Assembly (NCBI RefSeq): GCF_051903065.1
Contig: NZ_CP178438.1
Length of the DNA stretch: 64,000 nt
Reading direction: 5' to 3' (one strand)
Origin: Escherichia coli
GTDB lineage: Bacteria; Pseudomonadota; Gammaproteobacteria; Enterobacterales; Enterobacteriaceae
In this document: in pieces, positions 1 through 64,000 of the stretch
How the letters are laid out: each line of letters starts with the position of its first letter
Position numbering within the stretch: the first letter of the stretch is position 1
Translations under genes and position numbers: made by a program
Notes under the pieces: generated by a model
What the model was told of the DNA's origin: nothing
Databases searched by the model: none
Seen by the model: only the letters and a program-made list of their open reading frames with translations

Positions 1-241
1 CAACTACTGCCAACGTCGCCACACCAACAGCCGTTGCCACACCGACAACTGTCGCCGTGCCGACAGCGCCAGCAGCCACGCCACCAGTGGTAGCAGCCGT
101 CGTGGTTGCACCGGTAGTGGTCGTTGTGGTGCCAGTAGTACCCGTCGTTGCCTCGGTCCCGTTTGCTGCTTCAGGGGCAGCAAACGCAGCTGGCGTCGTC
201 AACATGAAGGCCATAAGGATTGCAGAAAGCTTGTGTTTCAT
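1..241 (-). CDS. gfcA: Threonine-rich inner membrane protein GfcA (YmcD), 5' part only; gene runs off the window start
   Basis: Minus-strand ATG at 241 translates to MKHKLSAILMAFMLTTPAAFAAPEAANGTEATTGTTGTTTTT..., a signal peptide followed by a Thr/Gly-rich tract. The plus-strand track ORF 57..365 is its antisense. Confidence 0.75.
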   Translation of the reverse strand, partial: MKHKLSAILMAFMLTTPAAFAAPEAANGTEATTGTTGTTTTTTGATTTAATTGGVAAGAVGTATVVGVATAVGVATLAVV

Positions 242-681
242 AACTTTTCCTTTATTCATCGCATGGACAATACGTACGCTTGAGATCAGGATTGTCTACT
301 TTGAGTATAACATCCTTGTGAAATCTCCCTTTCCTCATACCACTTGCACTATATACAGCGGGTGAGAAAGGCGCGCAGAGGGAAATATAAGATTGTTAAC
401 GATTTCCCTCTGGAAATACGACTTGTAGGCATAAGATAAATCTTAGAAAAATACAAATTAAAGATAAAAAATTGTTAAGAAAGCTATTAACTATTGTTGG
501 TGATATAGTTTCAAGTGGTACTATAACTGGCTGTTAAGTGGCATTTATAACTATTAGTTGCAGAGATATTCGGTTAAATGGATTAGTTTCCTGGTAAAAA
601 AGTAACTTGCGTTCTAATGCATGGTGTTGACTATTGAACTATTCCAATAAAACCAGTCAGCTTTAAACAAGCAGCGTCATA

Positions 682-894
682 TTAAGAGAGATAAACATTT
701 GCCGCTGTTGGTCCTCGCAGGCCATTTACGCGACAAAATTCCACGCGTAATCCTGGTATAAGCACTTCTGCGTCGCGGGGAGTGAATGCGGAAATATGGA
801 CCTGGACTTCTTTACGACCGTCGGAGGGGATAATGAATCCTTTGCCGCTTTTGCGATCAAAGGTTTTGACAATTCCTGTCATTTTACGGGACAA
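682..894 (-). CDS. cspH: Cold-shock-like protein CspH (70 aa)
   Basis: Track [26 protein letters not shown]..., an S1-like cold-shock domain of characteristic length. Confidence 0.9.
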
Positions 895-1180
895 ACAAAT
901 TCCTTACTGAAAATACTGCGCTGCACTATACGGGGTTAATAAAATAAAGCCAGCGATATTTAAGACCGCCGGACGGCTAAAATAAAATTTGCTTAATCTC
1001 AATTATCATGCGTTAATAGCTGCGTCGGTTTGAAAGACAGACAGCATACAAAGTAGTTTACTAAAGCAGTTCTCATTATCAGGCATTATCCCCTTCTTTT
1101 GAGTCTCTCTCCTGAACACTAAGTAGTTTCTGTATTAAAGCCCTGTTTGCCGAAAGGCCCAACAATGAAGGAAGTAAAAT

Positions 1181-1393
1181 ATGTCTAATAAAATGACTGG
1201 TTTAGTAAAATGGTTTAACGCAGATAAAGGTTTTGGCTTTATCACTCCTGATGATGGCAGCAAAGACGTTTTCGTCCATTTCACCGCCATCCAGAGCAAT
1301 GAATTCCGCACGCTGAACGAAAATCAGAAAGTTGAATTTTCTATTGAGCAGGGGCAACGTGGCCCCGCGGCAGCGAACGTTGTTACGCTCTAA
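1181..1393 (+). CDS. cspG: Cold-shock protein CspG (70 aa)
   Basis: Track [37 protein letters not shown]...; the roughly 285-bp untranslated region upstream is typical of a cold-shock gene leader. Confidence 0.93.
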
Positions 1394-1592
1394 GGTTGCC
1401 GTTATTACTCAACATCTCCATTTCCGCTGTCCATGTTGTCATGGTTCACAGTACCGTACATCGGCATTCGATGTGACGGAGCGAAACCCTTTGGGCGCTA
1501 AGTGTATTTTTTGTAAATCGACGATGATCACCTTTGATAACGTCGCGCTGCAAATACGCACTGACCATGCGCCGCTGGATTTCACAAAATAA
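1359..1592 (+). CDS. ymcE: Small zinc-ribbon protein (YmcE/Sfa-like) overlapping the 3' end of cspG; start codon uncertain (GTG 1359 or TTG 1332)
   Basis: Track ORF 1332..1592 with CPCCHG...CIFCKS Cys pairs; position immediately after cspG matches the K-12 order. Confidence 0.45.
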
Positions 1593-1786
1593 TCTCAGGC
1601 TCCCTCGTGGAGCCTTTTTTATATCTGCCTTATTTTTCTTCAACGCTGTATGTATAGTAAGCGATAACCTGTTGATTATTGAATCTTTCGGGGAGATGGC
1701 TTATAACATTTCTTACCTGACCAGGGTACCGGGAACCAACACCTTACTGGCGTGTTGCTGTCTTTCAAGACCAGACGAGGTTAACA

Positions 1787-1960
1787 GTGAATATTGAAGA
1801 GTTAAAAAAACAAGCCGAAACGGAAATCGCCGACTTTATCGCGCAAAAAATCGCCGAGCTGAACAAGAATACAGGGAAAGAAGTCTCTGAAATTCGCTTC
1901 ACCGCACGAGAAAAAATGACCGGGCTTGAAAGTTATGATGTCAAAATCAAAATAATGTGA
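1787..1960 (+). CDS. gnsA: GnsA, 57-aa small protein, GTG start
   Basis: Hand translation from GTG 1787 gives (M)NIEELKKQAETEIADFIAQKIAELNKNTGKEVSEIRFTAREKMTGLESYDVKIKIM, stop at 1958-1960. It is below the track's length cut-off. Confidence 0.8.
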   Translation: MNIEELKKQAETEIADFIAQKIAELNKNTGKEVSEIRFTAREKMTGLESYDVKIKIM

Positions 1961-2008
1961 TTTTGTGAACATCACCCCGTGCGAGGTGATGTTCCGCTTG
2001 TTGCTAAT

Positions 2009-3082
2009 TTAGTGACCAATCATTGGCGCTTGTGGAATTAAGCGTCGGTACAATTCCTCCGGCACCGGGCTTTGCCATACTCCCGCATACATTGCGTAAC
2101 CAATCACCGCAAACATAATCCCCAAAACCAGTAGTGTCATTAACCAGCCAGACAACGCAAAGGCTTTTTTATTTGCCGCAGGTTTTTGCAGTGAAAAGGT
2201 CAATGTTGAGGCTACCGGACATGACTCTACGCAAGTCATACAGCCGGTACATTCCACTGTTCGTACCTGAATTAATTTATCGACCGGGATCCGTGATGGG
2301 CAATTTTTTGCGCATTTGCCACAATCGATACAACTTTCGGCATTGCGACGAATCTTAAACGGCGATAATAGCGAAACCACGCCCATCAGCGCGCCATATG
2401 GGCAAAGATAACGACACCAGGCATGGCGAATAAACAGGCTGGCAATCAGCAAAACGGTCACGCTGATTAATGTCGCGGTCCCCATATGACGAAAGAAATC
2501 GAGCATTTTAACGTCCATCACCACGCTGTAGGGCGACAACATAAAATAGTGAATCGCCTGAGCGGGCATCAATAACGCGATATAGAGAAAAAAACTCAAC
2601 AGCACATACTTCACGCCGCGCAGAGGAATATCCAACCAGCGGGGAAGGACACATTGCCGACCAAACAGTTTGTTACCGAGAGCGCCGATTAATTCAGAAA
2701 GCGTACCAACCGGGCATAACCATGAGCAAAAGGCCTTTTTGAGTAATAGACTGATGACGATAAAAGCGACCAATAACAGCATCGCGGCGGCGTGGACGGA
2801 CGGTAACTGACCTGTTGCAAGGCTATATTTCAGATTCATCAGACCGGCAATCGGTAGCCAGCCTTCGATACCTCCCGGTCTGGCGACAAATGTCGTGCTA
2901 CTTGCCGTTTCGTAATAGCGCACCCAATACCAGAACGTGATGGCAATATAAATATTCATTGCCAACAGCAATAATTGCGTCGCTTTACGCCAGGTCGTGG
3001 CATTGTGCCAGTCATTCCACGGTAATTTGCCGCCCGTCGTGCCTGGCCGCCGCTGCCAGCGGGTTCTTTTATTCTCTGCCAT
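2009..3082 (-). CDS. yccM: Membrane-bound 4Fe-4S ferredoxin-type protein YccM (NapH/MauN-like)
   Basis: 357-aa track ORF with several TM segments and two CxxCxxCxxxCP clusters (CIDCGKCAKNCP, CTGCMTCVESCP). Confidence 0.88.
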   Translation of the reverse strand: MAENKRTRWQRRPGTTGGKLPWNDWHNATTWRKATQLLLLAMNIYIAITFWYWVRYYETASSTTFVARPGGIEGWLPIAGLMNLKYSLATGQLPSVHAAAMLLLVAFIVISLLLKKAFCSWLCPVGTLSELIGALGNKLFGRQCVLPRWLDIPLRGVKYVLLSFFLYIALLMPAQAIHYFMLSPYSVVMDVKMLDFFRHMGTATLISVTVLLIASLFIRHAWCRYLCPYGALMGVVSLLSPFKIRRNAESCIDCGKCAKNCPSRIPVDKLIQVRTVECTGCMTCVESCPVASTLTFSLQKPAANKKAFALSGWLMTLLVLGIMFAVIGYAMYAGVWQSPVPEELYRRLIPQAPMIGH

Positions 3083-3153
3083 GATTTTGCCAGTCCGTTA
3101 AGTTGCATGCCAAATGCCACTATTCTAATTATTCTTAACTGGCTGATATTGAT

Positions 3154-5898
3154 TCAAATCGCGTTCAGGTCTTTCTTATGCAACCATGCTTCCAGAGCGG
3201 CAACACTGCGTGTAATTTCTTCGTGTGGAAGGGGGGCAGATAATGGCTGCTGCTCCAGTTGTGCGCATATCTGGCTGGCGACACGCATTCCCAGACTCGA
3301 GCAACTGCTTTTTAACTGATGCGCGGCACGCTTTATTTTCTCGCTATCCTGACTGGCGCGGGCAATGTCGATTTCATCGAGAAGCGGCAGGGCATGTTGT
3401 TTAAATAATGCCAGCCATTCGTGGATCTTCTCTGTCCCCATTAACTGAGCGTCTTCATTGAGTTGCGAGACATCCAGTGGTAGATCGTTATTGGCTTGCA
3501 GTTGGAGATAGTGCGCCAGTAACTGACCGAGCACTTCACGCGGCACCGGTTTAGGGATAATCCCGCGAAATAGTAAACTGGTACGCTGGCGCAGCGTTTC
3601 GTCAATGACATGGGCGCTAAAGCCAATCAAAACCAGCGACGGATATTGCTGTGCCAGTTGCCGGGCAAGGGTAATGCCGTCGATATCCGGCAGATCAAAA
3701 TCCACCAGTGCGGCAGCAAACGGTTCGCTATTTTGCAGTGTCTCTAAAGCCTGCGCGGCATTGCCAATAGCAACAACCTGCGCACCACTGGTGTTCAGCA
3801 TCTCAACGGTAATTCGCTGGGTTAGCGGGTTATCTTCAATTAACAGCAAACGTAAACCGTCAAGACGCACCGCCTGATTGACTGTTTTTGGCACGGGTGC
3901 CGTGGCAACACGTAACGGCAAGCGTAAACAAAAACAGCTTCCAACCTCCGGCGTGCTGGTGGCGCTCAGTTCGCCGCCCATCGCCTGGGCCAGACGGCTA
4001 CTGATAGTCAGCCCCAGCCCGGTGCCGCCGCGTTTGCCGCTTACCTGCACAAATGGCTGGAAGATTTCTGCCAGTTTCGCGGGATCAATACCGCAGCCGC
4101 TGTCTTCCACTTCGACCAGCCATTGCTCGCCATCAGTGCGGCTACGTAAAACGATCTGCCCTTCGTCAGTAAAACGTAGGGCGTTGCTCAACAGGTTGGT
4201 TATAACCTGACGAATACGTCGCGGATCGCCCATTAACGCAGTCGGTACATCGTCGGCCATTTCAGTTGTCAGGCGAATCGGCCGACCTTTCACCCGTCCG
4301 CTCATTAATTGCAGGGTACTTTCCAGCAGCGGGCGCGGTTCAAAGGGCTCATCGCTGACCGAAACATTCTTGCCACCTGCTTCGATAGCGGAATAATCGA
4401 GAATATCGTTGAGGATGGTCAGCAACGATTCGCCGGAGTCGGTAATTGCCCGCAAATCATCACGCTGGGCGTTAAGTGCGGGGTTATCTGCCAGTAGCTG
4501 TGCGGTGCCGAGAATACCGTACAGCGGTGTGCGGATCTCATGGCTCATCGCCGCCAGAAACGCCGATTTTGCCTGGCTGGCTTTTTCTGCTTCCGCCCGT
4601 GCTTGTCGGTGTTCTATCACCAGTTCCTGCAATTCAGCTGTACGCGCTTTGACCTGTGCCGCCAGCTGTTCGCGGTGGCGATTCAGTGCATGAACACTGC
4701 TGCGAAACGCATCCATCAGCCGCCCGATGGTGTCCAGCTCCCGTACACCAGCGGTTTCCGGGAAAGGGGAGTCAATATCACCGTCCAGCAGCCGTTGCAG
4801 CGCCTGCGTTTGTTCGGCAAGTGGACGCGTGACTGAGCGATAAACCACGCGCCAGAGGATCAGAATCAGTGCGCAAAGTGAAACCATCCCCAGCAATAAC
4901 AGGCTGTATTGCCCGCGTGCACTGGCTTTTTCCAGATGCGCCAGTCCATGCTGATTGCGCAGCTCAATGGTGTCGACCAGCTGACTGACTTCGCTACTAA
5001 ACAGCGCGAACTGGGCGATATTATTTTGGGCGAGAGTTTGCAGGTGATTGCTGATTTCACTGTCCTGCTGGAACAGCGCCAGCAAATCGCTATATTGGCT
5101 AACGGTAGTTAACGTTGTTGCGACCTGCGCACGAACTCCCGGATCTTCAATGCGTATTTGCCGACGTTGCAGAATTTTCACCGCATTATTGAGCTGCTTT
5201 TCCAGCGTTGGTGCATTTTTCTGGAGCTGCTCCAGCCCCAGATTCATCACCATTTGCTGCACCCGCAGAGCGCTAAGGCGCAGTTCATTCATCTGGTTAA
5301 CATACTCAAGATCGATATCAATCAGCCGATCGAGTGCACTTTCAGCAGCCTGACGCTGATGTTGTTCGATCAAATCGTAAATCCCGGCCTGGGTCGCTCC
5401 GGCGGAGGTTGCCGCATTATTCGCCTGACCTTGCGCCAGGCGTGCGATCTCATCGGCGGCAGCGACTATCTGCTGACTGAGTTGCTGTTGTTGCTGGCGC
5501 AGTTGCAAACGCTGCCCCACCAGTTCCCCTTGCTGACGTAACGAACGGGAGATCTCCTGCTCCTGTTGTTCAATAGCGGTGGTATCAAAACCTTGTTCCC
5601 GTAACGCTTGCAGCAACGCATTAATCTTCAGGCTTTGTGCGGTGAGCATTCGCCCCTGCGCCTGCCACATCTTTTCGTTATCGGCACTGGTCAGGTTCTG
5701 CGCGGCGAAAAGTTCCCAGGCGCTGGCTTCGCTCAACTGGCGCGCCATATTCATGGTAGGAATCAATGCCTGAGTATTGTCTTTTTCCACCTGGCTGATA
5801 AAGCGCAGGTTGTACCATCCCACCAGGGTACTGGTCAGGGTTAACAGCGCCATCAGGGCAAAGCCCATCCAGAGTCTTCGGGTCAGGGTTAAATTCAC
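3154..5898 (-). CDS. torS: Hybrid sensor histidine kinase TorS (TMAO sensing)
   Basis: 914-aa ORF with periplasmic domain, HisKA H-box ([11 protein letters not shown]), ATPase, receiver (LLIEDNPL...DFDLPDIDG) and C-terminal HPt domain; sits beside torT and torR. Confidence 0.93.
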
Positions 5899-5980
5899 GG
5901 TCGGTGCACTTTAGGTGAAAAATGTTGAGTCGCAAAGCGGAATGCATCTAGCATAAAGTCTTATTATTGATGAGGCTATC

Positions 5981-7009
5981 ATGCGCGTACTGCTATTTTT
6001 ACTTCTTTCCCTTTTCATGTTGCCGGCATTTTCGGCTGATAACCTGTTGCGCTGGCATGATGCGCAGCATTTCACGGTGCAAGCCTCTATGCCGCTAAAA
6101 GCCAAACGCGTATGGAAACTGTGCGCGCTTTATCCCAGCCTGAAAGATTCATACTGGTTATCGTTGAACTATGGTATGCAGGAGGCTGCTCGCCGCTACG
6201 GTGTGGATTTAAAAGTGCTGGAGGCAGGCGGCTACAGCCAGTTGGCTACCCAGCAAGCACAAATCGACCAGTGTAAACAGTGGGGCGCAGAGGCCATTTT
6301 GCTCGGTAGTAGCACGACGTCATTTCCCGATCTGCAAAAGCAGGTAGCAAGTCTGCCGGTGATCGAACTGGTAAATGCTATTGATGCTCCCCAGGTGAAA
6401 AGCCGCGTTGGTGTACCCTGGTTTCAGATGGGCTATCAACCTGGGCGATATCTGGTGCAATGGGCGCACGGTAAACCACTGAACGTGCTGTTGATGCCCG
6501 GACCCGATAACGCCGGGGGCAGTAAGGAGATGGTCGAGGGTTTTCGCGCAGCCATTGCCGGAAGCCCGGTGCGTATTGTTGATATTGCGCTCGGTGATAA
6601 CGATATTGAAATCCAGCGTAACCTGTTGCAGGAGATGCTGGAACGCCATCCAGAAATCGACGTCGTTGCCGGAACGGCCATTGCGGCAGAGGCGGCAATG
6701 GGTGAAGGGCGCAACCTGAACACGCCGCTTACCGTGGTGTCGTTTTATCTTTCACATCAGGTGTATCGCGGGCTGAAGCGGGGAAGAGTGATTATGGCTG
6801 CCAGCGATCAAATGGTCTGGCAGGGGGAACTGGCGGTTGAGCAGGCCATCAGGCAGTTACAGGGGCAATCGGTGTCTGATAATGTCAGCCCACCGATTTT
6901 AGTTCTGACGCCGAAAAATGCCGACCGAGAACATATCCGCCGCTCGCTGTCACCGGGGGGATTTCGTCCGGTCTATTTTTATCAGCACACATCAGCGGCT
7001 AAGAAATAA
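5981..7009 (+). CDS. torT: Periplasmic TMAO-binding protein TorT
   Basis: 342-aa ORF with signal peptide MRVLLFLLLSLFMLPAFSA and a periplasmic-binding-protein fold; divergent from torS. Confidence 0.9.
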   Translation: MRVLLFLLLSLFMLPAFSADNLLRWHDAQHFTVQASMPLKAKRVWKLCALYPSLKDSYWLSLNYGMQEAARRYGVDLKVLEAGGYSQLATQQAQIDQCKQWGAEAILLGSSTTSFPDLQKQVASLPVIELVNAIDAPQVKSRVGVPWFQMGYQPGRYLVQWAHGKPLNVLLMPGPDNAGGSKEMVEGFRAAIAGSPVRIVDIALGDNDIEIQRNLLQEMLERHPEIDVVAGTAIAAEAAMGEGRNLNTPLTVVSFYLSHQVYRGLKRGRVIMAASDQMVWQGELAVEQAIRQLQGQSVSDNVSPPILVLTPKNADREHIRRSLSPGGFRPVYFYQHTSAAKK

Positions 7010-7674
7010 CCTTCGCCATGTTGTGTCACCAGTAAATCCGCGCTGAGTTTATGGCGTAAACGACGAATTAACACATCGACGGTGCGCAGGTCAGGGTTTT
7101 CCACCCGACGCGCAGAGAGCATACGCAGCAGACGTTCACGGCTGAGAATTTCTCCCGGATTCGTCACAAATGCCACCAACATTTCATACTCTGCGCGGGT
7201 CAGTTTAATCGGCTCACCATCCCGCTCCAGCGTATGGCGCGACACATTCAGGCAATAACCCGCAAAGCGATAGCAGTTGTCCTGAGTGAGCGGTTGAACT
7301 TGTCGCGCGAGGTCGATTCGCCAGAGCAGATTTTTTACCCGTACTACCAGTTCGCGCAGTTCCAGCGGTTTGGTGACGTAATCGTCTGCGCCCATTTCCA
7401 GCCCAACAATACGGTCAATCCGATCGCTGCGTCCGGTAACCAGAATAATCCCCACCGTTGAGCGTTCTCGCAGGGCGCGGGTTAACATCAGGCCATTTTC
7501 ATCGGGCAAGTTGATATCCAGCAGAATTAAATCCACCGGCTGATTCTGCATAATTTCCCGTAGCCCGGCACCGCTCGCCGTAACGGAAACGGTATACCCC
7601 TCCTGAGTGAAGTAGGATTGTAATCGCGCCTGGGTAACCGGCTCATCTTCAACAATAACAATGTGATGTGGCAT
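6982..7674 (-). CDS. torR: Response regulator TorR (OmpR family)
   Basis: 230-aa ORF MPHHIVIVEDEPVTQARLQSYF... with receiver plus winged-helix domain; its 3' end overlaps the torT 3' end by 28 bp. Confidence 0.93.
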   Translation of the reverse strand: MPHHIVIVEDEPVTQARLQSYFTQEGYTVSVTASGAGLREIMQNQPVDLILLDINLPDENGLMLTRALRERSTVGIILVTGRSDRIDRIVGLEMGADDYVTKPLELRELVVRVKNLLWRIDLARQVQPLTQDNCYRFAGYCLNVSRHTLERDGEPIKLTRAEYEMLVAFVTNPGEILSRERLLRMLSARRVENPDLRTVDVLIRRLRHKLSADLLVTQHGEGYFLAADVC

Positions 7675-7692
7675 CAGAGGGTTTTACTCATT

Positions 7693-7755
7693 CTGTTCAT
7701 ATCTGTTCATATTCTGCCGTAAGCCATTCATCCTGACCAGTGCCGCTGTTCATAT
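7693..7755 (+). promoter_or_regulatory. torCAD promoter tor boxes (TorR binding decamers CTGTTCATAT)
   Basis: Exact CTGTTCATAT at 7693-7702, 7703-7712 and 7746-7755, with a degenerate copy (cattcatcct) near 7725-7734, directly upstream of torC. Confidence 0.85.
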
Positions 7756-7803
7756 TTGCTCATTAAGATCGCTTCACTAAACCATAATTTTACAGGGGCT
7801 ATT

Positions 7804-8976
7804 ATGCGGAAACTCTGGAACGCGCTACGCCGACCCAGTGCTCGTTGGTCGGTACTGGCGCTGGTCGCTATTGGGATTGTGATTGGCATTGCGCTGATTG
7901 TATTGCCACACGTTGGGATCAAAGTCACCAGCACAACCGAATTTTGTGTCAGTTGCCACAGTATGCAACCGGTGTATGAAGAATATAAACAGTCGGTGCA
8001 TTTCCAGAACGCCTCCGGCGTGCGAGCTGAATGCCATGACTGTCATATCCCGCCGGATATTCCAGGCATGGTGAAGCGCAAACTGGAAGCGAGCAACGAC
8101 ATTTACCAGACCTTTATTGCTCACTCCATTGATACACCTGAAAAATTCGAAGCCAAACGCGCGGAACTTGCCGAGCGTGAATGGGCGCGAATGAAAGAAA
8201 ACAACTCGGCAACCTGCCGCTCCTGCCATAACTACGACGCGATGGATCATGCGAAGCAGCATCCTGAAGCGGCACGTCAGATGAAGGTGGCAGCGAAAGA
8301 TAATCAATCCTGCATCGACTGTCATAAAGGTATTGCCCACCAGTTACCGGATATGAGTAGCGGCTTCCGTAAGCAGTTCGATGAGCTGCGCGCCAGTGCT
8401 AATGACAGTGGTGACACGCTGTACTCTATTGATATTAAGCCGATTTATGCGGCGAAAGGCGATAAAGAAGCCTCTGGTTCTCTGCTGCCTGCTTCGGAAG
8501 TGAAAGTCCTTAAACGTGACGGCGACTGGCTGCAAATTGAAATTACCGGCTGGACAGAAAGCGCCGGACGTCAGCGTGTACTCACCCAATTCCCAGGTAA
8601 ACGCATCTTTGTTGCCTCGATTCGTGGTGATGTGCAGCAGCAGGTGAAAACGCTGGAGAAAACCACCGTTGCCGACACCAATACCGAGTGGAGCAAGTTG
8701 CAGGCCACCGCGTGGATGAAGAAAGGCGACATGGTGAACGATATCAAACCGATCTGGGCTTATGCGGATTCGCTGTACAACGGCACCTGTAACCAGTGCC
8801 ACGGCGCACCGGAAATCTCCCACTTTGACGCTAACGGTTGGATCGGCACGCTCAACGGCATGATTGGCTTTACCAGCCTCGATAAACGTGAAGAACGCAC
8901 CTTGTTGAAATATCTGCAAATGAATGCGTCTGACACCGCAGGTAAGGCTCACGGCGATAAGAAGGAAGAAAAATAA
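7804..8976 (+). CDS. torC: Pentahaem c-type cytochrome TorC
   Basis: ATG 7804 (MRKLWNALRRPSARW...) inside track ORF 7756..8976; several CxxCH haem motifs (CVSCH, CHDCH, CRSCH, CIDCH, CNQCH). Confidence 0.92.
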   Translation: MRKLWNALRRPSARWSVLALVAIGIVIGIALIVLPHVGIKVTSTTEFCVSCHSMQPVYEEYKQSVHFQNASGVRAECHDCHIPPDIPGMVKRKLEASNDIYQTFIAHSIDTPEKFEAKRAELAEREWARMKENNSATCRSCHNYDAMDHAKQHPEAARQMKVAAKDNQSCIDCHKGIAHQLPDMSSGFRKQFDELRASANDSGDTLYSIDIKPIYAAKGDKEASGSLLPASEVKVLKRDGDWLQIEITGWTESAGRQRVLTQFPGKRIFVASIRGDVQQQVKTLEKTTVADTNTEWSKLQATAWMKKGDMVNDIKPIWAYADSLYNGTCNQCHGAPEISHFDANGWIGTLNGMIGFTSLDKREERTLLKYLQMNASDTAGKAHGDKKEEK

Positions 8977-11522
8977 TGAACAATAACGATCTCTTTCAGG
9001 CATCACGTCGGCGTTTTCTGGCACAACTCGGCGGCTTAACCGTCGCCGGGATGCTGGGGCCGTCATTGTTAACGCCGCGCCGTGCGACTGCGGCGCAAGC
9101 GGCGACTGAGGCTGTCATCTCGAAAGAGGGTATTCTTACCGGGTCGCACTGGGGGGCTATCCGCGCGACGGTGAAGGATGGTCGCTTTGTGGCGGCAAAA
9201 CCGTTCGAACTGGATAAATATCCGTCGAAAATGATCGCCGGATTGCCGGACCACGTACACAACGCGGCGCGTATTCGTTATCCGATGGTACGCGTGGACT
9301 GGCTGCGTAAGCGCCATCTGAGCGACACCTCCCAGCGCGGTGATAACCGTTTTGTGCGTGTGAGCTGGGATGAAGCCCTCGACATGTTCTATGAAGAACT
9401 GGAACGCGTACAGAAAACTCACGGGCCGAGTGCCTTGCTGACCGCCAGTGGTTGGCAATCGACGGGGATGTTCCATAACGCTTCGGGGATGCTGGCGAAA
9501 GCTATTGCCTTGCATGGTAATAGCGTTGGTACGGGCGGAGATTACTCTACTGGTGCTGCGCAGGTGATCCTGCCGCGCGTAGTCGGTTCGATGGAAGTGT
9601 ATGAACAGCAAACCTCCTGGCCGCTGGTATTGCAGAACAGCAAAACCATTGTGCTGTGGGGCTCCGATTTGCTGAAAAACCAGCAAGCGAACTGGTGGTG
9701 CCCGGATCACGATGTTTATGAATATTACGCGCAGTTGAAAGCGAAAGTCGCCGCCGGTGAAATTGAGGTCATCAGCATCGATCCGGTTGTCACATCCACC
9801 CATGAGTATCTGGGGCGCGAGCATGTGAAGCACATTGCGGTTAACCCGCAAACTGACGTGCCGCTGCAACTGGCGCTGGCGCATACGCTGTACAGTGAAA
9901 ACCTGTACGATAAAAACTTCCTCGCTAACTACTGTGTGGGTTTTGAGCAGTTCCTGCCGTATCTGCTGGGTGAGAAAGACGGTCAGCCGAAAGATGCCGC
10001 ATGGGCTGAAAAACTGACCGGCATTGATGCCGAAACCATTCGTGGACTGGCGCGGCAGATGGCGGCGAACAGAACGCAGATTATTGCTGGCTGGTGCGTA
10101 CAGCGTATGCAGCACGGTGAACAGTGGGCGTGGATGATTGTGGTTCTGGCGGCGATGCTGGGGCAAATTGGCCTGCCAGGTGGTGGCTTTGGTTTTGGCT
10201 GGCACTATAACGGCGCAGGCACGCCGGGGCGTAAAGGCGTTATTCTGAGTGGTTTCTCCGGCTCTACGTCGATTCCGCCTGTTCACGACAACAGTGATTA
10301 CAAAGGCTACAGCAGCACCATTCCGATTGCCCGTTTTATCGATGCGATCCTCGAACCGGGGAAAGTGATCAACTGGAACGGTAAATCGGTAAAACTGCCG
10401 CCGCTGAAAATGTGTATTTTTGCCGGAACTAACCCATTCCATCGCCATCAGCAGATCAACCGCATTATTGAAGGCTGGCGCAAGCTGGAAACGGTTATCG
10501 CCATAGATAACCAGTGGACCTCAACCTGCCGCTTTGCCGATATCGTGCTGCCTGCGACCACGCAGTTTGAGCGTAACGATCTCGACCAGTACGGCAACCA
10601 CTCCAACCGTGGCATTATCGCCATGAAACAGGTCGTGCCGCCGCAGTTCGAGGCGCGCAACGACTTTGATATTTTCCGTGAGCTGTGCCGCCGCTTTAAT
10701 CGCGAAGAAGCCTTTACCGAAGGGCTGGACGAAATGGGCTGGCTGAAACGCATCTGGCAGGAAGGTGTTCAGCAAGGCAAAGGACGCGGCGTTCATTTGC
10801 CAGCGTTTGATGACTTCTGGAATAACAAAGAGTACGTCGAGTTTGACCATCCGCAGATGTTTGTTCGCCACCAGGCATTCCGCGAAGATCCGGATCTCGA
10901 ACCGCTGGGCACGCCGAGTGGCCTGATTGAGATCTATTCGAAAACCATCGCCGATATGAACTACGACGATTGTCAGGGGCATCCGATGTGGTTTGAGAAA
11001 ATCGAACGCTCCCACGGTGGGCCTGGCTCGCAGACGTATCCGTTGCATCTGCAATCTGTGCATCCGGATTTCCGACTTCACTCGCAGTTATGTGAGTCGG
11101 AAACTCTGCGTCAGCAATATACGGTAGCGGGTAAAGAGCCAGTGTTCATTAACCCGCAGGATGCCAGCGCGCGCGGTATTCGTAACGGTGATGTGGTACG
11201 CGTCTTTAACGCCCGTGGTCAGGTGTTGGCAGGGGCAGTAGTTTCTGATCGCTATGCACCCGGCGTGGCGCGAATTCACGAAGGGGCATGGTACGATCCA
11301 GATAAAGGCGGCGAGCCTGGTGCGCTGTGCAAATACGGTAACCCCAACGTGTTGACCATCGACATCGGTACTTCGCAGCTGGCGCAGGCGACCAGTGCGC
11401 ACACTACGCTGGTGGAAATTGAGAAGTACAACGGAACAGTGGAGCAGGTAACGGCGTTTAACGGCCCCGTGGAGATGGTGGCGCAGTGCGAATATGTTCC
11501 CGCGTCGCAGGTGAAATTATGA
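8976..11522 (+). CDS. torA: TMAO reductase TorA (molybdoenzyme, Tat-exported)
   Basis: 848-aa ORF with twin-arginine signal [18 protein letters not shown]; start overlaps the torC stop (TAATG). Confidence 0.95.
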
Positions 11523-37920: not shown

Positions 37921-37939
37921 CTGTCATCACTCTGTCATC
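37921..37939 (+). promoter_or_regulatory. Pho box (PhoB binding site) upstream of phoH
   Basis: CTGTCATCACTCTGTCATC: two direct CTGTCAT repeats with the 11-bp periodicity of a Pho box. Confidence 0.7.
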
Positions 37940-38087
37940 TTTCCAGTAGAAACTAATGTCACTAAAATGGTGTTTTATAGTTAAATATAAGTGAATATAT
38001 TGTTGCAATGAATGCGAGATCTGTTGTACTTATTAAGTAGCAGCGGAAGTTCCCGGCAGTGATAGTCAGTCACTATGGAGATCGCGG

Positions 38088-39152
38088 ATGGTAACGTCCT
38101 GTACTGGACATGTTTTAGATAATCAACGCGCCACCACTCGCGGAGTTTTCTCCTCCGGTAGTCATCTCGTCACTTTGCATTTTCAACCTCATCCTTTCTT
38201 TTCATGTGTTACCGACGCCGTAAACGGTGCGCGTAGCCGTTTTTCGGCATTTTATCCAAAAGCAAACTATGGCTTACAAGGAAGCCAACCCTCTGATGTT
38301 CGTGCGCATAATCGCGCTGCCAACGGCGCGTGTGATGAATACAAACAACTCAAGGTGCTCTCCATGGGAAGACAAAAAGCAGTGATCAAAGCTCGTCGCG
38401 AGGCAAAACGTGTGCTGAGACGGGATTCGCGCAGCCATAAGCAGCGTGAAGAAGAATCGGTCACCTCGCTTGTGCAGATGAGCGGCGTAGAAGCCATTGG
38501 TATGGCCCGCGACAGTCGCGATACCTCGCCCATCCTCGCGCGAAATGAAGCGCAATTGCACTATCTAAAGGCTATTGAGAGTAAGCAGCTGATATTCGCT
38601 ACGGGCGAAGCCGGGTGCGGAAAAACCTGGATCAGTGCAGCAAAAGCGGCAGAGGCCCTGATACATAAGGATGTCGACAGGATTATCGTCACCCGTCCAG
38701 TTCTGCAAGCCGATGAAGATCTTGGTTTCTTACCTGGAGATATCGCAGAAAAGTTTGCTCCCTATTTTCGCCCGGTATACGACGTGCTGGTCCGGCGCTT
38801 AGGGGCTTCCTTTATGCAGTACTGCCTGCGACCGGAAATAGGGAAGGTGGAAATTGCGCCGTTCGCCTATATGCGTGGACGTACCTTTGAAAATGCAGTT
38901 GTCATTCTTGACGAGGCGCAGAATGTGACTGCCGCGCAAATGAAAATGTTTTTAACCCGCCTCGGGGAGAACGTGACGGTTATCGTTAACGGTGATATCA
39001 CGCAATGCGATTTACCTCGCGGCGTGCGCTCCGGATTAAGTGACGCACTGGAACGTTTCGAAGAAGATGAAATGGTCGGGATCGTCCGATTCGGTAAAGA
39101 GGATTGCGTACGTTCGGCACTTTGCCAACGTACGCTGCATGCATACAGTTAA
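38088..39152 (+). CDS. phoH: PhoH (phosphate-starvation-inducible ATPase); a shorter product from an internal start is possible
   Basis: 354-aa track ORF with Walker A GEAGCGKT and PhoH-like core; internal in-frame MGRQKAVIK near 38365. Confidence 0.88.
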   Translation: MVTSCTGHVLDNQRATTRGVFSSGSHLVTLHFQPHPFFSCVTDAVNGARSRFSAFYPKANYGLQGSQPSDVRAHNRAANGACDEYKQLKVLSMGRQKAVIKARREAKRVLRRDSRSHKQREEESVTSLVQMSGVEAIGMARDSRDTSPILARNEAQLHYLKAIESKQLIFATGEAGCGKTWISAAKAAEALIHKDVDRIIVTRPVLQADEDLGFLPGDIAEKFAPYFRPVYDVLVRRLGASFMQYCLRPEIGKVEIAPFAYMRGRTFENAVVILDEAQNVTAAQMKMFLTRLGENVTVIVNGDITQCDLPRGVRSGLSDALERFEEDEMVGIVRFGKEDCVRSALCQRTLHAYS

Positions 39153-39201
39153 GTGTATTATCGGTGCAGAGCCCGGGCGAACCGGGCTTTGTTTTCGGTG
39201 T

Positions 39202-39615
39202 TTATGCCCGGACTAGCGCTTTTTCTGAAACCACCATTTTTATTTGCCCCTGGCTGGTGAAGTGTACGCTCATCCTGTGGCTTTTTTGTAGTTGCTGATA
39301 GAGCTCATCAGGTATTGCTAAGCTCTCTGCATATTCTTGCGGCGTATATTGGTAGGCTGCATGATGCTGCTGTTTTTGAAAACGCAGCTTATTGTACAGC
39401 GCCCAGACAATTAACACGACGGCATTCGCCACTGCCAGCAAAAAATAGAACTGAAGTCGGCTTCTGGCCTCGCTTTGCCAGTAATAACCCGTCAGCAGAT
39501 CCATGGCGAATAAGAATATGAACAAAGCAAATAATGTCCACAAGATGGTTGTGGCAACATAATCAACCAGTAAACGTACTGGCGATTGTCGGGTCGTAAT
39601 AATTAAATTGTTCAT
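39202..39615 (-). CDS. pgaD: PgaD (PGA synthesis accessory membrane protein)
   Basis: 137-aa ORF with two TM helices, downstream of pgaC. Confidence 0.88.
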
Positions 39616-39616
39616 A

Positions 39617-40942
39617 TTAACCTCTCAGAATCCCGCGATCGGGACTTACCCAACGGGCGCGTTGCTTTTTAGGCATCAACATGACTCGTGTAAATGATAC
39701 CAATGTCGTTGCCAGGCTCAGCATCCAGAAAATAACCGGGAACCAAATAATCCAGAAAAGCGATGAAGTCAGATTATGCTCATAGCGATTCTCAATCATC
39801 AGGCTGACAATAAATTGCAGTAAACATAACGTACACAATAATATTCCGGCAGTATGTGTCGCAGCGATATGTGTCAATTCAATATTTAACGGTACACCGG
39901 CAAGTTGGACTGCGTAAATAATGAAACCGACCAGGCAGGTGAAGGCCCATATTGTCGTCAGGCAGTATTCAAAAAACAGTGGCCACATTCGAAAGTTTTC
40001 TTTGCGCCACAACCTTGTCATATTTTTGAGGAATACTTCTGCACCGCCCTGAGCCCAGCGCAGGCGCTGTTTCCACAGCCCTTTTAACGTTTCAGGCATT
40101 AATATCCAGCACAGCGCCCGAGGCTCGTAAAAAATCGTCCACTGATTCAACTGCAGCTTCCAGCTAATATCAATATCTTCGGTGATCATATCGTCACTCC
40201 AGTAACCCACTTCTGCCAGGGCGCTGCGACGAAATGCGGCAATAACACCGGAAACGGTAAATACGTTTCCATAGATACGCTGGGTTCGCTTGATCAAACC
40301 AATAATTGAGGAATACTCGCCAACCTGAATTTTACCCACCAGGGTAGAGCGTGTGCGAATACGAGGATTACCGGTTACGGCACCCACACGCGGGTTGTAC
40401 AACATCGGTTCCACAATATATGCCGCCGCATCGCGGTCTAATAACGCGTCGCCATCAATGCACACCAGATATTCACTTTTCGCCGCGGCAGCTCCGGTTT
40501 TAAGCGCAATGGCTTTCCCCTGGTTTTGCGCCAGATGAATGACCCGCAAATGGGGAATTTGTGCAGCCATGCGATCCAGGATGGCACGGGTTTTATCTGT
40601 TGAACCGTCATTTACGGCAATAACTTCAATGTTCTCATAACGCTGTGCTAAAGCGGCGTGTATGGTTTCCTCAACGTTTTTCTCCTCATTAAAACAGGGA
40701 ATGATAATGGAGATAGACGGGTTATCTTTCAACTGGGGGGCTGGTGCGTTTTCTCCCCACGGCCAGTGGCGTTCACGATAGACCCAGAAATAGACGCCGC
40801 CAACAATCCACATAATGGACATAAAAAACGGCCAGAAGAAAACGAACCTCATCATCAGTTCACCAGAGTGAAAGTACGCTACGCATAGGGGGATGCATAA
40901 CACCAGACATAATATAAAAAACGATACGATGCGATTAATCAT
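39617..40942 (-). CDS. pgaC: Poly-beta-1,6-N-acetylglucosamine synthase PgaC (GT2 glycosyltransferase)
   Basis: 441-aa ORF with GT2 motifs (DGSTD, DGD, QRLRW). Confidence 0.93.
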
Positions 40943-42953
40943 TTTTCGGATACCAGGCTGTTGAAAACTCAGGACGAATAACGTCTATTTCAGGTTGGTT
41001 ATGCAGAAAATTGTCGGGATAATAACCATAGTTTTTCACTCCATTCAGTTGTAATAGGCTCATCCAGTGAGCGAGTTGTTGCGAAGAAATAGCCTGATGC
41101 TGACCATTTTTCTGCCAGTTTTGTGCCTGTAATTCTAAAATAGATTTGTCTTTAGCCTGAGGGATGCTTTTAATCTGATTGATCAGTTGTATTAACCATT
41201 GATCAGCCGATTTTTCTGCGACACCTTCCATATAAGGCATAGCCATAATAGCAGTCCAGTCATAGCTTTTTAGGAAATCAGCATAATTCTGTGCAAACCA
41301 GGCTTCACTTTCAGGTTGTGTTACCGGAAGTGCAAAAATATTTCGTGCAGTTTTAACATGTGGACCACGAATGGCTTTTACGCGCGCACTAAGTTCTAAA
41401 GTGAAGTCAGTTAACGCACGACTTTTAAAGCGGGTCCACTGTTTAAATTGCTCCGGGTTTTGTCGAATTTCGCTCAGACTCCCGCTAAAGCCTGCTTGCT
41501 GATAAGCCGCGATAGCCGGTGCACTGGCATCTTCATAATCTGAAAGCAAAGCATCATCGTGGAACAATAGGCCATCAAAAGCAGCATGTCCGGCAAGATC
41601 TTCATATAACATGCCAACTTGTGCTCTGACCCTGTCATCAAAAGGAGAGAGACGGCGATATTGTTCAGGATGAATTTGTGCTTTTTTCTCTCCTGTTGGT
41701 AAGTATTTTACTCGCGTTAATGTGGGATCTAAATCCCAGCTTAATACCGGCATCCACGCATAGATGTTTACACCTGAGCGGGTACGTAATTGCCAGGCAA
41801 CCCGACTAAAAATATCTGCTTTCATTGGTAGCAAACGATTTGGAAACCAGACCTCTTTGACCAGCCCATCACCATCGGGATCAGCAAATGCCTGCAAATA
41901 CACGGTTGATATTTGCATATCTTTCACCCGCTGAATTAGCACATCAATATTGCGATCCATTTGCTGGCGGTTTTCGTCATAAACGTAATCAAGATCGATA
42001 TGCATTATCCGTTGTGGTGATTTTTCCTGTACGGTAATAATTTTCTGGGCAAACTCTTTTAATGAGGGATTATTGGCGATTAATACTCGCGGAATGGAAT
42101 CCAATTGCGACGCATTTGCCAAACCTGATTCAAGGGTGAAGAACATGTCATAACCGAGTTTTTTTAATTCCTCTATCGCTATGCCATTCGCTTCGCCATA
42201 AGGCCAAACAAAAACGTGTGGATTTACCTTAGCCTTTGTACGCAGGTATTCCGTCATTTTTACAGCATCCAGACGAATTCTTTCCCGGTATTCTGCTGCG
42301 GTTTCATACCGTGCGTGGTCAGTAAAATATGCACGATTTACATATACAGGCAATAAGCTGCCGGTGGCATTAGCCTGAATACCGTAGTGAGAATTCCATG
42401 TATGAGAAGCGACCTCAATGAGCGGGGAACGCGCAACTTCTCGCACTTGTTGCCACGTGGCAAAATATTCTCGATCGATCATCTCATCGCCAAATTTTAC
42501 TTGTTCATCCGCTGGCGTATCGACCCAACTGCCGACGGGGGCCCATACAGCAGGCCACTGGAAGGCCTGAAGAATTGGGAAGACGCGGGTATAAAAACTC
42601 TGGTAGCCGTCATCAAAAGTCAGCACTACTGCTTTTTCCGGTAGCGGTTTTCCTCCTCGATGTGCTTCACGAATTTGAGCAATACTGACCGGTTGATAAC
42701 CGTTCTCGCGCAGCCAGGCAAATTGTTCACGCAGTGCTGATGTCCGCACTGACATAAAACGCTGGTCGGCAGCTTCGTCTTCAACGTTATGCCATGAAAT
42801 CGCCACAAAACCATTATGCGGCCACGGTTGCTCGGCGAGTAAAGACTCGCGATCCTGTGGCGGTATAAATGATGTTTTTGACTGGCTAATGCACGCAGTG
42901 AGCATAATTATACTCACCAGCATCAGGAGATATTTATTTCCATTACGTAGCAT
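40935..42953 (-). CDS. pgaB: PGA N-deacetylase lipoprotein PgaB
   Basis: 672-aa ORF with lipoprotein signal (LTAC) and polysaccharide-deacetylase domain. Confidence 0.93.
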
Positions 42954-42961
42954 ATTTATCC

Positions 42962-45385
42962 TTAAAATCTGAATGTCATATCGAATTCAACGTATAAGTT
43001 GTGTTCTCTGTCACCGTCATAAGGTCGTTTTTCCCAGCGTAGCGTTGCGCCAGCATCAATCACGTCATTCCAGCTAATGCGTTGCCCGTAGCCGAGTTGG
43101 GTGACGACATCCGTGCCATAATGTTTTTGCCAGGAGGCACCAACACCTGCGCTGAAGATTTGCTCCCAGCTATTTTCATAGCTTCGCCATAACAAATGAC
43201 TTGCCTCAAATGCCGGAACAATATCGAACCTTTTTATAGGGTTGTAGTATGGGGTATCGTGTTCTGTATTTTGTTCGTAATACAGACTGGGTAGGAAATC
43301 GACAATCAAATATGGTGAAGACCAGATGCGTTCCTGACCCTCAATTGAGACTTCATGACGCTGGTTACTGTCGGAAAAATCAGTGAAAGCCCAGGAGACA
43401 CCGTACCTACGCCGCTCATTTTGATACCAGCGAACATAAGCCTGAGCACTGTTGCCTGTAACACCATTTTTCATTGCCCGTAATGGAACGCGGTGAGAGA
43501 GGCGTTCCAGTTGCGAACCAATACGCCAGTTATCATTAAAATCATACCAGCCAGAAAGGCGCGCGCCGGGTTTATGCTCATGATTGAAAAAGCGTTCAGC
43601 GTACTCCGCCTCGAGCCAGATATTACGTGACCGCCACTCAACACCCGCAAGCCAGTCGCGAACAATCCCTTTTCCTTCGCTAAATTGTCCATCGGCATAA
43701 CCGAATCCAGCAAAACCGCGCCAGTTATCATTCAGCGGTGGTGAATAAACGATGGTGGTTAAGTCGACATCATGTTTACCACTATCCGGGCCTTCGGCAT
43801 CAATTCCTGTTGAGCCAGCGATACGAAGCTCTGCAAGATTATGTACATCAACCGCACGTTTTAAACGTACAACGCCGGGATCTTGCGGTTCACGTTCGAC
43901 AACATCGTGCGTTAAGACCGCTGCCTGCTGCCATTCTTGTAACGTTAATGCTGTCCAGGCTTGTTCAACCTCCAGATTAATATTACGTGGCTCGATCACT
44001 TCTGCTTTTTTTAATTCATTTTCTGCCGCACGAGGCCAACCGCGGGCTTGTAACACACTCGCGTAATCAATGCGCAGTCCCTGATTTCCTGGTGCGTTAT
44101 AAGCAAGCTCTCTGGCTGTCATTTCAGCCTGAGGAAGATCATTACTATATTTTGCTACGGTTGAGAGAAACGAATGCCCCTGTAACCAGGTATCATTCGG
44201 GATGCTCGTAGGCGTGCCCAATAACCGAAGGAAAGGCGGCGAAGTATTAATGGTATGTTGGGTGACAGTTAGCGCGCCCGGATAATTCTCACTCTCCAGA
44301 TGGCTGTAAAAGAGATCCGCAAGTTCTTCATCGGATAAATCCGGGGCAATGGTCTCCTTGTGATAAAAGAGCTCTGTCATTATTGACTGTGCTTTTTTTG
44401 GCTGATGTTCTTTGAGATAAGCCGACGCAACCCAATATTGCGCCCAGGGCGGAATAATTTGTCCCGTCTTTTTTAAACGCTGATAGTGAGAAATAACGTC
44501 TTTATAACGATCGCGAGTTAATAACGCGCCAAGATGATCAATCTGAATACGCTGGTACTGGGCAGTGCGGTCTGGGTTATCGTGCCACAGAATTTCTAAT
44601 GCAGCGTATTGGGCGAGGGCGCGATCGGCAATGGCATAACGTTCACTTTCACTGCGCGTAGGCATAAACGACAGTCTGACCAGTTCGGCATGAATATCAG
44701 CGCGAATATCTGGCGTTAAATTGGCATCGTCAATCGCGGCAGCAAGTTGATTATTACGTAATGCCTGCACGTATTCTGTGGGATATTGTTGCGTAGATGC
44801 ATTTTCAGGTAATGACTCTGTCATCGCCCGTAATTCATCCTGATGACGCCCTGCCTGTTTATAGATATAGGCTTCTGCGAGTAAATTGGCTTTGTCCGGT
44901 GCTCCAGAGTTAAGCTGCTTAAGTTTAACCAGCGCAGTATCATAGTGACCCGCATCTGCCAGGGTTAAAATTTGTCCCCGTTGATAATCCTTATTTTGCG
45001 GCTCCAGAGAGAGCGCCTTTTGCCACAGTGTAAGCGAGTTTTGCCATTGTTGCAGGTTACGATAAGCGACGGCGACAGCTGCATAACCACGCGCTGGTAA
45101 TTGCTGATAACGGTAGCGGTTGTAAACGGTAATAACCTGTTTATCTTGCCCGGCCCATAAGGCAATCTGTAACCAGTCAGCAATTTGGTTATTACTGAGT
45201 GCTGATTTTTGTGCAAACCATAACAAAGCTGGCTGAGTATTTCCCTTGCGAGCTTCAATAATCAATGCATCATAGGCGTTATTAACGGCACTCTTCGCCG
45301 CGGGACTCGCTGCTAAAAATGCGGCAGTAAGAATTTTCAAAGCCCATTTGGTTTGCGGGCACCTTTTTCTGCTACTTGAATACAT
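42962..45385 (-). CDS. pgaA: PGA export outer-membrane porin PgaA (TPR plus beta-barrel)
   Basis: 807-aa ORF with signal peptide, TPR-like N-terminal half and beta-barrel C-terminus ending in F. Confidence 0.93.
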   Translation of the reverse strand: MYSSSRKRCPQTKWALKILTAAFLAASPAAKSAVNNAYDALIIEARKGNTQPALLWFAQKSALSNNQIADWLQIALWAGQDKQVITVYNRYRYQQLPARGYAAVAVAYRNLQQWQNSLTLWQKALSLEPQNKDYQRGQILTLADAGHYDTALVKLKQLNSGAPDKANLLAEAYIYKQAGRHQDELRAMTESLPENASTQQYPTEYVQALRNNQLAAAIDDANLTPDIRADIHAELVRLSFMPTRSESERYAIADRALAQYAALEILWHDNPDRTAQYQRIQIDHLGALLTRDRYKDVISHYQRLKKTGQIIPPWAQYWVASAYLKEHQPKKAQSIMTELFYHKETIAPDLSDEELADLFYSHLESENYPGALTVTQHTINTSPPFLRLLGTPTSIPNDTWLQGHSFLSTVAKYSNDLPQAEMTARELAYNAPGNQGLRIDYASVLQARGWPRAAENELKKAEVIEPRNINLEVEQAWTALTLQEWQQAAVLTHDVVEREPQDPGVVRLKRAVDVHNLAELRIAGSTGIDAEGPDSGKHDVDLTTIVYSPPLNDNWRGFAGFGYADGQFSEGKGIVRDWLAGVEWRSRNIWLEAEYAERFFNHEHKPGARLSGWYDFNDNWRIGSQLERLSHRVPLRAMKNGVTGNSAQAYVRWYQNERRRYGVSWAFTDFSDSNQRHEVSIEGQERIWSSPYLIVDFLPSLYYEQNTEHDTPYYNPIKRFDIVPAFEASHLLWRSYENSWEQIFSAGVGASWQKHYGTDVVTQLGYGQRISWNDVIDAGATLRWEKRPYDGDREHNLYVEFDMTFRF

Positions 45386-45620
45386 CCTGTATTACTCCAT
45401 GTATTGCCAAAATCTCTCTCTGTATCTAATGACAGGTAACTGAAAAGAAAGATATTTTTTGCACCTCATAATCCGTTATTAAACGCGGAAGAGAGACGTG
45501 AATTGTTGATGATGAGAAGAAGAAATGATGAGCAGAGTGTCCATATAAAATCCTTTTCTCGCCCGAAAATCCATTCCAATGATGAGGATCTTCAGGAATA
45601 CGGCATAAATCCCAATGCCT
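45386..45620 (-). promoter_or_regulatory. pgaA long 5' leader with several GGA motifs (CsrA target region)
   Basis: Leader as read on the minus strand contains repeated GGA motifs (TGGAATGGAT, AAGGATT, ACGGATT, CAGGATG overlapping the Shine-Dalgarno and start codon). Confidence 0.6.
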
Positions 45621-45973
45621 TTTTCAAAATAAGTTAGGAGTAAAATAATTAAATCAGTAAATTCCGATGCATGATTTCGGATTTTTCGAAAGTCCTGATG
45701 AAATGCAGCGTTACTGTACTCACCGATTCAATTGTTATTCCTAATATATCTATGAATGAATGTTTTATAAGGATTTCCTTATAACCATTTATAAATATTT
45801 GCAAGCCTGTCTTGTCGCAAAGAATGTATAAAGCACTAAGGTAATAATAATTGCGGTCTGCAACTATCATCATCGGTATTGTTTGTGAGTGGGTTTTCAT
45901 ATTGACAACTGTACAGTTCTTATATCTATTAATAATAGAAAGGGATCTACAACCTACAGGTTGGTGTAGCTTT

Positions 45974-47332
45974 ATGGAAAAAGACTATTTGAGAATTAGT
46001 AGTACTGTCTTAGTGAGCTTATTGTTTGGGCTTGCTTTGGTTTTGGTGAATAGTTGGTTTAATCAGCCAGGCGTTGAGGAAGTTGTTCCACGATCAACCT
46101 ATCTGATGGTAATGATTGCTTTATTTTTTATCGATACTGTTGCATTTATTTTTATGCAGTTGTATTTCATTTATGACCGTAGGCAATTTTCAAACTGTAT
46201 ACTTAGTTTGGCTTTTCTGAGTTGTTTGATTTACTTTGTTAAAACCGTCATTATCATTCAGCAAATGATTGAGGGGCGTTTGACAAGCAGTGTTGTTCAA
46301 AATGACATTGCAATTTATTATTTGTTTCGTCAGATGAGTTTGTGCATATTAATATTTCTGGCATTGGTGAATAAAGTTAGTGAAAACACAAAACAGCGCA
46401 ATTTATTTTCCAAAAAAATGACTTTGTGCATAAGTTTGTTTTTTGTTCTTGGGGGGCCGATAGTTGCTCACATACTTTCTAGCCATTATGAGAGCTACGA
46501 TTTACACATTGCCGAGTTAACCAATGAAAATGGTCAAGTGGTTTGGAAAACTTCATATGTTACCATAATGATTTTCATGTGGTTAACCTTGCTTTCGGTT
46601 AATCTATACTTTAATGGTTTACGCTATGATATCTGGAACGGAGTGACGGTGATTGCTTTTTGTGCCGTACTGTACAATGTCTCTCTTTTATTTATGAGCA
46701 GGTATAGCGTGTCCATTTGGTATATTAGTCGCACTATTGAAGTAGTCAGTAAGTTAACCGTTATGGTAATATTTATGTGCCATATATTCAGTGCGCTACG
46801 AGTAACAAAGGACATTGCACATCGCGATCCCTTAACCAATATATTTAACAGAAATTATTTTTTTAATGAACTGACGGTTCAATCAGCATCGGCCAAAAAA
46901 ACGCCTTATTGCGTCATGCTTATGGATATCGACCACTTCAAAAAAGTCAACGACACCTGGGGGCATCCGATTGGCGATCAGGTGATAAAAACAGTGGTGA
47001 ATATCATTGGGAAAAGCATACGGCCAGATGACCTTTTTGCGCGCGTCGGCGGCGAAGAGTTTGGCGTCTTGCTGACGGACATCGATACTGAACGTGCGAA
47101 AGCTTTAGCGGAAAGGATTCGGGAAAATGTTGAGCGTTTAACTGGTGATAATCCTGAATACGCCATACCACAAAAAGTGACGATTAGTATTGGCGCTGTT
47201 GTGACTCAGGGAAATGCGTTAAACCCGAATGAGATCTATCGACTGGCTGATAACGCACTATACGAGGCGAAAGAGACCGGGCGTAATAAGGTGGTTGTGA
47301 GGGATGTGGTGAATTTTTGTGAGTCACCATAA
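45974..47332 (+). CDS. dgcT: Membrane-anchored diguanylate cyclase DgcT (YcdT), GGDEF domain
   Basis: ATG 45974 (MEKDYLRISSTVLVSLLFGLALVLV...), multi-TM N-terminus, then GGDEF domain with RVGGEEFGVLL. Confidence 0.9.
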   Translation: MEKDYLRISSTVLVSLLFGLALVLVNSWFNQPGVEEVVPRSTYLMVMIALFFIDTVAFIFMQLYFIYDRRQFSNCILSLAFLSCLIYFVKTVIIIQQMIEGRLTSSVVQNDIAIYYLFRQMSLCILIFLALVNKVSENTKQRNLFSKKMTLCISLFFVLGGPIVAHILSSHYESYDLHIAELTNENGQVVWKTSYVTIMIFMWLTLLSVNLYFNGLRYDIWNGVTVIAFCAVLYNVSLLFMSRYSVSIWYISRTIEVVSKLTVMVIFMCHIFSALRVTKDIAHRDPLTNIFNRNYFFNELTVQSASAKKTPYCVMLMDIDHFKKVNDTWGHPIGDQVIKTVVNIIGKSIRPDDLFARVGGEEFGVLLTDIDTERAKALAERIRENVERLTGDNPEYAIPQKVTISIGAVVTQGNALNPNEIYRLADNALYEAKETGRNKVVVRDVVNFCESP

Positions 47333-47429
47333 AGCGGCATTTTAGCGGGTGATTTTGGTAAGCGCTAAATAGCTATTCGCAGACATGCGTAACAATTTTC
47401 AGAAATATCATAGTACTATATGATCTTAA

Positions 47430-49040
47430 ATGCTTATCATTGATCAGTCTGCTATCACCCGCTTTTACTGGCAATTGTACTATAATTTCTTAGGTTGTAT
47501 CACCCTGATGCGTGGGGAAACATGTATGGTATTCAACAAAAAAATGTTTGTACTCATTATAATACCAGGCATTCTGGGGGTGTTACTGTCGTTTGCTATG
47601 TCAGTATTTCAAATGAATCGAGATACGACAATTACCGCCGGTATTCTGTTAAAACAGCTTGATAATGTTACGCAAATTGTCCAGCATACGACAAAGCTTA
47701 CCTCTATTCTGGTGATGAAGCCCTGCAAAGACATTCTTGAACAGTTGATTGCTAACGGAGCATTGACTCCCTATGTTCGAACAACGGGTCTTATAGAAAA
47801 TAATTTCCAAATATGTTCTTCAGTTAGCGGTTTCAAAAAAATGAATGTTAACGATGTTTACGGTACGAGCTTTCACAATAAAAATAAAGAATCACGCATA
47901 GTATCCATTAGCGGTACAAGTTTTGTACCAGGTAAAACAGCCATAGTATTCCTTATGCCAATAGGGAATGATATGACAGCTTTTAGTATTGTAGAGTCAC
48001 GATATATCTATGATCTAATGGATGTTCTTGATGATGAGAATGATGATTCATTTTCTCTTAGCTTTACTGAAGGGCCTGCAATTATTAGTGGTGTAAATAA
48101 TAATGACAAGTTATATATGTTAAAAAAAGATTTTAATTCTGCGATCAGTCAGGCTAGTCTTACAGTTACTACGCCGATGATTTCATTATATCCCTATGTC
48201 ATTAGTAATGTGTTTTACATTCTTCCATTATCTATTCTTCTTTCTTTTATCCTGTACTTCTTATGGCAGCGCTGGATATCTCGAAAAATGTCCCTGGCAG
48301 AAGAAATTAAAAAAGGAATGTCATCTGGAGAATTTTCAGTGCATTATCAACCAGTATGTGACACGACAACAAAAGAGTGTCTGGGGGTTGAAGCGTTAAT
48401 GCGTTGGCAACGCGAAGATGGTAAAAATATATCTCCGGTAGTTTTTATCCGCGCTGCAGAAGAGGAAAATTTAATTATACCGTTAACTAAGCATCTCTTT
48501 GAACTGATTATTCAGGATGTACAAAGCTGGAAAGTGAAAAAGCCGTTTCACCTTGGGATAAATATTGCCGCGGAGCATCTTGCACATCCTGATTTTGTTG
48601 CTGATGTTTTACATATTAAAAATGCAATATCTGATAAATTTAACATTGTTCTTGAGATTACCGAACGCAATCTGGTTGAAGATACTGATCTTGCATTACA
48701 GAAAATAAATGAATTAAGGATCCATGGCTGTGAATTTGCAGTTGATGATTTTGGCACGGGATATTGTTCCCTTGGCCTTCTGCAAAAGTTGTCTGTTGAT
48801 TATCTTAAAATAGATAAAAGCTTTATAGACACACTCACTACAGCGGAAGACGAAACGCCAGTTTTAGATATTATTATTAAGCTGAGTAATCGACTCAATT
48901 TGATAACGATTGCAGAAGGTGTCAGTACTCCTCACCAGGCGGAATATCTTATTCATAATAACGTGACATTAGTTCAGGGATACTTATATGCAAAACCAAT
49001 GAAAGCGACAGAATTTTATCAGTGGTATGTAAACAGATAA
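47430..49040 (+). CDS. pdeT: CSS-motif c-di-GMP phosphodiesterase (EAL domain), PdeT/VmpA-like; start codon uncertain
   Basis: Two TM segments flanking a periplasmic domain, then an EAL domain (EALMRW, DDFGTGYCSL, KIDKSFI); intact reading frame. Confidence 0.78.
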   Translation: MLIIDQSAITRFYWQLYYNFLGCITLMRGETCMVFNKKMFVLIIIPGILGVLLSFAMSVFQMNRDTTITAGILLKQLDNVTQIVQHTTKLTSILVMKPCKDILEQLIANGALTPYVRTTGLIENNFQICSSVSGFKKMNVNDVYGTSFHNKNKESRIVSISGTSFVPGKTAIVFLMPIGNDMTAFSIVESRYIYDLMDVLDDENDDSFSLSFTEGPAIISGVNNNDKLYMLKKDFNSAISQASLTVTTPMISLYPYVISNVFYILPLSILLSFILYFLWQRWISRKMSLAEEIKKGMSSGEFSVHYQPVCDTTTKECLGVEALMRWQREDGKNISPVVFIRAAEEENLIIPLTKHLFELIIQDVQSWKVKKPFHLGINIAAEHLAHPDFVADVLHIKNAISDKFNIVLEITERNLVEDTDLALQKINELRIHGCEFAVDDFGTGYCSLGLLQKLSVDYLKIDKSFIDTLTTAEDETPVLDIIIKLSNRLNLITIAEGVSTPHQAEYLIHNNVTLVQGYLYAKPMKATEFYQWYVNR

Positions 49041-49141
49041 ATAATTAACCAATATTGGAATGTTTTTTTATTGCCTTAAAATATAAACAAAGCCATCAGA
49101 AGGTTATTATCTGATGACAAGCGCAATGATCAACACTACTG

Positions 49142-64000: not shown

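What the first reader, a model, noticed from the sequence alone, without database searches (positions are those of the whole stretch)
6982..7009. Convergent torT and torR genes overlap by 28 bp at their 3' ends
The last nine or so codons of torT and of torR are encoded on opposite strands of the same DNA. This constrains both C-termini and implies that transcription of one runs into the other. Other tight couplings are readable: torC/torA (TAATG), torA/torD, cbpA/cbpM, rutA/rutB and ymdB/clsC.
Basis: seen in the sequence. Interest (0 to 1): 0.15.

Follow-up and report, generated by a model that had tools for sequence, protein, structure and literature searches.

The report
torT and torR tail-to-tail overlap
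Two E. coli genes that switch on TMAO respiration, torT and torR, really do share their last 28 bases on opposite strands, but this overlap is already annotated, conserved, mildly constraining and has been studied at the RNA level, so it is ordinary.

Summary
torT (+, 5981..7009) and torR (-, 6982..7674) overlap by 28 bp (6982..7009). RefSeq annotates the same overlap in the matching E. coli genomes and in K-12 MG1655. The junction is present at full length in 5,415 of 5,426 complete E. coli genomes. A 28-bp overlap in the same frame also occurs in E. albertii, E. whittamii, Citrobacter, Providencia and Enterobacter ludwigii. Edwardsiella has a 7-bp gap or a 4-bp overlap, and Serratia has 21 or 54 bp, so no locus leaves room for a terminator. 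Third codon positions of the two genes face each other, which keeps the extra constraint small: 9 of 10 shared wobble sites vary, against 4 of 18 other sites. TorR's end is a conserved part of its fold. TorT's overlapped residues 335-342 lie in a variable tail beyond the solved fold. There is no intrinsic terminator and no conserved hairpin at the junction. Published data already cover the proposed check: ExcludonFinder lists torT-torR as a convergent transcript overlap, and Adams et al. 2021 report a Rho termination region on the torR strand 432 nt past the torR stop, inside torT antisense. Verdict: real, already known, low interest.

The parts
5981..7009 (+). torT coding sequence (periplasmic TMAO-binding protein, 342 aa; stop TAA at 7007-7009)
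   Evidence: ORF. RefSeq annotation. Hits named TorT at 98-99% identity. Homology to the solved Vibrio TorT 3o1h (E 5e-70).
6982..7674 (-). torR coding sequence (OmpR/PhoB-family response regulator, 230 aa; stop TGA is the complement of 6982-6984, followed in frame by TAA at 6979-6981)
   Evidence: ORF. RefSeq annotation. Residues 1-121 match the PDB TorR receiver domain 1zgz, and the full length aligns to BaeR 4b09 up to the last residue. Tandem stop found. Ribosome occupancy over the annotated torR stop is shown in PMC5373646 S2 Fig.
6982..7009 (.). 28-bp dual-coding segment: torT codons 335-342 plus stop on the + strand, torR codons 223-230 plus stop on the - strand, with third codon positions facing each other
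   Evidence: Phase and substitution pattern: 9 of 10 shared wobble sites vary among 13 genomes, against 4 of 18 other sites. Same length and frame in 12 of 18 orthologous loci.
6977..7006 (+). TorT C-terminal tail (residues 333-342, FYQHTSAAKK) beyond the periplasmic-binding-protein fold
   Evidence: Alignments to 3o1h_B and 4yhs_A end at TorT residue 332, one residue before both chains end. The tail is variable among orthologues. AlphaFold2 pLDDT is below 50 for residues 317-342 (shallow alignment, weak evidence).
7007..7011 (-). TorR Gly222-Tyr223 codon bases (GGY TA.) whose complement forms the torT stop TAA or TAG
   Evidence: The Gly222 wobble is T or C in all 13 genomes with the 28-bp overlap. 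If the stop were lost, torT would run on for 82 more codons, to 7256-7258.
6462..6901 (-). Untranslated torR read-through zone antisense to torT, holding C-rich, G-poor stretches (6742-6901 and 6462-6581) and the published Rho termination region at about 6550
   Evidence: C/G is 1.6-2.0 here against a window 95th percentile of 1.73. Adams et al. 2021 supplementary file 2 lists MG1655 1,056,830 (-), antisense to torT, Rho score 4.34, p 2.2e-5. It was mapped to the window through the MG1655 coordinates.
7170..7250 (+). C-rich stretch in the torT read-through RNA antisense to torR; a candidate Rho loading region (inferred only)
   Evidence: C/G is 1.75 at +161..240 past the torT stop. No + strand terminator-like site lies between 7009 and 7674. 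No published 3' end was found for this strand.
7693..7755 (+). Context: tor boxes (three perfect CTGTTCATAT decamers at 7693, 7703 and 7746) in the torR-torC intergenic region, upstream of torC (7804..8976)
   Evidence: 9 matches in the window against 3.95 expected, with the three perfect copies clustered here. That these are the TorR-binding tor boxes is established knowledge (Simon et al. 1995, cited).
3154..5898 (-). Context: torS, transcribed divergently from torT and on the same strand as torR, which gives the alternating-strand layout torS(-) torT(+) torR(-) torCAD(+)

Best explanation
This is an ordinary, anciently fixed tail-to-tail overlap of two real genes of the same signalling pathway, and it is not a special regulatory device. 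The last 8 codons and stop of torT are read from the strand opposite the last 8 codons and stop of torR. Third codon positions face each other, so most synonymous changes in one gene are also silent or mild in the other. TorR is the constrained partner, because its overlapped residues (YFLAADVC) include the final beta-strand of the OmpR-family wing. TorT is the tolerant partner, because its residues 335-342 lie in a variable tail beyond the binding-protein fold, and their sequence is largely the antisense reading of TorR's conserved end. The two stops lock each other. The torT TAA/TAG is the complement of TorR's Gly222 wobble plus the 'TA' of Tyr223. The torR TGA is the complement of TorT's Tyr334 wobble plus the 'CA' of Gln335. 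The junction has no intergenic DNA and no intrinsic terminator, so each mRNA must continue as untranslated antisense RNA into the partner gene, where Rho most likely ends it. This is shown for the torR strand in K-12 and inferred for the torT strand. Both genes are weakly expressed, so polymerase collisions and RNA duplexes should be rare, and the arrangement is tolerated. Shown: the overlap, phase, conservation, substitution pattern, absence of a terminator or conserved hairpin, and the published transcript overlap and Rho region. Inferred: Rho termination of the torT transcript, the tail being dispensable, and the lack of a selected regulatory role.
For: Overlap and annotation. Species-wide presence: (5,415 of 5,426 genomes; both genes annotated across the junction in every row listed); all but one of the 120 listed TorT clusters are 342 aa. 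Cross-genus conservation of the 28-bp, same-frame overlap, and a gap of at most 7 bp in all 18 loci. Wobble-on-wobble phase and small extra constraint: (variable sites 9/10 against 4/18; pairwise difference 0.188 against 0.223 in torR-only sequence; Gly222 wobble T/C in 13/13). TorT tail outside the fold; tail variable; low pLDDT. TorR aligned to its last residue with BaeR. No terminator-like site at or beyond the junction on either strand. Junction hairpin no better than shuffles (z 0.29 and -0.24) and without covariation (0 compensatory pairs). C-rich downstream RNA. Published transcript overlap: PMC12288877 Table 1. Published Rho termination region antisense to torT, 432 nt past the torR stop: PMC7815308 supplementary file 2. 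Very low expression of torS and torT under IscR repression: PMC6814406.
Against: The junction has stayed terminator-free and abutting or overlapping in all 18 loci across six genera, which could also mean the arrangement is selected and not merely tolerated. ExcludonFinder reports that excludon pairs as a class show higher synteny and reciprocal single-cell expression, and I could not examine torT-torR individually. The Rho region rests on low read counts (39/14 against 52/81). The antisense RNA could start at an internal promoter instead of torR; a promoter-like site lies at 6924..6896 on the - strand. No data were found for the torT strand. Dispensability of the TorT tail is untested, and the AlphaFold low-confidence zone starts at residue 317, before the tail, so that model is uninformative on this point.
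Confidence: 0.8

Rival explanations
1. Selected convergent excludon. On this reading, the overlap and the missing terminator are maintained because antisense transcription lets torT and torR restrain each other through polymerase collision and RNase III cleavage of the RNA duplex. This would tune the TorT:TorR ratio and therefore the noise of torCAD induction.
For: torT-torR is listed among 165 convergent excludons of MG1655, and excludon pairs as a class show shorter spacers, higher synteny and reciprocal single-cell expression (PMC12288877). There is no terminator at the junction. All 18 orthologous loci keep a gap of at most 7 bp. torCAD expression is known to depend on noisy, very low TorS/TorT levels (PMC6814406).
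Against: For a pair whose coding sequences overlap, transcript overlap is automatic once both genes are expressed, so the listing does not show regulation. TorT and TorR are both positive components of one pathway and must coexist, which makes mutual exclusion counter-productive. Both are weakly transcribed, so collisions should be rare. The overlap length is not conserved across genera (-7 to +54 bp). There is no conserved RNA structure. No gene-specific reciprocal expression data were found.
Confidence: 0.12
2. Interleaved read-through units (noncontiguous operons). On this reading, torR transcripts continue through antisense torT into torS on the same strand, and torT transcripts continue through antisense torR into torCAD. 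Regulator and sensor, or binding protein and reductase, would then be partly co-transcribed, with Rho setting the coupling.
For: The strand layout torS(-) torT(+) torR(-) torCAD(+) permits it. No intrinsic terminator lies in either path. Bicyclomycin raises reads downstream of MG1655 position 1,056,830, in an 800-nt window that reaches the torS 5' end.
Against: Without bicyclomycin, Rho stops the - strand RNA inside torT, with reads falling from 39 upstream to 14 downstream. ExcludonFinder names only three noncontiguous operons in E. coli and this locus is not among them. torS has its own mapped promoters and IscR control in the torS-torT spacer (PMC6814406). torCAD is driven by TorR at the tor boxes (and established knowledge).
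Confidence: 0.05
3. Annotation artefact. On this reading, one of the two 3' ends is mis-called and there is no real dual coding.
For: The TorT tail is not seen in any solved structure and is variable.
Against: A 3' end is fixed by the first in-frame stop, so unlike a start codon it cannot be mis-chosen. Both ORFs are full-length homologues of characterised proteins. All but one of the 120 listed TorT clusters are 342 aa. TorR's last residues are conserved and align to BaeR's last residues. Ribosome profiling shows occupancy over the annotated torR stop (PMC5373646).
Confidence: 0.02

Closest known systems
The torT (b0994) / torR (b0995) pair as annotated in E. coli K-12 MG1655 and other RefSeq genomes
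   Same: It is the same locus: 28-bp convergent overlap, 342-aa TorT, 230-aa TorR, flanked by torS and torCAD.
   Different: Nothing structural differs. The window comes from another strain (100% match of window 1-25000 to NZ_AP045789.1, about 98% identity to K-12 here) and has silent differences such as T instead of C at 7022.
Convergent excludons (overlapping 3' transcripts of neighbouring opposite-strand genes; ExcludonFinder, PMC12288877)
   Same: The transcripts overlap in antisense at their 3' ends, and the pair is explicitly listed. No terminator separates the genes.
   Different: Classical excludons overlap in untranslated regions and show reciprocal expression of genes with opposing roles. 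Here the coding sequences themselves overlap, both products act positively in one pathway, and reciprocity or RNase III processing has not been shown for this pair.
Common 4-nt convergent coding overlaps in prokaryotes
   Same: The phase class is the same (28 = 4 + 24): third codon positions are shared. bioRxiv 10.1101/2025.11.07.687268 calls this class 'phase 2' and says most convergent overlaps fall in it. Edwardsiella hoshinae has exactly such a 4-nt CTAA/TTAG overlap at this junction.
   Different: This overlap is seven times longer, so eight residues of each protein are dual-coded instead of only the stops.
Rho-dependent termination of antisense and read-through RNA (Adams et al. 2021, PMC7815308)
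   Same: A bicyclomycin-sensitive termination region lies on the torR strand inside torT antisense. The upstream RNA is C-rich and G-poor and is untranslated past the stop. Antisense sites were the largest class (51.5%) in that study.
   Different: It is mapped only as an 800-nt-window 'region' with low read counts. The origin of the RNA (torR read-through or an internal promoter) has not been shown, and the torT strand has no data.
Bidirectional intrinsic terminators between convergent genes
   Same: They occupy the same position, at the meeting point of two convergent genes.
   Different: None is present here. There is no GC-rich stem with a U-tract on either strand. The weak hairpin at 6987-7026 folds no better than shuffled sequence and shows no covariation.

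Membership tests
Convergent (tail-to-tail) overlapping protein-coding gene pair | Both ORFs are genuine protein-coding genes | tested here: met
   TorT: E 5e-70 to the solved TorT 3o1h, and named TorT hits at 98-99% identity. TorR: matches the PDB TorR receiver domain 1zgz over residues 1-121 and aligns full-length to BaeR.
Convergent (tail-to-tail) overlapping protein-coding gene pair | Opposite strands, with the 3' ends sharing nucleotides | tested here: met
   5981..7009 (+) and 6982..7674 (-) share 28 nt.
Convergent (tail-to-tail) overlapping protein-coding gene pair | Both stop codons are stable across relatives, so this is not a strain-specific mutation or a sequencing error | tested here: met
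   The overlap is identical in 12 of 18 orthologous loci. The junction is present at full length in 5,415 of 5,426 E. coli genomes. All but one of the 120 listed TorT clusters are 342 aa.
Convergent excludon | Transcripts of the two genes overlap in antisense | not testable with these tools
   No RNA-seq data can be analysed here. Published: the pair is listed in ExcludonFinder Table 1, meaning overlap in at least 50% of 58 samples. It also follows logically from the coding overlap.
Convergent excludon | Reciprocal (mutually exclusive) expression of the two genes | not tested
   No gene-specific data were found. The supplements of PMC12288877 are not held, and PMC4949985 reports nothing on torT or torR transcript levels.
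Convergent excludon | RNase III processing or double-stranded RNA at the overlap | not tested
Bidirectional intrinsic terminator | GC-rich stem-loop flanked by an A-tract upstream and a U-tract downstream, working on both strands | tested here: not met
   No terminator-like site at the junction. Hairpin z-scores are 0.29 and -0.24. There are 0 compensatory pairs, and 4 of the 13 pairs are unpaired in 6-10 of the 13 genomes.
Rho-dependent termination of read-through RNA | Read-through increases when Rho is inhibited | not testable with these tools
   Published for the - strand: Rho score 4.34, p 2.2e-5 at MG1655 1,056,830. No entry exists for the + strand.
Rho-dependent termination of read-through RNA | Untranslated, C-rich and G-poor RNA upstream of the termination zone | tested here: met
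   On the torR strand, C/G is 1.6-2.0 at +81..240 and 1.6 at +401..520 past the stop. On the torT strand it is 1.75 at +161..240. The window's 95th percentile is 1.73. This is suggestive only, because antisense strands of genes are generally C-rich.
Noncontiguous operon | A single transcript spans genes on either side of an opposite-strand gene | not tested
   The locus is not among the three E. coli cases named by ExcludonFinder. There is no long-read data here.
Tor regulatory locus (torS-torT-torR-torCAD) | Gene order and orientation, plus tor boxes upstream of torC | tested here: met
   Annotation. Three perfect CTGTTCATAT decamers at 7693, 7703 and 7746.

The most novel reading that the evidence does not exclude
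The terminator-free, abutting or overlapping torT/torR junction, kept across Enterobacterales, is a selected antisense coupling device. Rho-limited read-through from torR, which is autoregulated, would damp torT, which is IscR-regulated, and the reverse. This would set the TorT:TorR ratio and contribute to the known bet-hedging noise in torCAD expression. In an extension of this reading, read-through links torR to torS and torT to torCAD as interleaved noncontiguous operons.
Probability: 0.1. Interest if true: 0.4.

Novelty: already known. Interest (0 to 1): 0.1.

Why it matters
It matters little for discovery, because the overlap is in every RefSeq annotation of E. coli and the transcript overlap has been published. 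The practical points are modest. First, any clean deletion, tag or reporter fusion at the 3' end of torR or torT alters the other gene. Published torT-lacZ fusion strains also carry a torR deletion (PMC6814406); the paper does not say whether that is because of the overlap. Second, one synonymous site in torR, the Gly222 wobble, is effectively constrained by torT's stop codon. Third, the locus is a clean small example of a protein tail that is mostly the antisense shadow of its neighbour's conserved end. If the antisense coupling turned out to tune TorT and TorR levels, it would add a layer to a well-studied model of noisy two-component signalling.

Tried and rejected
1. Conserved RNA hairpin or bidirectional terminator at 6987-7026. 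Rejected: the fold is no better than shuffled sequence, there is no terminator pattern, and there are no compensatory changes while several pairs are broken in most genomes.

2. Rfam family at the junction. None found; the window has four hits, all elsewhere.

3. Edwardsiella's non-overlapping state arising by tandem duplication of an ancestral overlap. Not supported: torT tail DNA is no more similar to the adjacent torR 3' end or to the E. coli overlap than shuffled sequence (p 0.09-0.87). Which state is ancestral remains unresolved.

4. The 352-aa TorT variant P0079 as a natural stop-loss allele. Rejected as evidence: it comes from a single 2.3-kb Logan contig that matches the window only to position 7002 and then joins an unrelated LysR-type fragment, so it is a chimera or a one-off rearrangement. 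I first suspected a Keio-type deletion scar, but by my reading of the sequence and my memory of the scar sequences they do not match.

5. AlphaFold2 as a test of tail disorder. Uninformative: low confidence begins at residue 317 and the alignment is shallow.

6. The original papers (Jourlin 1996, PMC177790; Simon 1994, PMC196761) and Carey 2018 (PMID 29502970) are not held. My recollection that the overlap was noted when torT was first sequenced could not be verified.

7. The first literature search was swamped by 'tortoise' and 'torr' matches. The first TorT protein search returned only near-identical E. coli sequences.

8. I did not compute a genome-wide frequency of convergent overlaps, because the annotation tool returns only 50-kb slices.

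Full report
**Observation.** The window is E. coli chromosome. Window 1-25000 matches NZ_AP045789.1 at 100% in one collinear piece, and the tor region is also identical to NZ_CP083585.1. The ORF listing gives a + strand ORF at 5981..7009 (342 aa) and a - strand ORF at 6982..7674 (230 aa). RefSeq annotates them as torT and torR with exactly these ends. The same 28-bp overlap is annotated in an MC4100 derivative and in MG1655, where torT is 1056261..1057289 and torR is 1057262..1057954. Read from the sequence, the shared segment 6982..7009 carries torT codons 335-342 (QHTSAAKK) and TAA on one strand. On the other strand it carries torR codons 223-230 (YFLAADVC) and TGA. One extra base at each end is the third base of torT Tyr334 and of torR Gly222.

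**Side claims.** torC/torA share one base (TAATG). torA/torD share four (ATGA). cbpA/cbpM and rutA/rutB share one each. ymdB/clsC overlap by 59 nt as annotated.

**Both genes are real.** TorT matches the solved Vibrio TorT (3o1h, E 5e-70) and hits named TorT at 98-99% identity. TorR matches the PDB TorR receiver domain (1zgz) over residues 1-121 and aligns over its full length to BaeR (4b09). A 3' end is set by the first in-frame stop, so there is no start-codon-style ambiguity. Ribosome profiling in PMC5373646 shows occupancy over the annotated torR stop. torR in fact has a tandem stop, TGA then TAA.

**How common and how old.** The junction is present at full length and at least 95% identity in 5,415 of 5,426 complete E. 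coli genomes, and both genes are annotated across it in every row listed. A scan of one genome per species with TorT returned 18 loci. In all 18, torT and torR are convergent neighbours.
- The overlap is exactly 28 bp in the same frame in 12 loci: E. coli, E. albertii, E. whittamii, four Citrobacter, three Providencia and Enterobacter ludwigii.
- Three Edwardsiella species have a 7-bp gap, and E. hoshinae has a 4-bp overlap.
- Two Serratia loci have 21 and 54 bp in another frame. The 54-bp case is from a metagenome-assembled genome and should be treated with caution.

No locus has room for an intergenic terminator. Within this window, torT/torR is the only one of 11 convergent annotated pairs that overlaps; the next tightest is clsC/mdoC with a 7-bp gap.

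**Anatomy of the constraint.** Third codon positions of the two genes face each other, and positions 1 and 2 face 2 and 1. This is the same phase class as the very common 4-nt convergent overlaps, since 28 = 4 + 24. Among the 13 genomes with the 28-bp overlap, 9 of 10 shared wobble sites vary, against 4 of 18 other sites. Mean pairwise difference is 0.188 in the overlap and 0.223 in the adjacent 90 nt of torR-only sequence. Dual coding therefore costs little here.

The partners are unequal.
- TorR's tail (GEGYFLAA[D/E]V plus one variable residue) is conserved in all 18 loci and aligns to the last residues of BaeR. It is part of the fold.
- TorT's homology to solved structures stops at residue 332 (FRPVY), one residue before both PDB chains end.
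- The sequence after that point varies: FYQHTSAAKK, LYQYTSAAKK, QYTSAAKK, LYQPAPKAE, LLPSADVGG.

So TorT 'TSAAKK' is essentially the antisense reading of TorR 'FLAAD'.

The stops interlock. torT's TAA or TAG is the complement of the Gly222 wobble plus the TA of Tyr223. That wobble is T or C in all 13 genomes. Without that stop, torT would continue for 82 more codons. A synonymous site of torR is therefore effectively constrained by torT.

**Transcription.** The pattern scan finds no terminator-like site at or beyond the junction on the relevant strands. A weak imperfect hairpin (6987-7026) folds no better than shuffled sequence (z 0.29 and -0.24). It shows no compensatory change across 13 genomes, and four of its 13 pairs are unpaired in 6-10 of the 13 genomes. 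I reject it as an element. Rfam has no hit there.

Each mRNA must therefore run as untranslated RNA into its partner. Downstream of both stops the RNA becomes C-rich and G-poor. C/G is 1.6-2.0 on the torR strand and 1.75 on the torT strand, against a window 95th percentile of 1.73. This suits Rho, although antisense strands of genes are generally C-rich.

**Published data settle much of this.**
- ExcludonFinder (PMC12288877, Table 1) lists torT-torR among 165 convergent transcript overlaps found in at least half of 58 MG1655 RNA-seq samples.
- Adams et al. 2021 (PMC7815308, supplementary file 2) list a Rho termination region at 1,056,830 on the - strand, antisense to torT. Reads were 39 upstream and 14 downstream without bicyclomycin, and 52 and 81 with it, giving a Rho score of 4.34 and p of 2.2e-5.
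- With the MG1655 coordinates, that site is 432 nt past the torR stop, at about window 6550, inside the second C-rich stretch.
- No entry exists for the torT strand, which is plausible because torT is strongly repressed aerobically.

Two caveats apply. The read counts are low. The antisense RNA could also start at an internal promoter-like site at 6924..6896.

**Interpretation.** The best reading (confidence about 0.8) is a tolerated, entrenched compaction. TorR's conserved end, the interlocked stops and the wobble-on-wobble phase make the overlap cheap to keep and awkward to undo. Rho cleans up the read-through, and low expression keeps interference small.

The main rival is a selected excludon. 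It is not excluded, but it lacks gene-specific evidence. For a pair with overlapping coding sequences, the ExcludonFinder criterion is met automatically. The two proteins are both positive components of one pathway. The overlap length is not conserved between genera.

A second rival follows from the alternating-strand layout torS(-) torT(+) torR(-) torCAD(+), which would let read-through from torR reach torS and read-through from torT reach torCAD. The Rho block in untreated cells, torS's own mapped promoters and the absence of this locus from the three noncontiguous operons named by ExcludonFinder all argue against it.

**Comparison and novelty.** This is the same feature that is annotated in K-12 and thousands of other genomes, and its transcript overlap and a Rho site are already in print. 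The extra points worked out here are incremental:
- conservation of the 28-bp, same-frame overlap in four genera;
- the small measured constraint;
- the TorT tail as an antisense passenger;
- the constrained Gly222 wobble;
- rejection of a junction hairpin.

I recall that the overlap was noted when torT was first sequenced (Jourlin et al. 1996), but that paper is not held, so this remains unverified.

**Verdict.** The feature is real, already known, and of low interest (0.1).

Noticed in passing
window 5868-5898 (torS 5' end, - strand): torS is annotated with a GTG start at 5898 (914 aa). Carey et al. [quoted passage not shown]
   Followed up: partly
window 12200-13548: An IS3-family IS1397 element with a programmed-frameshift transposase sits between torD and cbpM in this strain (annotation of the matching genome).
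   Followed up: no
window 31926-34450: A 447-aa 'hypothetical protein' is annotated on the - strand (31926-33269). It is followed by about 1.2 kb with no annotated gene before efeU.
   Followed up: no
window 38954-39147 (- strand): Rfam gives a strong hit to Ysr251, an antisense RNA family (187.6 bits against a gathering score of 100). It lies antisense to the 3' end of phoH. phoH-pgaD is another pair in the ExcludonFinder list.
   Followed up: no
window 56930-57021 (- strand); 1024-1447 (+); 51246-51330 (-): Other Rfam hits: ES056 sRNA just upstream of csgD (in its 5' leader region), the cspA-type thermoregulator at cspG, and a tRNA that the matching genome annotates as tRNA-Ser.
   Followed up: no
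window about 61456-61464: clsC and mdoC (opgC) are convergent with only a 7-bp gap, so there is again no room for a terminator. clsC-opgC is also listed by ExcludonFinder.
   Followed up: partly
   Followed up: no
L025 1-2286 (Logan contig from ERR11042028); breakpoint at window 7002/7003: This contig matches window 5929-7002 and then continues into an unrelated LysR-type gene fragment. It gives a 352-aa TorT ending in TSAANHHATGGKNSPW. It is probably an assembly chimera or a one-off rearrangement that breaks inside the overlap.
   Followed up: partly
window 6924..6896 (- strand): A promoter-like site (TCGGCA, 17-nt spacer, TAAAAT; 9 of 12 matches) lies just past the torR stop inside torT antisense. 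It could be an alternative origin for the Rho-terminated antisense RNA. The number of such sites in the region is no higher than in shuffled sequence.
   Followed up: no
window 49142-50975: A cluster of decayed genes sits next to the tRNA-Ser gene: a frameshifted YqeJ-family gene, a truncated winged-helix gene and a frameshifted IS1A transposase.
   Followed up: no
E. coli genome search: Six of the places that match the tor junction are on records labelled as plasmids, which is unexpected for a chromosomal locus.
   Followed up: no

What the first reader, a model, noticed from the sequence alone, without database searches (positions are those of the whole stretch)
7693..7755. Tor boxes readable upstream of torC
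Three exact CTGTTCATAT decamers and one degenerate copy form the direct-repeat array bound by phospho-TorR. torR lies immediately upstream on the opposite strand, so the same array sits in the torR–torC divergent region.
Basis: established knowledge. Interest (0 to 1): 0.2.

Follow-up and report, generated by a model that had tools for sequence, protein, structure and literature searches.

The report
TorR binding boxes upstream of torC
This is the well-known set of four short repeats ("tor boxes") between the E. coli genes torR and torC, where the regulator TorR binds to switch on TMAO respiration; it is ordinary, apart from a harmless-looking single-base variant in the weakest repeat.

Summary
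CTGTTCATAT occurs exactly three times in the 64-kb window, at 7693-7702, 7703-7712 and 7746-7755 on the + strand (0.13 expected by chance). A degenerate copy, CCATTCATCC, lies at 7724-7733. All four sit in the 129-bp spacer between torR (6982-7674, - strand) and torC (7804-8976, + strand).

The window is E. coli, 99.99% identical to strain 23CRST027. NCBIfam equivalog models identify TorS, TorT, TorR, TorC and TorA. The array differs from K-12 at one base in 63. Box starts are 10, 21 and 22 bp apart, which puts them on one face of the helix.

A scan of 100,044 species genomes left box 3 unconstrained. It found the same array upstream of torC homologues in eight genera. The span was 61 nt in 18 of 19 loci, and the TTCAT core of box 3 was kept in nearly all of them.

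Published work shows TorR binding here: EMSA, genomic SELEX and a chromatographic binding assay.

TorR binds this spacer with or without phosphorylation; phosphorylation is reported to matter for activation at boxes 3-4.

The only new detail is box 3 itself. The window has CCATTCATCC (6 of 10 matches), an allele found in about 2% of complete E. coli genomes. K-12 and 94% of genomes have CCGTTCATCC.

Already known; low interest.

The parts
7693..7702 (+). tor box 1 (CTGTTCATAT), the distal half of the box 1-box 2 tandem
   Evidence: Exact match. Conserved across 8 genera, majority fraction 0.97, though partly constrained by the search pattern. Same sequence as the published box 1.
7703..7712 (+). 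tor box 2 (CTGTTCATAT), directly abutting box 1. Together they read TTCATA-N4-TTCATA.
   Evidence: Exact match. Majority fraction 0.95. Published box 2.
7724..7733 (+). tor box 3, the degenerate copy CCATTCATCC (6 of 10). It carries a minority allele, A at 7726, where K-12 has G.
   Evidence: The TTCAT core is invariant in 8 of 8 genera although the search pattern did not constrain it. The K-12 allele CCGTTCATCC gives an exact 63-bp array in 5,101 records; the window allele does so in 106.
7746..7755 (+). tor box 4 (CTGTTCATAT), the promoter-proximal box. It ends 8 nt upstream of the torC -10 hexamer, in the position a -35 element would occupy.
   Evidence: Exact match. Majority fraction 0.91. 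There is no -35-like hexamer at 7740-7747 and no consensus sigma-70 promoter.
7764..7769 (+). Probable torC -10 hexamer TAAGAT. The transcription start is inferred near 7776-7777.
   Evidence: PMC10845959 places the torC -10 region on TTGCT(nnnn)AAGAT, which is 7756-7769 here. The TA..AT pattern is conserved at a fixed distance from box 4 across genera. The start-site position is inference.
7711..7739 (-). Inferred torR promoter on the - strand: -35 TGGTCA (7739 to 7734), a 17-nt spacer, and -10 CAGAAT (7716 to 7711). The start would fall near 7704, inside boxes 1-2.
   Evidence: Read from the sequence. TGACCAGTG in the box 3-box 4 spacer is conserved only in the Enterobacterales, where torR abuts box 1 (17-21 nt). 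It is absent in Grimontia and Shewanella, where torR does not abut. This is inference. It agrees with my recollection of Ansaldi 2000, which I could not retrieve.
7675..7803 (.). The 129-bp torR-torC divergent intergenic region that holds the whole array and both promoters
6982..7674 (-). torR, an OmpR/PhoB-family response regulator (230 aa)
   Evidence: NCBIfam NF008034 TorR equivalog, 425 bits against a cutoff of 275, full length. Annotation.
7804..8976 (+). torC, pentahaem c-type cytochrome and first gene of torCAD
   Evidence: NF011606, 883 bits against a cutoff of 455. Annotation. The TTG at 7756 that the ORF listing reports is not the real start.
8976..12118 (+). torA (8976-11522, TMAO reductase) and torD (11519-12118, chaperone), the rest of the regulated operon
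   Evidence: TorA equivalog at 1,617 bits. Annotation.
3154..7009 (.). torS (3154-5898, - strand; sensor kinase) and torT (5981-7009, + strand; periplasmic TMAO-binding protein), the signal input to TorR
   Evidence: Equivalogs NF008543 at 1,894 bits and NF008185 at 493 bits. Annotation.

Best explanation
The repeats are the tor boxes, the operator and activator-site array of the E. coli torR-torCAD divergent control region. TorR is an OmpR/PhoB-type winged-helix response regulator that recognises the TTCAT-containing decamers as direct repeats. Boxes 1 and 2 abut (TTCATA-N4-TTCATA) and form the strong site. Because the torR start codon is only 18 nt away, TorR bound there also sits on the torR promoter and start region and represses torR. 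This happens whether or not TorR is phosphorylated. When TMAO is sensed by TorT and TorS, TorR is phosphorylated and also fills the weak box 3 and box 4. These lie 21 and 43 bp downstream of box 2, on the same helical face. Box 4 takes the place of a missing -35 element, 8 nt upstream of the -10 hexamer TAAGAT, so bound TorR recruits RNA polymerase to torCAD. Shown here: the sequence, position, phasing, gene identities and cross-genus conservation. Taken from papers read here: TorR binds these boxes, box 3 binds poorly on its own, and binding occurs with and without phosphorylation. From memory of papers not held, or inferred: the split into high-affinity and low-affinity sites, cooperative filling, and the exact promoter hexamers and start sites.
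For: The exact decamers are clustered (3 found, 0.13 expected). They lie in the spacer between genes matching the TorR and TorC equivalog models, as annotated. The array matches K-12 at 62 of 63 bases and is present in 5,415 of 5,426 complete E. coli genomes. Box starts are 10, 21 and 22 bp apart. The genome scan found 19 tor-linked loci in 8 genera, with a 61-nt span in 18 of them. The unconstrained box 3 kept TTCAT in 17 of the 19 and TTCAC in 2. Only 1 of 29 chance matches had TTCAT at that offset. Boxes are better conserved than spacers (0.81-0.97 against 0.68-0.70). No sigma-70 consensus promoter is present, as expected for an activator-dependent promoter. Literature: EMSA of TorR on boxes 1, 2 and 4, with no shift on box 3 alone (PMC9239176); TorR-P binding to the E. 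coli torCAD promoter and no binding by ArcA-P or FNR (PMC10845959); a single genomic SELEX peak at torR/torCAD with and without acetyl phosphate (PMC5934670); negative autoregulation of torR (PMC9436347; PMC5294996).
Against: No result contradicts it. Several limits apply. The primary footprinting papers (Simon 1995; Ansaldi 2000) could not be read, so footprint limits and start sites were not compared base by base. Box 3 here matches only 6 of 10 positions and could bind more weakly than the K-12 version. The conservation figures for boxes 1, 2 and 4 are inflated because the search pattern required them. No binding was measured on this strain's DNA.
Confidence: 0.97

Rival explanations
1. The decamers are a chance or low-complexity repeat with no function.
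For: With 2 mismatches allowed, the motif is no more common in the window than chance. The same search pattern gave 29 chance matches in AT-rich genomes.
Against: Three exact copies lie within 63 bp against 0.13 expected in 64 kb. The same array with the same span sits upstream of torC in 8 genera, and its unconstrained third box is conserved. TorR binding is published.
Confidence: 0.005
2. The repeats are sites for another regulator, such as ArcA (the closest paralogue of TorR), FNR or NarL, rather than for TorR.
For: TorR's second-best NCBIfam match is ArcA. PMC10845959 notes putative ArcA-like motifs overlapping the TorR sites and a weak FNR-like motif over the -10 region. NarL is listed as a negative regulator of torCAD.
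Against: In the same paper ArcA-P and FNR did not bind the torCAD promoter while TorR-P did. TorR genomic SELEX peaks here. NarL repression, if direct, would add to TorR binding rather than replace it.
Confidence: 0.02
3. The array is genuine, but the G-to-A change in box 3 (7726) weakens the low-affinity site enough to lower or delay torCAD induction in this lineage.
For: Box 3 drops from 7 of 10 to 6 of 10 matches. It is already the weakest box, with no shift on its own in EMSA. The allele is rare, giving 106 exact arrays among 5,415 records.
Against: Position 3 varies naturally between G and A in boxes of other species: CCATTCATAT in Serratia box 2, CCATTCATAT in Providencia and Serratia box 4, CATTCAT in Serratia and Shewanella box 3. 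The invariant TTCAT core is intact. All tor genes in the window are full length.
Confidence: 0.12

Closest known systems
E. coli K-12 tor boxes in the torR-torCAD control region (Simon et al. 1995; Ansaldi et al. 2000)
   Same: Same locus, same genes, same four boxes with the same spacing and orientation. The array matches at 62 of 63 bases, and the 129-bp spacer differs at 3 positions in all.
   Different: Box 3 is CCATTCATCC here and CCGTTCATCC in K-12. Two further SNPs lie in the torC leader, at 7790 and 7799.
Salmonella enterica tor boxes (PMC9239176)
   Same: Boxes 1, 2 and 4 are the identical decamer CTGTTCATAT. Spacing and the divergent torR-torC layout are the same.
   Different: Salmonella box 3 is CCGTTCATCC or CCGTTCATTC. 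The spacers and the leader diverge.
Pho boxes and other OmpR/PhoB-family direct-repeat operators
   Same: Direct repeats about one helical turn apart are recognised by a winged-helix response regulator. The promoter-proximal repeat replaces the -35 element a few bases upstream of the -10 hexamer (sequence reading; family knowledge).
   Different: The consensus differs (TTCAT core). Four boxes are arranged as one tight tandem plus two single boxes two helical turns apart. The array is shared with a divergent autoregulated regulator gene.
Shewanella tor box (TTCATA-N4-TTCATA upstream of torECAD; from memory of Bordi et al. 2004, not read here)
   Same: The box 1-box 2 tandem here reads exactly TTCATA-TCTG-TTCATA. 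Shewanella benthica loci found here carry the same array with the same 61-nt span.
   Different: No torR is adjacent in S. benthica, and a roughly 310-nt gap precedes torC.

Membership tests
tor boxes (TorR operator of torCAD) | Three copies of the decamer CTGTTCATAT plus one degenerate copy, all as direct repeats | tested here: met
   Searches show three exact copies and CCATTCATCC, all on the + strand.
tor boxes (TorR operator of torCAD) | Located in the short divergent torR-torC intergenic region | tested here: met
   The spacer is 129 bp (7675-7803) between torR on the - strand and torC on the + strand.
tor boxes (TorR operator of torCAD) | Boxes on the same helical face (spacing in multiples of about 10.5 bp) | tested here: met
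   Starts at 7693, 7703, 7724 and 7746 give intervals of 10, 21 and 22 bp. The overall 61-nt span is kept in 18 of 19 tor-linked loci.
tor boxes (TorR operator of torCAD) | An intact cognate TorR, TorS and TorT system is encoded alongside | tested here: met
   All give full-length equivalog matches above the curated cutoffs.
tor boxes (TorR operator of torCAD) | Orthology with the experimentally studied K-12 array | tested here: met
   The array matches at 62 of 63 bases. It is present in 5,415 of 5,426 complete E. coli genomes.
tor boxes (TorR operator of torCAD) | Physical binding by TorR (footprint or EMSA) and dependence of torCAD induction on the boxes | not testable with these tools
   Only literature on K-12 and Salmonella is available. 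The primary footprint papers are not held.
OmpR/PhoB-type activator site replacing the -35 element | The proximal repeat abuts the -10 region and no -35 hexamer is present | tested here: met
   Box 4 ends 8 nt before TAAGAT. The hexamer at the -35 position (7741-7746, TGCCGC) matches 1 of 6, and the consensus scan finds no promoter.
ArcA box | Binding by ArcA-P | not testable with these tools
   Literature only: ArcA-P did not bind the torCAD promoter (PMC10845959).
Moco riboswitch (considered for the adjacent torC leader, not for the boxes) | Match to the Rfam Moco RNA motif, or unusually stable leader structure | tested here: not met
   No Rfam match other than a chance IsrR hit at E = 1.3. 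The leader fold has a z-score of -0.37.

The most novel reading that the evidence does not exclude
The box 3 allele CCATTCATCC (A at 7726) is carried by about 2% of complete E. coli genomes, including some O157:H7 and O145 strains. It could be a natural cis-regulatory variant that weakens cooperative filling of boxes 3-4 by phospho-TorR and so shifts the threshold or level of TMAO-induced torCAD expression in these lineages.
Probability: 0.12. Interest if true: 0.2.

Novelty: already known. Interest (0 to 1): 0.07.

Why it matters
It matters little beyond correct annotation. The tor boxes are a textbook-level example of a response regulator using one repeat array both to repress its own gene and to activate a divergent operon. 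It documents that the four-box layout, with its 61-nt span and fixed box 3 position, is conserved from Escherichia to Grimontia and Shewanella benthica. It also records a minority box 3 allele that could be used to probe how much the weak box contributes to induction.

Tried and rejected
1. I tried to read the primary papers: Ansaldi 2000 by DOI and by PMC94371, Simon 1994 (PMC196761) and Ansaldi 2001 (PMC95190). None is held. The published footprints therefore could not be compared base by base, and secondary sources were used instead.

2. The sigma-70 consensus scan of 7550-7900 found nothing. The promoter hexamers given here are read by eye, from PMC10845959 and from conservation.

3. I considered a fifth box at 7756-7765 (TTGCTCATTA, 6 of 10, 10 bp after box 4). 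It was rejected because its core is not conserved in other genera. That stretch holds the -10 region instead.

4. I considered the minus-strand 6-of-10 matches at 7701, 7731, 7754 and 7786. They were rejected as chance or as overlaps with the + strand boxes.

5. The idea of weak partner half-sites at about 7714 and 7735, which would make three tandem dimers, has no sequence support (4 of 10 matches or fewer) and was not pursued.

6. Rfam gave only a sub-threshold IsrR match at E = 1.3, and the torC leader fold had a z-score of -0.37. Neither supports the riboswitch suggested in PMC10845959.

7. I first assumed the window was the same strain as hit H1. This was wrong outside the 701-bp query. 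The true near-identical genome is NZ_AP045789.1.

8. My first guess at the K-12 coordinates was wrong and was corrected.

Full report
**Observation.** The + strand at 7693-7755 reads CTGTTCATAT CTGTTCATAT tctgccgtaag CCATTCATCC tgaccagtgccg CTGTTCATAT. The exact decamer occurs three times in the whole 64-kb window on either strand, at 7693, 7703 and 7746. Chance expectation is 0.13, and no shuffle out of 100 reached three. With up to two mismatches the motif is at background level (69 found, 55 expected), so the signal is the local cluster. The degenerate copy is CCATTCATCC at 7724-7733. It matches 6 of 10 positions and keeps the TTCAT core.

**Context.** The window is E. coli. A 701-bp piece around the array is found in 5,417 of 5,426 complete genomes and is always annotated torR and torC. 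The whole window is 99.992% identical to strain 23CRST027 (NZ_AP045789.1 1398518-1462517). That record's annotation gives torS 3154-5898 (-), torT 5981-7009 (+), torR 6982-7674 (-), torC 7804-8976 (+), torA 8976-11522 and torD 11519-12118. NCBIfam equivalog models confirm TorR (425 bits, cutoff 275), TorC (883, cutoff 455), TorA (1,617), TorT (493) and TorS (1,894), all full length. The array therefore sits in a 129-bp divergent spacer. Box 1 begins 18 nt from the torR start codon, and box 4 ends 48 nt before the torC start codon.

**Comparison with the reference.** The spacer differs from K-12 MG1655 at three positions. Position 7726 is A where K-12 has G, and it lies in box 3. Positions 7790 and 7799 lie in the torC leader. 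The K-12 form of the 63-bp array (box 3 = CCGTTCATCC) is exact in 5,101 of 5,415 E. coli records. The window's form is exact in 106, including some O157:H7 and O145 strains. The published Salmonella boxes are CTGTTCATAT for boxes 1, 2 and 4 and CCGTTCATCC for box 3 (PMC9239176).

**Conservation beyond E. coli.** I scanned one genome per species (100,044 species) with GTTCATANNNNTTCATATN{25,45}TTCATAT. This pattern fixes boxes 1, 2 and 4 loosely and leaves box 3 and the spacing free. Of 48 loci, 19 have a TorC homologue immediately downstream in the same orientation.

- They come from Escherichia, Salmonella, Enterobacter, Serratia, Edwardsiella, Providencia, Grimontia and Shewanella benthica.
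- Eighteen of the 19 span exactly 61 nt, as in the window. Grimontia hollisae spans 62 nt.
- In the Enterobacterales a TorR homologue starts 17-21 nt from box 1 on the other strand.
- In two of the three Grimontia species (G. hollisae, G. marina) torR lies about 220 nt away. For G. celer the stored locus ends just upstream of the array. In S. benthica no torR is adjacent.
- The other 29 matches are in AT-rich Firmicutes and Bacteroidetes genomes, have spans from 50 to 70 nt and have no Tor genes nearby.

At the box 3 offset, 17 of the 19 tor-linked loci have TTCAT and two have TTCAC. Only 1 of the 29 chance matches has TTCAT there. With one sequence per genus, the TTCAT core of box 3 is invariant in 8 of 8. 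The spacers are much less conserved, with majority fractions of 0.68-0.70 against 0.81-0.97 for the boxes. A divergent locus in the E. coli collection (80.5% identical) keeps the same layout, with CCATTCATAT as box 2 and CTATTCATAT as box 4. Position 3 of the decamer thus varies naturally between G and A, so the window's box 3 allele is probably tolerated.

**Mechanism.** Box starts are 10, 21 and 22 bp apart, which is close to whole helical turns. No consensus sigma-70 promoter is present. PMC10845959 places the torC -10 region on TTGCT(nnnn)AAGAT, which is 7756-7769 here, so TAAGAT at 7764-7769 lies 8 nt after box 4. The hexamer at the -35 position (TGCCGC) matches 1 of 6. This is the layout of an activator-dependent promoter in which the proximal repeat replaces the -35 element, as at pho boxes (family knowledge).

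On the - strand I read a plausible torR promoter: -35 TGGTCA (7739-7734), a 17-nt spacer and -10 CAGAAT (7716-7711). The start would fall near 7704, inside boxes 1-2. In support, TGACCAGTG in the box 3-box 4 spacer is conserved only in the genera where torR abuts the array. This reading is inference. It agrees with my recollection of the Ansaldi 2000 abstract, which states that the box 1-box 2 region covers the torR start and is the high-affinity site, that boxes 3 and 4 are low-affinity sites filled cooperatively by phosphorylated TorR, and that the boxes must lie on the same helical face. I could not retrieve that paper.

The papers I could read show the following.

- TorR shifts boxes 1, 2 and 4 with Kd of 1-3 uM and does not shift box 3 alone.
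- TorR-P binds the E. coli torCAD promoter, while ArcA-P and FNR do not.
- Genomic SELEX gives a single TorR peak in the K-12 genome, at the torR/torCAD spacer. The peak appears with and without acetyl phosphate and is higher with it.
- torR is negatively autoregulated.

**Verdict on the interpretation.** It is supported. The one correction is that binding is not restricted to phospho-TorR. Phosphorylation is reported to matter for activation through boxes 3-4, not for occupancy of boxes 1-2.

**Rejected side ideas.** A fifth box at 7756-7765 is not conserved. The proposed bis-MGD riboswitch in the torC leader has no Rfam match, and the leader folds no better than shuffled sequence (z = -0.37).

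**Novelty and interest.** This is a known element at its known locus. The only new details are the minority box 3 allele and the documented reach of the four-box layout into Vibrionaceae and Shewanella benthica. Interest is low.

Noticed in passing
window 7726 (box 3): The window has A where K-12, Salmonella and 5,101 of 5,415 E. coli records have G. Box 3 is therefore CCATTCATCC (6 of 10) instead of CCGTTCATCC (7 of 10). The window's exact array occurs in 106 records, including some O157:H7 and O145 strains.
   Followed up: yes
window 12149-13580: A 1,432-bp IS1397 (IS3 family) copy lies between torD and cbpM. It is inserted in the middle of a REP-like palindrome (GCCTGATAAGACGCGTTT / AGCGTCGCATCAGGC) with a TTT target duplication. 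Strain Res13-Sevr-PER07-33 has the empty site. Insertion into palindromic units is the known habit of IS1397 (from memory).
   Followed up: partly
window 13574-13583: A 9-of-10 tor-box look-alike, CTGTTCATTT, is created at the junction of the right end of IS1397 with the duplicated TTT. It is almost certainly fortuitous.
   Followed up: no
window 7790 and 7799 (torC leader): Two SNPs relative to K-12 (T for C, and C for T) lie in the 5' leader, where PMC10845959 proposes a bis-MGD-responsive riboswitch. Rfam finds nothing there, and the leader folds no better than shuffles.
   Followed up: partly
L002 (NZ_ABACVG020000001.1 4453621-4456321): A genome labelled E. coli (strain 2020CK-00188) has a tor locus only 80.5% identical. 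There torS directly abuts torR on the same strand with no torT in between. Boxes 2 and 4 are CCATTCATAT and CTATTCATAT. It may be a mislabelled species or a foreign tor locus.
   Followed up: partly
L011, L032, L037 (Grimontia); L031, L050 (Shewanella benthica): The full four-box array with the same 61-62-nt span sits upstream of torC homologues that are only 36-53% identical. torR is about 220 nt away in G. hollisae and G. marina and is not adjacent in S. benthica (upstream DNA is not held for G. celer L037 or S. benthica L031). In S. benthica a gap of about 310 nt precedes torC, which is room for torE.
   Followed up: partly
window 7756-8976: the ORF listing reports the torC reading frame from a TTG at 7756, which would put the 'start' inside the promoter next to box 4. 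The real start is the ATG at 7804, preceded by AGGGG.
   Followed up: yes
E. coli genome collection: Six matches to the torR-torC region lie on plasmids, some genomes have two copies, and 9-11 of 5,426 genomes lack it.
   Followed up: no
window about 49140-51330: By the annotation of the near-identical strain, this stretch holds a frameshifted YqeJ-family gene, a truncated winged-helix gene, a frameshifted IS1A transposase and a tRNA-Ser. It looks like a decayed insertion site next to a tRNA.
   Followed up: no
L007, L009, L015, L019, L029, L033, L034, L042: Eight of the chance matches, from MAGs labelled Bacilli/Bacillales, Clostridia, Tenericutes or uncultured bacterium, share nearly the same 50-nt sequence (GTTCATAnGTATTCATATTCATGAATGTATA...). 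They are homologous to each other and unrelated to tor. L004 (Flavobacterium) is a perfect 10-bp tandem repeat.
   Followed up: no

What the first reader, a model, noticed from the sequence alone, without database searches (positions are those of the whole stretch)
37921..37939. Pho box about 150 bp upstream of the long phoH ORF
CTGTCATCACTCTGTCATC is a good Pho box. Its distance from ATG 38088, together with an internal in-frame start (MGRQKAVIK, about 38365) that has its own upstream sequence, fits a two-promoter and two-product arrangement for phoH.
Basis: partly seen in the sequence, partly recalled or inferred. Interest (0 to 1): 0.2.

Follow-up and report, generated by a model that had tools for sequence, protein, structure and literature searches.

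The report
Known phoH Pho box; translated leader
The motif is the already-documented PhoB binding site of the E. coli phoH promoter, and the "long phoH ORF" is best read as the conserved 262-residue PhoH preceded by a translated, structured leader that happens to be in frame in this strain.

Summary
CTGTCATCACTCTGTCATC lies at 37921-37939, 149 nt before ATG 38088, and is the only perfect Pho-box match in the window. The window is E. coli efeOB-phoH-pgaDCBA, and published PhoB ChIP-seq lists this same motif upstream of phoH.

Two promoters are documented, but the mapped TSS (window 38039) is upstream of both start codons, and no promoter-like site lies between them. So promoters do not map one-to-one onto products.

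The internal start, ATG 38364 with an invariant AAGGTG Shine-Dalgarno, was already reported by Ribo-RET. It is the start RefSeq uses (262 aa).

New here:
- The 92-codon extension shows no amino-acid selection (codon-position diversity 0.33/0.33/0.34, versus a pos3/pos1-2 ratio of 9.9 in the core).
- Its frame nevertheless stays open for 84-133 codons in every species examined.
- It is out of frame with phoH in about 37% of E. coli genomes, in Salmonella, in most Citrobacter and in Yersiniaceae.
- It carries covarying RNA hairpins and a C-rich, G-poor tract.

The finding as stated is already known. The leader may be an undescribed translation-gated attenuator; this is an inference and has not been shown.

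The parts
37921..37938 (+). Pho box: two CTGTCAT direct repeats (37921-27 and 37932-38) with a 4-bp spacer. This is the PhoB binding site of phoH promoter P1.
   Evidence: Sequence. The only perfect match in the window. The same motif is the ChIP-seq site in MG1655, peak 1084845 = window ~37941. A Pho-box-like motif sits at the same position in 53/67 species.
37949..37954 (+). Candidate -10 hexamer of P1 (GAAACT), 10 nt after the Pho box. The predicted P1 TSS is near 37961. Inferred only.
   Evidence: GAnACT is conserved at this position in the multi-genus alignment. The expected box-to-hexamer spacing comes from established Pho promoter geometry (background knowledge). The P1 TSS itself could not be retrieved.
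37956..38009 (+). ArcA-P binding region (four direct repeats) overlapping the P2 -35.
   Evidence: The PMC3798270 supplement gives the site sequence, a footprint at -80 to -21 and a 25-fold ArcA effect on phoH expression (listed under ArcA-repressed operons). Mapped onto the window through.
38003..38039 (+). Promoter P2: -35 TTGCAA (38003-08), -10 TACTTA (38027-32), TSS at 38039.
   Evidence: TSS NC_000913.2 1084166, 49 nt before the annotated ATG, 221 reads (PMC3415461 supplement). TGTTGCA and TGnTGTACTTA are near-invariant across genera.
38058..38074 (+). Hairpin H0 (AGUGAU/GUCACU) just 5' of the first Shine-Dalgarno.
   Evidence: 80.8% of cells paired across 80 species, loop variable in length, some two-sided changes at the outer pair. 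Moderate support.
38077..38090 (+). SD1 (GGAG, 38077-80) and AUG1 (38088-90): start of the leader ORF, which is also the annotated start of the 354-aa ORF.
   Evidence: GGAGATCGCnnATGG is present in 77 of the 80 Enterobacteriaceae loci fetched (two differ by substitutions, GGAGACAGC and GGAGATATC; one locus is too short to tell), with close variants (GAGGAT, GGGGAG) in Yersiniaceae.
38088..38363 (+). Leader ORF (92 codons here, fused in frame to phoH in this strain).
   Evidence: Codon-position diversity 0.331/0.334/0.337 versus 0.053/0.023/0.375 in the core. Open for 84-133 codons in all species. About 12 indels of 3n and about 6 frameshifts, all into the one open alternative frame.
38096..38109 (+). 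Hairpin H1 (GUCC/GGAC).
   Evidence: 99.7% paired across 80 species with a variable loop. Mostly invariant stem, so little covariation.
38139..38158 (+). Hairpin H2 (CGCGGAG/CUCCGG).
   Evidence: 97.5% paired; 3 of 6 pairs show two-sided changes. A Term-seq RNA 3' end lies 10 nt downstream at 38168.
38160..38213 (+). C-rich, G-poor tract with unconserved sequence (rut-like).
   Evidence: C 0.35, G 0.09; C > 2G in 79/80 species, and in no other leader segment. The role in Rho loading is inferred.
38214..38251 (+). Hairpin H3 (GACGCC/GGCAUU, with inner GGU/GCC).
   Evidence: All 6 outer pairs show two-sided changes, e.g. GC:25 / CG:24 and CG:37 / UA:23.
38271..38286 (+). Hairpin H4 (GGCUU/AAGCC) with near-invariant loop ACAAGG (AAGGA motif).
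   Evidence: 100% paired and near-invariant in Enterobacteriaceae. Compensatory stem changes in Rahnella (GGUCU/AGACC).
38307..38337 (+). Hairpin H5 (CGCGCU/GGCGCG, with outer CAU/AUG).
   Evidence: 97.7% paired; 3 of 6 pairs show two-sided changes (CG:36, UG:27, UA:17; CG:56, UA:18). Kept with a different stem sequence in Yersiniaceae.
38352..38366 (+). SD2 (AAGGTG, 38352-57) and AUG2 (38364-66): start of the conserved 262-aa PhoH.
   Evidence: Invariant in all 80 species plus Yersiniaceae. Used as the start by RefSeq/PGAP. Ribo-RET internal initiation site.
38364..39152 (+). phoH core coding sequence (262 aa plus stop).
   Evidence: 93-100% protein identity across Enterobacteriaceae. Pfam PhoH covers long-ORF residues 149-353 and the NCBIfam PhoH equivalog covers 101-353.

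Best explanation
The motif is the PhoB-binding Pho box of phoH promoter P1 in E. coli.

Under phosphate limitation, phosphorylated PhoB binds the two CTGTCAT repeats and recruits sigma-70 RNA polymerase. This is established for the locus. The exact P1 -10 (GAAACT, 37949-54) and TSS (~37961) are my inference.

A second, PhoB-independent promoter P2 starts transcription at 38039 and is overlapped by ArcA-P sites. Both promoters lie upstream of both start codons, so each transcript carries AUG 38088 and AUG 38364.

The conserved gene product is the 262-aa PhoH from AUG 38364, which has its own invariant Shine-Dalgarno. The 276 nt from AUG 38088 to AUG 38364 are a translated, structured leader: a conserved SD and AUG, a frame kept open but not selected for its amino acids, five to six hairpins, and a C-rich tract.

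In this strain the leader ORF is in frame with phoH, so a 354-aa fusion can also be made. In many other strains and species it is a separate upstream ORF that stops within about 66 nt of the phoH start.
For: Pho box:
- Perfect and unique in the window.
- Identical to the PhoB ChIP-seq motif at phoH; RNA is 37,076 (wild type) versus 13,375 (phoB deletion).
- Positionally conserved in 53/67 species.

Promoters:
- P1/P2 are cited from Kim et al. 1993.
- TSS at window 38039, consistent with the ArcA footprint at -80 to -21.
- No promoter-like site inside 38088-38364.

Short form as the main product:
- 93-100% identity from residue 1 in 80 species.
- SD2 invariant.
- RefSeq start.
- Ribo-RET internal start with raised synonymous-site conservation.
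- Family models cover only residues 101-353.

Leader rather than protein domain:
- Codon-position diversity ratio 1.01, versus 9.9 in the core.
- Fused in 51 of 77 species with the exact SD1/AUG1 motif (54 of 80 when a relaxed motif is allowed) and separate, always in the same phase, in 26.
- About 37% of E. coli genomes carry a 1-nt deletion that gives a 98-codon separate ORF, with an identical 262-aa PhoH accession.
- Separate ORFs of 87-133 codons in Yersiniaceae.

Translated:
- SD1/AUG1 near-invariant.
- All 26 divergent clusters are stop-free in that frame at about 0.2-0.3 chance each, while the other frames carry stops.
- Indels are 3n, or shift only into the open alternative frame.

Structured:
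- 97.1% of cells paired versus 29-48% when partners are slid.
- 160 two-sided-change cells versus 14-57.
- 0/500 shuffles reach the observed values.
Against: - The original P1/P2 mapping paper could not be read, so the P1 TSS is inferred. GAAACT is a weak -10.
- Translation from AUG 38088 is inferred from evolution. From memory only, Kim et al. 1993 purified a ~39-kDa PhoH whose N-terminal sequence matched the long ORF. That would confirm use of AUG1 in K-12 but says nothing about its purpose.
- Whether Ribo-RET saw a peak at the upstream start could not be checked, because the supplement is not held.
- Single-sequence folding of the leader is not unusually stable (z = -0.28).
- The species clusters used for the open-frame statistic are not fully independent.
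Confidence: 0.8

Rival explanations
1. One reading: two promoters, each dedicated to one product, with an internal promoter inside the long ORF driving a transcript that encodes only the short PhoH.
For: Two promoters are documented for phoH and two in-frame starts exist.
Against: The mapped TSS is 38039, upstream of both starts. The ArcA footprint places P2 there too. No sigma-70-like site was found within 38088-38364. The only mapped RNA end in that interval is a 3' end.
Confidence: 0.05
2. The 354-aa protein is the main functional PhoH. Residues 1-92 are a fast-evolving, probably disordered, functional N-terminal domain, and the 262-aa form is a minor isoform.
For: MG1655 is annotated with the 354-aa form. 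The frame is intact with 3n indels in 51-54 species. From memory, a 39-kDa product was purified in 1993.
Against: No amino-acid selection in the extension. The frame is broken in about 37% of E. coli genomes, in Salmonella, in most Citrobacter, in E. albertii, in Kluyvera and in Yersiniaceae, while the 262-aa part stays 87-100% identical. No family model covers residues 1-100. The conserved residues coincide with RNA stems that covary.
Confidence: 0.08
3. The leader is an untranslated structured 5' UTR. AUG 38088 is not used, and the open frame is a by-product of RNA-structure and composition constraints.
For: Strong covariation for the hairpins. Codon positions are equally variable. The G-poor tract lowers the frequency of TGA and TAG.
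Against: A near-invariant GGAG, 7-nt spacer and AUG. The other two frames carry 2.8-7.3 stops in the same sequence. Indels are 3n, or shift only into the single alternative frame that stays open to the phoH start. All 26 divergent clusters are stop-free.
Confidence: 0.1

Closest known systems
E. coli K-12 phoH (psiH) regulatory region: promoters P1 (Pho box, PhoB-dependent) and P2 (constitutive), Kim et al. 1993, J Bacteriol 175:1316
   Same: It is the same locus. Window 37740-38420 aligns without gaps to MG1655 and is identical from 38011 through 38420; the Pho box repeats are identical.
   Different: There are a few substitutions upstream (for example TAAAAT versus TGAAAT at 37963-68) and in the REP region. 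Nothing affects the Pho box.
Canonical Pho boxes of pstS, phoA, phoE, ugpB (consensus CTGTCATA(A/T)A(T/A)CTGTCA(C/T))
   Same: Two heptamer repeats with 11-bp periodicity, bound by a PhoB dimer, with PhoB-dependent induction.
   Different: The spacer CACT is less A/T-rich than the consensus. The downstream -10 candidate is weak. A second PhoB-independent promoter lies 78 nt downstream, so the basal level stays high in a phoB deletion.
Genes with in-frame internal initiation giving two isoforms (infB, clpB; Ribo-RET in-frame internal starts, Meydan et al. 2019)
   Same: Two SD-preceded in-frame AUGs on one mRNA. phoH is in the published list.
   Different: Here the shorter product is the conserved one. 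The N-terminal extension is not selected as protein and is often out of frame, so the 'long isoform' looks incidental.
Translated leader ORFs that gate downstream expression (mgtL-mgtA, corA leader, tnaC-tnaA for Rho; uof-fur and the iraD uORF for translational coupling)
   Same: A conserved start, an ORF needed for its translation rather than its product, a premature 3' end in the leader, a C-rich G-poor tract, and a stop close to the main start.
   Different: The ORF is far longer (84-133 codons, versus 17-30 in those examples). It spans five hairpins and can be fused to the main ORF. Rho dependence and coupling are untested here.

Membership tests
Pho box / PhoB-dependent promoter | Two 7-bp direct repeats close to CTGTCAT, 11 bp apart | tested here: met
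   0 mismatches in 14 specified positions; unique in the window.
Pho box / PhoB-dependent promoter | PhoB occupancy in vivo and PhoB-dependent expression | tested here: met
   From the literature on the identical K-12 sequence: ChIP-seq site, and RNA 37,076 versus 13,375 in the phoB deletion. Not measured in this strain.
Pho box / PhoB-dependent promoter | The box replaces the -35, about 10 bp upstream of a -10 hexamer | tested here: inconclusive
   GAAACT lies 10 nt downstream and GAnACT is conserved, but it matches TATAAT at only 3 of 6 positions. The P1 TSS could not be retrieved.
Pho box / PhoB-dependent promoter | Conservation at the orthologous position | tested here: met
   The best motif lies 82-85 nt upstream of the P2 -35 in 53/67 species, with 3 or fewer mismatches in 46/67, versus about 5.8 in shuffles.
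Dual promoters, each dedicated to one protein product (internal promoter) | A transcription start between the two start codons | tested here: not met
   No promoter-like site in 38088-38364. The mapped TSS is at 38039. Only a 3' end is mapped inside.
Two functional isoforms from in-frame alternative starts | Both starts in frame, each with a Shine-Dalgarno | tested here: met
   GGAG, 7 nt, AUG 38088; AAGGUG, 6 nt, AUG 38364; 276 nt apart.
Two functional isoforms from in-frame alternative starts | The extension is under protein-level purifying selection | tested here: not met
   Diversity at codon positions 1/2/3 is 0.331/0.334/0.337 (ratio 1.01), versus 9.9 in the core.
Two functional isoforms from in-frame alternative starts | Frame continuity conserved among orthologues | tested here: not met
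   26/77 species, about 37% of E. coli genomes and 3/3 Yersiniaceae have a separate upstream ORF.
Two functional isoforms from in-frame alternative starts | Both products detected | not testable with these tools
   The internal start is seen by Ribo-RET. The long 39-kDa product is recalled from Kim et al. 1993 only (paper not held).
Translated leader ORF / Rho-dependent attenuator | Conserved start signals, and an ORF kept open without peptide conservation | tested here: met
Translated leader ORF / Rho-dependent attenuator | A C-rich, G-poor unstructured tract within the leader | tested here: met
   38160-38213: C 0.35, G 0.09; C > 2G in 79/80 species.
Translated leader ORF / Rho-dependent attenuator | Premature RNA 3' end in the leader | tested here: met
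   Term-seq 3' end at MG1655 1085072 = window 38168, found in two conditions.
Translated leader ORF / Rho-dependent attenuator | Bicyclomycin/Rho sensitivity, and dependence of phoH expression on leader translation | not testable with these tools
   No held dataset lists phoH.
CsrA-binding hairpin | GGA motif presented in a hairpin loop, and CsrA crosslinking in vivo | tested here: inconclusive
   The H4 loop ACAAGG followed by A gives AAGGA and is near-invariant. phoH is absent from the held CLIP-seq supplements.
Any Rfam RNA family (leader) | Covariance-model match | tested here: not met
   No relevant hit in 37700-38600 at E <= 10; only REP-derived naRNA4 matches upstream and chance-level hits.

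The most novel reading that the evidence does not exclude
The 276 nt annotated as the N-terminus of E. coli PhoH are an undescribed regulatory leader, conserved across Enterobacteriaceae and Yersiniaceae.

A long ORF (84-133 codons) is translated only to shield a C-rich, G-poor Rho-loading tract and to unfold hairpins H1-H5. phoH transcription elongation and initiation at AUG 38364 would then be gated by how efficiently ribosomes start at AUG 38088.

The near-invariant AAGGA-loop hairpin H4 would be a binding site for a regulator, perhaps CsrA or PhoH itself, which is a putative RNA helicase.

The 354-aa 'PhoH' of K-12 is then an accidental leader-PhoH fusion. E. coli is dimorphic for it (about 63% of genomes fused, about 37% separate), with a 113-nt segment that differs by about 23% between the two allele classes.
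Probability: 0.35. Interest if true: 0.5.

Novelty: already known. Interest (0 to 1): 0.3.

Why it matters
As submitted, the finding restates textbook Pho-regulon biology and a published internal start, so it adds little.

What could matter:
- The reference E. coli annotation (354 aa) and the RefSeq annotation (262 aa) disagree. The comparative evidence here says which part is the conserved protein.
- PhoH is a widespread phosphate-starvation ATPase of unknown function. Its mRNA carries a deeply conserved, translated and structured leader that no RNA family describes.
- If that leader is a translation-gated attenuator, phoH would be controlled after transcription initiation by something other than phosphate. 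That would give a new handle on what PhoH is for.

Tried and rejected
- **Kim et al. 1993 (PMC193217) and Thomason et al. 2015 (PMC4288677):** not held. P1 therefore stays inferred, and the 39-kDa N-terminal sequencing is from memory only.
- **Meydan et al. supplement:** not held, so I could not check for a Ribo-RET peak at the upstream start.
- **CsrA hypothesis for hairpin H4:** no phoH entry in the held CLIP-seq supplements, and no paper links CsrA to the phoH leader. Kept only as speculation.
- **Long-range helix** (UUCCC + AUGGAGA with UCUCCAU + GGGAA), which would occlude SD1 and AUG2: suggested by the MFE fold but has no covariation, and one pair exists only in Escherichia. Not adopted.
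- **Whole-leader thermodynamic stability:** z = -0.28, so not used as evidence.
- **A small ORF starting at ATG 38270** (MAYKEANP...): rejected because that ATG is not conserved (AAG in Salmonella, CTG in Buttiauxella).
- **AlphaFold on 48 long-form orthologues:** mean pLDDT 38, low even in the PhoH domain. Uninformative.
- **Rho datasets:** the Dar & Sorek and Nadiras supplements are not held, and no paper pairs phoH with Rho.
- **Salmonella HilD-phoH paper:** gives no start-site information.

Full report
**Identity of the region.** The window is E. coli chromosome. Bases 37740-39160 match 5,415 of 5,426 complete E. coli genomes over at least 80% of their length, and are 100% identical to strain 23CRST027. 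The gene order is efeO-efeB-phoH-pgaD-pgaC. The window aligns without gaps to MG1655, so window coordinate + 1,046,904 gives the NC_000913.3 coordinate.

**The observation.** CTGTCATCACTCTGTCATC is at 37921-37939. It consists of two exact CTGTCAT heptamers 11 bp apart. It is the only match to CTGTCATN4CTGTCAT in the window with fewer than three mismatches. The long ORF runs 38088-39152 (354 aa). The internal in-frame ATG is at 38364 (codon 93) and is preceded by AAGGTG.

**What the motif is.**
- The PhoB ChIP-seq study of MG1655 lists TGTCATCACTCTGTCATC as the motif for the site upstream of phoH. The peak coordinate is 1084845, which is window ~37941.
- That study finds phoH RNA significantly lower in a phoB deletion (37,076 versus 13,375). 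It keeps phoH among the seven confirmed Pho-regulon operons (PMC10294691).
- A Pho-box-like motif sits at the same position, 82-85 nt upstream of the conserved downstream promoter, in 53 of 67 species. It has three or fewer mismatches in 46 of them, against about 5.8 for shuffled sequence.
- This is a genuine and already known PhoB site.

**Promoters.**
- The ArcA regulon paper cites Kim et al. 1993 for two phoH promoters and states that the ArcA repeats overlap P2. Its supplement gives the ArcA site sequence, which maps to window 37956-38009, at -80 to -21.
- Genome-wide TSS profiling places the phoH TSS 49 nt upstream of the annotated ATG, at window 38039. The -10 is TACTTA and the -35 is TTGCAA (PMC3415461 supplement). 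These elements are near-invariant across genera.
- P2 therefore lies upstream of ATG 38088, and P1, with the Pho box, lies further upstream.
- I infer a P1 -10 at GAAACT (37949-54), since GAnACT is conserved there. The original mapping could not be read.
- No sigma-70-like site lies between the two start codons.
- The two promoters therefore do not correspond to the two products.

**Which start defines PhoH.**
- RefSeq annotates phoH from ATG 38364 (262 aa) in a genome identical to the window and in every other PGAP genome fetched. MG1655 keeps the 354-aa annotation.
- The 262-aa sequence is 93-100% identical across 80 species of Enterobacteriaceae, always from its first residue. AAGGTG, 6 nt, ATG is invariant.
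- Ribo-RET already reported an in-frame internal start in phoH with raised synonymous-site conservation. The authors warned that some such cases are mis-annotated primary starts.
- Pfam and NCBIfam models cover only residues 149-353 and 101-353 of the long ORF.

**The 92-codon extension is not a conserved protein segment.**
- In species with an intact long frame, diversity at codon positions 1, 2 and 3 is 0.331, 0.334 and 0.337. In the core it is 0.053, 0.023 and 0.375.
- With the exact SD1/AUG1 motif, the upstream ATG is fused to phoH in 51 of 77 species; a relaxed motif brings the count to 54 of 80.
- In the other 26 it is always in the same alternative phase. That gives a separate ORF of 84 or 97-98 codons, ending 26 nt before or 19 nt after ATG 38364.
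- Within E. coli, about 2,000 of 5,417 genomes carry an allele spanning 275 nt instead of 276. Three fetched examples have a 1-nt deletion near 38185 and a 98-codon separate ORF. One of them carries the same 262-aa protein accession as the window-type strain.
- In Yersinia ruckeri, Rahnella and Serratia, the ORF from the conserved start is 100, 133 and 87 codons. It stops 24-66 nt before the phoH ATG.

**The extension is nevertheless probably translated.**
- GGAGATCGCnnATGG is near-invariant.
- The frame from that ATG is stop-free through the extension in all fused species and in 81% of the separate ones. The other two frames carry 2.8-7.3 stops, and only 1.8% of shuffles are stop-free.
- Across the fast-evolving central 36 codons, all 26 divergent sequence clusters are stop-free, at a chance of about 0.2-0.3 each. 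The clusters are not fully independent.
- About 12 distinct indels are multiples of three. The roughly six frameshifts are all net -1 or +2, into the single alternative frame that stays open to the phoH start.

**The extension is a structured RNA.**
- RNAalifold on 80 species predicts local hairpins.
- For 33 pairs in helices H1-H5, 97.1% of cells are paired, versus 29-48% when partners are slid. There are 160 cells with changes on both sides, versus 14-57. None of 500 shuffles reaches the observed values.
- H3 and H5 carry most of the compensatory changes.
- H4 (GGCUU-ACAAGG-AAGCC) is near-invariant in Enterobacteriaceae but shows compensatory stem changes in Rahnella.
- No Rfam family matches.

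**A possible mechanism (inference).**
- The segment between H2 and H3 (38160-38213) is the least conserved in sequence, but its composition is conserved: C 0.35, G 0.09. C exceeds 2G in 79 of 80 species, and in no other leader segment.
- Term-seq found an RNA 3' end at MG1655 1085072, which is window 38168. That is 10 nt 3' of H2.
- Together these fit a leader in which translation from AUG 38088 shields a Rho-loading tract and opens the hairpins.
- This would explain why the frame must stay open to near the phoH start, while neither the peptide nor the fusion matters.
- Rho dependence, translational coupling and any binding partner of H4 are untested. No held dataset supports CsrA binding or Rho sensitivity.

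**Verdict.** The Pho box, the two promoters and the internal start are all real and already published. The proposed link between promoters and products is not supported. The additional result is that the 'long phoH ORF' is a translated, structured leader that is fused to phoH in this strain and in K-12, and separate from it in about a third of E. coli genomes and in many relatives.

Noticed in passing
window 38103-38215: E. coli is dimorphic here. Two allele classes (about 63% and 37% of 5,417 genomes) are only 75-79% identical over this 113-nt stretch and differ by a 1-nt indel. The promoter, the 3' part of the leader and the phoH core are 98-99.5% identical between them. The divergent allele also occurs in Escherichia sp. 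E1V33. The cause is unknown.
   Followed up: partly
window 38954-39147, minus strand: Rfam gathering-level match (187.6 bits) to Ysr251, a Yersinia antisense sRNA family, opposite the 3' end of phoH. It may simply reflect the high conservation of the phoH coding sequence.
   Followed up: no
window ~37745-37895: A cluster of REP/BIME-type palindromic repeats between efeB and the phoH promoter. It gives sub-threshold naRNA4 hits on both strands and is the most variable part of the intergenic region relative to K-12.
   Followed up: partly
window 38168: Published Term-seq RNA 3' end (MG1655 1085072), 80 nt into the annotated long ORF and 10 nt after hairpin H2, seen in two growth conditions. There is no U-tract, so it is not a canonical intrinsic terminator.
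   Followed up: partly
window 38227-38385 (+), alternative frame: The +2 frame is open across the 3' part of the leader and ends at TGA, 19 nt past the phoH ATG. This is exactly the frame used by the separate upstream ORF in frameshifted strains and species.
   Followed up: yes
window 38364-38393: The first codons of the 262-aa PhoH (ATG GGA AGA CAR AAA GCA GTG ATC) are almost invariant at synonymous positions in 80 species. This suggests an RNA-level constraint at the start site. A possible pairing of GGGAA with UUCCC at 38051-38055 has no covariation support.
   Followed up: partly
window 39167-39195: A GC-rich hairpin (AGCCCGG-cgaa-CCGGGCT) followed by TTGTTTT, between the convergent phoH and pgaD genes. 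It is a likely shared terminator and was missed by the simple terminator scan.
   Followed up: no
window 1024-1447 (+), 56930-57021 (-), 51246-51330 (-): Other Rfam gathering-level hits in the window: a cspA-type thermoregulator 5' UTR, the ES056 sRNA and a tRNA.
   Followed up: no

What the first reader, a model, noticed from the sequence alone, without database searches (positions are those of the whole stretch)
45386..45620. Long pgaA leader rich in GGA motifs
The roughly 235-nt leader of pgaABCD contains several GGA motifs, including one overlapping the Shine-Dalgarno sequence and start codon, matching the known CsrA-repressed architecture of this operon. The small minus-strand ORF 45649..45900 upstream is AT-rich and probably not coding.
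Basis: established knowledge. Interest (0 to 1): 0.25.

Follow-up and report, generated by a model that had tools for sequence, protein, structure and literature searches.

The report
Known CsrA-controlled pgaA mRNA leader
This is the already well-studied untranslated leader of the E. coli pgaABCD biofilm-polysaccharide operon, through which the RNA-binding protein CsrA blocks translation and triggers early transcription termination. The copy in this window is almost identical to the characterised K-12 one, so the finding is correct but ordinary.

Summary
The window is E. coli chromosome. pgaA lies on the minus strand (42962..45385), and the 235 nt upstream (45386..45620, minus strand) match the experimentally characterised 234-nt K-12 pgaA leader except for one extra A in an A-tract and one C/A change.

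The leader plus start codon holds eight GGA motifs (+9, +44, +49, +68, +79, +147, +223, +234). About 2.6 are expected from base composition, though only weakly more than dinucleotide shuffles give (5.5).

- The pair at +68/+79 sits in the published left arm (61-81) of the attenuator hairpin, which my folding recovers.
- The pyrimidine-rich right arm and rut region (+82..+135) has 20 C and 3 G.

The 83-codon minus-strand ORF upstream is not coding.

Diverged pga leaders (other E. coli alleles, a Citrobacter) keep the +68 and AUG-overlapping GGAs, while other sites turn over.

I followed one possibly new lead: a 21-codon upstream ORF whose ribosome-binding site and AUG coincide with CsrA sites 1 and 2 and which covers the rut. 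It shows no codon-level constraint and is probably not functional.

Novelty: already known.

The parts
45386..45620 (-). pgaA 5' leader (5' UTR), 235 nt. +1 is taken as the A at 45620 (AGGCAUUGGG...).
   Evidence: Differs from the K-12 MG1655 234-nt leader by one extra A and one C/A change. The UTR length and the 61-81 / 82-107 segments are from PMC4052769.
42962..45385 (-). pgaA coding sequence (807 aa), first gene of pgaABCD.
   Evidence: ORF list. RefSeq annotation of identical DNA. 1.44% nucleotide difference from K-12 pgaA.
45602..45619 (-). 5'-terminal hairpin (+2..+19) with the GGA at +9 in its loop.
   Evidence: Present in the MFE and centroid folds. P(unpaired) of the GGA is 0.96. The stem is kept in 8 of 8 diverged leaders with one compensatory G-C to A-U change, and the loop GGA in 7 of 8. 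It is not among the published sites as located in PMC4052769.
45562..45596 (-). Second predicted hairpin (+25..+59); the GGAs at +44 and +49 lie in its 3' half.
   Evidence: Folds. About 75% of cells are paired across lineages, with some two-sided changes. The +49 GGA is fully paired.
45540..45560 (-). Left arm of the attenuator hairpin (+61..+81), with CsrA sites 1 (AAGGA, GGA +68) and 2 (AUGGAC, GGA +79).
   Evidence: Segment definition and experiments in PMC4052769. GGA positions. The hairpin is recovered by ViennaRNA at -6.4 kcal/mol.
45514..45539 (-). [quoted passage not shown]
   Evidence: PMC4052769. It pairs with the left arm in the folds.
45486..45539 (-). C-rich, G-poor rut region (+82..+135): 20 C, 3 G, 15 YC dimers.
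   Evidence: Composition scan. The published C>G bubble spans +50..+130.
45472..45474 (-). GGA at +147 (AACGGAUUAUGAGG), probably one of the two middle CsrA sites.
   Evidence: The assignment to a published site rests on my recollection of Wang 2005, which the library does not hold. The motif is lost in the D72-type alleles.
45396..45398 (-). GGA at +223 inside the pgaA Shine-Dalgarno sequence (AUGGAGU).
   Evidence: Sites over the SD and AUG mediate translational repression. It is conserved in all Escherichia-type leaders except L011, which has GGG.
45385..45387 (-). GGA at +234 overlapping the pgaA start codon (CAGGAUG).
   Evidence: ACAGGAUG is invariant in every Escherichia-type leader examined.
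45621..45680 (-). Core promoter region (-60..-1) of pgaABCD.
   Evidence: More conserved than the distal intergenic DNA: 3.0% against 7.6% mean pairwise difference. No strong sigma-70 consensus on this strand, which fits the NhaR-activated promoter described in PMC7652899. The window has C at -13 and -20 where K-12 has T and A.
45479..45544 (-). 21-codon upstream ORF (MDTLLIISSSHHQQFTSLFRV*), AUG at +77. Its SD-like AAGGA is CsrA site 1, its AUG overlaps site 2, and it spans the rut.
   Evidence: No codon-level constraint. The start codon is lost in strain 14EC033. A published AUG mutant had no effect. Listed as an anatomical feature, probably not functional.
45649..45900 (-). 83-codon ORF over the pgaA promoter and upstream region: not a gene.
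   Evidence: Truncated or absent in other alleles, no third-position bias, never annotated.

Best explanation
[quoted passage not shown] It works as the published two-tier CsrA switch.

Tier 1, termination. On the nascent RNA, CsrA binds the GGA pair at +68/+79 in the left arm of a marginally stable hairpin (+61..+107). This stops that arm from pairing with the CU-rich right arm, exposes the C-rich, G-poor rut region (+82..+135), and lets Rho terminate inside the leader.

Tier 2, translation. [quoted passage not shown]

When CsrA is titrated (by CsrB, CsrC or McaS), the hairpin hides the rut and the ribosome-binding site is free, so the operon is expressed.

What was shown here: the sequence identity, the motif positions, the predicted hairpin and the C>G composition. 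What is inferred: the mechanism itself, carried over from experiments on the near-identical K-12 sequence.
For: - Identity: the window is E. coli. The 701-nt region is 100% identical to several complete genomes annotated pgaA/dgcT. The leader differs from K-12 MG1655 at 2 of 235 positions.
- Literature for K-12: a 234-nt UTR with six CsrA sites, the SD and AUG sites needed for translational repression, sites in 61-81, rut in 82-107 and beyond, and CsrA-dependent Rho termination shown in vitro and in vivo (PMC4052769; PMC7652899; PMC12360218).
- GGA motifs sit exactly in those segments, and both pairs are spaced 11 nt, within the published 10-63 nt bridging range.
- ViennaRNA recovers the discontinuous 61-107 hairpin, both in isolation (-6.4 kcal/mol) and in the full leader. 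The SD and AUG GGAs are mostly unpaired (0.64 and 0.81), while the +68 GGA is paired (0.02), as the remodelling model requires.
- The segment +82..+135 has 20 C against 3 G.
- Conservation: the leader varies less than the distal intergenic DNA (3.3% against 7.6%). In diverged pga leaders (D72-type, L018-type, L011, Citrobacter sp. Awk 4), AAGGA at +68 and ACAGGAUG are invariant, and the lower attenuator stem stays about 80% paired with one compensatory pair.
Against: - No experiment was done on this strain. The TSS is assumed from K-12.
- GGA enrichment is not significant against dinucleotide shuffles (P = 0.10).
- Neither the hairpin nor the whole leader folds better than shuffled sequence (z = -0.49 and 0.06). 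This is expected for a structure described as deliberately marginal, but it gives no independent support.
- RNAalifold does not recover the attenuator hairpin as a consensus.
- Site 2 (+79) and the +147 GGA are lost in diverged alleles, so not every site is indispensable.
- Two promoter substitutions (-13, -20) are particular to this minority allele, and their effect is unknown.
- I could not verify the exact positions of the two middle published sites, because Wang 2005 is not held.
Confidence: 0.94

Rival explanations
1. An upstream ORF contributes to, or replaces, the hairpin mechanism. Ribosomes translating the 21-codon uORF (AUG +77 to UAA +142) would cover the rut and block Rho. CsrA bound at site 1 (the uORF's SD-like AAGGA) and site 2 (overlapping its AUG) would repress that translation and so unmask the rut.
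For: - Layout: AAGGA, a 6-nt spacer, then AUG. The site 1/2 arrangement mirrors the site 5/6 arrangement on the pgaA SD and AUG, and the ORF spans +77..+142, that is, the whole rut.
- An AUG-started ORF of 19-21 codons ending at or near the same stop is present in 11 of 12 distinct alleles across five lineages. This includes an in-frame 3-nt deletion and a TAA to TGA change in the L018-type allele.
- In the D72-type, L018-type and Citrobacter leaders, the site 2 GGA is lost but the AUG is kept.
Against: - All three reading frames are stop-free across the pyrimidine-rich rut, so an open frame is expected anyway (my reading of the sequence).
- Substitutions mapped on a tree give 8 synonymous to 15 non-synonymous in the uORF frame, against 5:18 and 6:17 in the other frames. 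The expected synonymous fraction is 0.26-0.30. Changes fall 7/7/9 over the codon positions.
- Strain 14EC033 has AUG changed to AGG.
- Figueroa-Bossi et al. mutated this AUG and saw no effect on pgaA expression, and they reproduced CsrA-dependent termination in a ribosome-free in vitro system (PMC4052769).
Confidence: 0.1
2. The GGA richness is a by-product of composition, and the stretch is merely a long, unconstrained spacer between divergent genes.
For: Dinucleotide-preserving shuffles already give 5.5 GGA, against 8 observed (P = 0.10). There is no Rfam family and no folding z-score signal.
Against: The sequence is near-identical to a leader with direct binding, footprint, mutational and in vitro termination data. 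The leader is more conserved than the neighbouring intergenic DNA. GGAs at +68 and at the AUG are invariant across leaders that are otherwise only about 75% identical or less.
Confidence: 0.02
3. The region encodes something else: the 83-aa minus-strand ORF 45649..45900, or an antisense RNA ending at the plus-strand terminator-like hairpin 45602..45619 followed by TTTTT.
For: The ORF exists in this strain. The scan reports one terminator-like site on the plus strand, where 0.2 are expected.
Against: The ORF is truncated in all other alleles and shows no codon bias. The plus-strand 'terminator' is simply the reverse complement of the leader's 5' hairpin next to the A-run at -4..+1. The T-run is not kept in the D72-type or L011 leaders, and no upstream plus-strand gene or conserved promoter feeds it.
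Confidence: 0.02

Closest known systems
E. coli K-12 pgaABCD leader (Wang et al. 2005; Figueroa-Bossi et al. 2014, PMC4052769)
   Same: Same locus and gene order (dgcT divergent, then pgaABCD). 233 of 234 bases are identical. The same GGA motifs, the same 61-107 hairpin, the same C>G rut, and the same SD and AUG sites.
   Different: One extra A in the A-tract (+161..+166, so the UTR is 235 nt), C instead of A at +190, and two promoter substitutions (-13, -20). This allele is found at 99% identity or more in only 132 of 4298 genomes that carry the region.
Simple CsrA-repressed leaders (for example glgC, cstA, nhaR, dgcT/ycdT)
   Same: A GGA motif over the Shine-Dalgarno sequence competes with the ribosome.
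   Different: pgaA has six published sites and a second, transcriptional tier (Rho). ycdT, next door, is described as having a single consensus copy (PMC6028588).
CsrB/CsrC-type CsrA-sponge RNAs
   Same: Many GGA motifs on one RNA, some in hairpin loops.
   Different: Here they are the 5' part of an mRNA, at lower density (8 in 238 nt, against 18 and 14 sites in CsrB and CsrC). No Rfam family matches.
Other regulated Rho-dependent attenuators in 5' leaders (riboswitch-, sRNA- or uORF-controlled; reviewed in PMC12360218)
   Same: A rut site in a long leader whose accessibility is switched.
   Different: In pgaA the switch is a protein that unmasks the rut by melting a hairpin. A uORF-based variant was tested here by comparative analysis and is not supported.

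Membership tests
E. coli pgaABCD 5' leader / CsrA-responsive Rho attenuator | Lies directly upstream of pgaA, the first gene of pgaABCD. | tested here: met
   ORFs of 807, 672 and 441 aa on the minus strand; RefSeq annotates them pgaA, pgaB and pgaC on identical DNA.
E. coli pgaABCD 5' leader / CsrA-responsive Rho attenuator | Sequence homology to the characterised 234-nt K-12 leader. | tested here: met
   2 differences in 235 aligned positions.
E. coli pgaABCD 5' leader / CsrA-responsive Rho attenuator | Two GGA-containing CsrA sites in segment +61..+81. | tested here: met
   GGA at +68 and +79. Segment definition from PMC4052769.
E. coli pgaABCD 5' leader / CsrA-responsive Rho attenuator | Discontinuous hairpin pairing +61..+81 with +82..+107. 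| tested here: met
   It is the MFE structure of the isolated segment and of the full leader. The stability is no better than shuffles, as expected for a marginal structure.
E. coli pgaABCD 5' leader / CsrA-responsive Rho attenuator | C-rich, G-poor rut region downstream of the first two sites. | tested here: met
   +82..+135 has 20 C and 3 G. C exceeds G in all 78-nt windows from +33 to +201.
E. coli pgaABCD 5' leader / CsrA-responsive Rho attenuator | [quoted passage not shown] | tested here: met
   AUGGAGU at +223 and CAGGAUG at +234.
E. coli pgaABCD 5' leader / CsrA-responsive Rho attenuator | Transcription start about 234 nt upstream of the AUG. | not testable with these tools
   Taken from the literature for K-12. 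No strong sigma-70 consensus was found by the scan.
E. coli pgaABCD 5' leader / CsrA-responsive Rho attenuator | Physical CsrA binding and CsrA-dependent Rho termination. | not testable with these tools
   Shown for K-12 RNA; inferred here from sequence identity.
Rfam-curated cis-regulatory RNA or sRNA family | A covariance-model match at or near the gathering score. | tested here: not met
   Only a chance-level hit (Bp1_738, 14.8 bits against 45, E = 6.7) in 44000..47000, and nothing at gathering score in the leader. Rfam has no pgaA-leader family.
Protein-coding small ORF (leader peptide) | Codon-level purifying selection and a conserved start codon. | tested here: not met
   Synonymous to non-synonymous counts are 8:15, against 5:18 and 6:17 in the other frames. 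One natural allele has AUG changed to AGG.

The most novel reading that the evidence does not exclude
The leader may hold functional elements beyond the six published CsrA sites. Two candidates:

(a) A 5'-terminal hairpin (+2..+19) presents a GGA in its loop. This is the classical high-affinity CsrA presentation. It is conserved in 7 of 8 diverged leaders with a compensatory stem change, and it could be a seventh CsrA site or a stability element.

(b) A 21-codon uORF has a ribosome-binding site and AUG that coincide with CsrA sites 1 and 2, and it covers the rut. CsrA could therefore also gate Rho access through uORF translation.

Neither is excluded. Candidate (b) is disfavoured by the lack of codon-level constraint, by a natural start-codon loss and by a published negative AUG mutant.
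Probability: 0.15. Interest if true: 0.35.

Novelty: already known. Interest (0 to 1): 0.1.

Why it matters
The pgaA leader is a textbook example of multi-tier post-transcriptional control of biofilm formation, and the first case of a protein that unmasks a Rho entry site. Finding it intact in this strain only says that the strain keeps the standard CsrA control of PNAG synthesis.

The comparative data add a little. The +68 site, the AUG-overlapping site and the 5' hairpin are the evolutionarily stable core, while sites 2 and 3 turn over. This could guide anyone dissecting which of the six sites matter.

Tried and rejected
- **Rfam**, both an E-value search of 44000..47000 and a gathering-score search of the whole window: no family covers the leader.
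- **Sigma-70 scan:** no minus-strand promoter match upstream of 45620. This is not informative for an activator-dependent promoter.
- **Plus-strand terminator-like hairpin** 45602..45619: rejected as the mirror image of the leader's 5' hairpin. Its T-run is not conserved.
- **83-aa ORF:** rejected as coding.
- **Genome-contig scan with PgaA residues 1-300:** only one locus was returned (L007), so it gave little diversity.
- **Metagenome contigs DNA-pattern scan** for the uORF start block: 120 loci, of which 119 are chance matches and one is a D72-type copy. A dead end.
- **uORF as a conserved peptide:** tested with 12 alleles and rejected for lack of codon-level signal.
- **RNAalifold on 8 diverged leaders:** it recovered only the 5' hairpin and part of hairpin 2, not the attenuator. 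Explicit pair counting gave modest support, and that support is biased because the structure was derived from one of the sequences.
- **More distant pga operons** (PgaA 57% identical or less: Enterobacter, Klebsiella, Atlantibacter, Citrobacter portucalensis, Serratia): their leaders are not alignable and are only sometimes GGA-rich, so they neither support nor refute the E. coli mechanism.
- **Primary papers:** Wang 2005, Goller 2006 and Dubey 2005 are not held. The exact published coordinates of CsrA sites 3 and 4 and of the NhaR sites could not be checked.
- **Strain ECNB21-M121 annotation:** I first took it for the right-hand part of the window, which was wrong beyond about 51030. I corrected this with strain 23CRST027.

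Full report
**What is in the window.** The region is E. coli chromosome. A 701-nt query spanning the finding is 100% identical to several complete genomes and matches 4255 of 5426 E. coli genomes. Every listed match is annotated pgaA on one side and dgcT on the other. The 807-codon minus-strand ORF 42962..45385 is pgaA, followed by pgaB (40935..42953) and pgaC (39617..40942). dgcT (ycdT) starts divergently at 45976 on the plus strand.

**Check of the observation.** On the minus strand, the 235-nt stretch plus the start codon holds eight GGA motifs: +9, +44, +49, +68, +79, +147, +223 and +234, counting +1 as the A at 45620. The last two are separate motifs. AUGGAGU lies in the Shine-Dalgarno sequence, and CAGGAUG has an A that is the first base of the AUG. 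Base composition alone predicts 2.6 GGA (P about 4e-4). Dinucleotide-preserving shuffles predict 5.5 (P = 0.10). Only 0.4% of same-sized windows on this strand of the 64-kb window reach eight. The count is real but only moderately unusual, so the case rests on homology rather than on motif statistics.

**Identity with the characterised leader.** Aligned with K-12 MG1655, the leader differs at two places: an extra A in an A-tract (+161..+166) and C for A at +190. That makes it 235 nt instead of 234. The literature held in the library describes the K-12 leader as follows:
- It is a 234-nt 5' UTR with six CsrA sites.
- The two distal sites cover the SD and the AUG and mediate translational repression.
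- The two 5'-proximal sites lie in segment 61-81, the left arm of a discontinuous hairpin 61-107.
- The right arm (82-107) is the 5' half of a rut site inside a C>G bubble (+50..+130).
- CsrA binding melts the hairpin, exposes the rut and induces Rho-dependent termination, as shown in vitro and in vivo.

These points come from PMC4052769, PMC7652899 and PMC12360218.

With my numbering these segments fit the window sequence exactly. GAGAAAAGGAUUUUAUAUGGA (61-81) carries the GGAs at +68 and +79, and CACUCUGCUCAUCAUUUCUUCUUCUC (82-107) is the partner. ViennaRNA returns this two-stem hairpin as the minimum-free-energy structure, both for the isolated segment (-6.4 kcal/mol) and within the full leader. 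The segment +82..+135 has 20 C, 3 G and 15 YC dimers. In the ensemble the +68 GGA is paired (P unpaired 0.02), while the SD and AUG GGAs are largely free (0.64 and 0.81). This is what the remodelling model expects. Both functional pairs (+68/+79 and +223/+234) are 11 nt apart, within the 10-63 nt range quoted for a CsrA dimer. The folding energies are no better than shuffled sequence (z = -0.49 and 0.06). That gives no independent support, but it agrees with the published view that the hairpin is deliberately marginal.

**The upstream ORF.** The 83-codon minus-strand ORF 45649..45900 overlies the promoter and upstream region. In K-12, UTI89, MS14384 and ETEC4077 it stops after 44-47 codons, and in a diverged allele after 3. 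Variable sites fall 18/12/14 over the codon positions, and no RefSeq record annotates it.

**Evidence from related sequences.** Within E. coli the leader (3.3% mean pairwise difference among five alleles) and the core promoter (3.0%) are better conserved than the distal intergenic DNA (7.6%), which is unusually variable.

About 120 E. coli genomes carry a diverged allele (D72-type, about 75-79% identical in the leader). Others carry an L018-type copy as an extra locus. I also retrieved leaders upstream of PgaA proteins 77% (L011) and 74% (Citrobacter sp. Awk 4, L008) identical to the query. Across all of these:
- AAGGA at +68 and ACAGGAUG at the start codon are invariant.
- The SD GGA is kept in all but L011.
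- The +79 GGA is lost in the D72-type, L018-type and Citrobacter leaders.
- The +147 GGA is lost in the D72-type leaders.
- The D72-type leaders gain a new AGGAAAG 10 nt upstream of site 1, so a GGA pair is restored by turnover.

Counting pairs of the window-derived structure on eight diverged leaders gives 78% of cells paired, against 38-52% for slid controls. The 5' hairpin is 90% paired with one compensatory change, and the lower attenuator stem is 80% paired with one compensatory pair. This test is biased towards the structure, because the structure was derived from one of the sequences, and RNAalifold itself recovers only the 5' hairpin.

In pga operons whose PgaA is 57% identical or less (Enterobacter, Klebsiella, Atlantibacter, C. 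portucalensis, Serratia), the leaders cannot be aligned. Several have twin GGAs near the start and others have none. The six-site architecture is therefore specific to the Escherichia-type lineage.

**A lead that I followed and largely rejected.** The AUG at +77 opens a 21-codon uORF (MDTLLIISSSHHQQFTSLFRV*, window 45544..45479). Its SD-like AAGGA is CsrA site 1, its AUG overlaps site 2, and it covers the rut.

In its favour, the layout mirrors sites 5 and 6 on pgaA itself. An AUG-started ORF of 19-21 codons is present in 11 of 12 distinct alleles, including an in-frame 3-nt deletion and a TAA-to-TGA change in the L018-type allele.

Against it:
- All three frames are stop-free across this pyrimidine-rich stretch.
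- Substitutions mapped on a tree are 8 synonymous to 15 non-synonymous in the uORF frame, against 5:18 and 6:17 in the other frames, with 26-30% synonymous expected. Changes fall 7/7/9 over the codon positions.
- Strain 14EC033 has AUG changed to AGG.
- Figueroa-Bossi et al. report that mutating this AUG had no effect, and their ribosome-free in vitro system reproduces the regulation.

I keep it only as a low-probability reading.

A second small observation is the 5'-terminal hairpin (+2..+19), which presents the +9 GGA in its loop (P unpaired 0.96). It is conserved in 7 of 8 diverged leaders. It lies upstream of what the 2014 paper calls the two 5'-proximal CsrA sites, so it may be an unreported site or simply a 5' stabilising hairpin.

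**Comparison with what is known, and verdict.** This is the known pgaA leader, not a relative of it. Every sequence-level defining feature was tested and met. The two functional features (TSS, and CsrA and Rho action) cannot be tested with these tools and are inferred from near-identity. Rfam has no family for it. Differences from K-12 are two leader polymorphisms and two promoter substitutions (-13, -20), in a minority allele found at 99% identity or more in 132 of 4298 genomes.

It omitted the Rho-termination tier, and it counted as 'matching' some GGAs that are not published sites. Novelty: already known. Interest: low.

Noticed in passing
window 45681..45975: The distal part of the pgaA-dgcT intergenic region is hypervariable among E. 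coli: 7.6% mean pairwise difference among five otherwise close alleles and 30 differences from K-12 in 295 columns. This compares with 1.4% in the pgaA coding sequence and 3% in the leader and core promoter. The cause is unknown; recombination, relaxed constraint or diversifying selection on regulator sites are all possible.
   Followed up: partly
window 45455..45460 (leader +161..+166): The A-tract in the leader varies in length among E. coli alleles: 5 A in K-12 and UTI89, 6 here, 8 in ETEC4077, 9 in MS14384. The UTR is therefore 234-238 nt long. This could be a slipped-strand polymorphism; its effect is unknown.
   Followed up: partly
window 45602..45619 (minus strand, leader +2..+19): A 5'-terminal hairpin carries a GGA in its loop. 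It is conserved across diverged pga leaders with one compensatory stem change, and it is not among the published CsrA sites as located in PMC4052769.
   Followed up: partly
window 45479..45544 (minus strand): A 21-codon uORF has an SD and AUG that coincide with CsrA sites 1 and 2, and it spans the rut. It is kept open in 11 of 12 alleles but shows no codon-level constraint, and one natural allele (strain 14EC033, L145) has AUG changed to AGG.
   Followed up: yes
window 45901..45975 (plus strand): The dgcT (ycdT) upstream region has a perfect TTGACA at 45903..45908, a single GGA (AAAGGGAUCU) and a hairpin (CUACAACCUACAGGUUGGUGUAG) just before the AUG. ycdT is listed in the literature as a CsrA target with a single consensus copy (PMC6028588). 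The two divergent transcripts therefore both respond to CsrA.
   Followed up: no
L003, L141-L148 (E. coli D72-type alleles); L018/L149 (L018-type): About 120 E. coli genomes carry a pga leader and pgaA only about 75-80% identical to the common allele. Some genomes hold 2-3 pga leaders. In E. coli O78 strain 3, the L018-type dgcT-pgaA module sits on an IS-flanked island next to fimH and gntP and is decayed, with a frameshifted GGDEF gene and a truncated pgaA.
   Followed up: partly
L148 (E. coli 19SZHZ713Rt), about leader +64: An IS5 element is inserted inside the pgaA leader just upstream of CsrA site 1. It separates the native promoter and the first ~64 nt from the attenuator.
   Followed up: no
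window 47526..49040 (+) and 49100..51000: Downstream of dgcT this strain has an intact pdeT (EAL c-di-GMP phosphodiesterase), then a frameshifted YqeJ-family gene, a truncated wHTH gene and a frameshifted IS1A. K-12 has IS3D, ymdE and ycdU at this place.
   Followed up: partly
window 56930..57021 (-), 38954..39147 (-), 1024..1447 (+): Rfam gathering-score hits elsewhere in the window: ES056 sRNA upstream of csgD (in its leader region), Ysr251 antisense family near the 3' end of the pga operon, and a cspA-type thermoregulator. The window also holds csgDEFG/csgBAC and ymdA, a published CsrA-activated gene (PMC7492729), so several CsrA- and biofilm-linked loci are clustered here.
   Followed up: no
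window about 51030..51145 and beyond: Strains that are 100% identical over the pgaA leader differ to the right of IS1A. ECNB21-M121 has an integrase-led island (TOTE conflict-system remnant, AAA protein) and no tRNA-Ser where the window has tRNA-Ser(GGA) 51243..51330 followed by ghrA.
   Followed up: partly

What the first reader, a model, noticed from the sequence alone, without database searches (positions are those of the whole stretch)
47430..49040. Intact CSS-domain EAL phosphodiesterase gene paired with dgcT
Downstream of the GGDEF gene dgcT lies an uninterrupted ORF with two TM helices flanking a periplasmic domain and a complete EAL domain (EALMRW, DDFGTGYCSL, KIDKSFI). From memory, this gene (pdeT/vmpA) is absent or disrupted by IS3 in K-12 and has been linked to motility and biofilm phenotypes in EHEC. 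Its presence next to the pga and csg loci suggests locally encoded c-di-GMP turnover that is relevant to biofilm regulation. The annotated start is uncertain: the track begins at 47430, but MVFNKKMFVLIII... is a plausible internal start.
Basis: partly seen in the sequence, partly recalled or inferred. Interest (0 to 1): 0.4.

Follow-up and report, generated by a model that had tools for sequence, protein, structure and literature searches.

The report
Intact known pdeT (vmpA) phosphodiesterase gene
This is an intact copy of pdeT/vmpA, an already described E. coli gene for a membrane-bound enzyme that degrades the biofilm signal c-di-GMP; it is real but ordinary, and the one useful correction is that it most likely starts 96 bases downstream of the first ATG.

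Summary
The ORF at 47430-49040 (+) is real and uninterrupted. It encodes TM1, a periplasmic CSS domain, TM2 and an EAL domain. It is the known accessory gene pdeT (vmpA, Z1528 of O157:H7 EDL933). It is 100% identical in DNA to genes that RefSeq names pdeT, and 529/536 residues match the EDL933 protein. It sits directly downstream of dgcT, as published.

All EAL catalytic signature residues and both CSS cysteines are present. dN/dS against the EDL933 allele is 0.07.

K-12 and SE11 lack the gene. In them homology stops 11 nt after the dgcT stop codon, where an IS3 sits. pdeT occurs in 412 of 5426 complete E. coli genomes.

The start is most likely ATG 47526 (504 aa), not 47430. Homologues in other genera all begin there, it has the only good Shine-Dalgarno sequence, and RefSeq's pdeT entries use it.

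In this strain the rest of island OI-47 is gone. The neighbouring fidL-like gene is frameshifted, and grvA is truncated by an IS1 that replaces about 30 kb.

The mechanism (redox-gated c-di-GMP hydrolysis, as in PdeC) is inferred by homology. Local coupling to DgcT, pga or csg is untested.

Verdict: confirmed, already known, low interest.

The parts
45974..47332 (+). dgcT (ycdT), a diguanylate cyclase gene of 452 aa, with GGEEF active site and RxxD I-site intact
   Evidence: RefSeq annotation of the identical locus. GGDEF TIGR00254 E 1.6e-45. Motifs read from the translation.
47344..47525 (+). Left edge of the OI-47 remnant and the pdeT 5' region. Homology with pdeT-less strains (K-12, SE11 and about 2200 other genomes) ends at 47343.
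   Evidence: No intrinsic terminator is predicted between dgcT and pdeT.
47480..47486 (+). CTATAAT, a candidate -10 element of the sigma-S type (C at -13). It lies inside the 96-nt extension of the long ORF. This is inference only.
   Evidence: Read from the sequence. Z1528 is 9-fold RpoS-dependent in EDL933 (PMC2907692). The generic sigma-70 scan did not list this site and found no more sites than shuffles give.
47514..47519 (+). GGGGAA Shine-Dalgarno-like sequence upstream of ATG 47526 (8 nt separate the last G from the ATG)
   Evidence: The anti-SD duplex is -5.5 kcal/mol here, the best of all in-frame candidate starts. ATG 47430 gives +0.6.
47526..49040 (+). pdeT (vmpA) coding sequence with the preferred start, 504 aa
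   Evidence: RefSeq pdeT coordinates in the 100% identical genome. Fourteen homologues from other genera and K-12 PdeN all begin at this position.
47430..47525 (+). 32-codon 5' extension of the longest ORF. Older annotations such as EDL933 use it; it is probably not translated.
   Evidence: No homologue covers it. There is no SD. EDL933 annotates the long form.
47544..47606 (+). TM1 (long-form residues about 39-59)
   Evidence: Hydropathy peak.
47619..48095 (+). Periplasmic CSS-motif domain. The two conserved cysteines are at 47724-47726 (C99 long form, C67 short form) and 47814-47816 (C129 / C97, in the motif CSS).
   Evidence: Pfam PF12792. Both cysteines are invariant in 16 homologues. Codons read.
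48198..48266 (+). TM2 (long-form residues about 257-279)
   Evidence: Hydropathy peak.
48300..48998 (+). Cytoplasmic EAL domain with its catalytic signature: E321/R325, N378, E409/E412, D439-D440, K460, E496, Q516 (long-form numbering)
   Evidence: Pfam PF00563. These residues are invariant in alignment A2. The domain aligns to the solved PA3825 EAL domain at E 2.7e-45.
49142..49632 (-). fidL-like (YqeJ-family) gene, the partner of GrvA. It is a pseudogene through a 1-nt deletion in a T run near 49390.
   Evidence: Identified as FidL via PMC9214523 and annotations.
49637..50263 (-). grvA (ToxR-family regulator, z1531), 3' remnant only. About 62 N-terminal codons, including part of the DNA-binding domain, are lost to IS1.
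   Evidence: PMC8565820 and PMC10877973.
50264..51031 (-). IS1 (768 bp). It replaces about 30 kb of OI-47 (SDR gene, fimbrial, hemagglutinin-like and fatty-acid-like clusters, ycdU).
   Evidence: IS1 terminal repeats are visible at both ends. EDL933 map. The exact junction occurs in only 3 complete genomes.
51243..51330 (-). tRNA-Ser (GGA), serX, the right-hand landmark of the region
   Evidence: ARAGORN and Rfam.

Best explanation
The gene is an intact, expressible copy of pdeT (vmpA), the sixth CSS-domain c-di-GMP phosphodiesterase of E. coli. The product is most likely 504 aa, starting at ATG 47526. It has a six-residue cytoplasmic tail, TM1, a periplasmic CSS domain of about 195 residues with two conserved cysteines, TM2, and a cytoplasmic EAL domain. 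The EAL domain hydrolyses c-di-GMP to linear pGpG in a metal-dependent reaction. This lowers c-di-GMP and shifts the cell towards motility and away from matrix and biofilm production. By analogy with PdeC and PdeB, a DsbA/DsbB-made disulfide between the two periplasmic cysteines should keep the enzyme in a low-activity state. Reducing or low-oxygen conditions should activate it and expose the CSS domain to DegP/DegQ cleavage. Expression is probably sigma-S dependent in stationary phase, from a promoter of its own within 47344-47525, possibly with read-through from dgcT. Shown here: identity, intactness, architecture, conservation of the catalytic and cysteine residues, purifying selection, genomic context and distribution. 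Inferred: enzymatic activity, redox gating, promoter and start codon.
For: The DNA is 100% identical to RefSeq-named pdeT and 529/536 aa match EDL933 Z1528/VmpA. The literature places vmpA/pdeT immediately downstream of ycdT in EDL933 and lists PdeT/VmpA as an extra CSS-domain PDE (PMC4287979 and PMC5897775). CSS and EAL domains are found with two TM segments. Every EAL signature residue and both cysteines are invariant across 16 homologues. The nearest solved structure is the PA3825 EAL domain. dN/dS versus EDL933 is 0.07, from 27-28 synonymous and 7 non-synonymous differences. For start 47526: homologues at 36-55% identity (alignment A2) and K-12 PdeN (31%) begin there, it has the best SD, and RefSeq uses that start. 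The redox and protease mechanism was shown for PdeC and PdeB with Cys75/Cys106 (PMC5897775); the PdeT cysteines are 30 residues apart in the same domain. Z1528 is 9-fold RpoS-dependent (PMC2907692).
Against: No biochemical or expression data exist for this allele or this strain. The primary VmpA paper (Branchu et al.) and Povolotsky & Hengge 2016 are not in the held library, so the activity claims rest on titles and secondary citations. The fourth residue of the EGVE motif is Ser (EGVS) and loop 6 reads GYCS rather than GYSS. Both changes are shared by the whole subfamily, including EDL933, and the first Glu, which I take from memory to be the catalytic base (RocR E352), is kept. The two neighbouring island genes are pseudogenes, so the region is decaying in this lineage. 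The promoter is a consensus-level guess, and the generic scan found no excess of promoter-like sites.
Confidence: 0.88

Rival explanations
1. The true product is the 536-aa form that starts at ATG 47430, as annotated in EDL933 and in most database entries. It would carry a 32-residue cytoplasmic N-terminal extension.
For: It is the longest ORF. The extension is open in both alleles compared, and their single difference (47498) is synonymous in that frame. The 536-aa form represents a cluster of 1841 database sequences. EDL933 RefSeq annotates it.
Against: No homologue outside E. coli has any counterpart of the extension. Fourteen proteins from eight genera (Enterobacter, Klebsiella, Serratia, Lelliottia, Citrobacter, Salmonella, Erwinia and others) start within a few residues of M33, as does K-12 PdeN. 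There is no SD before 47430 (+0.6 against -5.5 kcal/mol). The newer RefSeq pdeT entries use 47526. A good -10 hexamer lies inside the extension. One substitution in 96 nt cannot test whether the extension is under coding constraint.
Confidence: 0.1
2. The gene is intact in sequence but no longer functional in this lineage. It would be a silent leftover of a decaying island that has simply not yet acquired a lesion.
For: The adjacent fidL-like gene is frameshifted, grvA is truncated, and about 30 kb of the island has been replaced by IS1. About half of E. coli genomes carry an IS3-scarred deletion at this site, so losing the gene is tolerated.
Against: dN/dS of 0.07 between alleles shows long-term constraint. 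The identical allele is found in at least 6 complete genomes from calves, water and humans. The 5' region, the SD and all catalytic residues are untouched. The IS1 deletion stopped 1.2 kb short of pdeT.
Confidence: 0.1
3. DgcT and PdeT form a dedicated local cyclase/phosphodiesterase pair that specifically controls PGA (pgaABCD) or curli output from the neighbouring loci.
For: The two genes are adjacent on the same strand, 193 nt apart, with no predicted terminator. dgcT is divergent from pgaABCD and has been proposed to act on PGA (PMC4287979). In this strain the IS1 deletion leaves csgD only about 7 kb from pdeT.
Against: The pairing is not conserved. PdeT homologues in Enterobacter, Klebsiella and Citrobacter sit in unrelated accessory contexts with no GGDEF gene nearby. 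Most E. coli keep dgcT without pdeT. The published vmpA phenotypes are global ones (motility, biofilm). Closeness to csg comes from the usual chromosome layout plus a deletion.
Confidence: 0.12
4. The EAL domain is catalytically dead and acts as a c-di-GMP sensor or trigger protein rather than an enzyme.
For: The motifs deviate slightly from consensus: EGVS instead of EGVE and GYCS instead of GYSS.
Against: All residues used to classify active EAL domains are present: ExLxR, N, ExxE, DD, K, the first E of EGVE, and Q. The literature treats VmpA/PdeT as a functional phosphodiesterase.
Confidence: 0.04

Closest known systems
PdeT / VmpA (Z1528, ECs1272 region) of E. coli O157:H7 EDL933, first gene of O-island 47
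   Same: It is the same gene: same position directly downstream of dgcT, same length and architecture, 98% DNA and 98.7% protein identity (529/536), and an identical 5' region except for one base.
   Different: There are seven amino-acid differences (Q85K, S211R, K227R, E316A, L421H, I431S, P501S, written window to EDL933), none at a signature residue. The rest of OI-47 is missing here (IS1 deletion), whereas EDL933 has the full island of about 32 kb.
PdeC (YjcC) and PdeB of E. coli K-12, the studied archetypes of CSS-domain phosphodiesterases (Herbst et al. 2018, PMC5897775)
   Same: They share the TM1, CSS domain (two cysteines), TM2, EAL architecture. The cysteine spacing is about 30 residues (PdeC C75/C106; PdeT C67/C97 in the short form). 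PdeC and PdeB are under sigma-S control (PMC5897775), and Z1528 is RpoS-dependent.
   Different: PdeT is a distinct paralogue, not part of the core genome. Redox gating and DegP/Q processing have not been shown for PdeT.
PdeN (Rtn) of E. coli K-12, the K-12 CSS-domain paralogue compared here and the best-scoring NCBIfam model (NF007839)
   Same: The two align over the full length with the same architecture and the same N-terminal register.
   Different: Identity is only 31%. The NCBIfam score of 312 bits is below the 461-bit cut-off, so PdeT is not a PdeN orthologue. The other four K-12 CSS-domain paralogues were not compared pairwise.
Unnamed CSS-EAL proteins of Enterobacter, Klebsiella, Citrobacter, Lelliottia and Serratia (51-56% identity)
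   Same: These are the closest relatives outside E. coli. They share the architecture, the EGV(S/T) motif and the GYCS loop 6 variant.
   Different: No homologue was found between 57% and 97% identity. Their genomic contexts are different and variable, next to fimbrial, adhesin or IS genes and never next to dgcT.

Membership tests
PdeT/VmpA orthologue group | Near-identity to the reference protein Z1528 of EDL933 | tested here: met
   529/536 identical, no gaps. DNA is 100% identical to RefSeq genes named pdeT.
PdeT/VmpA orthologue group | Position immediately downstream of dgcT (ycdT), at the left end of O-island 47 | tested here: met
   Same order pgaA / dgcT / pdeT / fidL-like / grvA as in EDL933. 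The literature describes this placement.
PdeT/VmpA orthologue group | c-di-GMP phosphodiesterase activity, with effects on motility and biofilm | not testable with these tools
   Known only from secondary citations of Branchu et al.. The primary paper is not held.
CSS-domain c-di-GMP phosphodiesterases (Herbst et al. 2018) | [quoted passage not shown] | tested here: met
   Pfam CSS-motif 64-222 and EAL 291-523. Hydrophobic segments at 39-59 and 257-279.
CSS-domain c-di-GMP phosphodiesterases (Herbst et al. 2018) | Two highly conserved periplasmic cysteines, the second in a CSS motif | tested here: met
   C99 and C129-S130-S131 (long form). C99, C129 and S130 are invariant in 16 homologues.
CSS-domain c-di-GMP phosphodiesterases (Herbst et al. 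2018) | DsbA/DsbB-dependent disulfide that lowers activity; DegP/DegQ processing of the reduced form | not testable with these tools
   Shown for PdeC and PdeB only.
Catalytically competent (class I) EAL domains | Signature residues ExLxR, N, ExxE, DDFG(T/A)GYSS, KxD, EGVE (first Glu taken as catalytic base) and QG | tested here: met
   E321/R325, N378, E409/E412, D439-D440, K460/D462, E496 and Q516-G517 are all present and invariant. Deviations are EGVS and GYCS, at positions that vary in this subfamily. That the first Glu is the catalytic base (RocR E352) is from my own knowledge; PMC12900916 says only that the base lies in the EGVE motif.
PdeN (Rtn) equivalog NF007839 | Score at or above the curated cut-off of 461 bits | tested here: not met
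   312 bits and 31% identity to K-12 PdeN. PdeT is a paralogue, not PdeN.

The most novel reading that the evidence does not exclude
After an IS1-mediated deletion removed the rest of O-island 47, and the adjacent GrvA/FidL regulator pair was inactivated, pdeT alone has been kept intact next to dgcT. The most novel reading still open is that pdeT is selected independently of the EHEC island and works with DgcT as a self-contained two-gene c-di-GMP module that tunes PGA or curli output in non-EHEC lineages. It would have its own sigma-S promoter and a redox input from the periplasm.
Probability: 0.1. Interest if true: 0.3.

Novelty: already known. Interest (0 to 1): 0.1.

Why it matters
It matters little beyond correct annotation. 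The gene adds one c-di-GMP-degrading enzyme to this strain's signalling set compared with K-12, which may shift its balance between motility and biofilm. Three small practical points come out of the check. (1) The 536-aa model used in EDL933 and most databases is probably 32 residues too long. (2) pdeT, and at least the adjacent fidL-grvA-SDR segment of OI-47, are not confined to O157:H7, O55:H7 and O145 as some reviews state. About a quarter of the 410-412 carrier genomes diverge by more than 1% from the EDL933 sequence, and the examples listed come from animals, water, food and humans. (3) This strain shows that pdeT can persist after the virulence regulator GrvA and the rest of the island are lost.

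Tried and rejected
1. I looked for a PdeT-specific NCBIfam model. None scored above its cut-off; the best was the PdeN model at 312 of 461 bits. RefSeq's pdeT name must therefore come from another rule.

2. The sigma-70 promoter and intrinsic terminator scans of 47200-49300 found 10 promoter-like sites against 8.2 expected, and no terminators. They do not help with the start or operon question. RNA folds of the dgcT-pdeT spacer, the 5' extension and the pdeT 3' flank are no more stable than shuffles (z -0.5, +0.1, -1.5).

3. I tested whether a GGDEF neighbour or the GrvA/FidL pair is conserved next to PdeT homologues in other genera. No GGDEF gene was adjacent in any. One Enterobacter locus has a Trans_reg_C plus FidL_like pair 2.3 kb away, and the others have nothing comparable. 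There is therefore no support for a conserved module.

4. I tried to use allele variation to test coding constraint on the 96-nt extension. There is only one substitution against EDL933, which is uninformative.

5. The primary papers (Branchu 2013; Povolotsky & Hengge 2016; Hengge nomenclature 2016) are not held.

6. Pfam and NCBIfam on the EDL933 FidL-like protein gave nothing. Its identity comes from the literature and from other genomes' annotations.

7. I considered structure prediction and dropped it. Model coordinates are not returned, so the Cys-Cys distance could not be measured.

Full report
**Observation**

The window has a single uninterrupted ORF at 47430-49040 on the + strand (536 aa, ATG start). 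Pfam finds a CSS-motif domain at residues 64-222 (E 5.6e-13). It also finds a complete EAL domain at 291-523, matching model positions 2-236 of 236 (E 3e-64). A hydropathy scan gives exactly two strongly hydrophobic segments, at about 39-59 and 257-279, one on each side of the CSS domain. Upstream on the same strand lies dgcT (45974-47332), with GGEEF and RxxD motifs intact.

**Identity**

The 1.8-kb region is 100% identical to E. coli 23CRST027, where RefSeq names the gene pdeT, [quoted passage not shown]. Five more complete genomes carry an identical coding sequence. The whole window is colinear with 23CRST027, differing by a few SNPs and one 1-nt indel inside an IS1.

Against O157:H7 EDL933 the gene is 98% identical in DNA and 529/536 identical in protein, without gaps. 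Richter et al. [quoted passage not shown] Herbst et al. (PMC5897775) list PdeT/VmpA as an additional CSS-domain phosphodiesterase of certain EHEC and EPEC strains. Reviews place it in O-island 47. This is therefore a known, named gene.

**Is it functional in sequence terms?**

I aligned the protein with 15 homologues: one E. coli cluster representative and 14 proteins from Enterobacter, Klebsiella, Serratia, Lelliottia, Citrobacter, Salmonella and Erwinia, at 36-55% identity. The following residues are invariant in that alignment:
- E321 and R325 (ExLxR)
- N378
- E409 and E412
- D439-D440 with FGTG
- K460 and D462
- E496-G497
- Q516-G517

The nearest solved structure is the EAL domain of PA3825 (E 2.7e-45), and the same motifs align to it.

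There are two departures from the textbook motifs: EGVS for EGVE and GYCS for GYSS. Both are shared by the EDL933 protein and by most of the subfamily. They do not affect the first Glu of the motif, which I take to be the catalytic base. That assignment is my own knowledge of RocR E352. PMC12900916 says only that the base lies in EGVE.

The two periplasmic cysteines (C99 and C129, the latter in CSS; C67 and C97 counted from the short start) are invariant. Between the window and EDL933 alleles there are 28 synonymous and 7 non-synonymous differences, giving dN/dS of 0.07. This indicates purifying selection.

**Start codon**

- RefSeq's pdeT entries start at window 47526 (MVFNKKMF..., 504 aa), whereas EDL933 and the large database cluster use 47430.
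- All 14 homologues from other genera begin within a few residues of M33, and none has a counterpart of the 32-residue extension.
- K-12 PdeN aligns from its residue 8 to residue 3 of the short form.
- ATG 47526 is preceded by GGGGAA at a spacing of 8 nt. Its anti-SD duplex is -5.5 kcal/mol, the best of the seven in-frame candidates. ATG 47430 has no SD (+0.6).
- The short form gives a typical Lys-rich tail, MVFNKK, before TM1.
- A CTATAAT hexamer at 47480-47486 lies inside the extension. Z1528 is 9-fold RpoS-dependent in stationary-phase EDL933 (PMC2907692), so this is a plausible sigma-S -10 element. It would place the transcript start downstream of 47430. This last point is inference. The generic promoter scan is no better than chance.

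I put the short start at about 0.85-0.9.

**Context**

In K-12 EMG2 and in SE11, similarity to the window ends at 47343, 11 nt after the dgcT stop codon. An IS3 follows, then the 3' fragment of an ACP S-malonyltransferase gene, ycdU and tRNA-Ser. In EDL933 that malonyltransferase gene is complete and is the last gene of the island of about 32 kb that begins with pdeT.

In the window a different deletion has occurred.
- pdeT is followed by the fidL-like gene (49142-49632, -), which carries a 1-nt deletion in a T run.
- Next is grvA (49637-50263, -), which has lost about 62 N-terminal codons.
- A 768-bp IS1 (50264-51031) then joins directly to the ycdU-serX spacer.

GrvA is the ToxR-family "global regulator of virulence A", and FidL is its predicted periplasmic partner (PMC8565820, PMC10877973, PMC9214523). 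The exact IS1 junction is present in only three complete genomes.

**Distribution**

pdeT is present in 412 of 5426 complete E. coli genomes. The fidL-grvA-SDR segment is present in 410 genomes, and 400 of them carry it essentially complete. Of those, 307 are at least 99% identical to EDL933; the sampled examples are O157:H7 and O55:H7. About 100 are more divergent. The listed examples include O145 and isolates from otter, pig, chicken, cattle and humans, and pdeT itself is also found in isolates from baboon, mink and water. So the gene is somewhat more widespread than the "O157-specific" wording of some reviews.

Outside E. coli the nearest relatives are only 51-56% identical. They lie in varied accessory contexts with no adjacent GGDEF gene.

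**Mechanism**

The best-supported mechanism is a membrane-anchored, metal-dependent c-di-GMP phosphodiesterase. Its periplasmic CSS domain acts as a redox switch. The oxidised form, with a DsbA/DsbB-made disulfide, has low activity. The reduced form is active and open to DegP/DegQ processing into an active TM2+EAL fragment. This was demonstrated for PdeC and PdeB (PMC5897775).

The suggestion that DgcT and PdeT form a local module for pga or csg control remains speculative. The genes are 193 nt apart with no predicted terminator. However, the pairing is not conserved elsewhere, and most E. coli keep dgcT alone.

**Verdict**

The added value is modest: a better-supported start codon, a description of the IS1-truncated island remnant, and a wider host range than often stated. 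Interest is low.

Noticed in passing
window 49142-51031: The GrvA/FidL co-component regulator pair of O-island 47 is inactivated here. The fidL-like gene has a 1-nt deletion in a T run (about 49390). grvA has lost its N-terminal roughly 62 codons to a 768-bp IS1 (50264-51031), which also replaces about 30 kb of the island including ycdU. The exact junction is seen in only 3 complete E. coli genomes.
   Followed up: yes
window 31926-33269 (-) and 33270-34450: A 447-aa ORF annotated 'hypothetical protein' lies between putP and efeU. It has no Pfam, NCBIfam or PADLOC match. About 1.2 kb without any annotated gene follows it.
   Followed up: partly
window 47165-47681: The 3' end of dgcT, the spacer and the first roughly 150 nt of pdeT differ from EDL933 at only 1 of 517 positions, against about 2% in the flanking coding sequence. 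This could be a shared recombination tract or a constrained regulatory and 5' region.
   Followed up: no
window 12200-13548: An IS1397 (IS3-like) element is inserted between torD and cbpM, according to the annotation of the near-identical genome 23CRST027.
   Followed up: no
window 38954-39147 (-): There is a strong Rfam match to Ysr251 (Yersinia sRNA 251; 187.6 bits against a gathering score of 100). It lies antisense to the 3' end of phoH.
   Followed up: no
window 56930-57021 (-) and 1024-1447 (+): Rfam ES056 sRNA matches just upstream of the csgD coding region, in the csgD leader. The cspA-type thermoregulator matches over the cspG leader and gene. Both are expected features of this chromosomal region.
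   Followed up: no
window 34451-35281 (+): efeU is annotated as an intact permease gene in the near-identical genome. From memory, K-12 carries a frameshifted efeU; this was not checked here.
   Followed up: no
L006:9852-11097 (Enterobacter hormaechei CP169086.1): A Trans_reg_C regulator plus FidL_like gene pair lies about 2.3 kb downstream of the PdeT homologue in this Enterobacter genome, echoing the pdeT / fidL / grvA neighbourhood of OI-47. It was not seen in the Klebsiella or Citrobacter loci.
   Followed up: partly
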